DNA of 64,000 nucleotides from an uncultured delta proteobacterium (GTDB taxonomy: Bacteria; Desulfobacterota; BSN033; UBA1163): the NCBI GenBank assembly GCA_963827685.1, contig CAWHBU010000004.1, positions 704,001 through 768,000 on the forward strand, read 5' to 3'. Shown here in pieces: positions 1 to 64,000 of the stretch (the stretch's first letter is position 1; every line of letters begins with the position of its first letter). The translations under genes were made by a program, and so were the position numbers. A model generated the notes under the pieces. That model was not told where the DNA came from and searched no databases. It was given only the letters and a program-made list of their open reading frames with translations.

Positions 1-2603
1 AAATAGTTACGGATATCAAATGGGTTGAGGTCCCCGAAAAACAGAGGGATATCCATGGAAGAGAAAATGAACCAAGAACATTTGTCGAACCTTATTGGCT
101 TAAGGAGGGTATTGAGAAACATTTTGAAAGAATTGGGGAGGTTTGTTCGATAAGTTCCATAGATGGGATGGCGAAGAAGATTCTTGCCATATTTTGCAGG
201 CAATACCAACACTCATACGATGTAAACTATGAAGGTGAAGACTACCAGATAACCCATTCACTACTAGAGAATGGCTTGCACCAAATTTCTGTTTTTTCCC
301 TTAAATATCCCAAGAACTGGGATGGATACAGCAGAGAGAAAATAGAGAAAACATTTGCATTGAGCTTTGTCATTTCCGAGCTTGAGAATAAATCTCAGTT
401 TATTAGGAAAGGCAAAGAACTTCTCGCCGAGAAGTACTTCCCGGGCCTCAAAGACGAATTCGATAAGCCATTGTCATCAATTTATTCTTTATACGACTAC
501 TCATATGTTTGGTACAGCTCGTTGAGTGAAACAATCAAGCACGTAAGTCTTGAGCATGCGGAAAGAATCCTTACATTCATTCTTAAAGAGGTTCTTGCCG
601 CAAAGGCTCGTGCCAATAGAGATGAGACATCGGAGATCCTAGATAGATTCCTTAGCAGAGACTATCCTTATCCTCTTTTCAAACGTCTTGTGATATTTAT
701 CGCTTCAGGAGATTGGGATAAATATAAGGAATATTTCTTCAAGTCCATTGACCTTGAAGAAATCAATGTTTTTGAAGGGGCGGATTACCAAGCTGAACTC
801 TCTGCCTTGCTCAAAGGTAACTTCAATAAATTTAATGCGGATGAAAAAAGAATTGTAAAGATGATCATCGAAAAGGGGCCAGAGCGGGTTTCTCCTGAGG
901 ATCCACAAGGATACAAAGCCTATTGGAAACAGAAATGGCTTTCACTACTGAAGGATGATCCTGATTTTGCTCCCCTATTTGAAGAGCAAAAGAAGTTAAG
1001 CGGCTTAGAAAAAGAGAAATTTACCTTTGGCACGGAGTTTAGAGTATCAAGAGGGTTGGGCCTATCTCCGCTATCGACGGAAGAAATACTTAGGATAACA
1101 AACGATGAACTAGCCCTCAAGATGAAGGAATTCAGATCAGAAAAGAAGTGGGAGGGCATGACCGTTGCAGGATTTTCAAATACACTAAAAGATGCAGTTA
1201 CAGCAGACCCTAAGAAATTTGTTGAGGATCTAAACCCCTTCGAAGAGGTCGGTTTTATCTATATCTATAAAATCATGGATGGTTTAAAAGATGCGTGGAA
1301 GGGAAAGAAAGATTTTAACTGGGTAAAGGTATTTCGGTTTGCAACCCTTTATATAAACAAGGGGCAATTCTGGAGGGACGATTTTGTCGTAGAGAAAGAT
1401 GAATGGTTAGGAGGCGCCACCCATGAATGGGTTACGGGGATTATTGCGGAGTTTATCGAAGAAGGCACAAGAGATGATTCGTGGGCATTCAGCGAAGACC
1501 ATTTTGACAAAGCGAAAGAGATTATTTTTTATTTGCTGAGAGAGCCTGAAGAGGATAAAGAGATTACCGATTATGTTACCCATACTTTGAATACTCCATG
1601 CGGGAAATTAATTAGTTCGCTTGTGAATTTGGTATTGAGAATAGCCCGCGTGAATGATAAGAAGGGCATTAAAACCGAACCGAGGTGGTCTGAGGAGTAT
1701 AAGAAAAAGTTCGATGACATATTGACCAAGAAGATCATTGAGGCGTATACGTCACTTGGTCGCTTTCTTCCTAACCTGTATTATCTTGATAAGAATTGGG
1801 TGGTGGAGAAAATCGAACAGATTTCTACCGAAAAAGGAAGCAAATACTGGGAAGCCTTTATGGATGGTTATTTCTCATTAGAAATGGTCTATGATGAACT
1901 CTATGTGCTGATGAAACCACACTGCCAATACGGGCTTTCATACAATTTCAGGGATAAGCGTAACCAAGAACATTTGGTGCAGCATATCTGTATTGGTTAT
2001 CTTCGAGACCATGAGAGAATTAATGATTCGAACAGCCTTTTTCAGAAGATCATCGATGAATGGAAACCTGACCAAATTAAGGAAATTATCGGCTTTTTCT
2101 GGATGCAAAGAGATATCGTGATAGAAAGGTCAGAAGAGAATGAAAAGATGAGGAAGAAGATAATTGAATTCTGGAGGCAGCTCTATAAAAAATATAAGAG
2201 AAAGGATGAAAAGTCCTTAACACTTGAAGGTAAAAAGATTTTATCAGAAGCCTCAAAGCTGACTGTAATTCTCCCGCAGATAGACCCTGAATCTTACGAG
2301 TGGCTTATGTTGTCAGCGCCCTACGTACACGAAGATTTTAATTCCTCTTTCTTTATCCAGTCCCTGGATGAACTCAAGAATAAAGGCGATAGTACGAAAT
2401 CGGCCAAGTATATCGGGGAAATCTACTTGAAAATGCTTGAAAAGATTACTCCCGACTTTGACAAGAAGCATATCCGCCCAATAATTGAGTTTCTCTATAG
2501 TGCAAGTGCTCAGGAAAATGCGAACAAGATATGTAACATTTATGGTTCAAGAGGCTATGAATTCTTGAGAGACATTTATGAGAGATACAATGCTTCTAAG
2601 TGA
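1..2603 (+). CDS. Large alpha-helical protein, 5'-truncated by the window edge; possibly the C-terminal part of a SIR2/NTPase-type defence protein
   Basis: The frame is open from base 3 (IVTDIKWVEVPE...) through the ORF-track start at 168. AT-rich, W/Y/K/E-rich helical sequence with no catalytic motif visible. Confidence 0.6.
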   Translation, partial: IVTDIKWVEVPEKQRDIHGRENEPRTFVEPYWLKEGIEKHFERIGEVCSISSIDGMAKKILAIFCRQYQHSYDVNYEGEDYQITHSLLENGLHQISVFSLKYPKNWDGYSREKIEKTFALSFVISELENKSQFIRKGKELLAEKYFPGLKDEFDKPLSSIYSLYDYSYVWYSSLSETIKHVSLEHAERILTFILKEVLAAKARANRDETSEILDRFLSRDYPYPLFKRLVIFIASGDWDKYKEYFFKSIDLEEINVFEGADYQAELSALLKGNFNKFNADEKRIVKMIIEKGPERVSPEDPQGYKAYWKQKWLSLLKDDPDFAPLFEEQKKLSGLEKEKFTFGTEFRVSRGLGLSPLSTEEILRITNDELALKMKEFRSEKKWEGMTVAGFSNTLKDAVTADPKKFVEDLNPFEEVGFIYIYKIMDGLKDAWKGKKDFNWVKVFRFATLYINKGQFWRDDFVVEKDEWLGGATHEWVTGIIAEFIEEGTRDDSWAFSEDHFDKAKEIIFYLLREPEEDKEITDYVTHTLNTPCGKLISSLVNLVLRIARVNDKKGIKTEPRWSEEYKKKFDDILTKKIIEAYTSLGRFLPNLYYLDKNWVVEKIEQISTEKGSKYWEAFMDGYFSLEMVYDELYVLMKPHCQYGLSYNFRDKRNQEHLVQHICIGYLRDHERINDSNSLFQKIIDEWKPDQIKEIIGFFWMQRDIVIERSEENEKMRKKIIEFWRQLYKKYKRKDEKSLTLEGKKILSEASKLTVILPQIDPESYEWLMLSAPYVHEDFNSSFFIQSLDELKNKGDSTKSAKYIGEIYLKMLEKITPDFDKKHIRPIIEFLYSASAQENANKICNIYGSRGYEFLRDIYERYNASK

Positions 2604-2712
2604 TGACTAGGAGGGTGGCAAATGGTTTGATAAAGAAGCTTGACCGGAGATTTACAGCCGCCGATGTGTAAATTTTTACTTCGAATATCGTAATGAAAAG
2701 AGTAGTGCGGGG

Positions 2713-3270
2713 TCAAGGCTTCATCAATCCTTCCTGGTCTTGGAGCAAGAACCAGTAGAAAGCGGAGATCACGATAGCATGGTCGATCTTCCCTTTGCGA
2801 ATCAATTCCGGGATATCAGCGAGAGGGATAAGCGCCACCTCGATGTCTTCTGTTTGGTCGGGCATGGGATCCCTGACTTTCGCGACGTTTCGAGCGACAA
2901 ACGTATAACAGCGGTTGTTAAAGATGGCCGGGTTGGGATTGGACACACCGATCTTCACCATCTCCTCTGCCTGGTAACCCGTTTCTTCCAATAATTCGCG
3001 AGCAGCCGCTCCTTCCGGGGTATCTCCAGGGTCCACCAACCCTCCTGGGATTTCGAGGGTCACTTCTCTGGAACCGTGGCGGTATTGCCTGACCATCACC
3101 ACTTGATGATCGGCGGTGAGAGGGATGATGTTGACCCAGTCCGGCGTCTCGATAACATAGAAATCGTGTTCGACACTCGTTCGGGGAGAGATAGTAGTAT
3201 CGGCGCGTATTGAGAAGACACGGAAGGATTGTACGGATTGAGATCGAATGCAAGGCCACGGTTTGATCAT
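2713..3270 (-). CDS. NUDIX hydrolase (ADP-ribose pyrophosphatase-like)
   Basis: Nudix box GGLVDPGDTPEGAAARELLEETGY; RQYRH motif; AAGGAG RBS upstream. Confidence 0.9.
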   Translation of the reverse strand: MIKPWPCIRSQSVQSFRVFSIRADTTISPRTSVEHDFYVIETPDWVNIIPLTADHQVVMVRQYRHGSREVTLEIPGGLVDPGDTPEGAAARELLEETGYQAEEMVKIGVSNPNPAIFNNRCYTFVARNVAKVRDPMPDQTEDIEVALIPLADIPELIRKGKIDHAIVISAFYWFLLQDQEGLMKP

Positions 3271-3418
3271 TAGATTTCTCCTTCTTCAAAGCCAGTCTCA
3301 TACAAAAAAATTCATTCTATTTGGGTTGATGTGGTTTGTCAAATTGCAAAGAGTGATTGAAAGTGTAGAATAGCGTGAGAGATAGAATAAGGAGCGACTC
3401 ACAGCCCTCACCCGGCGC

Positions 3419-4213
3419 TTAACTCAAAAAGTCCGTGACATCCCGGTTGAATCGCTCCGGCGCCTCGATGGGGGGCAGGTGGCCAACATGGGTATAGGTC
3501 AGGAATTTGGCGCCTTGAATATGTGTGCTCAGGTGTTGGCCGTTCCCGTAAGGAATAAGCGAATCGGCGTCCCCATGGAGGACAAGCGTGGGTGCTGTGA
3601 TCTGGTTGAGCCGGTGGCTGACGCCTTCCCACGCCATCACCGCACCGAGTTGCCGCTGATAGGATTCCAGCCTCATCGGTTTGGCTATGGCATTGCGCAC
3701 CACCTGATATAAGTCTTCAGGATGGGACTGCATGTAGCCTGGTGCCGCGAGCGACGGATAAATACGGCGTACGTTCGTTTCGATGTCTTCATTCTCGACA
3801 GGCACGAGCAGGGTGGCTATCTCGGGCGTAGGGGGGATTTGTGTCGGCCCGCCCGCCGACGTGGAGACCAGAATCAATTTCTTCACCAACCCGGGATGGC
3901 GCAGGGTCAATTCCAAGGCAATGAAACCGCCCATGGACCAGCCCACAACGTAGGTCGTATTGAGATGGAGGCTTTGGATCAAGCCGGCCGCGTCATCAGC
4001 CATATCCGCGATGGTGTACGGCCCTGTGCCAAGCGCGCTGTCGCCCGCGTCGCGATTGTCCATGTTGATCACGCGATACTTTTTGGAAAGCGGATCAATC
4101 TGCTTCCACCAAGTGAGCCGCGAATTGCTCAACCCGGGGATGAGCAGCAGCGGATGACCGGTGCCATACTCGTCATAGTAAACACGATGCGATCCAGCTT
4201 GAACGGTAGGCAT
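3419..4213 (-). CDS. Alpha/beta hydrolase (enol-lactonase-like)
   Basis: GWSMGG nucleophile elbow, HGDAD acid, GH catalytic His. Confidence 0.9.
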   Translation of the reverse strand: MPTVQAGSHRVYYDEYGTGHPLLLIPGLSNSRLTWWKQIDPLSKKYRVINMDNRDAGDSALGTGPYTIADMADDAAGLIQSLHLNTTYVVGWSMGGFIALELTLRHPGLVKKLILVSTSAGGPTQIPPTPEIATLLVPVENEDIETNVRRIYPSLAAPGYMQSHPEDLYQVVRNAIAKPMRLESYQRQLGAVMAWEGVSHRLNQITAPTLVLHGDADSLIPYGNGQHLSTHIQGAKFLTYTHVGHLPPIEAPERFNRDVTDFLS

Positions 4214-4253
4214 ATTCTCTCCAGCAATCAGACCAGCGGGCTAACCTTACACT

Positions 4254-4934
4254 TCACCTCAGCCCGGAATGATTCGGGCAGATCTTCCTGCACAAATAGC
4301 ATTTTTTCAGGTTGTATCCTTTTTCGTTAATATAGTTAGATAGCGGTCTGCATAACTTTTGATCAACGGTTTTTCCGTTAAGAGCGGATGGAGGGCAGGC
4401 TTCCAAACAGAGGGTACACTCTGAGGGGCAACCGACATAGGATGCCATGGTGTCCCCTTCCAACTCAGCCTCCAAGAGAATCGCCCCGAGTTGAATCATA
4501 TTGCCAAAATCACGGTTTATGAGGAGCGTATTCTTGCCTAACACGCCCAAACCTGCAAGATGGCCGGCGTGACGTAAAGACAGAATAGCTCGACCATAGG
4601 AATCGTTGGGTACCCAGTGTTCATACGGATCATCGGACGGTATGGGCACGTTATGGATGCCCCACGCTTCAAGCTCCAATGATAATTCTAAGGTAAGGCG
4701 GTCCACTTCTTTTGTAATGATGTTATTTATGTGTGTGTAGGGAATGCAGCTCGATGCAAATAAAGACTCCGTGGGTAACCTTTTTGCAAAAACAAGAACC
4801 GATCTGCATTTGTCGTAAATATCCTTAGGATGGAACCCTTTCGGAGCATTGGTAAATCTATCGGCAGGTGAAATTCCACAAAGATCAGCACCTCTCTCTT
4901 TAACAGCGGACTTTAGCTTTGAAGAGGTGACCAT
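4254..4934 (-). CDS. Epoxyqueuosine reductase (QueG)-like Fe-S protein
   Basis: SLRHAGHLAGLGVLGKN; CxxCxxCxxxCP; CxxCxxxCP. Start moved to ATG 4934 because the longer ORF runs through a palindromic repeat. Confidence 0.8.
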   Translation of the reverse strand: MVTSSKLKSAVKERGADLCGISPADRFTNAPKGFHPKDIYDKCRSVLVFAKRLPTESLFASSCIPYTHINNIITKEVDRLTLELSLELEAWGIHNVPIPSDDPYEHWVPNDSYGRAILSLRHAGHLAGLGVLGKNTLLINRDFGNMIQLGAILLEAELEGDTMASYVGCPSECTLCLEACPPSALNGKTVDQKLCRPLSNYINEKGYNLKKCYLCRKICPNHSGLR

Positions 4935-4977
4935 GTGAATGCATCCTTCTATTTCATTATGCCATGGCACTGAATCG

Positions 4978-5107
4978 GCCGGAACGTGCCCCGCAAGCCC
5001 CGCCTTGCCTGCCTGCGGTAGGCAGACAGGCAAGGCGGGGTTAAGAGGCACAATATGAATGACATTACAATGCCGGGAAGCCCCGTCCTGTGGGCGGGGA
5101 GCTTCCC
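4978..5107. mobile_element. Non-autonomous palindromic element with IS200/IS605-like hairpins
   Basis: CCCCGCCTTG...CAAGGCGGGG hairpin plus GAAGCCCCGTCCTGTGGGCGGGGAGCTTC, resembling an IS605-type end; carries a nested CCTGCC element. Confidence 0.45.
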
Positions 5108-5134
5108 ATTCCAGATTGTCTCAATCCATGTTCC

Positions 5135-6106
5135 TCAGATGGCCAGGCTTTTCAAAAACTCGATAAGCAGTTGATTGACCTCGGTTGGGCGCTCCTGCTG
5201 AATCCAATGTCCGGCACCGGGCACCAGAACCTTCTTTCTCAAGGCCGGCATCGTTATTTCCATGGTATTGAAGGTTTTGCGGTTCATCGCAACGACTGCA
5301 TCAAACTCACCCGCGATGAACAGTGCAGGTTGATGAAGCTTCGCACCGTTCAGAAAAGGTGTAAGCTCCCAATTCCTGTCGATGTTCCGGTACCAATTCA
5401 AACCACCCCGGAACCCAGTGCGTTCGAACTCGCGCGTAAAAAAGGTAAGGTCTTGCTCGGTTAACCAGGCCGGAAGCGTCTCGGGTAGTGACCCCGTATC
5501 AAGAAACTTCTCCGACTTACCAAAGAGATGACCCCATCGTTTTTCCGGTGGCGGGTCTCCTGGAGCTGTGTAGAGGAATATGCCCATGGTTCTGCGGACG
5601 TCGGCTTCAAATTCCGCCTCCGCCTTACCCGGTTCTTGGAAGTACAACATGTAGAACTCCCGTTCGCCTGCCATTTTTTTCATTCCATCTGTTGGTCGAC
5701 CAGACTCCCAGGATCCGGAGCGAAACGGTACGCTAAGCAGGGCAATGGCGTGGAAGAGGTCGGGCCGGAGCAAAGCACAGTGCCAGGCAACGGGCGCACC
5801 CCAATCGTGTCCGACAATGATCGCCCGTTCTTCCCCAAGGGCATGGATCAATCCAACCATATCGCCGGTCAACTGGAGAATATTATATGCCTCGATTGGC
5901 TCCGGCCGATCCGTCTGGCCGTAGCCGCGCTGATCCGGGGCCACCACGTGGAATCCCGCGTCAGCGAGTGCTGGAAGCTGGTGCCTCCAGGAGTACCAGC
6001 ATTCTGGAAAGCCATGGCAGAGGATGACCAGCGGGCCCCGGCCCTGCTCAACGAAGTGTATCTTGATGCCATTCGTGTCGACAAAGCGGTGGTTCATTGT
6101 TGCCAC
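5135..6106 (-). CDS. Epoxide hydrolase (alpha/beta fold)
   Basis: HGFPE, GHDWGA, NWYR and GHWIQQE motifs. Confidence 0.92.
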   Translation of the reverse strand: MATMNHRFVDTNGIKIHFVEQGRGPLVILCHGFPECWYSWRHQLPALADAGFHVVAPDQRGYGQTDRPEPIEAYNILQLTGDMVGLIHALGEERAIIVGHDWGAPVAWHCALLRPDLFHAIALLSVPFRSGSWESGRPTDGMKKMAGEREFYMLYFQEPGKAEAEFEADVRRTMGIFLYTAPGDPPPEKRWGHLFGKSEKFLDTGSLPETLPAWLTEQDLTFFTREFERTGFRGGLNWYRNIDRNWELTPFLNGAKLHQPALFIAGEFDAVVAMNRKTFNTMEITMPALRKKVLVPGAGHWIQQERPTEVNQLLIEFLKSLAI

Positions 6107-6335
6107 AGTTCCTCCTCAGAAGCATGCATGTTTGTATTCAGAAAATCACTGCGTCGAACTCCGCCATTAGCGCCGTGCGCAGTACGGCATCGACATCAAT
6201 TTTTATGTTGCCGTCATTTGGGCGTAATATACATCTTTTCCTGAATTTTTGGTAGTCCTGTTTCCCCAGAAAAAAGTCAGCACCATGTTTGATCCAATCG
6301 GCAGCGCCAAGCTCCGTCTTTTAGAGGGGCGTTGA

Positions 6336-6436
6336 TTGGGAACCACACCTGCCTGCCGTTACAACTGCCTACGCGAAGCGGCTCCGGCGAAGGCGAGCAC
6401 TTCTTCGGGCACGGGCTTTGCCCACAGGGCTCCACT
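6336..6436. repeat. Nested palindromic repeat cluster
   Basis: CACGGGCTTTGCCCACAGGGCTCC resembles 41675-41700; interrupted by CCTGCC-type and CGAAGCGG-type units. Confidence 0.55.
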
Positions 6437-6605
6437 TCCTGGCGGCGAAAAGAAATAGTGTACTTTCTAATTCGATCCACTCTTCGCCAGAAGGACCGTC
6501 AGCCGGGGAGTCGAAGGATTGACTTTGGGTAGGGCATCTCTTATAAAATTTAGATGTAATTCTTTGTTCCTCCACTTCCCCTTTTTTAAAACGGGGGTTA
6601 AGAGA

Positions 6606-7475
6606 ATGCCTATGGGATACGTGGATCTCCACCTTCATACGACCGCTTCTGACGGGGTGCTAAGCCCATCGGAGATCGTGAGATATGCCAAGGCGAAAGG
6701 ACTTCAAGCGATTGCGATTACTGATCATGACACCATCGAAGGGTGTGAGGAGGGATTGTCGGAAGGAGAGAGAATCGGTTTCGAAGTGATCCCGGGAATT
6801 GAAATTAGTGCAGAACATTCACCTGGCTCCATGCATATCTTAGGGTTTTTTCTCGATATCCATCATCCTATTCTCATTGAGAGGTTGGAATATCTGCAGA
6901 AGGCAAGGGCAGAAAGAAATCCGAAGATTGTTGAAAAATTGAATGGATTAGGGATGGATATTACCTTTGAAGAGGTACTGAGAGCCTCTGGGGGAGGGCA
7001 GGTTGGGCGGCCCCATTTTGCCAATGTGCTTTTAGAAAAGAAGTATGTCAGAAGTTTTCAAGAAGCGTTTGATCGGTTTCTGAAAAAGGGAGCCCCGGCC
7101 TATGTGGACAAATTCAGATTTACATCGAAAGACGCTCTGTATTTTATCAACGAAGCCAAAGGAGTGGCCGTGCTTGCTCATCCCAATACCCTCGGGATGA
7201 ATGGATACTCAGAATTGGAGAAGCTTATCTTCCAACTCGTCCAGGAGGGGCTTAAAGGGATTGAGGTCTATTATCCTGAGCACGCTGCAGCGGAGACAGC
7301 ACAGTACAAAACCCTTGCCGAAAGATACGGTCTTCTGTCGACAGGGGGGACGGATTATCATGGAATGGAAAAAAACCAATTGGACATCGGAGTGGGGAGA
7401 GGAGAGATGAAGCTTCCTTACTCCATCGTGGAGAATATCAAGGCGGTTCGAAGTCGGTCTTTATCGGGGAGGTAA
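6606..7475 (+). CDS. PHP-domain metal-dependent phosphoesterase
   Basis: DLHLHTTASDG, TDHD, GRPH, LAHP, GGTDYHG; start likely 6606 or 6612. Confidence 0.92.
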   Translation: MPMGYVDLHLHTTASDGVLSPSEIVRYAKAKGLQAIAITDHDTIEGCEEGLSEGERIGFEVIPGIEISAEHSPGSMHILGFFLDIHHPILIERLEYLQKARAERNPKIVEKLNGLGMDITFEEVLRASGGGQVGRPHFANVLLEKKYVRSFQEAFDRFLKKGAPAYVDKFRFTSKDALYFINEAKGVAVLAHPNTLGMNGYSELEKLIFQLVQEGLKGIEVYYPEHAAAETAQYKTLAERYGLLSTGGTDYHGMEKNQLDIGVGRGEMKLPYSIVENIKAVRSRSLSGR

Positions 7476-7479
7476 AGAG

Positions 7480-7893
7480 TTGGTTATCCTTTTGTTGGTC
7501 GTAACGAGTTTGTTATGGGGATCGACCCCCATTCTTGAAAAAATGGGTTTGGCAAAAGTGGATCCTCTGATTGGCGTTACCGTTCGAAGCGCCATTGTCA
7601 CGGCAGGCCTCTTGTTGTTCACCTTTCTATTGGGCAAGGGCAGGGCATTGATTGAATTGGATGGGAAGAGCATTCTTCTCTTTGGGGCGAGCGGCATGAT
7701 GGCCGGTCTTTTTGGCATGTGGACTTATTACGGTGCCTTGAAAATGGAAGCGACCTCTAAGATCGTTCCCATTGCAGCCTGCTACCCTCTGGTGACCGCC
7801 CTTCTGAGTGTTGTGGTTCTCAAAGAAGGGGTAACTCTTCACAGGATTATTGGAACGGCATTGATCGTCTCAGGAATCTGGTTAGTCAAATAA
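7480..7893 (+). CDS. EamA/DMT family transporter (single repeat)
   Basis: 137 aa hydrophobic protein; ASKIVP-like and LKE motifs. Confidence 0.85.
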   Translation: MVILLLVVTSLLWGSTPILEKMGLAKVDPLIGVTVRSAIVTAGLLLFTFLLGKGRALIELDGKSILLFGASGMMAGLFGMWTYYGALKMEATSKIVPIAACYPLVTALLSVVVLKEGVTLHRIIGTALIVSGIWLVK

Positions 7894-7959
7894 CCCTTCA
7901 ACCTTCCCCTCCTCCCGTCAAGGGAGAGGGATGGGTTGAGGGTACAGATGGAGGAGAAC

Positions 7960-8064
7960 ATGAAGAGACGGAAAAAAACGAGTCGCTTGAAGGCAGCCCT
8001 GAAGAAGAAAAATGTTAAGCACTCCTTGAGAAAGTCTAAAGGAGAAAGAAAGTATCCAACCTAA
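7960..8064 (+). CDS. Small basic protein (34 aa), MKRRKKTSRLKAALKKKNVKHSLRKSKGERKYPT
   Basis: GGAGGA RBS before ATG 7960; below the ORF-track cutoff. Confidence 0.55.
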   Translation: MKRRKKTSRLKAALKKKNVKHSLRKSKGERKYPT

Positions 8065-8179
8065 TCAAAATAGCAACGTGACTCGTGTCCGTGCCTGCGC
8101 GCTGTAGCGCTTCGGCGCGCAAGCGTGATTCGTGACCGTAACCCACGAATTTTCATATTTCGTTTGCGGCAAACCCACC

Positions 8180-9475
8180 ATGGCCGATTTTGAATATCCC
8201 CGGCTCATCTTATCGGACCCTGAGGGGAATATCTTTGATCACCCTTCTTTGAACCTATTAGGTCGATCGGGAGATCGGTTTCTCCTGCCCCCTCCCTCAG
8301 AATTAGTGCCTCTGCCTAATGGGAGTCAACTCTTCACTTTACCCGGAAGGGTTCCAATCGGATGGGATGAAGAAAAAAGATCTTTTGTTCCTTCGAGAAA
8401 AGTCAGATTGGGGGAGAAAGAGGTGGAGGCTACAGCTGTGGCGGCTTTCCTTCCACCAGGATATATCCGCACCTTCCTTCCTGCTACCCAGCGGGAACCC
8501 AAAGCGCCCAGCCTTCCACTTTGGGCCTACAGTGCTGTGGGTTGGAAAGATGGGAAATTTTGGGCGCCAGGATTATTCATTGACCCCGATCCCCATTGGG
8601 ATCCAAAATATTTCGAGAATGATCGCCTTTTAAAGAGAAAGGTGCACACCTTTCTTAGTAGAAATCCTAAAAATCGCCTCCTTCGACAACTTTCCAGGTG
8701 TGCCTTGGAATATCACTGCTTTGCGGCAAAAAATGTTTTTTTTCGAAGATGGGAATGCCCATTGCCTACTTCCCCTTCATGCAATGCAGATTGCTTGGGT
8801 TGCATCTCCCTACAACCCTCTGAATGTTGCCCGGCCTCACAAGAGAGAATCAATTTCGTTCCTACCGTAGACGAGGTTCTGGATGTCGCTTTACCCCATC
8901 TGGAAGAAGCAGAGGATGCGATTGTCAGCTTTGGTCAGGGTTGTGAAGGAGAACCGTTGGCCCAATGGAGGCTTTTGGAAAATTCGATTTTTAAGCTTCG
9001 AGAAGAAACCCGCCGGGGAACGATCAACCTCAATACCAATGGGAGTTTTCCAAAAAGGCTGGCGAAGCTTTGCGACGCAGGGCTTGATAGCGTTCGTATC
9101 ACGCTCAACAGTCCCCATTCAAAATTCTACAAACGCTATCACAGGCCAAAGGGATATTCCTTTGAGGCAGTGGTGGATTCCTTGGCCCAGGCCAAAGGAA
9201 AAGGGATCTATACGTCGATTAATCTCCTCGTCTTTCCAGGGTTCACAGACAGAGAGGAAGAAGTGGAAGGGTTGACAGAACTGATCAGGGAAACGAACCT
9301 CGATCTCATCCAGATGCGAAACCTCAACATCGATCCAGACCTTTATCTCAAAATTATGGGAGGAGGTGAGGGGATAGGTATTTCTAAGATGATTGATATT
9401 CTAAAGAAAGAATTTCCTTTCCTCCAATTCGGTTATTTCAACCGCACCAAGGAAAATTTCTATCCCAATAAATAG
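8180..9475 (+). CDS. Radical SAM protein
   Basis: CNADCLGC; SFGQGCEGEP; NTNG; start likely ATG 8180. Confidence 0.88.
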   Translation: MADFEYPRLILSDPEGNIFDHPSLNLLGRSGDRFLLPPPSELVPLPNGSQLFTLPGRVPIGWDEEKRSFVPSRKVRLGEKEVEATAVAAFLPPGYIRTFLPATQREPKAPSLPLWAYSAVGWKDGKFWAPGLFIDPDPHWDPKYFENDRLLKRKVHTFLSRNPKNRLLRQLSRCALEYHCFAAKNVFFRRWECPLPTSPSCNADCLGCISLQPSECCPASQERINFVPTVDEVLDVALPHLEEAEDAIVSFGQGCEGEPLAQWRLLENSIFKLREETRRGTINLNTNGSFPKRLAKLCDAGLDSVRITLNSPHSKFYKRYHRPKGYSFEAVVDSLAQAKGKGIYTSINLLVFPGFTDREEEVEGLTELIRETNLDLIQMRNLNIDPDLYLKIMGGGEGIGISKMIDILKKEFPFLQFGYFNRTKENFYPNK

Positions 9476-9530
9476 GATTCAAGGGGTCAAGTGGTCGAGG
9501 CGTCAATCCCCCCAACCCTTGAACCCTTAT

Positions 9531-10106
9531 TTAGGTTTTTTCAGCGATGAGGCTTGCCACCGCCTTTCTTCTTCTGCCCTCTTTAAAAATTCCTTCGCGA
9601 TAGAATAGGATTCGGAAGTTTCTAAAGAGCCTGAGAGGTTCGTTGGGTTTTAAAAAATATTTAGCTTGTTTGGGCCCTCCTGTGCCGAGCATTCTTTGCT
9701 CAAGGAGGTAAGTCTCGAAAATCACCTTTCCACCTATTTTAAGTCCTTTTCTGATCCTTGGGATGAGACGACGTTTGAGAAAATAGAAATTAGCGACCAG
9801 GTCGTATCGCTCTTTTTCAATCTGATATTGGTCAAGGTCAACGAGAAACGCGTTGATCTTGACTCCTTTCTCTCGGGCTAATTTTTGGGTTTTCTTCAAA
9901 CCTTTCTCAGAGATATCCACTGCATCCACTTCAAATCCATTTTGAGCCAGAAAGACTGCGTTTCTCCCTTCGCCAGCAGCGATATCAAGGGCTTTTCCTT
10001 TTGGAAGAAGATGGATATGTTTCTTTAGAAAAGGATTGGGTTCTTTCCCGAGGGCGAATTCTTTCCTCCCGAATCTTTTGTCCCATCTTTTTTGATCCGC
10101 TTTCAT
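9531..10106 (-). CDS. Class I SAM-dependent methyltransferase (TehB-like)
   Basis: ALDIAAGEGRNA motif I; start moved to MKADQKRWD because the upstream extension is repeat-derived. Confidence 0.85.
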   Translation of the reverse strand: MKADQKRWDKRFGRKEFALGKEPNPFLKKHIHLLPKGKALDIAAGEGRNAVFLAQNGFEVDAVDISEKGLKKTQKLAREKGVKINAFLVDLDQYQIEKERYDLVANFYFLKRRLIPRIRKGLKIGGKVIFETYLLEQRMLGTGGPKQAKYFLKPNEPLRLFRNFRILFYREGIFKEGRRRKAVASLIAEKT

Positions 10107-10328
10107 GGTGGTTCCGTAGCCCCACCCCTGCCTACCGGCAGGCAGGCTCGCCCTCCCCCCTTGAGGGGGAGGGGTGGGTGGGGGGAATAGATTTATACGT
10201 TCGCATTTTACAAGAGTTTTTAGAAAATTCAAATTCAAAAAAGAGATTTCTGAAGAAGTCGAGAAATCTCTGATTACATACCTGCGGGCAGGCAGGGATT
10301 AGAGGTCGTAGACCTCAAAAATTTTCCC

Positions 10329-10376
10329 TTGACATCAAAAAAGAACAGAGATATAAATAGTCTACAAATGTAGACC
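10329..10376 (+). promoter_or_regulatory. lexA promoter with candidate LexA operator
   Basis: TTGACA(10329)-17 bp-TATAAA(10352); palindrome AGTCTACAAATGTAGACC at 10359-10376 matches GGTT-N2-C-N4-G-N3-ACC with 2 mismatches. Confidence 0.7.
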
Positions 10377-10407
10377 TAACCATTGAAATTCAAATTTCAA
10401 AGAGACC

Positions 10408-10473
10408 GTAGGGTCGGCCACCGTGCCGACCAAAAGGAATTAAGTGTAGGGTCGGCACAGCGGCCTGCCCTAC
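10408..10473. repeat. GTAG-type REP-like palindromes
   Basis: GTAGGGTCGGCCACCGTGCCGACC and GTAGGGTCGGCACAGCGGCCTGCCCTAC; related copies at 10732-10790 inside lexA. Confidence 0.7.
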
Positions 10474-10503
10474 ATTAAATAAATATTAAACATAGGGTAC
10501 AAA

Positions 10504-11172
10504 ATGAAAAAAGAAAGAGAGTTGACAGAAACACAGAAGAGAGTATTCAATTTTTTGAAAGACTACCTTGGAGAAAAGGGATTTCCTCCAACGCTTCGTG
10601 AGATAGCTTCTCACTTCGGGTTGAGAGGACCTAATGCTCCGCAAAAAACCTTAAATATATTGGAGAGAAAGGGTTACATCCGAAAAGTCCCGGGAGTTTC
10701 GAGGGCAATTGAAATTTTAGGATCCAAGGTTGGCAGGCACAGTGGCCTGCCCTACAAAATGGGGTTTGTAGAGTCGGCCACTGTGCCGACTTTCCCAATT
10801 CCAATTGTGGGGAGGGTGCGAGCAGGTGAACCCATTCTCGCCATCGAGAATATCGAGGGTTACATCAACCTCGATCGGAGTTTTGCTTCATCAGGAGATG
10901 TTTTCCTTCTTCGTGTCCAAGGGGATAGCATGATCGATGCCCACATCCAGGATGGAGATTTTGCTCTGGTGAGACCCCAGCCCAATGCAGAGAATGGTGA
11001 GATTGTAGTGGCTTTAATTGAGGATGAAGCTACCATCAAGAGGATTTTTAAAAAGAGGGATTTGATCCGGCTTGAACCAGCCAACCCCAAGATGGAACCT
11101 ATTGTCGTTAAAAAGGGGGAGAAAAAGGTCACCATTGTGGGAAAGGTAATAGGGATTTTTAGGAAACTTTAA
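10504..11172 (+). CDS. lexA: SOS repressor LexA
   Basis: GFPPTLREIA wHTH, Ala-Gly cleavage site (VRAGEP), GDSM Ser, TIKR Lys. Confidence 0.96.
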   Translation: MKKERELTETQKRVFNFLKDYLGEKGFPPTLREIASHFGLRGPNAPQKTLNILERKGYIRKVPGVSRAIEILGSKVGRHSGLPYKMGFVESATVPTFPIPIVGRVRAGEPILAIENIEGYINLDRSFASSGDVFLLRVQGDSMIDAHIQDGDFALVRPQPNAENGEIVVALIEDEATIKRIFKKRDLIRLEPANPKMEPIVVKKGEKKVTIVGKVIGIFRKL

Positions 11173-11177
11173 CATCA

Positions 11178-11205
11178 ATTGCGGATTGCGGAATGCGGAA
11201 TGCGG
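11178..11205 (+). repeat. Heptamer array (A[T/A]TGCGG)x4, left arm
   Basis: attgcgg attgcgg aatgcgg aatgcgg. Confidence 0.9.
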
Positions 11206-11279
11206 ATTGAAATGGAAGGGTAAAGAGCGATTTTATTTTTGAGTGGAATAAGGTAGAAATGCCTAAAAGGGGGAAAGAT

Positions 11280-11648
11280 ATGAATCAAGAAGAGATGAAA
11301 CAAAGAACAAAGTTGTTTGCACTTGGTGTTATTCAACTCGTGGAATCACTTCCCAAGGAGCGAACGGCAGAAATACTTGGTAGACAATTGTTGCGATCAG
11401 GGACTTCAGTTGGATCGAACTATCGGAGTGCTTGCCGAGCCAGGTCTATCGCAGACTTTATTTCTAAGATGGGTATTGTTGAAGAAGAAGTGGACGAATT
11501 ATTGTATTGGATGGAGTTATTAATCGAAGCTGGGATAAAAGTTAACATGAGAATGGAAGCATTGATGAAGGAAGCGGGAGAAATTCTAGCCATTACCGTT
11601 GCCTCAATAAAAACTGCGAAAAACAAAAAACTTAGTAGTCGGAAATAG
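11280..11648 (+). CDS. Four-helix-bundle protein (23S rRNA IVP/Avd-like family)
   Basis: QLLRSGTSVGSNYRSA...DFISKMGIVEEE signature; start likely ATG 11280. Confidence 0.9.
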   Translation: MNQEEMKQRTKLFALGVIQLVESLPKERTAEILGRQLLRSGTSVGSNYRSACRARSIADFISKMGIVEEEVDELLYWMELLIEAGIKVNMRMEALMKEAGEILAITVASIKTAKNKKLSSRK

Positions 11649-11668
11649 ATCAGATTTTTATTTAAAAT

Positions 11669-11696
11669 TCGCAATCCGAAATCCGCAATCCGAAAT
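11669..11696 (-). repeat. Heptamer array (CCG[C/A]AAT), right arm, inverted relative to 11178-11205
   Basis: tcgcaat ccgaaat ccgcaat ccgaaat. Confidence 0.9.
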
Positions 11697-11702
11697 AGAT
11701 TC

Positions 11703-12857
11703 ATGGACGACCGCATTATTCTTCACATCGATATGGATGCTTTTTTTATTTCAGTGGAGCAGAGGGATAATCCATCGCTCCGGGGAAAACCTGCAGCGGT
11801 TTGTGGCTCTCTTTCTCGAAGTGTGGTGACTTCGGCCACCTATGAGGCAAGACCTTATGGAATTCGGGCGGGAATGTCGACCTAGGAGGCAAAAAGGCGT
11901 TGTCCTCAATTGATCCTCGTCAAAGGGGATCATTCCAAATACACAGAGACAGCTGCCCGGATCTTCTCTATTCTGAAAGGATATACGCCCTTGGTGGAAG
12001 TCGCCTCTATTGACGAGGCCTATCTCGATATTACTCAATCCCTACTTTTATTCCAATCTCCTTTCCTTATTGCCCAATCGATCAAAGATCAAATCCGTGA
12101 GAGTGAACAATTGACCTGCTCCATCGGAGTGGCTCCGAATAAACTCCTTGCGAAGTTGGGGAGTGGTTTGAGAAAACCTGATGGGTTGACAGTAATTGAA
12201 AAAAACGATGTCGGGAAAACATTAGAGGACCTTCCCGTTTCAAGCCTTTTTGGAATCGGTCCAAAACTGACAGAGACGCTCAATTCAATCGGCATTTTTA
12301 CCTGCGGTCAATTGGGACAATTTCCAGTCTCGGATTTAACAAAAAGGTTCGGTGTTATCGGTGAGAGGCTTCAGGAAATGGGTTTGGGTTTGGATGATAG
12401 CCCGGTTGTTCCATTTGATGAGGAAGAAGATGCCAAGTCAATCAGCCATAGTGTCACTCTCGAAGAAGACACTTCGGATCCGAATATCCTGAGAAAAGTT
12501 TTGCTTCAACTTTCCGAAAGGGTTTCAAGAAGGATGAGGAGAGAAGGGTTTTATGGTAAGAGGATTGCCCTTACAGTCCGTTACTCAGATTTTTTTACCT
12601 TCTCAAAACAAAGAACCCTTTCCAAATGGATTAACAGCGGCAACGAAATATTCCAGTACGCCTTTGAGACCTTTAAATCAGTCTCCCATCCAAAACCGAT
12701 TCGTCTCCTGGGAGTGGGGGTATCTCTTTTAAAAAAGGAATGGTGCCAGTTGGATCTTTTTGAGAAAAGGGAGAAGAAAGATAATCTCCTAAAAGCGATG
12801 GACCGCGTGAACGAACGATTCGGAGATTGGACGCTCACCTGGGCAGGGCTTTATTAA
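11703..12857 (+). pseudogene. dinB: DNA polymerase IV with in-frame TAG at codon 61
   Basis: [23 protein letters not shown] and NKLLAK motifs; both ORF-track pieces share one frame, split only by TAG at 11883-11885. Confidence 0.9.
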
Positions 12858-13306
12858 AAAGGGATACAAGGGAGCTCAAATTAGATTTTTTTTGAGTCAA
12901 CGCCGTAAATATGTGGACTTCACAAGTCAACAAAAAAAGACATGGTGATGTTTGAAAATTACGGGTTGAAAGTGAGCGTAACAGCCCGTCCTGCCACGAG
13001 GCTTTACCCAATAACCCCCTTATTAGGCAAGTTTCAAGACAAACACCTCATTTACCCTGAAACACCTGCCGTAGATCAGCGAGCCAAGTTCGCCTCAAAC
13101 GGGAAAAACTGCTTCCCCTCGCAAACTTGGGCCAGTTCTTATCCCAGACGATTCAAGTCAAGGAGAATGGCAGTATCTCAATTGACCCGGCAGGAGGCCC
13201 AAGGGAGTGTTTTTGAATAGATCGAAGTTTTCTACAACCGGATCAGAAGACACTCCTCTTTGGACTCTTGTTCTCCTGCTGAGTTCGAAAAAAGGATGGG
13301 TGAAAC

Positions 13307-13543
13307 TTAATTGGCTGTCCGCTTTTTCGCGTAAAGATCGGGTTCATTGGTAAAGAATGCGCGATCCATATCTTCCCTATCCATATTTTCCAAATCTTGC
13401 AAAGAATATCGGATTCCAGAAACCAGTGTTTCCTCCCCCACAGTTTGAGGATCACTTCTTTTGGCAGCAGACTTCTGGCTGGCGGCACAGCTAAGGGAAA
13501 AAATAGCTGCGATGACTAAGGTCAATAAGCTTTTCGATTTCAT
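13307..13543 (-). CDS. Small putative lipoprotein
   Basis: GGAGG RBS; MKSKSLLTLVIAAIFSLSC lipobox. Confidence 0.6.
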   Translation of the reverse strand: MKSKSLLTLVIAAIFSLSCAASQKSAAKRSDPQTVGEETLVSGIRYSLQDLENMDREDMDRAFFTNEPDLYAKKRTAN

Positions 13544-13802
13544 AAAGAACCTCCTTTTTTGGTAGATGTATGAAGGATTGCGCAAGTAGTATGCCGTTCG
13601 TATCAATCTGCAATAAGTATTTAAAGTTTCAGCATTTTATTGATAATGACGCATGAATTGAGTGACAATTATTGGCAATTTTTTCGGTCAAGATTGCTGA
13701 ATTCCATGAAGTATTGTTATGTTGGGGGGATTCAAAAATGAAGTTCGGAAAGGAAGTGTTTGTTAAACCTATATCTCTTAACTTAGGGTAATCGCGCACC
13801 CC

Positions 13803-16800
13803 CTATTCTCGAAGGGCAGAAAGCAGTTTTTCTACTTGATATTCGGATTTCTCTTCGGCCTTTTGCCATGTTTGAATCGTTGAGTAACATTTTTGTAATT
13901 CTTCAACCACGGCATTGACGGGGCGAAGAGGATCGGAGCCGATGGTCAAGGCGGCCACCATCATCAGCCACCAAAGCATCTCCTCAAAAGCTTCTTTGTT
14001 GAACCACCAAATATCGTTGCACTGGTTCACCTGCAAAAATTGCTGAATATCACTATCCTTCAACAATAATTCTAATATTCCATGAGCTTGCTCTTGGTCG
14101 GATGGCTTCTCCTCAAACCACCGTTGATGACCCGTGAGCCATTTGATGACTGTCAATGAATTCCATGCAACAGTTTCTTCAAGCCCCAAATCCCTCAGAA
14201 CGCCAAAGATCGTTTTCCCAAACCCCCATTCCTCAATCCAAGTACGGCTCTGCCCTGCAAAGTCCCTGTGATTGACCACCTTGCCGAGGGTATGGACAAA
14301 TAACCAACTGAAAAGTGTCGCCCAGGTGGTTGTTGAACCGGTCAGCTTCTTGTGCAGGTATTCTGCTGCGGCTTTGACTCCTTTTGGTTGGAGCCGTGAG
14401 TAGCGGCTGGTAATGATGGGCAGGTATAAAATGGCTTCCAGTTTACGCCTTATCTCTTGGACAATCGTCGTCTCATCTTCTTTCCCCCCGCTGAGCTGTT
14501 TGGTTTCTTGGAGAAGGCGGATCATTTTCTTTTCTATCTCTTCCATCAGTTTTTGATCGAGTTGGGCCTGTGGTTGGCTGATGCGTGCCTCCATCAAGCG
14601 GTGGAATGTGTCCACATTAACCAGCCCTTTGAAAGCCTCGTGCAGAGGCTGCAGCAACATCTCTTTCAATGCGTCTTCAATACTGGGTACGCCACGGCCA
14701 TTTAAATCATTGGCTATCTGGGCATAGTGACGCCATTGGTTATCCCGAACTTCTCTAAAATCGATGAATACATGATACTTGTAGGCACCCAGCTCCACAT
14801 ACAATCCTTTTTTGCACAATTCCTCGCTGTTACGAATGTATTCCAGGCCGGTCACGTTGTCCCTGAAAATGGAGAAATAGGATTGATCATCGTGCAATCC
14901 GAGGCCTTCTCCCAAATCTTTCTGAATTAATGTGCGTTCATCCCCTTCAGCGGGCTTGATCGAATAGGCGACGGAGGACCGGACCCAGCCTCGGGCGGAC
15001 TCATATTTGTTATGATAGATGATTAAAGATCGCTGCTCGCCGGATCGATTGGAGTAAGCGAATACGTTCTCATTGACATAGCCCTCTGGAGAGAAAAAAT
15101 CGTAAAGCAGGAAATTCTTTACGTCAGAAAAATGATGACGTCGCTTCATCAGTGGAAAAATCTCTTTTTCATGCCGCTGGATTAGTTCCTGGTCCGGTTG
15201 TTCATCCCATTTGGCGTACCGGTATTCCATTCCATATTTCTCGTTGAATCCTTCGGCCTGGCCATGGGCAAACATGGGGAGTCCGGGCATGGTCACCATC
15301 ATTGTGCATACGCCGAAGTATTTATCTCCCTTGCCAAATTGAGTCACAGCCGTTTCCTCATCAGGGTTGCTCATAAAATTGACAAATCGTTTGAGGACCT
15401 CAGGATTGAATTCGAGCGTGTTCTTCATGACGGAGCGGTATTTGGCGTTTTCTTCGTCTTTCAGCATGTTCATGAAGGCGCTGTTGTAAACCCGATGCAT
15501 CCCCAAGGTTCGGACGAAGTATCCCTCCAGCAACCAGAAGGCTTCGGCCAGTAATAATGTATCAGGGGCTTCCTGAGCCACACGGTCCACCACCTGACGC
15601 CAGAATTCTTCGGGTATGAAACGGTTGAATTGTTCTTTCGGCATGCCGTGTTCCGCTCGGGAAGGAATGGCTCCGCCTGTGCCCGGTTCCGGGAACCACA
15701 GACGTTGATAATGTCGCTTCGCCAAGGTCATGGCCGCATCGAAACGGATGACAGGAAATTTTCGGGCGACGTTAAGGATCGTTTGAATAACCGCCTCTCT
15801 CACGTCGGGGTTAAGGTAGTTCAACTGGGCCGTATCATTCCAGGGCATTCGAGTCCCGTCGTTGCCGTGGTAGATGAACTTTTCGTTGCCGTTCCTCCGG
15901 TCCACCCTTTTGAAGACCACGGCTGCGTCACTCCGGTCGAAATAATGATCTTCGAGATAAATCCCTACTTCCCCATGCCACGAGAGGTCTGGTCCATTGA
16001 AGCGATAAGCAGGAAAGGGACTATAATCCAGGGAAACAAACCACTCCGGATGTTCGATGACCCATCTGGAATCAATGCCCACATGGTTGGGTACCATATC
16101 GCTTGCCATGCGGATGCCTCGCCTCCAAGCCCGGTCTTTTAAATTCTGAAACGCTTCTTCACCTCCGAGGTCGCTTGCGATCTCGTAGTCGAACAGGGAA
16201 TAAGCCGAAGCCACTGCATCGGGATCGCCCAACAGCTCTTTGATTCGTTTGGATGCGAGGCTTCTCTCCCACACGCCAATCAGCCACAAGCCGGTGAAAC
16301 CCCAACGGGCTAAGAGATTCAGTTCTTCATCAGGAATTTGATCGAGCCGGTAGATGGAGCGCCGGTATTTCCTGGAGAGTTGATGGAGCCACACATAAAC
16401 ATTTTTTGCCATGAGAACCAACTTGGGCATCCAGTCGAGATCAAAACTAAAGCGTTCCGGTTCCTCTTCCATTCCGAGAAATTCATAGACCTCCGCAGGA
16501 GCACGGCCCCAAAATGCCATTCTCCGCAATTCCGCAATTTCTTCCTCTTTAATCAAGTCGAGACTACTGAGAAGTCGTAAGAGATAAGGGCCCAGTAAAT
16601 AACCCCATTTGTCCCGGATGTATGCCAGCTGTCCTGAAAGCGAGTGGGGAGCTGCCAGGGCAGGGCTACGAAGCATGTCGACGAGGTTCTGATGATCAGG
16701 CCCAAACAAAGGCTGGTTGTCAAAGAAGGGATGGAGAGCTTCAATGATTTGCAAGTAAAACGTATCCTTTTCCAGTGCAATGTCATCGAACAACTCGATA

Positions 16801-17309
16801 AAAGGAGAAAAGGCTGGATTCGTATTGGCCAGCCAGAGCATGAGCATCTCTTCCAATACAATCAACCGGTGAGGGACTCCCGCTGTTTCTCCTTCTAAAT
16901 AGGTATTAAGTTCCACTTCACGGCGATAGACGGCTACCGCTGGAAATTCATCGGCAAATCTCCGTAGGGCCTCATCCACTTTTTGTTCACCCAGCTTCTC
17001 ATAGAGCCAATCCAGGGCCTGTTGCATCACCTGCGCATTCTTTTCACCCCGATACAAGCCCACAACGTAATGGAGGATTTCGTCAATCAACCCCATGGCA
17101 TTGATGTGGCCGGCTTTAACGGCTTGGTCGGGGAAGGTGATCAAATCTCTTTTTTCATTTATTTTCGCGACAAATAATCTTGCGGCATGAAAGTTGAGGA
17201 AAATGATATTTCCGGTAAGGGAAAACAAGGATTCATCAAATTGGTAGAAATCCCTTACCTTCCGGGAGATGTGAAACTCCATCATCATAGCGTTCTTCCT
17301 ATTTGTCAT
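13803..17309 (-). CDS. Large GH13 alpha-amylase-family glycoside hydrolase
   Basis: DMVPNH, RFDAA nucleophile, LAEAFW acid/base, NPDE; start uncertain (17309 or 17288). Confidence 0.88.
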   Translation of the reverse strand: MTNRKNAMMMEFHISRKVRDFYQFDESLFSLTGNIIFLNFHAARLFVAKINEKRDLITFPDQAVKAGHINAMGLIDEILHYVVGLYRGEKNAQVMQQALDWLYEKLGEQKVDEALRRFADEFPAVAVYRREVELNTYLEGETAGVPHRLIVLEEMLMLWLANTNPAFSPFIELFDDIALEKDTFYLQIIEALHPFFDNQPLFGPDHQNLVDMLRSPALAAPHSLSGQLAYIRDKWGYLLGPYLLRLLSSLDLIKEEEIAELRRMAFWGRAPAEVYEFLGMEEEPERFSFDLDWMPKLVLMAKNVYVWLHQLSRKYRRSIYRLDQIPDEELNLLARWGFTGLWLIGVWERSLASKRIKELLGDPDAVASAYSLFDYEIASDLGGEEAFQNLKDRAWRRGIRMASDMVPNHVGIDSRWVIEHPEWFVSLDYSPFPAYRFNGPDLSWHGEVGIYLEDHYFDRSDAAVVFKRVDRRNGNEKFIYHGNDGTRMPWNDTAQLNYLNPDVREAVIQTILNVARKFPVIRFDAAMTLAKRHYQRLWFPEPGTGGAIPSRAEHGMPKEQFNRFIPEEFWRQVVDRVAQEAPDTLLLAEAFWLLEGYFVRTLGMHRVYNSAFMNMLKDEENAKYRSVMKNTLEFNPEVLKRFVNFMSNPDEETAVTQFGKGDKYFGVCTMMVTMPGLPMFAHGQAEGFNEKYGMEYRYAKWDEQPDQELIQRHEKEIFPLMKRRHHFSDVKNFLLYDFFSPEGYVNENVFAYSNRSGEQRSLIIYHNKYESARGWVRSSVAYSIKPAEGDERTLIQKDLGEGLGLHDDQSYFSIFRDNVTGLEYIRNSEELCKKGLYVELGAYKYHVFIDFREVRDNQWRHYAQIANDLNGRGVPSIEDALKEMLLQPLHEAFKGLVNVDTFHRLMEARISQPQAQLDQKLMEEIEKKMIRLLQETKQLSGGKEDETTIVQEIRRKLEAILYLPIITSRYSRLQPKGVKAAAEYLHKKLTGSTTTWATLFSWLFVHTLGKVVNHRDFAGQSRTWIEEWGFGKTIFGVLRDLGLEETVAWNSLTVIKWLTGHQRWFEEKPSDQEQAHGILELLLKDSDIQQFLQVNQCNDIWWFNKEAFEEMLWWLMMVAALTIGSDPLRPVNAVVEELQKCYSTIQTWQKAEEKSEYQVEKLLSALRE

Positions 17310-17405
17310 CCTATTGAATATACAAATATAGGCTATTCTTCTGATTGACTCAAGCGAAATTATAAACCCAAAAATAGATATTGAAAAAGACAAACCCCAA
17401 AAAAC

Positions 17406-17635
17406 TCCCCTCCCCTGGCGGGAGGGGATTGAGGGGAGGGGGATGAAAATGGTGATAATGCACCCTCACCGCGCCGTCGCCAAAGCGGCCTGCCTGCACG
17501 ACCTGCTCGCCGAAGAAGTTCTCCGGCACACGAGAGCTTTTCGGCGAAGGCAGGCTATGGCGCGTCGGCGACCCAGCCCTCTCCCCTGCCTTCGCCGAAG
17601 CGGCTTCGCGCAGGCAGGCATCAAGGAGAGGGGGA
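17406..17635. repeat. Multi-level nested palindromic repeat cluster
   Basis: C-run/G-run hairpins containing GCGCC/GGCGC arms and two CCTGCC...GGCAGG inserts. Confidence 0.7.
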
Positions 17636-17777
17636 ACTGGGTCGAGTCAATGTCTATTTTTGGGATGAATCTTCATCAGAGAAAAACCTGTTACCGGTAA
17701 TGAATGATGACAAAAAGTGAGAATATTTTTTAATGTTGTGCTTGTGTTTATCACTCTTTTCCGATATGCTTCACCCG

Positions 17778-19190
17778 ATGTCTAATTATAAACACGTTCT
17801 CGCCTTGAATCCCTATTTTGGGGATTCTACCGCGCTGATGGGACTCTTCCCTCCGACCGGCCTTGAGTACATCGTTGCAAGCATGAAAGATCTGGTGGGG
17901 AAGGTGACACTTCTCGATCTTCGACATGAGAAAACCTACCAGGATCCGAAGGCACTCAGCAAGTTTATCAGGGACGAAATCGATCTATTATGCATCAGTA
18001 TCCGGTGGCGGTCCCGGTTTGAGGACGTCTGTGAATTTGTCTCTCAGCTGCCTCCTGAGGTTTGCACCATTGTCGGAGGCTACCAGGCGACGCAGGAAGT
18101 CGAGTATCTGTTCAAGCGCTGTTCGAATATCGACATGATTGTGCGGGGCGAGGGTGAAGATATTATCAAACAGGTCGTCACCGGGGTCCCGTACAAGGAT
18201 ATCCGCGGGCTTTCGTACCGGGAGAATGGAGGAGTTGTCTACAACGAAATCCATCCCCTGCCTGACATCATGCGTATCCCGTTTCCTGACCGGTCCCTGA
18301 GAAAACAGGATTACACCATGGAGAAATTCGGTGTCCGGCTCACCAGCCATACGTTTGATACGATACTGACTACGCGTGGATGTCCGTTTAATTGCAAGTT
18401 CTGTACCTTCAGTCTCAATCCGCTGGGACAGAAAAGGAGCTATACGGAACGACCGCTTGAATCGGTCATCGAGGAATTGAAGACGGTTACGGCTGATGTG
18501 GTGCTTTTCAGCGATGACAACTTCTTCACGAACCCGGAAAGAAGTGAACGGCTTTGCGATCTGATTATCGAGAACGAGATCAAGAAGATCTTTGTCGTCC
18601 AGGCGCGGATTGATATGGCAAAGCATCCCAGGGTGCTCGAGAAGGCGGCAAAAGCGGGTTTCAAGGTCTTCCTGATCGGGATCGAGTCGCCGCACGACTG
18701 GATCTTGAAGCAAATTCAGAAGGGGATTACCCAGCAGCAGATTCGGGAGGCGTTTGCCGTCCTGACGCAATATGACTTCTATCTGCATGGGTACTTCATC
18801 TACGGCAACATCGGCGAGACAGAAGAAGAGATGCTCTATATCCCGGAGTTTGCGAAGGAGATCAAGCTGGATTCCATCAGTTTTCAGAAACTCCGTATCG
18901 AGAAGTTTTCATCCTTAAAGAAAGTGGTTGAAGAAACACCGGGCTACTATTACAACCGCGTCGGCGGTTCCGTGTATTCTGACCGATACGGGCGCAAGGA
19001 GTTGAAGCAAATCCGAAACCGGATCCGGTCGAAATTCTACGATCTGCGACAGGTCATTGATATTATCAGAAAAGCCCATCGAATTGGGCTTGTCAGTGGC
19101 CGCGACTTGACGAAGGCCCTTCTTAATCTGCCTGTTTTTTTGTATGGGATAGTTAGAAGGGAAGCACGAGTTTGGATGAGGATGATTTAG
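17778..19190 (+). CDS. B12-binding (class B-like) radical SAM protein
   Basis: PPTGLEY, IVGG, GEGE cobalamin-binding domain; TRGCPFNCKFC; start likely 17778. Confidence 0.88.
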   Translation: MSNYKHVLALNPYFGDSTALMGLFPPTGLEYIVASMKDLVGKVTLLDLRHEKTYQDPKALSKFIRDEIDLLCISIRWRSRFEDVCEFVSQLPPEVCTIVGGYQATQEVEYLFKRCSNIDMIVRGEGEDIIKQVVTGVPYKDIRGLSYRENGGVVYNEIHPLPDIMRIPFPDRSLRKQDYTMEKFGVRLTSHTFDTILTTRGCPFNCKFCTFSLNPLGQKRSYTERPLESVIEELKTVTADVVLFSDDNFFTNPERSERLCDLIIENEIKKIFVVQARIDMAKHPRVLEKAAKAGFKVFLIGIESPHDWILKQIQKGITQQQIREAFAVLTQYDFYLHGYFIYGNIGETEEEMLYIPEFAKEIKLDSISFQKLRIEKFSSLKKVVEETPGYYYNRVGGSVYSDRYGRKELKQIRNRIRSKFYDLRQVIDIIRKAHRIGLVSGRDLTKALLNLPVFLYGIVRREARVWMRMI

Positions 19191-19203
19191 GGAAGAATAT
19201 ATT

Positions 19204-20007
19204 TTATCTCAGGCCAATTTCTGAGAGCTTAACGAATCTGAATCCCCTCTTTTTCATTTCTGGAATGGCCTCTATGACTCCCTCTGCTGTTTGTCCTTCA
19301 GGATGGTTCATGTGCATCAGGATAATGGATGAGGTAGGGGCATTCCATAATGCCTCTTTCACTTGTGTCTTTGAGTAGGTAGCCCCGGCGTCACCCCGAA
19401 CACTGAAATTTACCACTTCATACCCCAAGGCATTGGTGACCTGTACACAAATTTCATCGCAGTAGGCCGCGGCGGGCCGGTAATATCTTGGTTTGCGACC
19501 GATCAGATTTAGAATTTTTAACGCATTCAATTCTACTTCGTCATAAATCTCTCCAACACTTTTTGTCCCTCTTATTCCATAAACCGATCGGCCAATGGCA
19601 GAGCATGTCCTGTGGTTCAAACCGTGATTTTCAATTTCGAATAGAGGATTTTTTGTTAGGTTCTGAAAAATATCAGGGTTCGCATCAATCCACTTGCCGC
19701 TGATGAACAACGTGACGGGAATCGCCTCGCTGGTCAAAAAGTCGATTAACTTAGCATCATATCTACTCCCCTTCGGGCCGCCACAGGCGTCGAAGGTCAA
19801 TGCTAAAACTTTCTGGTCTGTGTTTAATCTGGTTTTGACTCCCTTAACTACCTCTCCCCATTCTTGCGGAGCTTTGCCCGCGAAGGTTGAGATGATCCGT
19901 TCCCTCGTTTGTATTTCTTGAGACAGTCCTGATTCAATGCTCCAGAGGAAAAAAAGGAGGGTATAGATCAGAAACTTCAAAATCATTTTGCATCTATCTC
20001 TGTTCAT
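19204..20007 (-). CDS. Polysaccharide deacetylase (NodB/CE4), exported
   Basis: ALTFDAC, ENHGLNH, YRP, LMH motifs; N-terminal hydrophobic segment. Confidence 0.88.
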   Translation of the reverse strand: MNRDRCKMILKFLIYTLLFFLWSIESGLSQEIQTRERIISTFAGKAPQEWGEVVKGVKTRLNTDQKVLALTFDACGGPKGSRYDAKLIDFLTSEAIPVTLFISGKWIDANPDIFQNLTKNPLFEIENHGLNHRTCSAIGRSVYGIRGTKSVGEIYDEVELNALKILNLIGRKPRYYRPAAAYCDEICVQVTNALGYEVVNFSVRGDAGATYSKTQVKEALWNAPTSSIILMHMNHPEGQTAEGVIEAIPEMKKRGFRFVKLSEIGLR

Positions 20008-20054
20008 GCATCTCTTTTAACCTGAAGCAGCCCTGCTATTCAATCCCCCTCGTC

Positions 20055-20121
20055 TTTACCCTGTTAGATAAAACTCAATCTATACCCACGTCAGACTAAT
20101 TCTTCCATCTAACAGGGTGAA
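20055..20121. repeat. MITE-like element with ~15-bp terminal inverted repeats
   Basis: TTTACCCTGTTAGAT...ATCTAACAGGGTGAA inserted in a C-run/G-run hairpin. Confidence 0.6.
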
Positions 20122-20211
20122 TCCTCTCCCCCAAAGAGGGAGGGGACAATTGGGGAGGAGGCAATTTCGGGCAGAATTAAAAGTCCGGCATTTAGCATCT
20201 CGACCTGCAGA

Positions 20212-20610
20212 TTGTCCGCGTTCAACCTGCTCAAGGTTGAGGAAGAGCTTTCTGCGGTCGATCTTCGCCTGGCGCGGGTCTATATCGAAAACAAGGGCTA
20301 TGAGGATTTGATCGCTTGCTTTGAGAGGCCAAGAGTGGTCATTGCGAGGAGCGTTAGCGACGTGGCAATCTCAGGGATTGCTTCACTTCGCTCCCAATGA
20401 CAGTTCCATTTGAGTACAAACTATAATATGCTCCGAGCAGTAAATGGTATCCTTAAGACTTTGAAAGGGAAATTCATTCTCTCGATCAATGATCATCCGC
20501 AGATCCTGAAAACCCTTAAAGGATTCCGCATCTCGAAGGAGAAAACCCGTTATACAGCCGGCCACACCTCCCCGAAGCAGACGACCGAGCTCCTGATTTC
20601 GAATTATTGA
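20212..20610 (+). pseudogene. Remnant of a Dam-type DNA adenine methyltransferase
   Basis: EELSAV.LRLARVYIEN and LKGKFILSIND...ELLISNY fragments; DPPY region absent and replaced by a GTCATTGCGAG-type repeat (20338-20401). Confidence 0.7.
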
Positions 20611-20853
20611 AACGAAGAAGTCGGCATTAAGATCACCCTTGGAAGAGCATTGGAATCCCCGCTCAAGAGTACTTCCTGTACTAAATGTTTTACAGATTCG
20701 ATAAAAAAGTGTATATTCCAACCAGTAATCCATAGCAGAATATTTATACCGACTGCTGATACTATCCCTAAAATGGAAGCATGTCCGCACCAATTGTGGA
20801 TGTGAGCGAGTTATGCGATATTTTGTCGAGCAAAAGATTGGGGGAGGCTATTA

Positions 20854-22071
20854 ATGTTTTACAATCTAAAGCGACTAAACAATATTTTAAAAGTAATAAC
20901 GATACCTTTACTCATCTCCTTATCCTTATCTCCCGTTGTGTATTCACAAGAACAGGAGAAGGATGTAACTATATTAATTAAGAAACTGAAGGATAAAGAC
21001 GTAGGTGTCCGAGAGAATGCAGTTGTAGACCTTGTGTGGACAAAAGATGCCCGTGCCATCGATGCCCTAATTACAGCATTGAAGGATGAAGACGCAGGTG
21101 TCCGAACGAAAGCAGCCTTGGGTCTTGGGGAGATGAAGGATGCCCGTGCAGTTGAGCCTTTGATTGCTGCATTGAAGGATAAGGGTAAATATGTTCGATG
21201 GAGTGCAGCCGTTGCCCTTGGGGAGATAAAAGATGCCCGTGCCGTCGAGGCCTTAATTACAGCATTGAAGGATGAAGACGCATTTGTCCAATGGGTTGCA
21301 ATATTTGCTCTTGGGGAAATAAAGGATGCTCGTGCCATTGAGCCTCTGATTGCGATATTGAAGGATAAAGACAAATATGTTCGAGAGGGAGCTGCCTTAG
21401 CCCTTGGGGGGATAGGCGCATCTGCAGTTGAGCCCTTAATTACAGCATTGAAGGATAAAGATGCAGGTATCCGGGGGAGTGCCGCCTTAGGCCTTGGGGA
21501 GACAAAAGATGTCCGTGCAGTTGAGCCTTTGATTGCTGCATTGAAGGATAAAGCAGCAGGTGTCCGATGGCAAGTCGCCGTTGCCCTTGGGGAAATAAAA
21601 GATGACCGCGCCGTTGAGCCTTTAATTACAGCATTGAAGGATAAAGACGTAGGTGTTCGGCAGAATGTGGCCCATGCTCTTGGGGAAATAAAGGATGTCC
21701 GTGCCATTGAGCCTTTGATTGCAACATTAAAGGATAAAGACAAAGAGGTTCGAGAGAAAGCCGCCGATGCCCTTGCGGAGATAAAGGATGCTCGTGCTGT
21801 CAATGTTTTGCTTACCGCCCTAAAGGAGAAAAGGTTAGAGATAATAGCTGGTGCCTACGCATTTTTTATTCGGAAAGGCAAACCTGGAACAGAGGATATC
21901 CTTATTGAGGCTTTGAATAAATATTTCACTATGGAAAGGGCAAAGGATTTTCTAAATTGTGGAAACAGTAAGTTGGAAGAAGCTGCAATCCTATTGGCAA
22001 AAGAACATGGTTATAATTTAAGGCATCTGCCTAGCGATAAACAAAGTCTCCTATGGGGACAGGAGAAATGA
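20854..22071 (+). CDS. Exported HEAT/PBS-lyase repeat protein
   Basis: Signal-peptide-like N-terminus; nine ~31-aa repeats KDKDxxVRxxAAxALGEIKDARAVEPLIAAL. Confidence 0.9.
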   Translation: MFYNLKRLNNILKVITIPLLISLSLSPVVYSQEQEKDVTILIKKLKDKDVGVRENAVVDLVWTKDARAIDALITALKDEDAGVRTKAALGLGEMKDARAVEPLIAALKDKGKYVRWSAAVALGEIKDARAVEALITALKDEDAFVQWVAIFALGEIKDARAIEPLIAILKDKDKYVREGAALALGGIGASAVEPLITALKDKDAGIRGSAALGLGETKDVRAVEPLIAALKDKAAGVRWQVAVALGEIKDDRAVEPLITALKDKDVGVRQNVAHALGEIKDVRAIEPLIATLKDKDKEVREKAADALAEIKDARAVNVLLTALKEKRLEIIAGAYAFFIRKGKPGTEDILIEALNKYFTMERAKDFLNCGNSKLEEAAILLAKEHGYNLRHLPSDKQSLLWGQEK

Positions 22072-22199
22072 ATCTTTGTCCGACAAAAACGGTCGCCTAA
22101 GCCATTGCAAAAAACCAACGTGCAAACCCTTGGGGCTTCTTCTGCAACAGAAACGTCATGCAGATTTCTTTCAGTAATCTTTGCCATTCAACAGGGGGC

Positions 22200-22383
22200 A
22201 TAGGGTCAGGTCTTGCAATCACACATTTCCTTTCCTAGAACAAGACAGGATGTCATCCATAAAAGAGTTGGTGTATTCGAATGCGGAATTCGGGTGGACT
22301 CCCAGGGGACGGGACGCAGTTAAATTTGTTAAGTAAGTGCGGTTTGCTTTCCGACCAAACTCCCGCCCAAATGCTCCTTCCTG
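22200..22383 (+). repeat. 184-bp direct repeat, copy 1
   Basis: About 4 mismatches versus 25055-25238. Confidence 0.92.
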
Positions 22384-22492
22384 AAACTTTCACTTCCCTA
22401 ATTTTTGAAAAAGGGGTATATTACAACCCATAATACACAATTGACAACCCTGATTCTAAGGGGTGGTTAATTTTTTTTATTTATTATAATGC

Positions 22493-22605
22493 TGCAGTAT
22501 AATATTGCTTTAAACAATATTATACTGCAAAAAGGGCCATTTAAACGGCTGAAAGACTCGGTTTTTGGAGGTAACGTCACAACAGCACAAAAAACAATGT
22601 TGAGC
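22493..22605 (+). other. 15-bp-arm palindrome and attI-like site
   Basis: TGCAGTATAATATTG-N7-CAATATTATACTGCA; similarity to 34322-34465 ends at GTT (GTTGAGC, 22599). Confidence 0.5.
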
Positions 22606-22704
22606 AGTGGAATAATTACTATCAAAGAGATTTAGTGTTATACTGCAAGATAGCTTAGGTCCAAAATGCTCAAGACGCACATTACCGATCTAACGCTTTG
22701 ACAA

Positions 22705-23916
22705 ATGAGTGAGATAATGTTGAACGCTGAAATACTTGAACAAAATAGACTTGATGTATCAGAAAAGAGCAGGTCTAACATCTTTAACTGGCGCGGTCAA
22801 TTCACGCCACAATTCATCGAGTACATGCTTGATGCTTTCGCAACTCCCGGCTCGCTCGTTGTCGATCCGTTTTGTGGCAGCGGAACGGTCTTGCTTGAAG
22901 CTGCTGCAAAACAAATGTTGTCATTGGGGTGCGAAATCAACCCTGCGGCATACGCAATGTCGAAATTCATCGGTCTTGGGAATCTCCCAAGAGATCAGAG
23001 AGTATACCTCTTTCGCGGTGTTCAAGATAAGGTTTTTCATTTGGCTAAATATTATCAGGCTATCCCAACGTTTGTAGCAAACGTTGATTTCAGACAACAG
23101 TACAAGAATCTTCTATATTGCGCATCCAAACTATTCGCGACAATGCAGGGGAAAAGTGAGTTATTGCTTGCGCTGATTATTTTGATGCGGGTAGAAAGTA
23201 ATGGTCGTGGCGACTTAGAGAGTTCACTTCGTAAGGCCTGCGTATCTGTTCGAGAAGACCTTTACAACTTACCTTTCACAGAAAAGAAAATTGAAATCGA
23301 GCTATGTGATGCTCGAAAGACTCACGAGAAACGCCTATCTTCTGCTGATCTCATAATCACAAGTCCACCCTATATCAATGTATTTAATTATCACCAGAAT
23401 TTTCGGGCGTTACTTGAAATAATAGGGTTTGATTTATTAAAAGTGGCAGAGAGCGAGATTGGCTCCAATAGGAAGAACAGAGGCAATAGATTCCGTACAG
23501 TTGTTCAGTATGCTATCGAGATGGAGCAGTGTCTGGTCAGCTTTGGGATGACCCTTAAGAATGGTGGCACCTTAATTCTTGTTGTTGGTTATGAATCAAA
23601 TGTTCGGGGCATTCCATTCACCAATTCAGGAATCCTTCGGGAAATTGCTGAGTCTCTCGGATGCTATTATCTCAAGGGTGAACGCCATCGCGTATTTGTG
23701 AACCGTTTTGGTAAATCTATAAGAGAAGACATTCTTATTTTGAATTCTACAGGCAATATCCCAGCTCAAGGTGTGGCGCGCCAGATTGCCGAAAGGCACC
23801 TTAAAGACGCTTTGAAACGGGCTGATGGCGAGGTCCGTGACAACATCATGGCAGTTCTATCAGATATAGCTGCGATTCCTCCATCGCCGATATTCAGCAT
23901 AAGAGGAGTGATTTGA
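22705..23916 (+). CDS. Amino (likely m4C) DNA methyltransferase of a type II R-M system
   Basis: DPFCGSGT followed later by TSPPY. Confidence 0.88.
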   Translation: MSEIMLNAEILEQNRLDVSEKSRSNIFNWRGQFTPQFIEYMLDAFATPGSLVVDPFCGSGTVLLEAAAKQMLSLGCEINPAAYAMSKFIGLGNLPRDQRVYLFRGVQDKVFHLAKYYQAIPTFVANVDFRQQYKNLLYCASKLFATMQGKSELLLALIILMRVESNGRGDLESSLRKACVSVREDLYNLPFTEKKIEIELCDARKTHEKRLSSADLIITSPPYINVFNYHQNFRALLEIIGFDLLKVAESEIGSNRKNRGNRFRTVVQYAIEMEQCLVSFGMTLKNGGTLILVVGYESNVRGIPFTNSGILREIAESLGCYYLKGERHRVFVNRFGKSIREDILILNSTGNIPAQGVARQIAERHLKDALKRADGEVRDNIMAVLSDIAAIPPSPIFSIRGVI

Positions 23917-24809
23917 TGCCACAGACGCCCCATAAAGACAAGTTGTTGGCAGCAATTAGCAACCCAAAATGCGAGGCTGCCGATATTGCCATATTAAAAG
24001 AATGTCTTGCCAGATACGAGACATGGATTGCTGATATGGCGAAAGTTGATCTCAACGGAAAAGATCGTGTTTTTGGACTCACCAAGCTCTTGAATGCGTA
24101 TAAGGATGACTTGGAAGTTGAAATAATCATGAAATCCCAGTCCCCATTTTTGATCAGACAAAAGGGTCAACTCAAATTGGACAATTCGGTATTTGAGGAG
24201 TTCCTGATGTACCTTGTTGACAGCAGGATTCTGGATGGACTACCTGCCTTTTCACTTGATATCGGCCCGCAGACTGCATTCATGTCGCTGGCGTTCACAC
24301 CAGCAAATCTAAATGCACTCGGTGGGAAACCGGCAGTGGAGGTCAAAGAGAAAGACGCTGACTTTGCGCTGGGAAAGACAATTCACTATAAGTTTTCACC
24401 AGATTCAAATTTCCCATCAACAAAGACAACAGAGGGCCAGCTTATGCTGGCCGTATTAGCAGCAGAATGTAAAGTGAACCTTGATAAAACAATGTTTCAA
24501 GAGGCTGCGGGTACTGCATCTCGCTTAAAACAAGGCTGCCCAATGTCAAGATATTACCTGCTTGTAGAATACTTAGATATGGAACCAGAGGATTGTCGGT
24601 TGACTGCAATAGACAACGTCTTTCTCCTGCGTCATGCAAAGCGTTTGCCATTCGGGAAACGCACTCAATACGATGAGGTGAAGGCGCAGCATCACTACAA
24701 GCCTATTGATTCAGAAATCATATGGAAGTTTTGCCAAGAGATACAGTCTTTTTTGAAGGCTGTGTGGTACGACCCCGGAAAGGCGCTTGACAGAGGCTCT
24801 TTCATATAA
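23913..24809 (+). CDS. Bpu10I-family type II restriction endonuclease
   Basis: QKGQLKLDNSVFEEF, KDADF and AAECKVNLDKTMFQE; overlaps the MTase stop. Confidence 0.82.
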   Translation: MMPQTPHKDKLLAAISNPKCEAADIAILKECLARYETWIADMAKVDLNGKDRVFGLTKLLNAYKDDLEVEIIMKSQSPFLIRQKGQLKLDNSVFEEFLMYLVDSRILDGLPAFSLDIGPQTAFMSLAFTPANLNALGGKPAVEVKEKDADFALGKTIHYKFSPDSNFPSTKTTEGQLMLAVLAAECKVNLDKTMFQEAAGTASRLKQGCPMSRYYLLVEYLDMEPEDCRLTAIDNVFLLRHAKRLPFGKRTQYDEVKAQHHYKPIDSEIIWKFCQEIQSFLKAVWYDPGKALDRGSFI

Positions 24810-25054
24810 ACGCCCAACAAAATCATGCAGCGAATCAAGGAAATCGGTGTCAGGTCTTGACGGCCTGTTGCTCAAAAGCCCAATTCAAAAATATCTGAAA
24901 ATTTAAGTTTCGATGAATGATAGCCGGGGGTAAATAGAACCAAATAGCACCATTTGGCCAATTTTAAAGCTCATCAGCTCCTTAAAATCTGAAAAAGACC
25001 TTATCTCCCTTGTCACAGCCCCTTTGATCTGCTCCATCATTACCGATGGAGGGT

Positions 25055-25238
25055 ATAGGGTCAGGTCTTGCAATCACACATTTCCTTTCCTAGAACAAGA
25101 CAGGATGTCATCCATAAAAGAGTTGGTGTATTCGAATGCGGAATTCGCGTGGACTCCCGGGGGACGGGACGCAGTTAAGTTTGTTAAGTAAGTGCGGTTT
25201 GCTTTCCGACCAAACTCCCGCCCAAATACTCCTTCCTG
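25055..25238 (+). repeat. 184-bp direct repeat, copy 2
   Basis: Near-identical to 22200-22383. Confidence 0.92.
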
Positions 25239-25561
25239 TACTATTGATTTTCAATTTTTGTTACGCGGTACAACATTTCAGATGGAAATCATGTAGGGTG
25301 GATTCGCCTGACTTAAACCATTCAACAGCATATTCATGTGTCGGAGTCTAAATTTTGAGTATAATCCTGACCTCAGCAGAGCCGAACCCTCCGATCATCT
25401 CAAGAGTCCGGGCCACATACTGCTTTATTAGAATCAAAGCACCTTTTCCATATTGTCCGCTGGTTTATTTTGCAATTTGGGCTTAACTTTAAAATCTACG
25501 GGTTTGTTAAATCAATTTTTATCAGCTTTTTCAGGGGTTGTTTGAAGATTAACGATTTTTC

Positions 25562-25677
25562 TTGACATTTAGCAGAGGATGGTATCTAATAAAAATAGAT
25601 TTAGTTGCAAACAGTCCTTTTTAGGACGACCGAAAACCCGCAAAGAACTCAAAACAGCTTCTTTGCGGGTTTTTTTA
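25562..25677 (+). promoter_or_regulatory. Promoter plus leader with hairpin and intrinsic terminator, copy 1
   Basis: TTGACA; GTCCT-TTTT-AGGAC hairpin; ACCCGCAAAGAA...TTCTTTGCGGGT followed by a T-run; ~120 bp before the BON gene. Confidence 0.7.
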
Positions 25678-25799
25678 TGGATACTCCAAGGGCCTCTTAC
25701 CAGGATCTACTAAAAGTTGGAACTAGATGTGAAAGGAGGTGAGGGATCTAAAGGCTTGATATTTCTACTAACTACTAACTAAGGAAGGAGGAAATTGCT

Positions 25800-26468
25800 A
25801 TGAAGACCGATGCGGAATTGCAACAACATGTTATGGATGAGCTCAAGTGGGAGCCGACCATTCGTGCGGCGGAGATTGGTGTTGCTGTCAAGGAGGGAGT
25901 GGTGACTCTTAGCGGCAGCGTTGACAGCTACGGTAAGAAGTGGGCTGCCGATCGTGCTGCCAAGCGGGTTTTTGGCGTCAAGGCAGTAACTGACGAGATC
26001 AAGGTCAAGCTGACTAGCTATTACAAGCGCGCCGACAAGGATATCGCCCAGTCGGCGTCAAACGTTCTCGACTGGAATCTTTGGATACCGAGTGACCGCG
26101 TCAAGGTGAGGGTGCAGGATGGTCAGATCACTCTGAGTGGCGATGTGGATTGGTATTACCAAAAAGAGCGCGCGGAGGATGCCGTACGTCACTTAGTAGG
26201 GGTATTGGGAGTCATCAACTCGATCACTGTCAAACCGCCAGTGCCGGAGGTGAAAGCGTTCGAGGTGAAGAACAAAATCGAAGACGCACTTAAGCGCAAT
26301 GCCAGATTATTATTAGCGGCCCAAAAGATTCAGGTGGAAAGTTCACGTAGCAAGGTGATTCTCCGTGGCAGCGTAGGCTCCTGGGCAGAGTATGAGGAAG
26401 CTGAATTCGCTGCTTGGTCAGCTCCCGGCGTGTCTCAGGTCGAGAACAAACTAACGATTACAGGTTAG
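25800..26468 (+). CDS. BON-domain (OsmY-like) protein with three BON repeats
   Basis: Repeated GxVTLSG.V...A....A..V.GV pattern; strong RBS. Confidence 0.9.
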
Positions 26469-26934
26469 ACTAAACTGGCAAAATGTTCCTATCTTTTCTC
26501 TTTTTTGGACCGCAATTTGTACCAAACCGCAGCCAACGCATACGTGTGCTCTATCATGGGTCTGCTCCACTGGAAGGGAAGCCGCTTCCTCAAGGCCTGA
26601 GATGAAGGAGCGCAGATCTCTGAGTTGACTTCATTCTACGAGGCTGCAAAGGTGATGTACCCTTTGTGGTACCAGAACTTTCCCTTTGAACGCTGGATTG
26701 GATTTCTGGAGTCATTTAACTTGATCCTACGACGAGAGTCGTCCCTTGCGTCTTTTACCTCGTTTCATTTTGCACTTCACCGGCATTACACTTTGTTGGC
26801 ACTATATTGTCACCGTTATTTTTTGTCAGCGTCTGATATGGGCCGAGGGGAGATCTCTTGCGACAGCGCAAAATAGAGGGGTTGTTTTTAGTCATTGTCA
26901 GAATACATGCCGCATTTGTAGGTTAACGATTTCC

Positions 26935-27049
26935 CTTGCTTTCTAGCAGAGAATAGTATATTAAAGAAGCGTAATCTAGATGCGAAGAGTCCTTTTTTGG
27001 ACGTGAGACCCGCAAAGAACTCTAAACAACTTCTTTGCGGGTTTTTTTT
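26935..27049 (+). promoter_or_regulatory. Promoter plus leader with hairpin and intrinsic terminator, copy 2
   Basis: GTCC-TTTTTT-GGAC; ACCCGCAAAGAA...TTCTTTGCGGGT followed by a T-run; ~100 bp before the kinase gene. Confidence 0.7.
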
Positions 27050-27152
27050 ATCAAGCCTTATCTTAGGATATATTTAATATTTAGTTACCAGGTTTTGTTC
27101 ATTAAAAATTTGAGAATAAAAGGAAGAAATTAGAAAGGAAGCCAAGGAGAAA

Positions 27153-28358
27153 ATGGCGATAGTAAATTTACACAAAGAATTAGACAAGGGAAAACTGGAG
27201 GCTTTAGTTGAGATTTTTGGAAAAATTAATAAACTTGAATTTGAGGAAATGTTGGAATTTTTAATCCATCAGACTATCGAAACTCTTGGGGTGAAAAGAT
27301 GCGCTATTTTTAAAGTTTTTCCTGAGCCAGAGATAGTGGTATTGTTAGCCGGAGAACCAAAAAATCAGCATGGGGTAGGCATGAAATTCTCTTTCAAGGA
27401 TTTAGGAGCGCTAAAAGAGGTCGTTGGGAGCAAGTCTTATCTTTTAATTACCGAGCCCTTGCATGATAAACGCACCTGGCACAGTCGAGAATTGATCTAC
27501 CATCGAGGCATTAATGCGATTTTGTTTATCCCCATATTGGTGCGAGATAAAGTAATTGGCGTGATTGTCATTGATGCGACGGGCGAGAGAAAAACTCTTA
27601 CCCAGGAAGCGATATACTTCTGTGTGGTTTTGAGCAATTTTGTCGGCACAGTTTTAGAAAGAGATTTAATTCATAAAGAAAGAGGGGAGGAGAAGACTTT
27701 AATGTTTTTGGGGCAGGCGGCTGCTGAAGCTGTCCACCGACTGCGTAATCCTTTGGTAGTGATTGGCGGTTTTGCTCGAAGATTGACAAAATTGAAAGAT
27801 CCTCTGTGCCAAGATTATGCTTCGCACATTATCGAAGGGGCCGATAAGCTGGACGCCGTAATCAGCGGATTGCTGAGTTTTTCTGCGCCTAAAAAAGTTC
27901 AGCTTACCGAAACCAAAATTAATGAGGTTATAAAAGAGGTTGAGAAATCAATTCCGGAGTTAATTGGTACGAAAAATATTAGGGTTAGTCTCCAATTAGA
28001 CTCAGGGATTCCAGCCGTTCTTGTCGATCCTGCTGAGATCGAAGATATGTTTTCTTCGATTTTGCGCAACGCGGTTGAGGCGATCGAGGCAGAGGGAGAG
28101 ATACTCATTAAAAGCAAAAAAGAAGGAAACGAGGTCAAGGTTTCTATTGCCAATACGGGTGGGTGCATTGATGAGGAAATTCTCCAAGAGATATTCAATC
28201 CTTTTTTCACTACTAAAGCAGCGGGTACCGGTTTGGGTTTAGCTACCGCCTATGCGACAATTAAAGCTTGTAACGGAGACATAAAAGTACAGAATGACCA
28301 GGCGCTCAAACTAACCACTTTTGTTATTACGATACCAATACCAGAAAGGAAGGGATAA
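27153..28358 (+). CDS. Cytoplasmic GAF-domain sensor histidine kinase
   Basis: GAF domain; H-box AVHRLRNPL; N box LRNAVEA; PFFTTK; GTGLGL. Confidence 0.9.
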   Translation: MAIVNLHKELDKGKLEALVEIFGKINKLEFEEMLEFLIHQTIETLGVKRCAIFKVFPEPEIVVLLAGEPKNQHGVGMKFSFKDLGALKEVVGSKSYLLITEPLHDKRTWHSRELIYHRGINAILFIPILVRDKVIGVIVIDATGERKTLTQEAIYFCVVLSNFVGTVLERDLIHKERGEEKTLMFLGQAAAEAVHRLRNPLVVIGGFARRLTKLKDPLCQDYASHIIEGADKLDAVISGLLSFSAPKKVQLTETKINEVIKEVEKSIPELIGTKNIRVSLQLDSGIPAVLVDPAEIEDMFSSILRNAVEAIEAEGEILIKSKKEGNEVKVSIANTGGCIDEEILQEIFNPFFTTKAAGTGLGLATAYATIKACNGDIKVQNDQALKLTTFVITIPIPERKG

Positions 28359-28394
28359 ACGAGTGTTCTTAAATCAAGAGAGTGCCTGAGCTGT

Positions 28395-28568
28395 CTCGTC
28401 CCATCATAGAAAAAACAAAACACCCACTTGAAGATATTCCAGATCGGCTGACCCTTCTTGCTTTTTCGTAGCTTCGGAAACGAATCTAACAAAAGAGCAT
28501 AAATACCGATCTTGCTTAAATAACGATCAAATAAGGCCAACCCCCCTCGCCCAGTAAGTGTGTTTTCT
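28395..28568 (-). pseudogene. Transposase fragment (IS1380-like)
   Basis: TLTGRGGLALFDRYL...FKWVFCFFYDGT resembles a transposase N-terminus; truncated on both sides. Confidence 0.55.
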
Positions 28569-28644
28569 CTAAATTTTAAAAAATAAATCGCTCAACTTAG
28601 GTTATATTTAAATAAATTATTAGAAAAAGAGGAGTTTGATCTCA

Positions 28645-30432
28645 ATGAAAGATTCTGATTCGAAGGTTCCAGATCAGAAAGAGTTAGAGAAGGAATTGAA
28701 CGAATACTTAGGTAAAAAGTATGGAGACCGAATTCGACTGGTCGTACCCATGCTCTTCCCAAAACCCCAGACAGAAGAAGTTTCGAAAGAAGAGAAGGAA
28801 CTGGGTGAGGGGAAGAAGAAGATTTATTTCGACTTAAAACCAGAGGAGTTGGAAGCTTTTCTGAATGATTACATCATTCGACAGGAAGAAGCCAAAGAGA
28901 TCCTGGCCACCAAAATCTGCACACACTTCAATCGGATCAAGTTTACTGAAATGACCAAGGGGCGCAATCGATATGAAGGGGTGGGCCATATCAAGAACAA
29001 TATCCTGATGATCGGTCCGACAGGTGTCGGCAAGACCTACCTGATTAAATTGATTGCTAAGAAGATTGGAGTGTCCTTTGTGAAGGGAGATGCGACGAAG
29101 TTCAGCGAAACTGGCTACGTCGGAGGGGATGTGGAGGACCTCGTCCGGGATCTGGTTTATGAAGCCAACGGAGATATTGAACTGGCTCAGTATGGAATCA
29201 TTTACGTGGATGAGATCGATAAGATCGCCTCATCGAACAACCTCATCGGTCCCGATGTTTCGAGAACGGGTGTTCAACGGGCTTTGCTCAAACCAATGGA
29301 GGAGACAGAGGTGGACCTCAAAGTCCTTCATGATCCAATCTCTCAATTGGAGGCTATTGAACATTACCGGAAGACCGGAAAGAGGGAGAAACGTACGATT
29401 AATACCAAGAATATCCTGTTCATTATGAGTGGAGCGTTCAATGGTTTGGAGGATTTCATCAAGAGACGTTTGAATCGGGAGGGCATTGGTTTCGGAGCCG
29501 AGGTTCGCTCGAAGGACGAACAAGCCGAGTATCTCAATCAGGTGAAGGCTGAAGATCTCATCGCCTTTGGATTCGAATCGGAGTTCATTGGAAGGCTGCC
29601 GGTAACCACCGTTTTTGAAAAACTGGAGGTTGACGACCTCTATGCAATCCTGAAAAATCCCAACAACCCTATTATCCTTGGAAAGAAGAAAGATTTCAAA
29701 TCCTATGGGATCGACATTCAATTCGAAGAGGAAGCCCTTTATGAGTTGGCAGTGAAGGCCTATGAAGAAAAGACCGGTGCGAGAGGATTGGTCAGTGCTG
29801 TCGAGAAGGTTCTCATCAAATTTGAAAAGCGACTTCCGTCCACCGATATCCGGAAATTTGTTGTCACACGGGAAGTGGTGGGAAACCCTGAACGGGAGCT
29901 AGAAAGATTGCTCCAGGATCCTTCGAACCCGGAGATGCAGGTTAAGTTTGAAATGCTCCTCTCCCAAGAAAACGTGGCCTTACGGGAATCCATCCTTAAC
30001 CGAGAGGCAGAATTTAAAAAACGCTATGGAATCATTTTCCGAGAGAATAGGATCGCTATCATTGTCAATCGGATGATCGAAAAAGGGTATGATGTCAACA
30101 CCGTTTTTGAAGAGGCAGTGGGGATTCAGCGACAGGTCGAAGAGTTTGAAATGGATTTTAAACGGAGGAATGGAATTTACCTTCAATTCAGCGAGGAGGC
30201 CATTGACCGGATTTCGGAGATGATCCTGAATGAAGATGGGAAAGCCGCAACGATCTTCTCGCGGCTTTCAAAGGATTATGAATATGGGTTGGAATTGATC
30301 AGCGATAAAACGAGTCAAAAAGAATTCATCATTACAAGAGAGGCGGTTGATAACCCAGAGGGATACCTCGACCGGACGATCCGTGAGATCTGCAGGCGAC
30401 AGTCAGACCAAAGGCTTGAGGGTAAAGAATAA
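28645..30432 (+). CDS. ClpX-like AAA+ ATPase lacking the Zn finger, with extended C-terminus
   Basis: GPTGVGKT, GYVG pore loop, YVDEIDK, IGF loop, TGARGL. Confidence 0.85.
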   Translation: MKDSDSKVPDQKELEKELNEYLGKKYGDRIRLVVPMLFPKPQTEEVSKEEKELGEGKKKIYFDLKPEELEAFLNDYIIRQEEAKEILATKICTHFNRIKFTEMTKGRNRYEGVGHIKNNILMIGPTGVGKTYLIKLIAKKIGVSFVKGDATKFSETGYVGGDVEDLVRDLVYEANGDIELAQYGIIYVDEIDKIASSNNLIGPDVSRTGVQRALLKPMEETEVDLKVLHDPISQLEAIEHYRKTGKREKRTINTKNILFIMSGAFNGLEDFIKRRLNREGIGFGAEVRSKDEQAEYLNQVKAEDLIAFGFESEFIGRLPVTTVFEKLEVDDLYAILKNPNNPIILGKKKDFKSYGIDIQFEEEALYELAVKAYEEKTGARGLVSAVEKVLIKFEKRLPSTDIRKFVVTREVVGNPERELERLLQDPSNPEMQVKFEMLLSQENVALRESILNREAEFKKRYGIIFRENRIAIIVNRMIEKGYDVNTVFEEAVGIQRQVEEFEMDFKRRNGIYLQFSEEAIDRISEMILNEDGKAATIFSRLSKDYEYGLELISDKTSQKEFIITREAVDNPEGYLDRTIREICRRQSDQRLEGKE

Positions 30433-30500
30433 TGGCAGCCAGAGATTATTATGATATTTTAGGCGTGAAAACCGATGCCAGCGATGAACAAATAAAGCGG
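30432..30500 (+). pseudogene. dnaJ: Truncated J-domain gene (first ~23 codons)
   Basis: MAARDYYDILGVKTDASDEQIKR, then loss of similarity before HPD; frame stops at 30563. Confidence 0.75.
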
Positions 30501-30537
30501 CGAGAAGATGAGGAAAAACTGGAAAAGGAGGTACGCA

Positions 30538-30648
30538 ATGGGAGACAAAGGCAAGAAGGATAAGGACAAGGGTCGGAAACAGAAGATAAATAAACAGGAA
30601 CAAAAGGCAAAAGGGAAGCTAGCGAAGCAACCGAGAAGAACCCCTTGA
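30538..30648 (+). CDS. Small Lys-rich protein (36 aa), MGDKGKKDKDKGRKQK...
   Basis: AAGGAGG RBS; below the ORF-track cutoff. Confidence 0.6.
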   Translation: MGDKGKKDKDKGRKQKINKQEQKAKGKLAKQPRRTP

Positions 30649-30872
30649 TAGAAAGCATGGTGAGGTGTCCGCCTCACCCATACGGTCAACATGGTCGTGT
30701 CCCTTGATGGACTGCCGTTCTCTCTTTCAATCGCAAATCATCAACTCTTATTACAACCTTGTCCTCACTCTTTGGTAGGTGCTATACGTAACAAAAAGGT
30801 GATTGAAAGTTAAGCTTATCAGGTTCATCATCTATCTGTATTTCCTATTGATTCAAAGGAAAGGAGATAGAG

Positions 30873-32036
30873 ATGGACCAGAGGGCTATAGAATATTGCA
30901 GCGTCATTCCAACGAATGAATCCCTGACGGAATTTAGAAGTATTGATCGACGGGAGGGGATTCACCCATCCATTTTTTTATCCAAGGCCCATAGAAGAAA
31001 ATCAGAGAGGCCGTGTTGTCCTGAGCTCGAGGCGAAGGCAAGAGCGTTTCAATGGGCACTGAATCGGGTTGCAGGCTGGGGCTTGCCGGGAAAAGAGCAC
31101 GTTGAGGGCTATTTGCGGGACATGTGTAGGCGGGGTCTCAGGCCAAAAACGTACTTCAGTAACCTGACCGCAATCTATATTTTTCTCACTCTTATTAGAG
31201 GTTCCGGAAAGACCCGTTTGGAGGAGATCACCAAGGATGATCTGGAGGTTTTTATTGAACATGAGCAGGATCGGGGGTTAATGATATCGACGGTGCGAAC
31301 AAGGCTTCACTGTGTCAATGCTTTTTTAGGCTATCTGATTGAAGCAGGTGCGATTCGTAGTAATGTTCTGGCAAGAAGAATTCGTCTGAGGAAGCCCGAG
31401 ACCTTACCGAGGGCCATAGATCCGGACGATGTGAAAGCATTACTTTCTGTTATCAACAATCCCAGAGACCGGGCCATGGTGATGGTGCTTTTACGGACGG
31501 GGATGAGAATCGGTGAATTGCTGAGTACCAGGATGCAGGATCTTCACCTCAAGGATCGAAGAGTGGATATCTACGAGGGGGAAAAGAACCGCATCGGAAG
31601 AGTGGTTTACCTCAGTGAAGATGCCATGCAGGCTTTGAAAGCCTGGATCAAGGTGAAGGATTCTCATAAAGTATATCTCTTTTATGCGACGGGCAAGAAC
31701 GCCATGTCCTATACGACCGCACACCTCATGTTCAAAGGCTACCTGACGAAAGCCGGTCTTGCCCATAAGGGGTATTGCCTCCATGCCCTACGACATACGT
31801 TTGCCAGTGAGCTTTTAAATGCCGGTATGCGCCTCGAATGCCTCCAACCGCTGATGGGGCATACCTCTGTGGATGTGACGCGGCGCTATGCGCGGCTCAC
31901 GGATAAGACCAGAGAGCAAGAGTACTTCAGAGCCATGACGATTATAGAAAGGGGGGAGCTGAATGGATCTTACCGACTCGATCATCAGGTACAGGCGTTT
32001 CTTGAAGAGAAGGAACGTCTCACCGAATACCGTTAA
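30873..32036 (+). CDS. Tyrosine recombinase A
   Basis: TGMRIGE, HALRH, MGH...RY. Confidence 0.92.
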   Translation: MDQRAIEYCSVIPTNESLTEFRSIDRREGIHPSIFLSKAHRRKSERPCCPELEAKARAFQWALNRVAGWGLPGKEHVEGYLRDMCRRGLRPKTYFSNLTAIYIFLTLIRGSGKTRLEEITKDDLEVFIEHEQDRGLMISTVRTRLHCVNAFLGYLIEAGAIRSNVLARRIRLRKPETLPRAIDPDDVKALLSVINNPRDRAMVMVLLRTGMRIGELLSTRMQDLHLKDRRVDIYEGEKNRIGRVVYLSEDAMQALKAWIKVKDSHKVYLFYATGKNAMSYTTAHLMFKGYLTKAGLAHKGYCLHALRHTFASELLNAGMRLECLQPLMGHTSVDVTRRYARLTDKTREQEYFRAMTIIERGELNGSYRLDHQVQAFLEEKERLTEYR

Positions 32037-32856
32037 GCACTATTTAAACAGTCTGAAGCACTTTGTTCTCTGGCTGGATGAGCCGATCGAAAAGGTCACC
32101 TACAGAAAGGTTGACGAGTATATGGATGACCTGCTTGGAAAACGGCTAAAACCTAAGACCGTCAACTGTTATCTCAACAGCATCTGTCAGTTTTACCACT
32201 ACCTCTGCGAAGAAGAGGGACTCCGGATCGTCAACCCTGTGAAGAAGCCAAATATCATGAAGCTTCCCAGAGGGCTTCCCAAACATCTGAGAGACGAGCA
32301 CATAGAGATCCTCTTCAAGCATCTGAAAGGGCGAAGGGATCAGGCCATCTTCACGCTCATGCTCCGATGCGGATTACGGGTAGAAGAAGTGGCTCACCTT
32401 TCCCTCAGCAATATTGATCTGAAACGCAGAATGCTGCTCATCCAGGATGGCAAGGGTGCGAAGGATCGGATTGTCTATCTCAGCAACGATGCCCTTCATG
32501 CTCTCCTGGAATATCTAAGGGTGCGACCCGCAAATAAAGTAAGAAAGGTTTTTCTTGTAGAGAAAGGGCCTCTCAGCGGGCAACCTTTATCCATTCGCGG
32601 CATCCAGAAACGGATGGAATATTATGCCCGCAAAACAAACTTGAGAATCTCCTGCCACCATCTTCGCCATACGATGGCAACGCAGATGTTGAATGCGGAT
32701 GCGGACCTCTCTACCATCCAGGATCTTTTGGGGCATAACTCTATCAGGACGACCCAACGCTACTGCCGGGTATCAAACCTCAAAGTACAGAGAGATTACT
32801 ACAAAGCCATGGAGGTGATCATGCAACGAACGGCTGGCAACCCAAATAATCCTTGA
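31963..32856 (+). CDS. Tyrosine recombinase B (XerC/D-like)
   Basis: CGLRVEE, GKGAK, HHLRH, LGH...RY. Confidence 0.92.
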   Translation: MDLTDSIIRYRRFLKRRNVSPNTVKHYLNSLKHFVLWLDEPIEKVTYRKVDEYMDDLLGKRLKPKTVNCYLNSICQFYHYLCEEEGLRIVNPVKKPNIMKLPRGLPKHLRDEHIEILFKHLKGRRDQAIFTLMLRCGLRVEEVAHLSLSNIDLKRRMLLIQDGKGAKDRIVYLSNDALHALLEYLRVRPANKVRKVFLVEKGPLSGQPLSIRGIQKRMEYYARKTNLRISCHHLRHTMATQMLNADADLSTIQDLLGHNSIRTTQRYCRVSNLKVQRDYYKAMEVIMQRTAGNPNNP

Positions 32857-32936
32857 CATGAGAAAGAAATTATGAAAACTTAAACACTACGCAACATCAT
32901 AATATCAATAGTAAATACGGATTATGTTACGTATAG

Positions 32937-32978
32937 GTAGGTGAACTGCACAGTCGGGTTTAGTTGTGAAACCCGGCC
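32937..32978 (+). repeat. 42-bp repeat with hairpin, copy 1
   Basis: 3 mismatches versus 41162-41203. Confidence 0.8.
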
Positions 32979-33098
32979 ACGAGCTTTTTAGAGTTTGATT
33001 AGAAAAATGGATTTTGTAGCGCCCATTTCACAAATCATCCAAACCATTTGCAACTTTTTCCAGAACCTCCTGACAGACTATACTATTTATGTGTGACC

Positions 33099-33962
33099 TC
33101 ATCCGAGTTCTGGTCCAGCCAGGGCGAAATGTTTCTGTGGATCGCCGGGCATGGAGTTTTCGCCGAGATACATGCGAGTCAAAGACCGCTGTACCGTAAA
33201 ACTTTGGTGTTTGGCCCAATCTATTGCCGCGGTATTTCGGTGCGGAATATCCCAAAAAATCCTTTGCCCACGACTATCCAGAAGCAGGGCTTCGATAAGG
33301 TGGATGCCGCTGTGAGAAGATGTGGCCACAACAGGGCCAATCTGCATTGCTCGGGAGCCTCCCCTCAGCAGGCCGTACCCGACAATTCGACCCGGTTTAG
33401 ATTCCAGAACCAATGCAGAAAGGCTTTCGTGTGCCAACGCCTGCAGGACCCTATTGCGGGAGACCCCGAATGCTTCGGCGTCAATCCGGTCAACCATAGG
33501 GATGTCTGTTTTCTGCCATTTCCTGATCCGCAAATCAGGCGTCAAGAGTGACGGAGGTGCATAAACTCCCTCCCACCGTGACAGGGTCCATTCGTCTTTG
33601 AAACCGAGGGCATCGTAAACCACCTTGCCAGCTGGTGTGGCGTCGAGCTTAATGCAACGAACATTGCGCCCCTGGAGGTATTTGATGCACACTTTCAGTA
33701 ATTCTGTGCCTATACCTCTACGGCGAAAGTCAGGATGGACCAGCAACATTCCGATCCAACCAAGCTCCTGTCCATATATCGTCGCTATGATAGTGCCGGC
33801 AGGCACACCATTCCATACAGCGACGAAACAACCGTTAGGTTCTGTCATCAGGTATCGCCGCCAATCCTCCAGACTTTGGTTCCAACCCTCCAGGGCGTGC
33901 AGGTGATCTGCAAACAGCAAGTCGTCAGCGGTCATTAAGCGCAGGTCAAGCGACTTGATCAT
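33099..33962 (-). CDS. GNAT family acetyltransferase (two-domain, YitH-like)
   Basis: VHPDFRRRGIG, LDAT..G..Y..LGF, IGPVVA. Confidence 0.9.
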   Translation of the reverse strand: MIKSLDLRLMTADDLLFADHLHALEGWNQSLEDWRRYLMTEPNGCFVAVWNGVPAGTIIATIYGQELGWIGMLLVHPDFRRRGIGTELLKVCIKYLQGRNVRCIKLDATPAGKVVYDALGFKDEWTLSRWEGVYAPPSLLTPDLRIRKWQKTDIPMVDRIDAEAFGVSRNRVLQALAHESLSALVLESKPGRIVGYGLLRGGSRAMQIGPVVATSSHSGIHLIEALLLDSRGQRIFWDIPHRNTAAIDWAKHQSFTVQRSLTRMYLGENSMPGDPQKHFALAGPELG

Positions 33963-34147
33963 AGTGAATGAGAAACTATCGGGTGAAAAAAGTTCGTTTT
34001 GGGGTCGAGTTAAATATAAGAAAACTGGAGGTATATGTCAATCAGACTTTCTATTAAGGATGACACCGAGGGCAACGGCAACATAGGAAAATTAAAGTGG
34101 CTTTTCATTGCAGACTTCACTTAACCAGGAGGGCATCCGGCGACGTT

Positions 34148-34465
34148 ATTAAGTTTGTTAAGTAAGTGCGGTTTGTTTTCCGGTCAAACTCCCGCCCAAA
34201 TACTTCTTCCCCGAAACATTCGCTTCTCTAATTCTTAGAGAAGGTGTATATTCCAAGCCATAATTGACAATTAATGGCCCTGATCCTTGGGGTAGGCTAA
34301 TTTTTTCAATTATTATATCGCTGCAATATAACATTGACTAAAACAACATTATATTGCAAAAAGGGCTATTGGGAGCCGATTTGGGGCCCAAAACAGCCTT
34401 TTTAGAGAGTAAAAATTTAAATCTTCACAAAAAACATCGCAGCAACATAAAAAATAATGTTATCC
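34148..34465 (+). repeat. Second copy of the long left module (65-bp unit, palindrome, attI-like end)
   Basis: Homologous to 22319-22605; TGCAATATAA...TTATATTGCA; ends AATGTT at ~34461. Confidence 0.65.
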
Positions 34466-34850
34466 CCAAGTGGGCGTGGTTATCCAATTCAAAAATGGCG
34501 GAAGTGAGAACAAAAGGCAATGCCGAGCGTGTGATACGGAACGTGTCCGACGTGTCAAGCCAAGCCCGGTATCAGCGTAGTCCAAAGACTATAGAATCGG
34601 AACCGAATTCTACAACAAGAACGCCCTCTGATGACACAAATCCTTGTTCCGGCCATGCTACTTTCTTGGATAGGCCGTATGGCACTTTGGTGCGCTCTTT
34701 TGACGGCTCGTTTCGCCGGGTGCAGGCTCATCGCGAACCGGCGTTTTATTGAGACTTGGAGAAAAAAGATGCGAGGAGGTGATGCGAAGGATACGGGCAT
34801 ACTCACCGTGGGACCTAGGGTCAAATTTATCAAATAGGAGGAACGTACTT

Positions 34851-36529
34851 ATGCATAAGAAGAAAAAGATTGTTTACGGCTTGAGTTTTCTATTCTGCTT
34901 CTATCTGATCATGCTGCAAACGGCTGTTTATGCGGCTGAGGCACAAAAGGCGCACAAGGCGCCAGGCGCCGTTGTAGCGGTTGCTGCCGTACCGCAAGCC
35001 TACGTCACCACCGGTTTCCCCCAGGTCGTAGTCGTCTCAGGAACCAACTATGAAATGGGCGTGCAGTACGGCGAGCAAGCTGCTGCCGCCATCGTTCACA
35101 ATGTCGCCCTGTTCAAGAGTCGCCTTTACGACAAATTCGGGAGCGACAAAGTAACAAAGGACATGCAGGCATGGGATTACTATCTGAAGAAGCACGATCC
35201 GGTTTACGCTGATTGGCTGCGAGGAATAATGGAGGGATGCAAGCGCAAAGGCTATGCGGTGACCTATCTCGACCTCATTGCTCTGATGGTCTACCCGACG
35301 GAGTTCTGGGCAAGGCCCAGACCCCATATCCGGCGGAGACCCGCATCGCCTCGATCGGGGGTTTGTCCGCGCCTTCATCACAGGGCGAGTATCACGCCTG
35401 TACCACCTTCGCGGCAGCAGGCGCAAAGACACCAGATGGCAAGCCAATCCACGCGATAACCTCCATGTCCCCTACCGAGACCATGGACAACATCATTCTG
35501 CTGGCATTTCCGAAGGAAGGTGCTTCTTTTGTGTCGCAGACCTATGCAGGAAGGGTGAACGGCAATTCCGCCATGAACAGCAAGGGCTTTTCATGGACCA
35601 TGACGGCCATAATGTCCGACAACCCGGCTTGGGGAATGCCTCCGGAAGTCTACTTCCACTACCTGGCTCAGATGGTCGGGTCTTCGGATGAAGCCCTCTC
35701 ATATCTCAAATCGACGCCCAAGGGCGGGGTCACAGGGGGCTTCATCCTCACCGATGCCTCGGGGAACATTTCCGCCTTTGAGGGTACCGCCGACAAGTTC
35801 CATTTGAGCAAACCCGGAGAAAGAGGCGAATCGGGCCAGTTCATCGTAGAAACGAACCATCTCATAGACCCTTCGCTCAAGTCCCTGAACCCAAAATGGC
35901 TCCCTGCGATCGGTACCTATGCTCGCTACGACACTATATTCCAGTTACTTCAGGAAGCTGCACCGGGTTCGGTCAATTTTGCTTTCAGCAAAAACTTCTT
36001 TGCATCAGACGACTGGTATGACGCGGCAAAGGCAGTCTGGAACAGGAACCAACCAGGTATACGGGAGGTTTCCAACAGCCACACATCGGTAAGCCAGAGC
36101 ATATTCTTTCCGGTGGATCTGGTTGCCTACCTCCAAACCGGTACGCCAAGCGGCATCGGACTCCCTGCCTATGCCACCGGTGAGTATGTGAAGATCAAAC
36201 TGGCTGGCGGCCCCAAGAAGGTCACCGACCAGGCCGATGCCGACGCGATTGCCCTCTATTGGGACGCCCGCGATTCTTTTGAACGTGAGGTGAACGCAAA
36301 GGCGGCATTCCTCACTACGCCAATCGTCGCCGACATGCGGGCAAAACTGGACCAGGCATTTGTCGCCTATTCCATTGGTATGGACAGGGCAGCCTTTGCG
36401 GCTTTGATGAAGGACGTGAAGAAACAGAACAGCCTTTGGTCTGAAGCTATGACCCAGTACGCAAAAGCTCAGCTCTGCGCCCAGATGGCTAAGACAGCCT
36501 TGCTGAAGGCCCGGGCAGGCACGCCGTAA
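34851..36529 (+). pseudogene. Exported C45/Ntn-hydrolase family peptidase with a 1-bp frameshift
   Basis: Signal peptide and GTNYEMGVQYG in one frame; HACTTF Cys nucleophile and ETNH in the -1 frame; junction near 35316-35320. Confidence 0.75.
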
Positions 36530-36555
36530 CAGGCAGCCGCTCAATAGAAAAAATG

Positions 36556-36592
36556 AAAAAAAGGGGAGCGGAACATTCCGCTCCCCTTTTTT
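36556..36592. terminator. Bidirectional intrinsic terminator
   Basis: A-run, GGGGAGCGGAA-CA-TTCCGCTCCCC, T-run. Confidence 0.9.
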
Positions 36593-36772
36593 GAGTTATC
36601 GGATGGGCAATGACCTGCTCTATTCAGCTAGACGGCTCAGCTCCGTAGAAACCATCTAAGCGTAGAGTTGAACGGTAAAAGAAAGGGCTTGGGGTTAGGC
36701 CTTGAATTATTAGATCTATTTATCCTCCGCGTTCAAGACCTTGCTGACCGTGGGACGTTCCCTGGGGAGGTT

Positions 36773-36838
36773 GTTAAGTTTATTGAGTAAGTGCGGTTTG
36801 CTTTCCGACCAAACTCCCGCCCAAATACTCCTTCCTGA
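36773..36838 (+). repeat. Fourth copy of the ~65-bp unit
   Basis: GTAAGTGCGGTTTGCTTTCCGACCAAACTCCCGCCCAAATACTCCTTCCTG, as at 22319, 25174 and 34148. Confidence 0.85.
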
Positions 36839-36937
36839 AGTCCTCAAGTCAAGAATCCCTATCGCTATACCAGATTACAACTTGACCTTCCCCCGAGTTG
36901 ATGGACACACCTGAGAATTTGTATCATTGGACAGGAG

Positions 36938-37240
36938 GTGCGTATGGGGGAAAAGAATCGTCATTTCAGCCGTGAGTTCAAACGAGATGCAGTGCAGTTG
37001 GTCACAGAGAAAGGGATGCCGGTAGGCAAGGTGGCCCGAGAGCTTGATATCCATCCCAATCTTCTTCATCTATGGAGGAGGAGGTTCTTAGCTAAAGGGG
37101 ATAAAGCCTTCGTAGGGAAGGGCCGTGTAACGCCAGAGGAAGCGGAAATAAAGGGGCTCCGGAAGGAATTAGAAAAGGTGAAGGAAGAGAGGGACATTTT
37201 AAAAAAAGCCTTGGCCGTATTCTCCAAACGAAACAGATGA
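36938..37240 (+). CDS. IS3 transposase OrfA
   Basis: FSREFK..AV HTH; ERDILKKA. Confidence 0.9.
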   Translation: MRMGEKNRHFSREFKRDAVQLVTEKGMPVGKVARELDIHPNLLHLWRRRFLAKGDKAFVGKGRVTPEEAEIKGLRKELEKVKEERDILKKALAVFSKRNR

Positions 37241-38094
37241 AGTATCGGTTGATAGAAGAGCACAGAGAGACCTACAAGATAAGGAGTATGAGTGAAGTGT
37301 TGAAGGTATCCAGAAGTGGTTATTATGCGTGGAAGACGCGTCAACCGAGCACACGTCAGAAAGACGATGAGGAGTTGCTGGGGCACATACGGGAGATCCA
37401 CACTCAAAGCAGAAGGCTCTATGGGAGTCCGCGGATCGCAGCGGAGCTCAATAAGCAGGGTCTTAGATGTGGGAAGAACCGGGTAGCCAGGATCATGAAA
37501 GAGCACTCCATATGGGCAGAAGTGAAGAAAAAGAGATTCAGGCGGACTACCGATTCACGGCATCATTATGCCTTGGCTGCAAACTTACTGATTGACCAGA
37601 GGCAGACAGAGGGGGTATGGGCATCTGATATTACGTTTGTGCCCACTTCTGAGGGATGGCTCTATGTGGCAGCAGTGATGAATGTGAAAAGCAGAAAGAT
37701 CATTGGGCTGTCCATGAGCGATAAGCTCTCTCAGGAGCTAGCTTCTGCTGCGCTCAGGGACGCGGTGGGCAGGCAAAGCCCCTCTGAAGGGTTGATCCAC
37801 CATTCTGATCGAGGCAGGCAGTATGCAAGCTATGCCTATCAGGAGCTTTTAAGAGAATACGGCATGACTCCTAGTATGAGCAGAAGTGGCAATTGTTATG
37901 ATAATGCCTATGTGGAGTCTTTCTTTGGCACGCTCAAGACGGAGTTGGTCCATGGTGAGCGGTACCGTTCAAGGCTGGAGGCGAGGCTTAGTATTTTTGA
38001 GTACGTGGAAGTGTTTTATAATCGTCAGAGGAGTCATTCGGCATTAGGGTACAGGAGCCCAGAGCAGTATGAAAAGCTCCTTAATGAAACTTAA
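37237..38094 (+). CDS. IS3 transposase OrfB (DDE)
   Basis: YGSPRI, WASDIT, HSDRGRQY, DNAYVESFF. Confidence 0.93.
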   Translation: MKYRLIEEHRETYKIRSMSEVLKVSRSGYYAWKTRQPSTRQKDDEELLGHIREIHTQSRRLYGSPRIAAELNKQGLRCGKNRVARIMKEHSIWAEVKKKRFRRTTDSRHHYALAANLLIDQRQTEGVWASDITFVPTSEGWLYVAAVMNVKSRKIIGLSMSDKLSQELASAALRDAVGRQSPSEGLIHHSDRGRQYASYAYQELLREYGMTPSMSRSGNCYDNAYVESFFGTLKTELVHGERYRSRLEARLSIFEYVEVFYNRQRSHSALGYRSPEQYEKLLNET

Positions 38095-38240
38095 TCATGT
38101 GTCCACTTTTTCAGGGGAAGGTCAACTGATAATCCTCAAAAAGGTAATATTCACATGGCTATTTTCAGATTGACTGATACAACATTTCGTGATAAACACA
38201 ATTCAAATTGCATCATCCAACAAGAGAAAAGAAGGAGGAT

Positions 38241-38666
38241 ATGGAACTAGAAAAGAACAAAGCCATAGCGAGGCGTTTCAATCAGATTTGGAGCAAGGGG
38301 GATTTGAGTATAATAGACGAGCTTGCATCACCAGAAATTACCGTATACTATCCTGCGATGCCCCAAGTCATCAAGGGAATTGCAGCATTAAAAGAGTATT
38401 TTAGAAGATTCCCTTCGCTTTTTGGTGATGGGGATATTAAGGTTGAGGAGGAGATTGCTGAAGGCGACAAAGTAGTATTACGTTGGAGTTTTTCCTTCAC
38501 ACATCTAGGTGCCCTAGGCATCCCCGCAACTGGCAAGAGACTGAAATGGACGGGCATCTCAATCTACCGTATCGTCGGCGGCAAGGTCGTTGACGAAAGG
38601 GGGGAGGAGGATTATTTCGGAGCTTTTCGGGAGCTCGGTCTTATTCCGAAGCCTCCGACACAATGA
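38241..38666 (+). CDS. Ester cyclase/SnoaL-like protein
   Basis: IAEGDKVV, THLG..GIPATGK; AAGGAGG RBS. Confidence 0.88.
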   Translation: MELEKNKAIARRFNQIWSKGDLSIIDELASPEITVYYPAMPQVIKGIAALKEYFRRFPSLFGDGDIKVEEEIAEGDKVVLRWSFSFTHLGALGIPATGKRLKWTGISIYRIVGGKVVDERGEEDYFGAFRELGLIPKPPTQ

Positions 38667-38692
38667 ATAGCAGGGACATCCTAAACCAAATG

Positions 38693-38761
38693 AGCGAACC
38701 AGGGGTTGCACCGGATCGGCAGGAAACGGCTCCTGCCTCCCGGTGAACCCCGATGTTATAC
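38693..38761 (+). other. Integron attC-like site
   Basis: AGCGAAC...GTTATAC; GGGGTT(G)CACCGG/CCGGTGAACCCC arms with one extra base; inner GGCAGGA/TCCTGCC stem. Confidence 0.75.
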
Positions 38762-39335
38762 TCTTTTTCAAACGGAAATCGTCACCTCTTAACGCAGGCC
38801 GATCATCACTCTTTGTAGATGCAATCTTCACCGGGCATAGGATTTCCTTGGTGCTGTCTTTGATGATTAGCCTGGTTGCCCTCCTCGTTGACTCCTATTT
38901 TGAAAACGGACATCTACAACCATACCTCCTTATGCCTGGTCTCACCCTGTAACGTATCGGATACTCCTATCCTCCCATTTAAGAATCTTACTATTTTCAG
39001 GGGTAGTTCTGTCGATTACGGTCCGAAATCAATATACGGGTCCAAATGGAACCCCATTGGAGATTGTCAGGTAGGAAGTATGATCTCACCAATTGTCAAT
39101 AGAAATCTTCAGTCTTTGGGGTATGTATCCATAAACTCATGAACCGATCAATTGCCTATCTGGGGACATTCGGAGGTGCCCAATAGAATGTTACTACCAG
39201 AAGTCAATAATTGCTAGGTTTTAGAAAAACGTGTAGCTTCCAATTGGTAATCGATACTCCGCTTTCATTTTGATGAATAGAATTGGAATTCTTTTCCTTT
39301 TCGTGATATACTTCTTTTGGAATAAGGAGGGTATT

Positions 39336-39500
39336 TTGCCAAAACATGCTGGAGCTTATAAAGGCGAAAAACGGCGAAAAGAATTGTCCCGCCAGAAAAA
39401 ACGGGAAGAGAGAAGACAGCGACGATTTCAGAAAGGAGATCGCATCTCTTCAGACGCCGAGAAGGTCGAGCAAGAAGAGACAAAGCCAACCAATCCTTAA
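39336..39500 (+). CDS. Small basic coiled-coil protein
   Basis: AAGGAGG RBS before TTG 39336; EKRRKELSRQKKREERRQRR. Confidence 0.6.
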   Translation: MPKHAGAYKGEKRRKELSRQKKREERRQRRFQKGDRISSDAEKVEQEETKPTNP

Positions 39501-39823
39501 CTCGACACCCCTTTCCCGGAAAAAAGACTTCCTATCCTCCTTTACCACGAGTACTACAGAGTCCACCCCTCCAGTAAGGGAGGATGTGGTTTCATCAGGA
39601 ATGGGCAAGGCTGATACAATCGGTTGAAAGTGACTCGTGCGTGAGGACTCACACCTCCACATTGCTGAGGCGGAGCCGGATGGAATGAGGGAAATTGCTA
39701 GCCCATCCCCCCAAACGATTCGGACATTCAACAAAAGCAAGTAAACGTGGCGAACGCTGAATGGCGGGCGCTACCGATCAAAGGTCGTCGCCCAAGGCGA
39801 CGCAGAAAAGGAGCTAAGAAAGT

Positions 39824-40141
39824 ATGGCTAAAAAACTATTTGTAGGGGGTCTGAGCTGGGACACGACGGACGACGGCCTGCGCCAGGCGTTTGCGTCTTA
39901 TGGGGAAATCACTGAAGCCAAGGTCATCACACAGCGCGATACGGGGCGCTCCCGGGGCTTTGGATTCGTGACCTTCGCTCAGGATGACGATGCTAAAACG
40001 GCGATATCCAAGATGGATGGCACGAGCCTTGACGGCAAGACCATTAAGGTTAACGAGGCGCAGGAAAAGAGTCCTCGCGGAGGCGATCGATCCGGCGGTG
40101 GTTTTGGGGGCGGTCGTGGCAGCGAACGCAATCGCTGGTAG
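39824..40141 (+). CDS. RRM RNA-binding protein with Gly-rich tail
   Basis: RNP2 LFVGGL, RNP1 RGFGFVTF. Confidence 0.95.
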   Translation: MAKKLFVGGLSWDTTDDGLRQAFASYGEITEAKVITQRDTGRSRGFGFVTFAQDDDAKTAISKMDGTSLDGKTIKVNEAQEKSPRGGDRSGGGFGGGRGSERNRW

Positions 40142-40174
40142 TTCCGGCTACGCTCATCTATGGACATATTCTCC

Positions 40175-40204
40175 GAGCCGCCTCATCTTCTGGTGGGGCG
40201 GCTC
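40175..40204 (+). terminator. Hairpin after the RRM gene
   Basis: GAGCCGCCTCA...TGGGGCGGCTC; weak U-tail. Confidence 0.55.
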
Positions 40205-40452
40205 CTGTTCATAAAGCCGGAGAGCCTTTTAAATGAAATTACTGATTGTCTTTCAGGAAGGTGAAATTTCCTCAGGCTCGAAATGATAGCCGAAAAAACC
40301 AAATCCTCTCTCGGTTTTCCACGGACGCTGTCCGATGCACGCTTTCACTCGTTAATTGTCAATTTTCACTGCCCATAGATTTCAACGCTTTGTAATCGCC
40401 AAAAAAATAAATTCTATTCAATTTCCAAAGAGCGAGGCAGGATTAATAAAAA

Positions 40453-40968
40453 ATGCAATTCATCACAGAATATATCTTTTGCAAAAATAAATTAATTGAT
40501 TCGCTTGAAGAAGTTCAAGAAATTTATTCTGCTATAAAATCTGTCCGATGGTTTCGAGATAAGGTAACTGCTAAATACAAAACAGGCAAAGTTATTGCTT
40601 GGCAAGAAGCCTACAATCGTTTATTTGAAATTACTCTTGAGAAGATAGGCGGGTGGCAGACATCGACTGTTCTCTTTCAAAAGCCTATGCACAAAGGAGA
40701 ATTCTTGAAAAACGGTGTGTTTGTTGAAACACAATTTGGGAACTCATCTACAGTATATCGTGATTATTATAAATTTCATTATGGGTTTGCCAATAAACTT
40801 TTGACTTTAGTAGTCTTAATTGTTCCTACTGACCCAGTAAAGTTTTTTCCAAACCTTAACCCAAACATAATAATCAACATGGCATCGTTTAACTATGCTT
40901 TAGAATGTGTGCCTTCACTTACAATACAAGTTCCAGTATTATTAATGGGTCTTTTACCAAAAAATTAG
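40453..40968 (+). CDS. BglII/BstYI-like restriction endonuclease (orphan)
   Basis: FLKNGVFVETQFGN...YRDYYKF (ExQ motif); AT-rich. Confidence 0.65.
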   Translation: MQFITEYIFCKNKLIDSLEEVQEIYSAIKSVRWFRDKVTAKYKTGKVIAWQEAYNRLFEITLEKIGGWQTSTVLFQKPMHKGEFLKNGVFVETQFGNSSTVYRDYYKFHYGFANKLLTLVVLIVPTDPVKFFPNLNPNIIINMASFNYALECVPSLTIQVPVLLMGLLPKN

Positions 40969-41161
40969 AGTGTTTCAAGGTCAAAATTTCAGGCAATATT
41001 TATTGGTGGAGTGTTTCACTCTTCCAAAAAAGAGGTTAATATTCAATTGTTAAAGAGGTGGCAGGGTCAGATGGCTCTGCCTTTATTTTTTGGAACTTAT
41101 TCTCATGCTTGCTTTCTAATCGTAATCGTCAACCTCCAGGATGACAGTCGAGGGAAGACTT

Positions 41162-41203
41162 GTAGGTGAACTGCGCAGTCGGTTTTAGTTGTGAAATCCG
41201 GCC
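41162..41203 (+). repeat. 42-bp repeat, copy 2 (no element inserted)
   Basis: GTAGGTGAACTGCGCAGTCGGTTTTAGTTGTGAAATCCGGCC. Confidence 0.8.
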
Positions 41204-41499
41204 GCAATCCTTTCACAGATGGGTTAGAGAATTGGTTAGTTTGGCAAGGAAAACTGGCCAAGTGGAAAACTGAAGACGGCGGATTGTGGATAACCTGCGT
41301 AAATCGTGCTTTTGCGCCCGTAAAATCAAACCAAATTTGACCCTGTCAAGCGATCTCCGGAAGTGGATTATCTCATTTTTTCCCTGAAAATTATCTCCCT
41401 CCGCTACAGGCAACATCGGGGTTGACAACCTCCTCTTATTCGTTCTATTTTTAAGTCACCGGGCCCCAGAGCCCGATTCCTTTATCCGCCTACGCAGAA

Positions 41500-41705
41500 G
41501 ATCACGGCCTTTGGCCGCGGATGAATGCGTAAATCGTTGCAGAATCTATTATGAGCGGAGGTTTGGCTGCTCCGGCGGATTTCGCTGCTGGCGGATAACC
41601 CGCCGAAGCCTTGGCGCTTGCGCGCCGAAGCGCTACAGCGCCCAGGTGCGTAGGCGGGTATCTCACGGAGGTACCACGAGGCTTTGCCCGTGGAGGCTCC
41701 ATACG
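41500..41705. repeat. Nested palindromic repeat cluster
   Basis: ACCCGCC...GGCGGGT arms enclosing GCGCGCCGAAGCGCTACAGCGC; CCACGAGGCTTTGCCCGTGG. Confidence 0.6.
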
Positions 41706-41718
41706 CACCTGGAAAGAG

Positions 41719-42537
41719 ATGATCAAGATTGGGACGAGTGGTTTTTCTTTTCCGGACTGGAAGGGAACGGTTTATCCGGCAGGCATTCGGGAAAAGGATA
41801 TGTTATCCTTTTACGAAAAAGAGTTGGGGTTCAATGTCCTGGAGATCAATTTCACCTATTATACTCTTCCTTCTCAGAAGAGTCTGGCGGGAATGGCCCA
41901 AAAGACATCCGAGAGTTTTGAATTTGTGGTGAAGTCTTTTAAGGGGATGACCCATGAAATCTGGGATAAAGAGACCCGTTCGAGGATCGACAATCGGGAG
42001 ACCTTTAAGAAATTTAGATATGGCCTTGTTCCCTTGATAGAGGAGAAAAAACTCGCTTGTGTCCTGGCGCAGTTTCCTTATGGGTTTTTTCCCAATCGGG
42101 ATAATTTAGGCTACCTGGAAAGCTTCAAGGAGGAAATGATAGATACTCCCCTGGTTTTTGAATTCCGGAACCAAGCCTGGTTGAAAGAAGAGACCTTTCA
42201 ATATTTAGCGAAGAATGGGATTGGGTTTTGTGTGGTTGACGAACCCAAACTGCCCAATTTGATGTCCTACCATCCAAGGGCTACCTCGGAAATCGGCTAT
42301 TTCCGATTTCATGGCAGAAATCCCAATTGGTTCAATGTCCCGGTTAAGGTGCGGTATGATTATCATTACAGTGAGGAAGAACTGAAGGAATTCGTTCCAG
42401 GCATCAAGGATATTTCGCAGAAGACAGCAAAGACCCTAATCTTTTTTAATAACTGTTACTCCGGCTCTGCCGCTAAGAACGCCGCTCAGATGGCAAAGCT
42501 TTTAAATGCGGATTGTGGAATGCGGATTGCGGAGTAA
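41719..42537 (+). CDS. DUF72 (YecE-like) protein
   Basis: IGTSGF, EINFTYY, QFP, EFRN, YFRFHGRN, FFNN; last residues encoded by a heptamer array. Confidence 0.9.
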   Translation: MIKIGTSGFSFPDWKGTVYPAGIREKDMLSFYEKELGFNVLEINFTYYTLPSQKSLAGMAQKTSESFEFVVKSFKGMTHEIWDKETRSRIDNRETFKKFRYGLVPLIEEKKLACVLAQFPYGFFPNRDNLGYLESFKEEMIDTPLVFEFRNQAWLKEETFQYLAKNGIGFCVVDEPKLPNLMSYHPRATSEIGYFRFHGRNPNWFNVPVKVRYDYHYSEEELKEFVPGIKDISQKTAKTLIFFNNCYSGSAAKNAAQMAKLLNADCGMRIAE

Positions 42538-42610
42538 TAATTCTGAAATTCAAAACCAAATGCCAGGCAGTGAATTAAGATTCCGAAATCCGAAATCCGC
42601 AATCCGAAAT
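42505..42610. repeat. Gene-less inverted heptamer array pair
   Basis: (AATGCGG/ATTGCGG)x4, ~50 bp spacer, (CCGAAAT/CCGCAAT)x4. Confidence 0.9.
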
Positions 42611-42626
42611 AGGAAGGGGAGGAAGC

Positions 42627-43004
42627 GTGATCGAGATCGATTTTAAGAAAGGGGATGGACTCATCCCGGTCATCATCCAGGATGCCTCCACCAATGAGGT
42701 CCTGATGTTAAGCTACATGAGTCGAGAATCGTGGAAAAAGACGCTGGAAACGAAGAAGGCGTCCTTCTGGTCAAGGTCTCGCAAAAGAATTTGGGTCAAG
42801 GGAGAGACCTCCGGAAATTTTCAGGAAATTAAAGAGATTTATCTCGATTGTGATGGAGATACCCTCCTGCTCAAAGTAGATCAGATTGGAGGAGCGGCCT
42901 GCCATACCGGTTTTCGGAGTTGCTTCCATCGACAATTGGTAAAAGGAAAATGGAAGGTTATCGGAAGGAGAATCTTTGATCCGAAGGAGGTATATGGAAA
43001 GTGA
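42627..43004 (+). CDS. hisI: Phosphoribosyl-AMP cyclohydrolase
   Basis: SRSR..W.KGETSG, DCDGD, ACHTG..SCF. Confidence 0.96.
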
Positions 43005-43873
43005 AAATGCTGAAGGTTGGAATTCCAAAAGGGAGTCTGGAGAATGCCACCATTGAGCTTTTTAATAGGGCGGGATGGAAGATCACGGTGAGTTCTCGAA
43101 GTTATTTTCCCGTGGTGGATGATGACGAAATTCGCTGTACCTTGGCCAGGGCCCAGGAGATGTCAAGGTTTGTGGAGACAGGGACCTTGGATGTGGGGCT
43201 GACCGGGAAGGATTGGATTTTAGAAAATGGCTCCGACGTCGTGGTCGTTCAGGATTTGATCTACTCCAAGACCAGCCCTTCTCCTGCTCGATGGGTTTTG
43301 GTCGTAGCCGAGGATTCTCCCGTCCGTCAACTTAAGGATTTGAGAGGGAAAAAGATCTTCACCGAACTCGTCAATTTTACCAAGCGGTACTTTGCGGAGC
43401 GAAACATCAAGGTGGATGTGGAGTTTTCATGGGGGGCCACAGAGGGAAAGGTGATTGAGGGATTGTGCGATGCGATTGTGGAGGTCACAGAAACGGGGAG
43501 TACTTTAAAGGCGAACGGCCTCCGCATCGTGGAAGAATTGATGCAGACCAATACGCAGCTGATTGCCAATCGGACGTCCTATCAAGATCCGTGGAAAAGG
43601 GAAAAGATTGAGCAGATCTCGCTTCTTCTTCAGGGAGCCCTCCGAGCGGAGGGAATGGTGGGGCTCAAGATGAACGTATCGGCCAATGAGCTCAAGAGCG
43701 TGATGGAGATCCTTCCCAGCATCACCGGCCCCACGATTTCAAACCTTTTTCAGAGCGATTGGTTTGCTATCGAGGTCATGGTTTCGGAAAAGGTGGTGAG
43801 GGAACTCATCCCGCAGCTGTTAAAGCGGGGAGCAGTGGGGATCATCGAATATCCCCTCAATAAAGTCATCTAA
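43001..43873 (+). CDS. hisG: ATP phosphoribosyltransferase (long form)
   Basis: [29 protein letters not shown]; C-terminal regulatory domain. Confidence 0.96.
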
Positions 43874-43886
43874 GATTAAAAAATAG

Positions 43887-43990
43887 GTTAAGGTTTAGGT
43901 TTAGGTTCAGGTTAAGGTTAAGGTTAAGGTTAAGATAAAATAATAGAAAGGCCTTCCCTCAATCTCAACCTTAGCCTCAACCTCAACCTG
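43887..43990. repeat. Inverted hexamer arrays
   Basis: (GGTTAA/GGTTTA)x8, then (CTCAAC-like)x5. Confidence 0.85.
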
Positions 43991-45260
43991 GCTGCGTGAG
44001 CAGTCCCACCACTTCCATGTGATACGTCTGGGGGAACATATCGATGAGGCCGAGCCTCTGGAGGGAATATCCCCTCTCCGAGAAGAGGCGGAGATCCCGC
44101 GCAAAGGTAGTGGGTTCGCAAGAGACATAAATGATTTTTTTAGGTTTCCATCTGACCAACTGGTCCAGGATCGTTTTGCACCCTGTTCTGGGAGGGTCGA
44201 GGACGACGAGGTCGGGTGTTTCTTTTTTCCAATTCATAGCAACATCTTCTACCCTTCCATAAACGAAATCGCAGTTATTCATCCCATTTCTTTCTGCATT
44301 GAATTGGGCATCTTCGACGGCCATCCTACTCTCTTCGATCCCCAAGACCCCCCTCGCCCGGGTGGCCAATGGGAGAGAGAGGTTTCCCACGCCGGCATAG
44401 AGGTCGAAGACCCTATCCCGCTGATTCACCTCTGAGAATTGGAGAACGGTCTGAATTAATGTTTGATTCTGTTCCGGATTGACCTGGGAAAAACTCCCCG
44501 GCGAGATTCGAAGCTTAAAAGTTGTCTCTTGATACAAAGGGATCGTAAAATTCAGAACAGGGTCACCGAAAAGATTTAGTCCACCTTTTCTCGACAGGGC
44601 GATGCCCCGCAGGATCGGCTGACTCTGAAGGAACTTCTTCATAAAACAGTCGATCCGCTGATCATAGGAATGAGCGTGAAATAGAATAAGTCCTCTCCCT
44701 TCCTCTGGGGATACATTGATTTCGATCTCTTCCATGCGTGACAAGGCGGCTAATTCCACTCGGAGTTCTTGGATGATCTGATTGACCAGAGGATGTGAGA
44801 TGGGGCAGCGGTCGATCTGCACAATCTGATGGGACCTTTCTTGATAGTAGCCGATCGCTTTTCCCCTCACCTTCAGTTGAATTCGGATCCGGTAATCATA
44901 AGGCTTAGGCGAAAGGACTACTCTGATGGTAGGAATTTCCTTCAGCCTCCCCAATCTTTTGAGGATATCCCTTAAAATCTCTTTTTTTAGCTCCCCTTGG
45001 ATCGAATAGTCGATGTGTTGCCACTGGCAGCCGCCACAACTCCCGAAGTATGGGCAGGGAGGATTCACTCTCCAAGGAGAGGGTTTGATGATTTCGACTA
45101 ACCTCGCCATGGAGTATTTCTTCTTCTCATCCATAATCTCGATCCATGCCTCATCGCCAGTCACAGTGTGAGGGACGAAGACCACTTTGCCGTGGATTCG
45201 GGCCACGCCGTACCCTTTAAAAGCTACAGACTCAATAGGGACCTGAACTTTTTTCACCAT
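43983..45260 (-). CDS. rlmD: 23S rRNA m5U1939 methyltransferase
   Basis: TRAM domain, CPYFGSCGGC, FSQVN, LDPPR, YVSC, DMFPQT.H.E. Confidence 0.88.
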   Translation of the reverse strand: MVKKVQVPIESVAFKGYGVARIHGKVVFVPHTVTGDEAWIEIMDEKKKYSMARLVEIIKPSPWRVNPPCPYFGSCGGCQWQHIDYSIQGELKKEILRDILKRLGRLKEIPTIRVVLSPKPYDYRIRIQLKVRGKAIGYYQERSHQIVQIDRCPISHPLVNQIIQELRVELAALSRMEEIEINVSPEEGRGLILFHAHSYDQRIDCFMKKFLQSQPILRGIALSRKGGLNLFGDPVLNFTIPLYQETTFKLRISPGSFSQVNPEQNQTLIQTVLQFSEVNQRDRVFDLYAGVGNLSLPLATRARGVLGIEESRMAVEDAQFNAERNGMNNCDFVYGRVEDVAMNWKKETPDLVVLDPPRTGCKTILDQLVRWKPKKIIYVSCEPTTFARDLRLFSERGYSLQRLGLIDMFPQTYHMEVVGLLTQPG

Positions 45261-45642
45261 GGTTATAAATAGCACGGTGGGGAATGATATTCAACGGATT
45301 CAAGGAGGGGAAGGAGCTGTGATTCAGACAGTAAGACTATAGACCTCAGACATTAGACTAAAGAGGAGAGTTGGCCTCAAATTGCACAGAAATGAAGACC
45401 TATCAACCGTCAGGGGAGTTAGCGCTCTCGTTATGTATGAAAGAATTTCGAAGAAGCAAAAATGGTGAGGTAATTCCTCGTATTAAAAGAGTCTGAGGTC
45501 AAACGTCTGACCTGCTATCGAACAAGTTCTTTGGCAGGTGAGGGTCCGGTGTCTGCCTTGCAGGGAAAGGATAGGATGGATTGACATCTCGTCATGATTT
45601 TGTTAGTTTTAGTCACTTAAAGGGAGAGGGAGACCGGAGAGG

Positions 45643-46497
45643 ATGACCTGGTTTAAAAAAGGTGAAGAAGAAAGAGAAGAAAAAGAGAAACGAGAAGAGC
45701 TGAAGCCCTCTGACCAGCTTTGGGTGAAATGCAACTCTTGTAATGAGATCATCTATCGGAAGGTCATCGAACGGAATCTTCAAGTTTGCCCCAAGTGCAA
45801 CTACCATTTTCAGATCCCTGCTCGGAGGAGAATCGATTGCGTCGCGGACCCCGGGACCTTCATCGAATATGATGCGAACCTTGTCTCTACCGATCCTTTA
45901 GAGTTCAAAGATTCGAAGCGATATCCCTCTCGAATCAAAGAATCCCAGGAAAAGACCGGACATAAGGATGCCATCATCTGTGGGGAGGCGAGGATTGAAG
46001 ACCAGCCAGCAATGATTGGCATTTTCGAATTCAATTTTATGGGTGGGAGTTTGGGGTCGGTGGTGGGAGAGAAGATCACTCGCTTAATCGAACGAGCCAT
46101 CGAAAAGAGATTCGGTGTGATTATCTTCTGCGCCTCGGGCGGGGCAAGGATGCAGGAGGGTATCCTCTCTTTAATGCAGATGGCAAAAACCAGCGCGGCC
46201 TTGGCTAAACTTCATCAGGCGAGAATTCCCTATATCTCGGTGTTGACTGATCCCACCACAGGCGGAGTCTCCGCCAGCATCGCCATGTTGGGCGACATCA
46301 TCATTGCGGAACCCAAGGCGATGATCGGATTCGCAGGGCCCAGGGTGATTAAGGAGACGATTCGGGCCGAGCTCCCAGAGGGATTCCAACGTGCGGAGTA
46401 TCTTCTCGAACATGGGATGGTTGACCTGATTGTGGAGCGTAAGGATCTCCGACGCACGCTCGCCTCCTTTCTGGAAATGCTCAACCCAAAGAGTTAA
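45643..46497 (+). CDS. accD: Acetyl-CoA carboxylase carboxyltransferase beta subunit
   Basis: C4 Zn finger, [24 protein letters not shown]. Confidence 0.97.
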
Positions 46498-46513
46498 AAG
46501 AGAGACCTGATCC

Positions 46514-47806
46514 ATGGGGCAAGACGCCTATCAAAAGTCGCTGGACTATCTTTACCGACTCGAAAAGTTTGGAATGATTTTTGGACTGACTCAGGTGGAG
46601 AGAATCCTCAACGCCATTGGAAATCCCCACAAAGAGGTTCAGGCCATCCACATCGGAGGGACAAACGGAAAAGGGTCCACCGCGGCGATGATGAGTTCGA
46701 TCCTGCAGAAGGAGGGCTACCGGGTGGGGCTATACACCTCTCCTCACCTCGTTCGATTTACGGAACGGATCAAGGTGAACGGGAAAGAGATCGAGGAAGA
46801 AGAGGTGGCCGCCCTGGCAGAATGGATGAGAAAGGAAATCGAGACGGCGGGCATCCCCCCTCCCTTTACCTTTTTCGATTTTACCACCGCCATGGCGCTT
46901 CACTATTTCAATCAGAAATTGGTGGATCTCGCCATTTTAGAGGTGGGGTTGGGAGGAAGACTTGATTCCACCAACGTGGTCGACCCCCTGATCTCCATCA
47001 TCACGAATATCGCTAAAGACCATGAGCAATATCTAGGCAAAACGATCTTGAAGATTGCCAAGGAAAAGGCGGGCATTATTAAGAAGGGAAGACCGTTGGT
47101 CACCGCTGCCACCCAACCTCAGGTGCTCCGTCTTTTTTCAAAGATCTGCCAGGGAAAAGGATCCCCTTATTTTCGCATTGGGAAAGAGTTTCTCTATGAG
47201 CGGGCAGAAGATGGGGATTTCGACTATGAAGGGATCAATCGAAAGTTGTGGGGTATCCATCTCAATCTCAAGGGGTTTCATCAGGTCATCAATGCGACCA
47301 CGGCACTTGGTGCGATGGAGGTTTTAGAAAATTTGGGGTATCGCGTCTCCACGGACGCAATGGTCGATGGGTTGAGGGAAGTGGATTGGCCGGGAAGATT
47401 GCAGATGGTTTCTTCCTCTCCCAGGGTCATCCTCGACGGCGCTCACAATCCAGCCGGAGTTCTTGCTCTGAAGGAGTCATTGAAGAAAGAGTTTCAATAC
47501 CGGCACCTCATCCTTCTCATTGGAATCATGAAGGACAAGGATGTCCGATCCATGCTTCATCTTCTGGCTCCCATGGCTGATACTATCATCCTCACCAAAC
47601 CCCATACGGACCGCGCCGCTCCTCCCTCTTTGCTCAAAAAGGCATTGGGACAGAATGGGAAAAAAGCAGAGACTGCGGAAAACCTTCAAGAGGCGATCGA
47701 GAGAGGTCTCTCGCTGACCCAAGAAGAAGACCTCCTCTGCGTTACCGGGTCCCTCTACACCGTTGGAGAAGCCGGGGCCTATTTTCATCCCGAGAAGGGA
47801 TCATGA
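46514..47806 (+). CDS. folC: Folylpolyglutamate/dihydrofolate synthase
   Basis: GTNGKGS, YTSPHL, EVGLGGRLDSTN, LDGAHN. Confidence 0.97.
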   Translation: MGQDAYQKSLDYLYRLEKFGMIFGLTQVERILNAIGNPHKEVQAIHIGGTNGKGSTAAMMSSILQKEGYRVGLYTSPHLVRFTERIKVNGKEIEEEEVAALAEWMRKEIETAGIPPPFTFFDFTTAMALHYFNQKLVDLAILEVGLGGRLDSTNVVDPLISIITNIAKDHEQYLGKTILKIAKEKAGIIKKGRPLVTAATQPQVLRLFSKICQGKGSPYFRIGKEFLYERAEDGDFDYEGINRKLWGIHLNLKGFHQVINATTALGAMEVLENLGYRVSTDAMVDGLREVDWPGRLQMVSSSPRVILDGAHNPAGVLALKESLKKEFQYRHLILLIGIMKDKDVRSMLHLLAPMADTIILTKPHTDRAAPPSLLKKALGQNGKKAETAENLQEAIERGLSLTQEEDLLCVTGSLYTVGEAGAYFHPEKGS

Positions 47807-49992
47807 GAAATCACTGGTTCATTCTGAACTCCTTCTTTGTCCTCTTCATGGTCACTTATCCCCTTCCTATTCATGCTATCGTAGGGGAGGTGAGTGTGAT
47901 GAAAGCGGAAGGGCCTGTGGACATTGAGGCCGATGAGCTCACCTACGACAGGGAGACACAGACCTATGAGGGCCATGGACAGGTGGAACTGAACCGAGGA
48001 GATCTCTCTCTCAAGGCAGATCATGCTCGATTGAATATGGCGACCAAAGAACTGGTGGCGTGGGGAAACGTTTTATTGAGAGAAGGAGAAGATGTGATTG
48101 AATGTCAACGCCTGGAAGTCAATGTAGAGACCCGATTGGGAAAAATTCATCAGGCCAGGCTTTATTTAAAGGATCAGAATTTTCATATCACCGGCGGAGA
48201 GGTAGATAAATTAGGAGAAAATCACTATCGGATATGGGATGGTTCATTGACGACCTGCGATGCGAAACGGCCACCCTGGAAATTTACCATGAAGGAAATC
48301 GAAGTGAAAGAAATGGCTTTGGGAGGATGGGGGATTGCCAAAGGGCCCCTCTTCTACTTTGAGGATATTCCGGTTCTCTATTTTCCCTGGGGTATTTTTC
48401 CTGTGAGACAAGAAAGGCAATCCGGTTTTCTCATGCCTTCAATAGGATATTCGAGCACGTATGGTCTTGAATTGAAGAACGGTTTTTACTGGGCGTTTGC
48501 AAAGAATATGGATGCCACGCTCTTCTTAGATTACTTGGGGGATAGGGGATTCAAAGAAGGCTTGGAGTACAGTTATGCCTTCACTAAAGATACAAAGGGA
48601 CAAGCGAATTTCTACTTCATCGATGATCAGATTCTTCATAAGGATCGGTATGCTTTCTTCATTGAACACCAGCAGAAGCTTCCCTATGATTTTTATCTCA
48701 AAGGGAACGTCAATCGTGTGAGCGATCATCAATATTTTCAAGATTATAAAAATGAAGGCCTTCCCGAAACGGCCGATATGGCGGAGATTGATGCAACGAC
48801 CTTAAATCTCTTGAGATCCGTTGTTTTCGGGGGAAAGAACTGGGATCAGTTTAGCCTCTTGGTCAACAATGAGGTTTTTGATAATTTTATCCAGCCGAGC
48901 AATGACGCAACGGTTCAGAAACTTCCCCAGATCAGTTTTTTTGCCCATCCCCAATCCCTTTTCAACACTCCTTTTTTCTACAATATGACTTCGTCATACA
49001 CCAACTTCTGGCGGGAGAGGGGTGTCGAGTCGCACCGGGGAGATTTCTTTCCCACAATCGCTTATCCCGTTCGGCTTCTTAATGTGCTGAAGTTCGAGTC
49101 GGATGTCGGACTGAGAGAGACCTTTTACAGGAACTACAATGATCGAACCGGCACATTCGAGGGGTGGAAATCGAGGGAAACCCTGGAGGCGAATGCCCAG
49201 ATGTCTGCTGAGTTTTACCGGGTCTATGATGCCGAAACGTTTTCGAAGATTTCCGACCTCTTTAAGGTGTCAAAATGGATGCACACCGTCGAGCCGACCA
49301 TCAGTTATCAATATAGTCCTCCGGTGAATCAGAGTGACCTCCCCATCTACGATGGGGTGGACCGAATTCCCTATACCAATCAGATCACCTATGGGTTTAC
49401 CCAACGCCTGCTGGGAAAACCCGATACAGGAGGAGTCAATACTGGAGCCGTTGAGTATGCGAAGTTAAAAATTTTTCAAAGTTATAGCCTTAGGGATCCT
49501 TCCTGGTTTAACCCCCAGTTTATCGATGCGGAAGGAAAGAAGCGCTCCCTTTCAAATATCGAAGGACAACTGTGGTGGAATTTCGGTCCCTATGTTTCGG
49601 CTTATTGCGATACAGAGTTCAATCCCTATCGAGGAAGTTTCGATCTAATCAATTCTTCGATTGGTGCCAAAGATCGAAGAAGCGATGTGGTGAGCGTGGG
49701 CTATTCGATCACCCGAAGTACGATTAAGGAGATCAATCTCGATGCCAGGGTGAAGACAATCTCCCCTCTATACCTTTTCGGTTCATATTACTATAACCTC
49801 TTAGAGGGAACATGGGTTCTGTGGAAGTTCGGCGCAGAATATCAAACCCAGTGCTGGTCAGCGGCCTTTGTTTTGGAGAATATCAACCGGTCTCTTGATC
49901 GAAGTCTAAAACAGGAGCTGAAGTTCAGTTTCTATTTTAATCTTCTGAATATTGGTTCGGCGGGGCAAAGGCCTATTTACATGAAAATGTGA
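47803..49992 (+). CDS. lptD: LPS assembly protein LptD
   Basis: Signal peptide, OstA-like N-domain, TTC, RQSGFLMP, beta-barrel, QCWS. Confidence 0.9.
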   Translation: MRNHWFILNSFFVLFMVTYPLPIHAIVGEVSVMKAEGPVDIEADELTYDRETQTYEGHGQVELNRGDLSLKADHARLNMATKELVAWGNVLLREGEDVIECQRLEVNVETRLGKIHQARLYLKDQNFHITGGEVDKLGENHYRIWDGSLTTCDAKRPPWKFTMKEIEVKEMALGGWGIAKGPLFYFEDIPVLYFPWGIFPVRQERQSGFLMPSIGYSSTYGLELKNGFYWAFAKNMDATLFLDYLGDRGFKEGLEYSYAFTKDTKGQANFYFIDDQILHKDRYAFFIEHQQKLPYDFYLKGNVNRVSDHQYFQDYKNEGLPETADMAEIDATTLNLLRSVVFGGKNWDQFSLLVNNEVFDNFIQPSNDATVQKLPQISFFAHPQSLFNTPFFYNMTSSYTNFWRERGVESHRGDFFPTIAYPVRLLNVLKFESDVGLRETFYRNYNDRTGTFEGWKSRETLEANAQMSAEFYRVYDAETFSKISDLFKVSKWMHTVEPTISYQYSPPVNQSDLPIYDGVDRIPYTNQITYGFTQRLLGKPDTGGVNTGAVEYAKLKIFQSYSLRDPSWFNPQFIDAEGKKRSLSNIEGQLWWNFGPYVSAYCDTEFNPYRGSFDLINSSIGAKDRRSDVVSVGYSITRSTIKEINLDARVKTISPLYLFGSYYYNLLEGTWVLWKFGAEYQTQCWSAAFVLENINRSLDRSLKQELKFSFYFNLLNIGSAGQRPIYMKM

Positions 49993-50014
49993 TCAACGGT
50001 TCAGGAGGAGTGAA

Positions 50015-50743
50015 ATGAAAGGCGTTATTTTGGCGGGAGGCTTAGGGACACGACTCTACCCTTTGACAAAGGTGACCAACAAACACCTCCTTCCCGTCTA
50101 CGACAAACCGATGATTTATTACCCGATTCAGACCTTGATTAATGCGGGGATCGATGACATCTTGATTGTCACGGGCGGGAATAATGCCGGAGATTTCTTA
50201 AAGCTATTAGGGAACGGAAAAGAATTCGGGCTCAAACATATTAACTACACGTATCAAGAAGGAGAAGGGGGTATTGCAGAAGCCCTTCGGTTAGCAGAGT
50301 TCTTTGCCTCAGGAGAAAAGGTCTGTGTGGTGTTGGGAGACAACATCATCGAGAAGAACATTCGAAAGGCGGTAGGAAATTTCCGAAGGCAAAAGAAAGG
50401 GGCAAAGATATTGTTAAAGGAGGTTCCTGATCCACAACGGTTTGGAGTTGCCGAGTTGAAGGGAGATCGGATCGCTGGAATCGAAGAAAAGCCGAAGAAG
50501 CCGAAATCCCCATACGCCGTGATTGGAATCTATTTTTTTGATCGAGAGGTCTTTAACATCATCAAGACCCTTAAACCCTCTGACCGAGGGGAATTGGAGA
50601 TCACCGATGTCAACAATCGGTATATTGAAAAAGGGCTCATGACATGGGATATTTTGGAGGGGTGGTGGACCGATGCAGGGACTTTTGAGTCCTTGATTCG
50701 TGCAAACCAATTGGTTGCCGAAACGGGCGCTAACAACCTTTGA
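50015..50743 (+). CDS. rfbA: Glucose-1-phosphate thymidylyltransferase (short form)
   Basis: LAGGLGTRLYP, KHLLPVYDKPMI, RGELEITD. Confidence 0.92.
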   Translation: MKGVILAGGLGTRLYPLTKVTNKHLLPVYDKPMIYYPIQTLINAGIDDILIVTGGNNAGDFLKLLGNGKEFGLKHINYTYQEGEGGIAEALRLAEFFASGEKVCVVLGDNIIEKNIRKAVGNFRRQKKGAKILLKEVPDPQRFGVAELKGDRIAGIEEKPKKPKSPYAVIGIYFFDREVFNIIKTLKPSDRGELEITDVNNRYIEKGLMTWDILEGWWTDAGTFESLIRANQLVAETGANNL

Positions 50744-50850
50744 TCCGCCAATTCCAAATGACATAACCCCCCTTCATCCCCCCTTAAATTAAGGGGGGAA
50801 TAGAGGGGGGTTAACGTAATCTGAAATCTGGAATTGAGTTAGGGGAGGGA

Positions 50851-51309
50851 ATGATGATACACGGAGTGAGGACGAAATGTCTGCGGGTGATTCCGGATGA
50901 GCGGGGGAGGGTGATGGAGGTTCTCAGGGCGGATGATGACCTGTTTCTGAAGTTTGGTCAAGTGTATATCACCACCACCTATCCTCAGGTGGTGAAGGCC
51001 TGGCACTATCATAAGGTCCAAACCGATCACATCTGCGCCATCCAAGGGATGATCAAGCTGGTCCTGTATGATCCGCGAGAAGGTTCTCCGACCAAAGGGG
51101 AGATCGATGAATTCTTCATCGGGGTCCACAACCCTCTGCTGGTTCAAGTGCCCAATGGGATCTATCATGGATGGAAATGCATTAGCGAGGAGGAAGCCAT
51201 CATACTCAACGTTCCAACGGAGGTCTATGTTTACAGCACGCCAGATGAGTACCGTCTCCCACCTCATAGGAAGGATATTCCTTATGATTGGGCGAGAAAA
51301 GATCGATAA
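50851..51309 (+). CDS. rfbC: dTDP-4-dehydrorhamnose 3,5-epimerase
   Basis: DERG, KAWHYH cupin; position in the rfb cluster. Confidence 0.85.
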   Translation: MMIHGVRTKCLRVIPDERGRVMEVLRADDDLFLKFGQVYITTTYPQVVKAWHYHKVQTDHICAIQGMIKLVLYDPREGSPTKGEIDEFFIGVHNPLLVQVPNGIYHGWKCISEEEAIILNVPTEVYVYSTPDEYRLPPHRKDIPYDWARKDR

Positions 51310-51427
51310 CAACTGCCCGCATAGAGCAGAGGGCATAGCGCATAGCGTTCAATCTTTTTACGCCATGGGCTATGCCTGCCTACCGCAGGCAGGCGCTATG
51401 CGCCATGCAATTCGTTGATTGGAGTGA

Positions 51428-52447
51428 ATGATGAACATCTTAATCACAGGGGGTTGTGGGTTCATCGGAAGTAATTTCATCCGCTATTTTTTAAAATCCT
51501 ACCCGGATTATTCTCTGATTAATGTCGATAAATTGACCTACGCAGGAAATTTAGAAAACCTCTCCGATCTCTCGCGTTCTCCCCATTACCATTTCATCAG
51601 AGGAGACATCACGGATGCTCCTCGAGTAGAAGAACTGATCGGCAAAGGGGTGGAGGCGATCGTTAACTTCGCCGCTGAATCCCATGTGGATCGGTCGATT
51701 GAAGATCCCAGCGCCTTTATGAAAACCAATGTCTTTGGGACCTTCGTTCTTCTCGAAGCAGTGCGGAAAGTTTTCCCCAAGCAGCGGATCCGCTTTCTTC
51801 ATATTTCCACCGACGAGGTCTACGGCTCCCTCGGTGAAAGCGGAGCTTTCACCGAAGCAACCCCCTTGGCGCCCAATAGCCCTTATTCCGCGAGTAAAAC
51901 GGCTGCAGATATGTTGGTCAGGGCTTATCATCATACGTATGGGATTCCTGCCACCATCACCCGATGTTCCAATAATTATGGGCCTTATCAATTTCCTGAA
52001 AAACTGATTCCCCTGATGATTTCAAATGCCCTCGAAGATAAAGAGTTACCCATTTATGGTGATGGGATGAATGTGCGAGACTGGATCTACGTCGAAGATC
52101 ACTGTCGGGCATTAGATGTCGTGTTGCACCAGGGGAAGGAGGGAGAAGTTTATAATATAGGGGGACGAAGCGAAAAGCCAAATTTGACTGTGGCCAAGAC
52201 TATTTTGGATCGGTTGGGAAAACCTCATTCCCTGATTCGGTTTGTCACCGATCGGCCAGGCCACGATCGTCGTTATGCCATTGACTTCTCTAAAATCGAG
52301 CGAGAACTGGGTTGGAGACCTTCTGTCTCCTTTGAAGAGGGAATCAGTATGACGGTGGGATGGTACCAGGCCCATCCGGAGTGGTGGAAAAAAATAAGGA
52401 CCGGGGAGTATCTGGACTATTACAATAGGACGTATAAAGACCGTTAA
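51428..52447 (+). CDS. rfbB: dTDP-glucose 4,6-dehydratase
   Basis: GGCGFIG, AAESHVDRS, STDEVYG, YSASK, RPGHDRRY. Confidence 0.97.
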   Translation: MMNILITGGCGFIGSNFIRYFLKSYPDYSLINVDKLTYAGNLENLSDLSRSPHYHFIRGDITDAPRVEELIGKGVEAIVNFAAESHVDRSIEDPSAFMKTNVFGTFVLLEAVRKVFPKQRIRFLHISTDEVYGSLGESGAFTEATPLAPNSPYSASKTAADMLVRAYHHTYGIPATITRCSNNYGPYQFPEKLIPLMISNALEDKELPIYGDGMNVRDWIYVEDHCRALDVVLHQGKEGEVYNIGGRSEKPNLTVAKTILDRLGKPHSLIRFVTDRPGHDRRYAIDFSKIERELGWRPSVSFEEGISMTVGWYQAHPEWWKKIRTGEYLDYYNRTYKDR

Positions 52448-52479
52448 AAAGAATTGTGAATTTTGGAATTATGAATTTA

Positions 52480-52610
52480 GGGTTTTGGGTTACTTGGGTT
52501 TCTTGAGTTGAGAAAAATAGATGAGTTCGATGAACTGGATAAACCCAATGAACCCAATAAACCCGTTAAACTCAATAAACCCAATAAACCCAACGAACTT
52601 AATAAACTCA
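52480..52610. repeat. Inverted 9-mer arrays
   Basis: TTGGGTT(A/T)C units followed by ~9 (AAACCCAAT)-like units. Confidence 0.85.
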
Positions 52611-52626
52611 AATTTTAGACGGAGAG

Positions 52627-53520
52627 ATGAAACGAATATTATTGGTGGTTGGAGCCAAAGGAATGTTGGGAAGAGATCTGATGCGTCTCCTCCCTTCTTC
52701 TTTTCCCGATGACGAAGTCGTCGGATGGGACATCGAAGAAATCGACATCCAGAAAGAAGGTGACACCGCTTTTAAGATTGAAAAACTCCGACCAGACATC
52801 GTGGTTCACATCGCCGCCTACACCGATGTAGATGGGTGTGAAGCAAATGAGGACAAGGCTTTTTCCGTTAACGCAGAGGGAACGAAGCATGTGGCCCTGG
52901 CAACCACGAGATGCCGGGCGAAGATGGTCTACCTGAGCACCGACTATGTCTTCGATGGAAATAAGAGGGAGCCCTATGGGGAGAGTGATTCCCCACATCC
53001 TTTGAATGTCTATGGTCGCTCCAAATTGCAAGGAGAGCAATACGTTCGAGAATTGGTAAAAACCGCCCTGATCGTTCGGACCCAATGGCTCTATGGAAGA
53101 TACGGAAAAAATTTTGTGGCCTCGATTCTTCAACAAGCAAGAGAGAAGAAGGTGCTTTCCATCGTCAATGACCAGATTGGATCGCCCACTTACACCGTGG
53201 ATCTGGCCAAAGCCATTTCTGTTCTGATCCAGTTTGACGCCCAAGGGATTTTCCATGTGTCAAATAGTGATTTCTGTACATGGTATACCTTTGGACAAGC
53301 CATCTTGAATGTTTCGGGGATGAATGAGGTGAAAGTGATTCCCATCTCTTCAGAACAACTCGGTCGTCCGGCGGTTCGACCATCTTATTCTGTTTTCAAC
53401 TGTCAGAAGTTGAAAAAGGAGAGTGGATTGACTTTGCGACCATGGTCTGAGGCTCTGAAAGATTACCTCACTGCCTGTCGTCTGACGAGGGACCACCCGG
53501 AGGGCAGTGAACGGAGATAG
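52627..53520 (+). CDS. rfbD: dTDP-4-dehydrorhamnose reductase
   Basis: GAKGMLG, AAYTDVD, STDYVFDG, YGRSK, DQIGSPT. Confidence 0.96.
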   Translation: MKRILLVVGAKGMLGRDLMRLLPSSFPDDEVVGWDIEEIDIQKEGDTAFKIEKLRPDIVVHIAAYTDVDGCEANEDKAFSVNAEGTKHVALATTRCRAKMVYLSTDYVFDGNKREPYGESDSPHPLNVYGRSKLQGEQYVRELVKTALIVRTQWLYGRYGKNFVASILQQAREKKVLSIVNDQIGSPTYTVDLAKAISVLIQFDAQGIFHVSNSDFCTWYTFGQAILNVSGMNEVKVIPISSEQLGRPAVRPSYSVFNCQKLKKESGLTLRPWSEALKDYLTACRLTRDHPEGSERR

Positions 53521-53535
53521 GAAGAGAGAAAGGGG

Positions 53536-54840
53536 TTGGCAATGAACATCTGCGTTATCGGCACAGGTTATGTCGGATTGGTGACAGGAGCCTGTTTGGC
53601 AGAATTTGGGATGAATCTGATTTGCGTGGATAATGATCGTTCCAAGATCGAACTTCTCCAGCAGGGGAAAGTGACCATCCATGAACCGGGACTTGAAGAC
53701 CTGGTGGCAAAGAATATGAAGGAGGGAAGACTTTCTTTTTCGACGAGTATCGAGGAAGGTGTGAAATCGAGCCTGGTGATCTTCATCGCTGTGGGGACCC
53801 CTTCCAATTCCGATGGTTCTGCCGACCTTAAATTTGTGGAAGAAGTTGCCAAAGAAATTGCCCGATCCATGGATGGCTATAAGGTGGTCGTGGTGAAATC
53901 CACGGTTCCGGTTGGAACCTGCCGCCGAATGAAACAACTGATCAAAAACCATCAAGTCAGTCCGACTCCTTTCGATATCGTGTCCAATCCTGAATTTCAG
54001 AGGGAGGGATCGGCGATCGAAGATTTCATGCGGCCGGATCGGGTCACCATCGGTGCCGAAAGCGAACAGTCCATTGCCATCATGAAAGACATTTACAGCG
54101 CACTTTACATCATTGAGACTCCTTTTGTCATCACCTCTTTAGAGACGGCCGAGATGATCAAATACGCAGCCAACGCATTTTTAGCGACGAAAGTGAGCTT
54201 CATCAACGAGGTTGCCAACCTCTGTGAAGTGATGGGGGCGGATGTCCATCATGTAGCAAGGGCGATGGGCCTGGATGGGAGGATTGGAAAGAAGTTCCTC
54301 CACCCGGGTCCGGGTTATGGAGGATCCTGCTTCCCGAAGGACACCCGAGCCCTATCGAAGATGGCTCAGGAGAGAGGGTATTCGTTCAAAATTCTTGATG
54401 CGGTCATCAAAGTGAATGAGGAACAAAAGAAGAGGATGGTCGGTAAGATTATGGAGAAGGTAGGGGATCTGAAGGGTAAGACCATTGGGATCCTGGGCCT
54501 TTCCTTCAAGCCGAACACGGACGACGTCCGGGAATCCTCTTCGATCGTGATCATCCAGGGACTTCTGGACATGGGAGCCAAAGTGAAGGCCTTTGATCCA
54601 GCAGCCATGGAGGAAAGCAAAGCGATTTTTCCGGACATCGAGTATGGGAAGGATGCTTACGATGTGGCCAGAGGGGTCGATGCATTGGTTCTGGCGACAG
54701 AGTGGAATCAATTTCGGCGTTTGGATCTTCAACGCATCAAAGGACTGCTCAAAAACCCGGTCTTCGTTGATTTGAGAAATGTCTATGATCCGGATCAGAT
54801 GAAACGATTAGGGTTTCATTACTGCGGCGTTGGAAGATGA
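53536..54840 (+). CDS. ugd: UDP-glucose 6-dehydrogenase
   Basis: GTGYVG, KSTVPVG, NPEF, GGSCFPKD, FKPNTDD. Confidence 0.95.
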   Translation: MAMNICVIGTGYVGLVTGACLAEFGMNLICVDNDRSKIELLQQGKVTIHEPGLEDLVAKNMKEGRLSFSTSIEEGVKSSLVIFIAVGTPSNSDGSADLKFVEEVAKEIARSMDGYKVVVVKSTVPVGTCRRMKQLIKNHQVSPTPFDIVSNPEFQREGSAIEDFMRPDRVTIGAESEQSIAIMKDIYSALYIIETPFVITSLETAEMIKYAANAFLATKVSFINEVANLCEVMGADVHHVARAMGLDGRIGKKFLHPGPGYGGSCFPKDTRALSKMAQERGYSFKILDAVIKVNEEQKKRMVGKIMEKVGDLKGKTIGILGLSFKPNTDDVRESSSIVIIQGLLDMGAKVKAFDPAAMEESKAIFPDIEYGKDAYDVARGVDALVLATEWNQFRRLDLQRIKGLLKNPVFVDLRNVYDPDQMKRLGFHYCGVGR

Positions 54841-55619
54841 GGGTGGTATTGGCTCTCTCTGAAAAGGACTGGATCTTTATTTCCGATGCTCATTTCACCG
54901 GACGAGACCCTGAACCCATAGAGGCATTTCTCAGATTCTTAGATTCAGAGAAAAAGCAGATCGGCCACCTGTTGATCCTGGGCGACCTTTTCGAATTCTT
55001 CTTCGGTTTTAAACATTTTTTCTCAACCGGGAAGTCTTCGGCCTTTACGGACTACCTTCCCGTGCTCGATAAGCTGCAAAGTCTGTATCACGAAGGAATC
55101 CGAATCAAATATTTCGAGGGGAATCACGATTTTTTTCTTCATTCCTTTTTTTCAGAACAATTTGGGATGGAGGTCGAAGTCTATCCCGGTGGGTGTGAGG
55201 AAAGGTTGGATGGAAAGAGAGCTTTTATCGCCCATGGCGATTTATCGAATCCAAGACAGTGGATTGATCGGGCTTTCCGGAGACTCCTCAAAAACCCGTT
55301 GACTTATCATCTCATCCAGGTGGCAGGTCCTCGGATTTCTCGACGGGTTGCCCGAAAGTTAAGTGACATGAGCTATCAAAAATATCATAACGATATCGAA
55401 CCCACTTCCCCTCCAGCTTTCAAGGCGTTTGCCCATCAGAAGTTTTTGGAAGGGTTTGAGATCGTCATCCTCGGCCACTCTCATTTTCCGGAGGAGGTTG
55501 AAGAACGGATTGATGGAAGGAAATGTCTTTATTATAATGTTGGCGATTGGATGGTCCACCGGTCCTTCTTGCGTTTTACCCCTCCTGATCGATTTGAGTT
55601 GGGTAGATATGTTGGTTGA
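54837..55619 (+). CDS. lpxH: UDP-2,3-diacylglucosamine diphosphatase
   Basis: SDAH, GDLF, GNHD, HGD, GHSH; lipid A gene context. Confidence 0.8.
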   Translation: MRVVLALSEKDWIFISDAHFTGRDPEPIEAFLRFLDSEKKQIGHLLILGDLFEFFFGFKHFFSTGKSSAFTDYLPVLDKLQSLYHEGIRIKYFEGNHDFFLHSFFSEQFGMEVEVYPGGCEERLDGKRAFIAHGDLSNPRQWIDRAFRRLLKNPLTYHLIQVAGPRISRRVARKLSDMSYQKYHNDIEPTSPPAFKAFAHQKFLEGFEIVILGHSHFPEEVEERIDGRKCLYYNVGDWMVHRSFLRFTPPDRFELGRYVG

Positions 55620-55642
55620 GAAAGATAGCGGAATGAATTCGA

Positions 55643-55700
55643 ATTTTAGATTTCGGATTTTGGAATTTAGTTCCACATTCCACAATCCGCATTCCGCAAT
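55643..55700. repeat. Gene-less inverted heptamer arrays
   Basis: atttcgg attttgg ... ccacatt ccacaat ccgcatt ccgcaat. Confidence 0.8.
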
Positions 55701-55710
55701 CGAGTGAGAT

Positions 55711-56313
55711 ATGGCAAACAAGGCAGTCTTTCTTGATCGGGACGGAACCATCAATGAAGAGATGGGATATGTGAACCATCTCGAACGGTTTCATCTCCTT
55801 CCCCGTGTGGGTCAGGCGATTCGATTGTTGAACCAACATAAATGGAAAGCGGTGGTGATCACCAATCAGTCCGGTGTGGCGAGAGGATATTTCCCCGAAT
55901 CCCTGATTCATCAGGTCCACCAAAAGATGCGGGACCTCCTAAAGAGGGAGGGAGCTTATCTCGATGGAATCTACTACTGTCCGCATCATCCTGATATCGG
56001 GATTCCTCCTTATCGGCAGAAGTGCCGATGTCGAAAGCCGGCAACGGGATTGATCGAAGAGGCTGTGAAGGAATTGGATCTTGACTGCTCGCAAAGTTAT
56101 ATGGTCGGGGATCGGGGGTTGGATATTGAGTTTGCCCACCAAGTGGGAGCCAGGGCGATCCTGGTCCTCACCGGATATGGAAAGGGAGAATGGGAATATT
56201 TTAGGGACCAGTGGAAGGTAAAGCCCGATTATGTGGCCGCAGATCTCTTGGAGGCGGCTCAGTGGATTCTTCTTCAAGAATCGCATAAAACGAAATTAGA
56301 AAAAGGAGAATAA
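55711..56313 (+). CDS. gmhB: D-glycero-D-manno-heptose 1,7-bisphosphate phosphatase
   Basis: FLDRDGT, TNQSG, CPHHP, CRKP, MVGD. Confidence 0.92.
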   Translation: MANKAVFLDRDGTINEEMGYVNHLERFHLLPRVGQAIRLLNQHKWKAVVITNQSGVARGYFPESLIHQVHQKMRDLLKREGAYLDGIYYCPHHPDIGIPPYRQKCRCRKPATGLIEEAVKELDLDCSQSYMVGDRGLDIEFAHQVGARAILVLTGYGKGEWEYFRDQWKVKPDYVAADLLEAAQWILLQESHKTKLEKGE

Positions 56314-56314
56314 A

Positions 56315-56497
56315 ATGCCCATCAGTAAAGAACTCTTGGAAATTTTGGCTTGCCCGAAATGCAAGGGAGATATTTTCTTGAATCGCAAAGGAGATGGCTT
56401 AATCTGCAAAGCCTGTCACTTGCTCTATCCCATTAAAGATGATATCCCCGTGATGTTGATTGATGAGGCCCTTCCCTATCAAGGAGAAGAGGGGTAG
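56315..56497 (+). CDS. Trm112/YcaR family protein
   Basis: LLEILACPKCKG...YPI.DDIPVML. Confidence 0.9.
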   Translation: MPISKELLEILACPKCKGDIFLNRKGDGLICKACHLLYPIKDDIPVMLIDEALPYQGEEG

Positions 56498-56500
56498 ACC

Positions 56501-56576
56501 AATTCGGATTTCGGAATGCGGACTGCGGATTTGTAGTTTCAATTTAAAATTTGAAATTTGAAATCTAAAATCTAAA
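56501..56576. repeat. Gene-less inverted heptamer arrays
   Basis: aattcgg atttcgg aatgcgg actgcgg ... tttgaaa tctaaaa tctaaaa. Confidence 0.8.
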
Positions 56577-57473
56577 ATGACCTCTTTTCTCATCTACTTG
56601 GTCCTTAGAGCGTTCAGCTTCGTTGCTAATCTCCTTCCAGAAGATTTCGCGCTCTGGCTGGGGAGGCAGATGGGGAATGCGATATACTACCTGGATCTGG
56701 AACATCGAAAGGTAGCCTTTCAAAATCTTCATACTGCTTTTGGTCAGGAGAAATCAGCGAGTGAGATGCGAGGCATTGCCAGGAGGGCCTTCCAAAATCT
56801 GGGAATGATGGCCGTTGAGTTCTTTCGAATTCCCAGGATGGATGTGAAAACATTCAAGGAAAGAGTTAAAATAGAAGGGTTGGAGGAGGCACTGAGGCTT
56901 CTCGAGAAGAAGAAGGGGGCACTTCTTCTCATCGGCCATTTCGGGAATTGGGAATTAATGGGTTTGATGTCGAAGGTGATCGGAAGTCCGATCATGGTAA
57001 TTGCGAAACCCATGAAAAGGAATGAATGGGTGGATCAGTTCATTACAAAAATTAGAAACGCGTCAGGCCTTGAAGTCGTTTCCACCATAAACGCGAGCAG
57101 AAAAGTGATGAAGGCACTTTCTCAAAATCGAGTGGTCGGGATCTTAATTGATCAGAGAGCGAAGCGAAGCGAAGGCATATGGGTTGACTTTTTTGGAAGA
57201 AAGGCACCGACAACCCCTGGTTTAGCTGTCCTGGCAATGAAGACCCGTGCTTCTGTTCTGCCGGTTTTTTTGGTTCGAGATGGGTTTCAAAAACATCGTC
57301 TCATTATTAAGGAGCCGCTTGTATTGATCCATACCGGTGATATCAAGAAAGATGTGGAAGCCAATACGCAACTCTTCAACCATACTCTTGAATCAATGAT
57401 CCGTCAATACCCTGATCAATGGTTCTGGGTGCATCGGAGATGGGAGAGAAAAGCGAGGGTTTATCACCGATGA
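56577..57473 (+). CDS. lpxL: Lipid A late acyltransferase
   Basis: GHFGNWE, LIDQ, FFG, PDQWFWVHRRW. Confidence 0.88.
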   Translation: MTSFLIYLVLRAFSFVANLLPEDFALWLGRQMGNAIYYLDLEHRKVAFQNLHTAFGQEKSASEMRGIARRAFQNLGMMAVEFFRIPRMDVKTFKERVKIEGLEEALRLLEKKKGALLLIGHFGNWELMGLMSKVIGSPIMVIAKPMKRNEWVDQFITKIRNASGLEVVSTINASRKVMKALSQNRVVGILIDQRAKRSEGIWVDFFGRKAPTTPGLAVLAMKTRASVLPVFLVRDGFQKHRLIIKEPLVLIHTGDIKKDVEANTQLFNHTLESMIRQYPDQWFWVHRRWERKARVYHR

Positions 57474-57754
57474 AAAACCTTCCCCAGAAAAGAAGTGAGA
57501 TCTCTCCAACAAGAAACCCGAAGAGCGAGAAGCACACTTACCTTCGCGTTGGGGATAAGGTGTTTCATAAGAAGTTTAAATCTTGGGGAGGTGGGATCGT
57601 GCTCGAAACATGGTCCTCTGATTTGCCCGGTGGGACGTGTTTTGTTCGAATCCTCTTCCAAGATGGAAAACAGAGGGTCTTCGATAATAATTTTGATAGC
57701 GTCTGCTGCTGTTGTCATACAGGAATCACACTCATTAATCGCGTCGAATTATAG
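57470..57754 (+). CDS. Small SH3-like protein (DUF3553-like)
   Basis: GDKVFH...WG.G.V...F.DG..R; ATG overlaps the lpxL stop. Confidence 0.65.
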   Translation: MKNLPQKRSEISPTRNPKSEKHTYLRVGDKVFHKKFKSWGGGIVLETWSSDLPGGTCFVRILFQDGKQRVFDNNFDSVCCCCHTGITLINRVEL

Positions 57755-58314
57755 ATTCGTTTCTTTCTCCTCCGAATTGACATCAAATCAGTTCAAGAAA
57801 TCATTTCTCATTCTTGGCCCCTTCCGACTCATTTCATCTTGTGGACATTGCAGGCTTGCCAACTCTGCTTCTTTCTCCTTGATTCACGTTTCAACGGGCT
57901 GTTGCTCAAATAACTTTTGAAAGCATTATACATACAGCATATAAGGATGGCAATACAACTTTATTGGATGTTTTTATGAGATTTCGGACTCCCCAGAAGA
58001 CGGGGGAGAGGGAGAGACTGGGGGCAAAAGATCATAGAACCCTGCAAATCAGGCCCTTTAGATATTCTCTTTCGGGATGGCATGGATTGATCAGATGATC
58101 CGAGGGATGTCCCATTCGACCTATGGGGAAAGGCGATGGTCACATTTTGAAGGGTTTAAGAAAAAAGGGGTTAAAGTTTTTGGGCTACGACTATTGGTTA
58201 GGAAATAAGTTTCAAATCCCCCCAACCCCCCTTTTCTAAAGGGGGGGCGAGGCGGGATTGGCGATTTTTCTCGCCAAGTGCGGGATTCTTGGTGGCGAAG
58301 CCGTCATGATCGAT

Positions 58315-58653
58315 TCACTCCTTCCCTTCACTTAAATACTTTCCGAGGAGTTCACGGGTGTGTTCGTCATCGTGACAGTAAACGCACAGGTTCTCCCAGT
58401 TCGATCCATCGGGAGGATTATTCAAGTGATTTCCATCTTTGTGGTGGACCGTCAAGAGATGCCTCGTCTTTTCATCGAACTCTCTTCCGCATTTGGCACA
58501 GATGAGGCCATGTATCTTGAGGGAGCGTTCTCGATAATCACTTTGTGGAGGCGCGGTTTTCTTCAATTTCTGAAGCGTCTCATCAATGGACTGATAATCT
58601 TCTGTCTTTTGAGGCGGTCGCTTATGATGAATTCGATAAGGTCTGTTTTTCAT
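58315..58653 (-). CDS. yajD: YajD-family HNH nuclease
   Basis: YRERSLK, C..C, LTVHHKDG.H.NNPPDGSNWENLC.YCHD.EH. Confidence 0.88.
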   Translation of the reverse strand: MKNRPYRIHHKRPPQKTEDYQSIDETLQKLKKTAPPQSDYRERSLKIHGLICAKCGREFDEKTRHLLTVHHKDGNHLNNPPDGSNWENLCVYCHDDEHTRELLGKYLSEGKE

Positions 58654-58692
58654 GCAAAAGACTTCCTTTTTAATTAAGAATAATTGAGGACT

Positions 58693-58742
58693 CCCCTCAC
58701 CCTCCCCCTCTCCCCCGCTGGGAAGAGGGGGAGGGTGAGGGG
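58693..58742. repeat. C-run/G-run hairpin repeat family
   Basis: CCCCTCACCCTCCCCCTC...GAGGGGGAGGGTGAGGGG; relatives near 7895, 10120, 17406, 50764 and 58216. Confidence 0.75.
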
Positions 58743-58798
58743 GTCTAACATGAGGCTAATTTCTGTTCCATTGCTTATGCGAAAGTCAATACTTGTGT

Positions 58799-59401
58799 TT
58801 ACTCGGTGACAATGTCAACCGTCATTTCGATTCTATCCTTTGGATTATCGTTGACATCTCTGGGTTTGGATACAATTTTATCCACGACCTCCATTCCCTT
58901 CACCACCTCACCAAACACGGTATATTGTCCATCCAGAAAAGAACTATCGGCCACACAGATGAAGAATTGCGAACCGGCACTGTCCGGGTGGGCAGACCTT
59001 GCCATGGAAAGCGTTCCTCGTCGATGAGGTTTTTTGTTAAACTCAGCTTTGATTTGATAGCCCGGACCTCCCATACCATGTTTTGAGCGGTCCGGGTTTT
59101 TTGAGTTTGGATCCCCTCCTTGGATGACGAACCTGGGCACTACTCTGTGGAAAGTCGTCCCATTGTAAAAACCTTTTTTGGTAAGCTCGATGAAGTTATT
59201 CACGTGATTGGGTGCGACTTCGGGAAAAAACTTTAAAGTAATATCTCCTAAATTTGTGCGGATGATCGCTTGCTGTTCGGACATCTTCTTGACCTCCTCA
59301 GACGAGAATTTTTTGTATCGCACTTCTTGTGAAAAAGATTCAGACATGAATAGGGTTAGGAAAAACGCAAGAAATATCGGGATCAACAAGATGTTTTTCA
59401 T
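58799..59401 (-). CDS. Exported cyclophilin-type peptidyl-prolyl isomerase
   Basis: FHRVV..F.IQGGDP, SMAR, GSQFFI, YTVFG; signal peptide. Confidence 0.93.
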   Translation of the reverse strand: MKNILLIPIFLAFFLTLFMSESFSQEVRYKKFSSEEVKKMSEQQAIIRTNLGDITLKFFPEVAPNHVNNFIELTKKGFYNGTTFHRVVPRFVIQGGDPNSKNPDRSKHGMGGPGYQIKAEFNKKPHRRGTLSMARSAHPDSAGSQFFICVADSSFLDGQYTVFGEVVKGMEVVDKIVSKPRDVNDNPKDRIEMTVDIVTE

Positions 59402-59470
59402 TTGATCGCCTCTCTATTCTCTTCCTGATTTATTACTCGGAGCAGATGATAGTTTGGATTGCGACAAAAA

Positions 59471-59610
59471 TGTCATTGCGAGCGCAGCCCTGCACCCGAT
59501 GGTTTTCAGGGCGGAGCGAAGCAATCCCTTGAGATTGCCACGCTTGCGCGCCGTAGCGCTTCAGCGCGCAGGCACGTTGTCCCGCCAAAGCGGGACTCCT
59601 CGCAATGACC
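59471..59610. repeat. GTCATTGCGAG...CTCGCAATGAC repeat with nested inserts
   Basis: Same family as 20338-20401. Confidence 0.7.
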
Positions 59611-59747
59611 GCATTTGTTCTTTCGAAGTAAATTACTTCATGCTCCCTTTAATAAATTCCAGTCGCAGGGTTATTACCAGACCTCAACGTTATCTCTGTT
59701 CTGCTTTGAGAAAGTTTCCTTCTCCCCTTCGTCGAGGAGATCAATTC

Positions 59748-60119
59748 TCACTTTTTTTCTGTTGGGTAACTGGCCTTAAGCCATTCCCTCCACCCACCTT
59801 TGAGAGCATAGACCTTCGTATATCCCATTCCCATCAGCTTTTGTGCCGCACGGGCACTGGTGCCTTCGTGGGGTCAGGCGCAGTAGAAGACGAGGGTCTT
59901 ATCCTTGAGATACTTATTCGCCCAGGAATCAATGGCTTCAGGATCTTCTCGAACAGCCCCTTTAATCTTCAAGTCGCTACCTGTCCAGTCCATACCGTGG
60001 CGGACATCTATGATGATCAAATTAGGGTTGCCGAGCATTGCCTTGAGCTCTTCCTTCGTCATTCTGGGGGCATCCGTAGACTTTGCCAATGTCGTGCATC
60101 CCCCAACCATAAATAACAT
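59748..60119 (-). pseudogene. Rhodanese-like selenoprotein (YCAU), 3' part; 5' end separated by IS256
   Basis: In-frame TGA at 59874-59876 followed by 41 codons completing the fold (PHEGTSARAAQ...ALKGGWREW); hairpin just after TGA. Confidence 0.85.
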
Positions 60120-60127
60120 AAATAAAA

Positions 60128-61573
60128 GAGGGTGTGCTAAATTTAGTTGAAATTTGAGAAGTGGCTCCTAAAATGGTGGTAATCTCTTACTTTGGGAAGA
60201 AAAAGAAAAACCACCAAGAAAGGAGCCAGTGATGGAGAAGATATTACGGATTGGTAGAGGTGTCAAGGTTAGGCGGGCGCGGGTGAAAGAGATTTGTGAT
60301 AGGGGATTGAAGCAGATGGATGTGGATATGAAGATAGAGTTAATCCAGGCATTGATCCCCGTAGGGTTGTGGCATGTGAAGGAGGTTTTGGAGGAAGAAG
60401 TCAGAAGTTTAGCTGGGGAAAGATATAAGCGCCGGGGGGTTCCTGGGTATGATCGTTGGGGGAGCCAAGGGGGGTCAGTTTATCTATCGGATCAGAAGCT
60501 TCCGATCTTGGTGCCAAGGGTGAGAGATAGGCGTGGGGGGAAAGAGGTACGGTTAAAGAGTTATGAGCGGTTACAGGAGCCTCGTGGGGCAGATGAAGGG
60601 GTATTGAGACGAGTTCTCCATGGATTAAGTTGTCGGAACTATGAGGAGTGTGCGGAAGCGGTGCCGGAGGCTTTTGGTTTGAGTGGTTCGACGATTTCGA
60701 GGCGATACATTCGAGTCAGCGCAAAAGCGCTCAAGGAGCTTTGCGAGCGTCGATTGGAGGGGTATGATTTTGTAGCATTGATTCTGGATGGGAAGAGTTT
60801 TGGTGCAGATGAGATGATTTTGGTATTGGGGATTACCGTCAAAGGGGAGAAGATTCTTTTAGGATTTATTCAGGCGGGGACGGAGAATGAGCGGGTTGGC
60901 CGGGAAATGCTCCAGGGGTTGCTGGAGCGTGGGCTAGAGATGGAAGAAGGGTTTTTATGTGTGATTGATGGATCGAAAGGGTTGAGGAAAGCGGTGTATG
61001 AAGTTTTTGGGAATAAAGCCTTGGTGCAGCGATGCCAGTGGCACAAGCGGGAGAATGTGGTGAGTTATCTTCCGAAGGCGATGCAGGCTTCGATGAGGCG
61101 GAAGCTTCAAGAGGCCTATGAGGAGCCCATCTATGAAAGGGCGAAGGAGAGACTGTTAAAGATTCGTAAGGAACTGCAGCTGCTCAACCGATCGGCGGTC
61201 AATAGTTTAGACGAAGGATGTGAAGAGACCTTGACGCTGCATCGTTTGGGACTCCTTAGAGAATGTGGAATCAGCTTTAAAACCACGAACTGTATCGAAT
61301 CCTTGATGGCGCTCATTGGTCAGAAGACCGACAAGGTCGATTATTGGAAGAATAGTGATCAGAAGCATCGGTGGTTAGCCGCAGCCCTTTTAGATATTGA
61401 GCCGAGACTTAGAAAGGTCAAGGGTTACAGATATCTTCCACAGTTAAGAATTTCTATCCAGAGGGAGATTGCGAGACAGGGAGGAAAACAAGAAATGCCG
61501 AAGGTGGCGGAGGCGGCCTGATGAACTCAACAAGGAGCCATTATCGAATTTCAACTAAAAAAGGTATTGACTC
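60128..61573 (+). mobile_element. IS256-family insertion sequence
   Basis: Imperfect TIRs sharing GAG...TTTAGTTGAAATT...TGGCTCC; 8-bp TSD AAATAAAA at 60120-60127 and 61574-61581. Confidence 0.92.
60229..61521 (+). CDS. IS256 (mutator-type) transposase
   Basis: PRVR, LDG, IDGSKGL, QRCQWHK, TTNCIES. Confidence 0.93.
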   Translation: MMEKILRIGRGVKVRRARVKEICDRGLKQMDVDMKIELIQALIPVGLWHVKEVLEEEVRSLAGERYKRRGVPGYDRWGSQGGSVYLSDQKLPILVPRVRDRRGGKEVRLKSYERLQEPRGADEGVLRRVLHGLSCRNYEECAEAVPEAFGLSGSTISRRYIRVSAKALKELCERRLEGYDFVALILDGKSFGADEMILVLGITVKGEKILLGFIQAGTENERVGREMLQGLLERGLEMEEGFLCVIDGSKGLRKAVYEVFGNKALVQRCQWHKRENVVSYLPKAMQASMRRKLQEAYEEPIYERAKERLLKIRKELQLLNRSAVNSLDEGCEETLTLHRLGLLRECGISFKTTNCIESLMALIGQKTDKVDYWKNSDQKHRWLAAALLDIEPRLRKVKGYRYLPQLRISIQREIARQGGKQEMPKVAEAA

Positions 61574-61615
61574 AAATAAAATGATTAAGGTGGCGATAAA
61601 TAATCTCTTTTTCGT
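61574..61615 (-). pseudogene. Detached signal-peptide fragment of the rhodanese gene
   Basis: AAGGAGG RBS, then ACG-KKRLFIATLIILF, in frame with MLFMVGGC once the IS is removed. Confidence 0.75.
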
Positions 61616-61866
61616 CCTATACCTCCTTGCTTGAATAGCGCAATTCCTTGGAACGAAGAAATGAATATAAACTAAACTTAACAAACGAACACCCCGAAAT
61701 CAACCGAAATCAAAAAAGGGGGGATAAAAATCGCTTGTTTAGGTACGAAAAATTTGGTATCTATGTATCTATGGAAAGGCGCTAAGCGCTTAGCCTGCCT
61801 TCGCCGAAACGCTTCGTGCAGGCAGGCGCTATGCGCATAGCGAGTTTAATTCGACGAAGGAGGTAG

Positions 61867-63000
61867 TTGGTTATGATTACTGTCCCAGCTCATAAAGTTC
61901 GACAATTTGGAGTGGAGTTTTACCAAACTTCTTTTACATCTGCGGATATTCAGAAGTTGGTTCAATTTGAAGTCTTAAATTATCCAACGGTGGGGGAAGT
62001 GGAGAAACGACGAAAAACCGGGAAAACCTCAGCCATCAATTGGGAGTTGCTGGAAAAACGGATCGGGAGGAGCGAGGTGGCCTTTCAGAGGCCGATGATT
62101 CGTAAGAAGATTCGTGAATTGGTGCAATATTATTCGGATTGTCAGGAGGCCCGAAATCTCCCTGCCATCCCGGGTGCCGTGATCATGATCACAGAGAAAC
62201 GGCTCAAATTCTCACCCGCCGGGAAAAATCCCAACCTGGGGATGCTTCAGATTCCAGAAGAAACTGGAATCCTGCGCTGTCTGGACGGTCAGCACCGATT
62301 GTTAGCCCTCAGCGCTCAAACCGAAAAAGATGTGGAGATCGATGTCCCTGCCGTCCTCTTCGACAGCCTGGATCCTCGTCAGACCGTCGAGCTTTTTGTC
62401 ACGATCAATGCCAAACATACCCGGCTCAATCCCTCTCATCTGATTTCGTTGGCGGGCCGAAGGCTTTACGCAGACCGGTATCAGGCCTTGGCTCATGACA
62501 TCATCCGTGAGCTCAATGAGGGGGAGAGTTCTCCCTTACGGGGGGAGATCAAAATATTGGGTGTCGGGAAGGGCAGAGTTTCTCAGGCCTCTCTGGCCGA
62601 TGAGATGGTGGACCTTTTTAGTAACATTGAGAAGCTTGGAGGAAAGGAGCGATTTAAGGATTTCGAACAGAACGGGAAACGATTTTTTCTGAACTACATG
62701 AAGGCCCTCTTAGCAGTCTTCCCAAAGGCATGGGCAGGCCGAAAGTATAGCATTAGAACCGGGGCAGCCCTCCGGGCCTTCGTTCGCGTGAGTCCCGATG
62801 TCATGGCACGATCGAAGGAGTTAAAAAATGACTCCTTCGACTATTTCGGCATACGGGAGGCGATCAAACCCTGGGGCGAGAGGATTGGAGAAGGCCGGTT
62901 CGAGACAGAGGGAGAATGGCGAAAGAAGCTGGCAGGAGGGACAAGGGGCACGGTAGAACTTCTCACCCGGGAACTCCGAGACGCCTTGAAGGCCCAATAA
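61867..63000 (+). CDS. DGQHR-domain (DndB/ParB-like) protein
   Basis: FQR, IP, LDGQHR, F.TIN motifs; start 61867 or 61873. Confidence 0.88.
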   Translation: MVMITVPAHKVRQFGVEFYQTSFTSADIQKLVQFEVLNYPTVGEVEKRRKTGKTSAINWELLEKRIGRSEVAFQRPMIRKKIRELVQYYSDCQEARNLPAIPGAVIMITEKRLKFSPAGKNPNLGMLQIPEETGILRCLDGQHRLLALSAQTEKDVEIDVPAVLFDSLDPRQTVELFVTINAKHTRLNPSHLISLAGRRLYADRYQALAHDIIRELNEGESSPLRGEIKILGVGKGRVSQASLADEMVDLFSNIEKLGGKERFKDFEQNGKRFFLNYMKALLAVFPKAWAGRKYSIRTGAALRAFVRVSPDVMARSKELKNDSFDYFGIREAIKPWGERIGEGRFETEGEWRKKLAGGTRGTVELLTRELRDALKAQ

Positions 63001-63224
63001 AAAATCCACCGAGTTCATTGAGCTCGATGGATTTTTTTGGAGAAAAGGAGTTAATGAGGAGGAAAGAGTTTTCTTCTATTCTTGAGTCCTACTATACATA
63101 ATCAACATTAAAAGAAGATTAAAATAGGATTAAAACTTTCTAACTATTGACCCCTGTTTGCAGTAGGGCAGGCAGGGCCGCTTTTTACCCCTTAGGAGAG
63201 GGTCGTTAGGAATGGAGGTGGCCT

Positions 63225-63782
63225 ATGGAAGAGGAAAGGAAGCTGACAGAAGACGAATTTGTTCTCCAGGCAATCAAAAATTTGAGGAAGGAGCCGTATC
63301 GGGGTATTCACAGCGTTTACAGTGGTTTTAATGAGGCCTTCAGAAAATATTTCGGAACAAACCCGGTTGAGGCCACTTCCAGATTGGCAGGTGAAGGGAA
63401 GATAGAGACAAGGCCCTTCAAAGGAGGGGCAATGCTATTCTTTCCCGGAGAGGCTCCGAAAAGACCTTCAGCCGATGAAATCGTTCAATTGATATTGGAA
63501 TCCGGGAATCCGTCCCTTTCTGAAGAAGAATTCCTCATCGAAGGGATAAAAAAACTAAGAAAAGAGCCTTACAGGGGTATCCACAGCGTGTTCAGTGGGC
63601 TCAATGATGCCTTCCGAAAGCATTTCAACAAAGACCCCGTTGAATTCACGGTCAAAATGGCTTCGGCAGGGAAGATTGAAATCATACCAATAAAAAGCGG
63701 TAAAGGGGTGATGCTCTACCTTCCTGATGAAGGGCCCAGGGGGCGTAAAACCGACGAAGCCCTAAAGAAGATTTTGGGATAA
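63225..63782 (+). CDS. Hypothetical protein with an internal domain duplication
   Basis: Two copies of EF...I..LRKEPYRGIHSV.SG.N.AFRK.F...PVE...GKIE; GGAGG RBS. Confidence 0.8.
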   Translation: MEEERKLTEDEFVLQAIKNLRKEPYRGIHSVYSGFNEAFRKYFGTNPVEATSRLAGEGKIETRPFKGGAMLFFPGEAPKRPSADEIVQLILESGNPSLSEEEFLIEGIKKLRKEPYRGIHSVFSGLNDAFRKHFNKDPVEFTVKMASAGKIEIIPIKSGKGVMLYLPDEGPRGRKTDEALKKILG

Positions 63783-64000
63783 TTTCTTAGAATATAACTT
63801 CCTGAATATGAGTTGACTATGGGGGGGTGGGGGGTTCTGGACGTTGAGAATAGGCACTTCGATGATAGATTTGTGATATGATTATGATGGGTTGGAGAGG
63901 TTTTTTGTGGCGCGCGGCGGTTTTGGATTTTTTTTAAAAAAAGGCGAATTCTTTCCAAATTGTTTGGACGAGAGAGAAGAGGTAAAAGTGAAAGAAAACA

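Follow-up and report, generated by a model that had tools for sequence, protein, structure and literature searches.

A family of insertion-sequence-sized mobile elements carrying two Xer-like tyrosine recombinase genes and flanked by a 7-bp word

Tyrosine-recombinase transposons fall into five groups in the table of a 2023 review, namely ICE/IME, SE, GInt, RIT and Tn554-like (PMC10214605), and, as portrayed in that table, none of the five is the size of an insertion sequence (IS) and none has just two recombinases without a helper; the family described here is such a form. The core genes of the SEs are intA, tfp, intB and srap, and the review's account of them has the central bases of attB passing to attL and those of the circle to attR, with a 6-bp footprint common with Tn554 (PMC10214605). 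RIT elements are compact and made solely of simple Xer-like tyrosine recombinase genes (PMC3414803, PMC8138268), with two core-binding domains in RitA and an extra C-terminal helix in RitC as these proteins are described in PMC8138268. In the Helicobacter element TnPZ, a Xer-like recombinase (XerT) works on a 7-bp word, AAGAATG, which stands as a direct repeat at both ends and singly at empty sites, the terminal inverted repeats being ~13 bp (PMC2731543). Here, we describe an element that lies within a 64,000-nucleotide stretch of DNA (the window) and compare it with these systems as they are portrayed in the parts of the cited papers that we drew on.

With the SEs, the element shares two catalytic tyrosine recombinases in a left-end operon, short inverted ends (perfect or imperfect in SEs), target specificity and the placing of the target's central bases at attL and the element's at attR, seen here in eight of nine determinable pairs; as portrayed, SEs differ in having their four core genes, at least 7 kb with cargo, a 6-bp centre and a range confined to Gammaproteobacteria, whereas only two genes, no cargo and a 7-bp centre are found here. 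Tn554 is likewise built on two tyrosine recombinases and inserts site-specifically, and it takes a short core footprint from site to site, which the 7-mers here resemble in part; in the same accounts TnpC is required, one of the recombinases is unusually large and the cargo confers resistance (PMC10214605, PMC3414803), whereas our element leaves no space in which a third gene could lie, and no third frame is conserved. From the RITs, described as three genes in fixed order, the element is set apart by gene count, this copy and 54 complete relatives having two long frames and no recurring third. TnPZ resembles the element in its 7-bp word, which in our family is identical at the two ends in 43 of 54 pairs and single (GTAGGTG) at two orthologous empty sites, but TnPZ as described has one recombinase (xerT), cargo that runs to tens of kilobases and encodes a type IV secretion system, and one word shared by all its types (PMC2731543), whereas the present family combines two recombinases with an absence of cargo and uses at least 16 words, each specific to a lineage. 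The nearest relatives in sequence and structure are Xer proteins, as found in XerC/XerD-dif and the single-recombinase Xer systems, and the predicted circle joint would have the dif/lox layout with its 6-8-bp centre; chromosomal Xer/dif differs in that the element is multi-copy (three copies in this genome) and mobile, has identical rather than different arms, and encodes proteins that score under the NCBIfam cut-offs. A comparison with the BIM 'bipartite modules' was rejected, the paper in question having one recombinase and an unrelated protein.

The element extends over positions 30782-32936 of the window, 2155 bp from end to end, or 2162 bp as a mobile unit including the 7-bp core (Table 1). 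With up to one mismatch allowed, the terminal 12-mer occurs at just two sites in the window (shuffle expectation 0.10; two of 100 shuffles reach two sites), and the boundaries are not a product of chance, since three genome copies share exactly these boundaries. An exact 12-mer has a chance expectation of ~0.6 in 5.2 Mb (an estimate); a lone exact copy at G000 C3:65282, with no 7-mer or genes adjoining, was set aside.

Table 1. Positions in the window of the element's features and of the motif that it abuts
Feature	Position	Strand	Basis or remark
Intergenic motif copy, ~70-83 nt, ending ...CTCACTCTTTG-GTAGGTG	30708..30781	+	nhmmer profile; C4:734708-734779
Left 7-mer GTAGGTG	30775..30781	+	Interpreted as the crossover word belonging to the target
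Left terminal inverted repeat CTATACGTAACA	30782..30793	+	Exact 12-bp match to right end
Promoter-like site TTGAAA-17-CATCAT, inward-facing, upstream of gene A	30803..30831	+	Score 9/12
Inner inverted repeat, left arm ATCTGTATTTCCTATTGAT	30834..30852	+	Pair I1, 19 nt, 89% complementary to 32904-32922
Gene A, tyrosine recombinase, 387 aa	30873..32036	+	Pfam, family alignment, structure alignment
Gene B, tyrosine recombinase, 297 aa, plain Xer-like architecture	31963..32856	+	Pfam, family alignment, structure alignment
Inner site of the earlier note, TACGCAACAT	~32889..32898	+	Relatives keep just a short xTAACx box
Inner inverted repeat, right arm ATCAATAGTAAATACGGAT	32904..32922	+	Pair I1, partner of left arm
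Right terminal inverted repeat TGTTACGTATAG	32925..32936	+	Exact reverse complement of CTATACGTAACA
Right 7-mer GTAGGTG	32937..32943	+	Read as the core carried along by the element

Genes A and B are the sole long frames within the unit; B starts 74 nt before A ends, and the two are probably translationally coupled. Both proteins match the Phage_integrase family (PF00589, Pfam; E ~6e-36), while the SAM-like core-binding domains of B pass the cut-offs and those of A, a protein with an N-terminal extension of ~75 aa that is variable across the family, are weak. The catalytic residues (R212, K238, H304-x-x-R307, H330 and Y339 in A; R139, K164 or K167, H232-x-x-R235, H258 and Y267 in B) are invariant in the family alignments of the two proteins (A1 and A2) and align with active-site positions of XerA and XerD, the nearest solved structures. 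Both proteins retain the full catalytic set, and the element looks active. They have the hallmarks of simple, Xer-like members of the tyrosine recombinase superfamily, are 28% identical to each other and lie far under the XerC, XerD and XerA cut-offs of NCBIfam: against the XerC cut-off of 335, B scores 201 and A 136, and A's score of 149 stands against a cut-off of 220. An earlier note on this DNA, made from the letters alone, had described a 2155-bp unit with perfect 12-bp terminal repeats, GTAGGTG on both flanks and two overlapping recombinase genes with R, HxxR, H and Y residues, all of which the coordinates, the Pfam matches and the invariant residues bear out.

The order of parts is the same family-wide: genes A and B, in that order, lie between the two inner repeats and these between the inverted ends, with a promoter-like block between the left end and its inner repeat and the 7-mer beyond the right end. 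Inverted ends are a feature of RITs too; to our knowledge Tn554 is without them, whereas the element here has perfect 12-bp inverted repeats. At the promoter-like site, TTGAC.. and ..GGTCAT(C/T)ATCT blocks are kept across subfamilies and the site may act as the promoter of gene A; the number of promoter-like sites in the scan that includes it is not above shuffle expectation. The left arm of the inner repeat is a family-wide consensus at ~+53 from the left end and the right arm lies 14-31 nt off the right end in most members. As base-pairing partners, the arms match at a mean of 14.6 of 18 positions within the same element and 12.6 of 18 between elements, and the inner repeats are thus a conserved consensus without clear covariation. 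The extra inner site that the earlier note had placed near 32889 is present, but only its xTAACx box recurs in relatives, which leaves the site as a whole doubtful. Rfam gave no match in 30300-33300 and, in 38000-46000, two matches that both fall under the gathering scores (E 0.075-0.081).

Of the three genome copies, which have identical boundaries, copy 2 equals the window copy exactly and copy 3 differs by three substitutions; all three have an exact GTAGGTG at the right, the left word of copy 3 being deviant, and the dispersed copies sit in unrelated flanks. In operational terms this is an insertion sequence, being under ~2.5 kb with mobility genes only, defined ends and several copies per genome. 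Empty orthologous sites of copy 3, with a single GTAGGTG and no element, occur in two related species (G010:C2 and G004:C96); over 1.5 kb they align at 83% with the sequence to the right of copy 3, the alignment beginning exactly at GTAGGTG, and at both a copy of the intergenic motif precedes the single word. An IS3-family insertion has disrupted the sequence to the left of copy 3, and these empty sites come from other species rather than from strains of the same one. A search of the retrieved loci and of the genome itself with 500-nt flanks yielded no further empty sites. Relatives match the flanks of copies 1 and 2 on one side only; at the window copy, synteny with G009 and G010 ends at 30712, the motif start, and their continuation maps to contig C8 here. 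Further multi-copy genomes are G010 (at least four copies), G002 (at least three), a Nitrospiraceae genome (four) and a Smithellaceae genome (at least six). A metagenome contig of 2246 nt (L128) reads flank, ACAGGAA, an element of 2150 bp, ACAGGAA and then the element's own first 38 nt again. This single junction contig, whose element shares 45% (A) and 54% (B) amino-acid identity with that of the window, fits a circle and a tandem pair alike. Locus L047 was considered as a tandem pair and rejected, its second 'end' being a lone 11/12 look-alike without genes behind it. The near-identical copies, the empty orthologous sites, the multi-copy genomes and the head-to-tail junction of L128 all support the mobility of the element.

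A scan of species genomes returned 305 stretches encoding relatives of gene A, from which 80 loci were kept for analysis of their ends. Paired ends (up to two mismatches, 1.8-3.5 kb apart) were found in 55 of the 80. Complete elements, of 2.05-2.55 kb, number 54, 50 of them with two frames of at least 280 codons; no third frame recurs among the 54. The ends co-occur with both recombinase genes among proteins down to ~50% identity. Hosts are mainly Syntrophales, Desulfobacterales and Nitrospirota. Metagenome protein clusters with E <=1e-20 number more than 7000, a count that includes generic Xer relatives; the best 120 of these are all at least 70% identical, of near-equal length, and most of them sit on contigs of 1.3-3.5 kb; many metagenome contigs of 2-3 kb hold just this unit. 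A plasmid collection gave a sole, distant hit (37% identity). This is a large element family of uncultured sediment bacteria, very common in wetland and sediment metagenomes, and our literature search found no description of it.

Among the 54 complete elements, the flanking 7-mers match at 7/7 positions in 43, 6/7 in five and 5/7 in three, with one element each at 4/7, 3/7 and 2/7. The right-flank 7-mers comprise 16 different words that track the tree of the B proteins, on which at least 15 changes are needed. Because the 7-mer is constant within a lineage and different between lineages, it behaves as a crossover core, in keeping with the earlier note, and not as a target duplication. In the 11 imperfect pairs, the lineage's word (the majority word among relatives) stands at the right in eight and at the left in one (L102), two being undecidable (L024 and L072), so that the bias rests on nine determinable cases. 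In the eight right-biased pairs, the numbers of cases with the same base in target and core are, from position 1 to position 7, 4, 3, 4, 5, 6, 7 and 8. The polarised inheritance (8/9) resembles that of the carried core of Tn554, but the word here is lineage-constant rather than site-derived.

What we have is very probably an autonomous, IS-sized mobile element with only two different Xer-like tyrosine recombinase genes, which would excise to a circle and integrate at a matching 7-mer. As the two flanking 7-mers are in direct orientation, recombination of one junction with the other should excise a circle, whose joint would read right end, 7-mer, left end in a lox/dif-like layout, with a 7-bp spacer enclosed by palindromic arms of 12-16 bp. 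The circle would integrate where this spacer meets a matching word inside a weak palindrome, GATTT-N7-AAATC. Strand exchange would begin at the border of 7-mer and left end, where two to three bases of homology would always be kept, and the second exchange may be dispensable or resolved by replication, which would leave the left junction with the word of the target and the right junction with that of the element; the strand bias would resemble that of SE and Tn554 elements. Of the earlier note's claims on this subject, that of a distinct recombinase-pair element agrees with the 54 complete homologues of the same layout. Homologous loci that always included a third gene or had other boundaries were to count against it; the 54 have the same kind of boundary and no conserved third gene. 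The note's suggested search for other copies and empty sites led to the three genome copies and the two empty orthologous sites of copy 3. The circular intermediate that it proposed is matched in part, by the junction of L128 in a relative, the circle joint of the window copy itself not being found in contigs of four public runs. These were the assembled contigs of X1, X2, X3 and X5 out of 24 listed runs, and neither a circle joint nor an empty-site joint of the window copy is among them; since assembled contigs drop rare forms, this absence says nothing either way.

A variant of this reading, which departs from it only over what becomes of the donor site, has the element copied out and in as proposed for SEs: one strand would be exchanged, the donor would remain where it is, and the intermediate would be a circle that is nicked or derived from a single strand. 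We regard it as a credible minority view. The 7-mer asymmetry (8/9) has the polarity given for SEs in the review's account of them (PMC10214605), the genome copies are all near-identical, and the four runs gave no empty-site joint, although contigs cannot reveal rare empty sites and so this absence means little; against it, SEs need intA, tfp, intB and srap, and two genes are present here. It is improbable that the unit, rather than being self-sufficient, is a decayed remnant or a module of something larger, such as a RIT minus a gene or an island's integration module. Paired tyrosine recombinases are indeed known from the multi-recombinase RIT, Tn554, GInt and SE elements, as the cited accounts describe them (PMC3414803, PMC8138268, PMC10214605), but the complete elements keep the same ends, size range and two long frames throughout, many metagenome contigs of 2-3 kb contain solely this unit and the flanks differ at every copy.

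Recombinase genes bracketed by inverted repeats also call to mind an invertible switch of the fim or shufflon type, in which the enclosed recombinases flip the segment at those repeats. This is highly improbable here, as asymmetric 7-mers in direct orientation predict excision rather than inversion, the three copies are dispersed in unrelated flanks with orthologous sites empty, the contigs of the four runs contain no strand-changing joint, and there is no outward gene under control, the downstream acetyltransferase gene being convergent. Equally improbable is a passive repeat that depends on a transposase from another locus, with the 7-mer an ordinary target-site duplication: inverted ends with a short direct repeat are typical of DDE-type insertion sequences and IS3-family elements are active in this genome, but within a lineage every copy has one and the same 7-mer, different lineages have different ones, the 7-mer is sometimes imperfect in a polarised fashion, and the ends go with both recombinase genes even among distant relatives.

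The intergenic motif has 45 copies in the genome by nhmmer profile, 15 of which end in an exact GTAGGTG; the genome has 280 GTAGGTG words, so that 15 of the 280 are at motif ends. Two of the three insertions in the genome abut the motif, as do seven of 17 GTAGGTG- or CACCTAC-type sites overall (HMM), and the insertion flanks form a weak palindrome. In this genus, elements insert at the 3' end of this ~70-nt motif, and, with a matching word at the end of so abundant an intergenic motif, they would find harmless landing sites. No structure emerged on either strand when 31 motif copies were folded as a consensus.

A further and doubtful step, proposed tentatively and as a whole, is that the system is naturally re-addressable. 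The 7-bp spacer carried beside the right end would mainly pick the target by base-pairing and would have been rewritten at least 15 times by lineages, and two distant lineages in one host genus would have adopted the same host word, GTAGGTG and its complement CACCTAC, in opposite orientations. The recombinases would divide the labour, one binding the palindromic arms of the element and the other the different, weakly palindromic arms of the target, making every junction a hybrid. If true, a seven-base change would retarget a 2-kb, two-protein integrase system.

The family is a minimal setting in which to study the need of some elements for two tyrosine recombinases and the control of target choice and strand bias by a short spacer, and a 7-bp-addressed integrase pair could serve as a tool. 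Its genes are at present annotated as XerC/XerD or 'integrase', which misleads dif/Xer surveys, and the elements break assemblies. In run X2, an independent sample, a contig of 2168 nt covers exactly 30776-32943, ending where it should if all copies in the sample share just the 7-mer beyond their ends.

The element described here occupies 2155 bp of the window, its ends being CTATACGTAACA and the exact reverse complement of that sequence, with GTAGGTG immediately outside either end, all as the earlier note had reported. Beyond these two ends the 12-mer does not recur in the window at up to one mismatch (shuffle expectation 0.10). The two genes that it carries, A and B, overlap by 74 nt and encode proteins of only 28% identity to each other, both of which match the Pfam family Phage_integrase (E ~6e-36), with SAM-like core-binding domains clear in B. 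In NCBIfam both are like XerA, XerC and XerD, yet they score far under the curated cut-offs (B 201 against 335 for XerC, A 149 against 220 for XerA), and the closest solved structures are Pyrococcus XerA (4a8e), E. coli XerD (1a0p) and Thermoplasma XerA (5hxy). The catalytic R, HxxR, H and Y residues previously noted in both overlapping recombinases are indeed there, and are invariant in the family alignments, namely R212, K238, H304, R307, H330 and Y339 in A and R139, K164 or K167, H232, R235, H258 and Y267 in B.

Coordinates of the element, its copies and neighbouring features (window positions unless a contig is named)
Feature	Position	Strand	Remark
Element, copy 1	30782-32936		2155 bp
Gene A	30873-32036	+	long frame, 387 aa
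Gene B	31963-32856	+	long frame, 297 aa
Promoter-like site TTGAAA-17-CATCAT	30803-30831		simple scan; frequency of such sites not above shuffles
Element, copy 2	C2:700942-703096		identical to window copy
Element, copy 3	C1:55745-57899	opposite to other copies	3 substitutions
Intergenic motif copies (~70-83 nt)	30708-30779, 38740-38818, 41092-41166
215-bp stretch	30497-30712		lysine-rich 36-codon frame (30539-30649) and hairpin
GNAT acetyltransferase gene	33099-33962	-	right of element
IS3-family IS	36883-38134		1.26 kb; HTH_Tnp_1 frame and rve frame

Three copies with exactly the same ends are present in the host genome, G000 (5.23 Mb in 14 contigs, completeness estimated at 94.5%), and their flanks are unrelated except for the 7-mer. 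Copies 1 and 2 have GTAGGTG at both flanks; copy 3 has it on the right, together with a deviant left word (..AGTAGTG). Sites orthologous to the right flank of copy 3 exist in two related genomes (G010:C2 and G004:C96; 83% identity across 1.5 kb), where both alignments start precisely at GTAGGTG and where a copy of an intergenic motif is followed by a single GTAGGTG and no element. These are empty sites between related species, not between strains; the earlier note had proposed a search for other copies and empty sites.

The element has many relatives. A search of one genome per species with aligned A proteins gave 305 stretches encoding an A relative, the best 80 of which were retained; by record title their hosts are mostly MAGs of Smithella/Smithellaceae/Syntrophales, Desulfobacterales, Syntrophobacterales, Thermodesulfovibrionales and Nitrospiraceae; the unexpected labels of a few bins are to be taken with caution. 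Paired ends (at most two mismatches) lie 1.8-3.5 kb apart at 55 of the 80 loci; most of the others run off the end of their contig. These loci, with copies in G000 and three related genomes (G002, G010 and G019) added, gave 54 complete elements of 2048-2551 bp that have 22 nt or more of flank. Two frames of at least 280 codons are found in 50 of them, the other four being decayed, and no third frame recurs among the 54, so that homologous loci do not consistently bring the third gene or the different boundaries that the earlier note had envisaged as a counter-case. In a large protein collection the best 120 A relatives are 70-94% identical and 373-388 aa long, lie on contigs nearly all of 1.3-3.5 kb and are annotated only as ‘integrase/recombinase XerD’ or ‘tyrosine-type recombinase’; a plasmid collection gave no relative except one match at 37%.

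The anatomy of the ends is kept across subfamilies. It comprises the 12-bp ends, extending to ~16 bp, two blocks with ~17 nt between (TTGAC.. and GGTCAT(C/T)ATCT), which in the window copy are the TTGAAA-17-CATCAT of the promoter-like site, and an inner 18-bp repeat of consensus (A)TCTGTTTTTCTTATTGA, set in by ~53 nt from the left end and by 14-31 nt from the right one. The arms of this repeat match at a mean of 14.6/18 within an element against 12.6/18 between different elements, and the inner repeat is therefore taken as a conserved second site; its reading as a covarying helix was rejected on the same values. The inner site that had been picked out near position 32889 does match a short xTAACx box, but that box is only loosely kept in relatives.

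The flanking words agree at 7/7 positions in 43 of the 54 elements, at 6/7 in five, at 5/7 in three, and at 4/7, 3/7 and 2/7 in one each. Sixteen distinct right-flank words occur, among them GTAGGTG, CACCTAC, CTTCCTG, CTTGCCA, CATGTCG, CAAATAC, CATACTT and CTGCTCT, and the word is fixed inside a lineage and differs from lineage to lineage. On a FastTree phylogeny of 50 B proteins a minimum of 15 word changes is needed among the 16 states, the major words form clades, and GTAGGTG elements make up a monophyletic group (12 rows, support 99) whose sister is the CTTCCTG clade. In G002 and G010 the elements (~63% nucleotide identity) share the 12-bp ends, but the word beside them is CACCTAC, which is GTAGGTG read on the opposite strand; as they fall in a distant clade of the B tree, two element lineages within one host genus draw on a single host word, each in the opposite orientation to the other. 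Lineage constancy, monophyly of the GTAGGTG clade, this reuse and the invariably direct orientation of the flanking words together argue that the 7-mer is a crossover core and not a target duplication, in keeping with the earlier suggestion that a 7-bp repeat fits a tyrosine-recombinase crossover.

Imperfect word pairs, tallied by hand from the 54-element listing, occur in 11 copies. The lineage's usual word stands on the right, after gene B, in eight (copy 3 and loci L048, L058, L059, L064, L068, L097 and L099) and on the left in one (L102), the side being undecidable in two (L024 and L072). Position by position from 1 to 7, the word on the target side is the same as the core in 4, 3, 4, 5, 6, 7 and 8 of the eight right-hand copies, and homology is thus retained beside the element's left end. 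By analogy with the established tyrosine-recombinase mechanism, from which both exchange steps are drawn, strand exchange would start at the border of 7-mer and left end, where a few homologous bases would be needed for ligation, and the other exchange would either be tolerant or give way to replication of the Holliday junction. The polarity inferred here is that published for SEs (PMC10214605).

Since the words are direct and the polarity of a tyrosine-recombinase site is set by its spacer, excision as a circle is predicted, rather than inversion. A scan of metagenome contigs for right end-N7-left end returned three loci (L126, L127 and L128). In L128, a 2246-nt contig, 44 nt of flank and ACAGGAA lead into a 2150-bp element that has both genes (identity 45% to A and 54% to B), after which come ACAGGAA and a repeat of the element's first 38 nt; this head-to-tail junction stems either from a circle or from a tandem pair. 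The circular intermediate of the earlier note would contain a junction of this kind. No circle joint or empty-site joint of the window copy was seen in assembled contigs of public runs; there, one run has a 2168-nt contig covering exactly 30776-32943, and other runs show flanks of copies 2 and 3 plus one flank absent from G000. The other two loci (L126:1090-1120, L127:1911-1941) each have a lone perfect palindrome (16+7+16, spacer CACCTGC) with right-end sequence on either side, beside a reversed motif copy, at the point at which such a copy would end, and with no recombinase genes within 2.6 kb.

In G000 (all three copies) and in G002 and G010 the insertions are placed at the 3' end of the intergenic motif, whose consensus is ..GTTATGCTCTCTTTCAATCGGTAATCGTCAAC..(about 25 nt)..CTTTGTAGGTG; for the host copies this holds by HMM in two of three, and the orthologous empty sites of the third have the motif. 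An iterated nhmmer profile finds 45 motif copies in G000, which often form same-strand clusters among small genes unrelated to one another; 15 of the 45 end in exact GTAGGTG, a word with 280 occurrences in the genome, of which only these 15 are motif ends. Across the whole family, with a genus-specific profile, the motif abuts 4/13 GTAGGTG-type sites, 3/4 CACCTAC-type sites and no site with any other word. Targets reconstructed family-wide carry a weakly palindromic pattern, T(-9)..GATTT-N7-AAATC..A(+9), at 0.2-1.1 bit per position. As this palindrome is unlike the element's own arms (..CGTATAG-N7-CTATACG..) and two recombinases are present, one might speculate that labour is split between element arms and target arms.

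In published accounts, BIM modules combine one recombinase with another protein, RITs are trios and, of the two proteins in actinobacterial Tn554-like pairs, one is very long (PMC3414803); features of RitA, RitC and TnpA are described in PMC8138268; TnPZ has 7-bp AAGAATG at both ends, single at empty sites, and 13-bp inverted ends (PMC2731543); and SEs are described alongside a table of five tyrosine-recombinase transposon groups (PMC10214605). None of the systems described there is a two-gene, cargo-free ~2-kb unit. The mechanism proposed for the element would resemble those of SE, Tn554 and TnPZ, yet membership of each fails on gene content. What the earlier note observed is confirmed, and its interpretation as a distinct recombinase-pair element supported; the unit is an IS-sized, two-recombinase, site-specific mobile element. 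It belongs to a large family for which no description was found in the searchable full-text literature outside subscription journals.

Around the motif itself several further observations were made. It sits after terminator-like hairpins, has no Rfam match and no consensus fold, and its clustered copies lie on one strand 1-8 kb apart, with SnoaL-like, RRM, BglII-like and DUF72 neighbours; this layout looks like a cassette array, yet the motif is not palindromic as attC is. Some 35-45 nt past its GTAGGTG many copies have ..CTTTCTTCCTG(A/T)A(G/A)TC.. (e.g. G000 C3:119627, C8:53365 and C2:1093521), a stretch that includes CTTCCTG, the core word of the sister lineage, and different lineages may use different target words inside one repeated intergenic unit. 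On the minus strand at G000 C3:1194414, GTAGATG and then an 11/12 match to the element's left end (CTATACGTAAC) come after a motif copy and lead into ordinary sequence without recombinase genes; the site may have arisen as a footprint or as a remnant, or may be a target that has an element-like arm. At L016:3062-3110 (G024:C5) motif and GTAGGTG precede ~50 nt of inverted G002-type right end and nothing more; here a target of the same kind bears a truncated remnant.

Other mobile and strain-specific DNA lies close by. The IS3-family IS has at least nine copies at 99-100% identity, further ones lying at G000 C1:43433, C2:1091288, C2:1106604, C3:400396, C3:478459, C5:107049 and C8:59912, and beside copy 3 of the element, where one terminates ~40 nt from the left end. 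The GNAT gene has no DNA match in 40 related genomes, and the element therefore adjoins strain-specific DNA. Synteny with G009, G010 and contigs of public runs X2 and X3 ends at 30711/30712, the exact motif start, and their continuation matches G000 C8:61752-63052 (92.5%) beside another motif copy; the break is either a rearrangement at motif copies or an assembly join. The 215-bp stretch to its left recurs in other genera, in several places and at 91-96% identity, as against only ~85% for the adjoining AAA+ gene, and its summed depth in run X5, at 943 against 60-100, is very high; a conserved small gene or an RNA may lie there.
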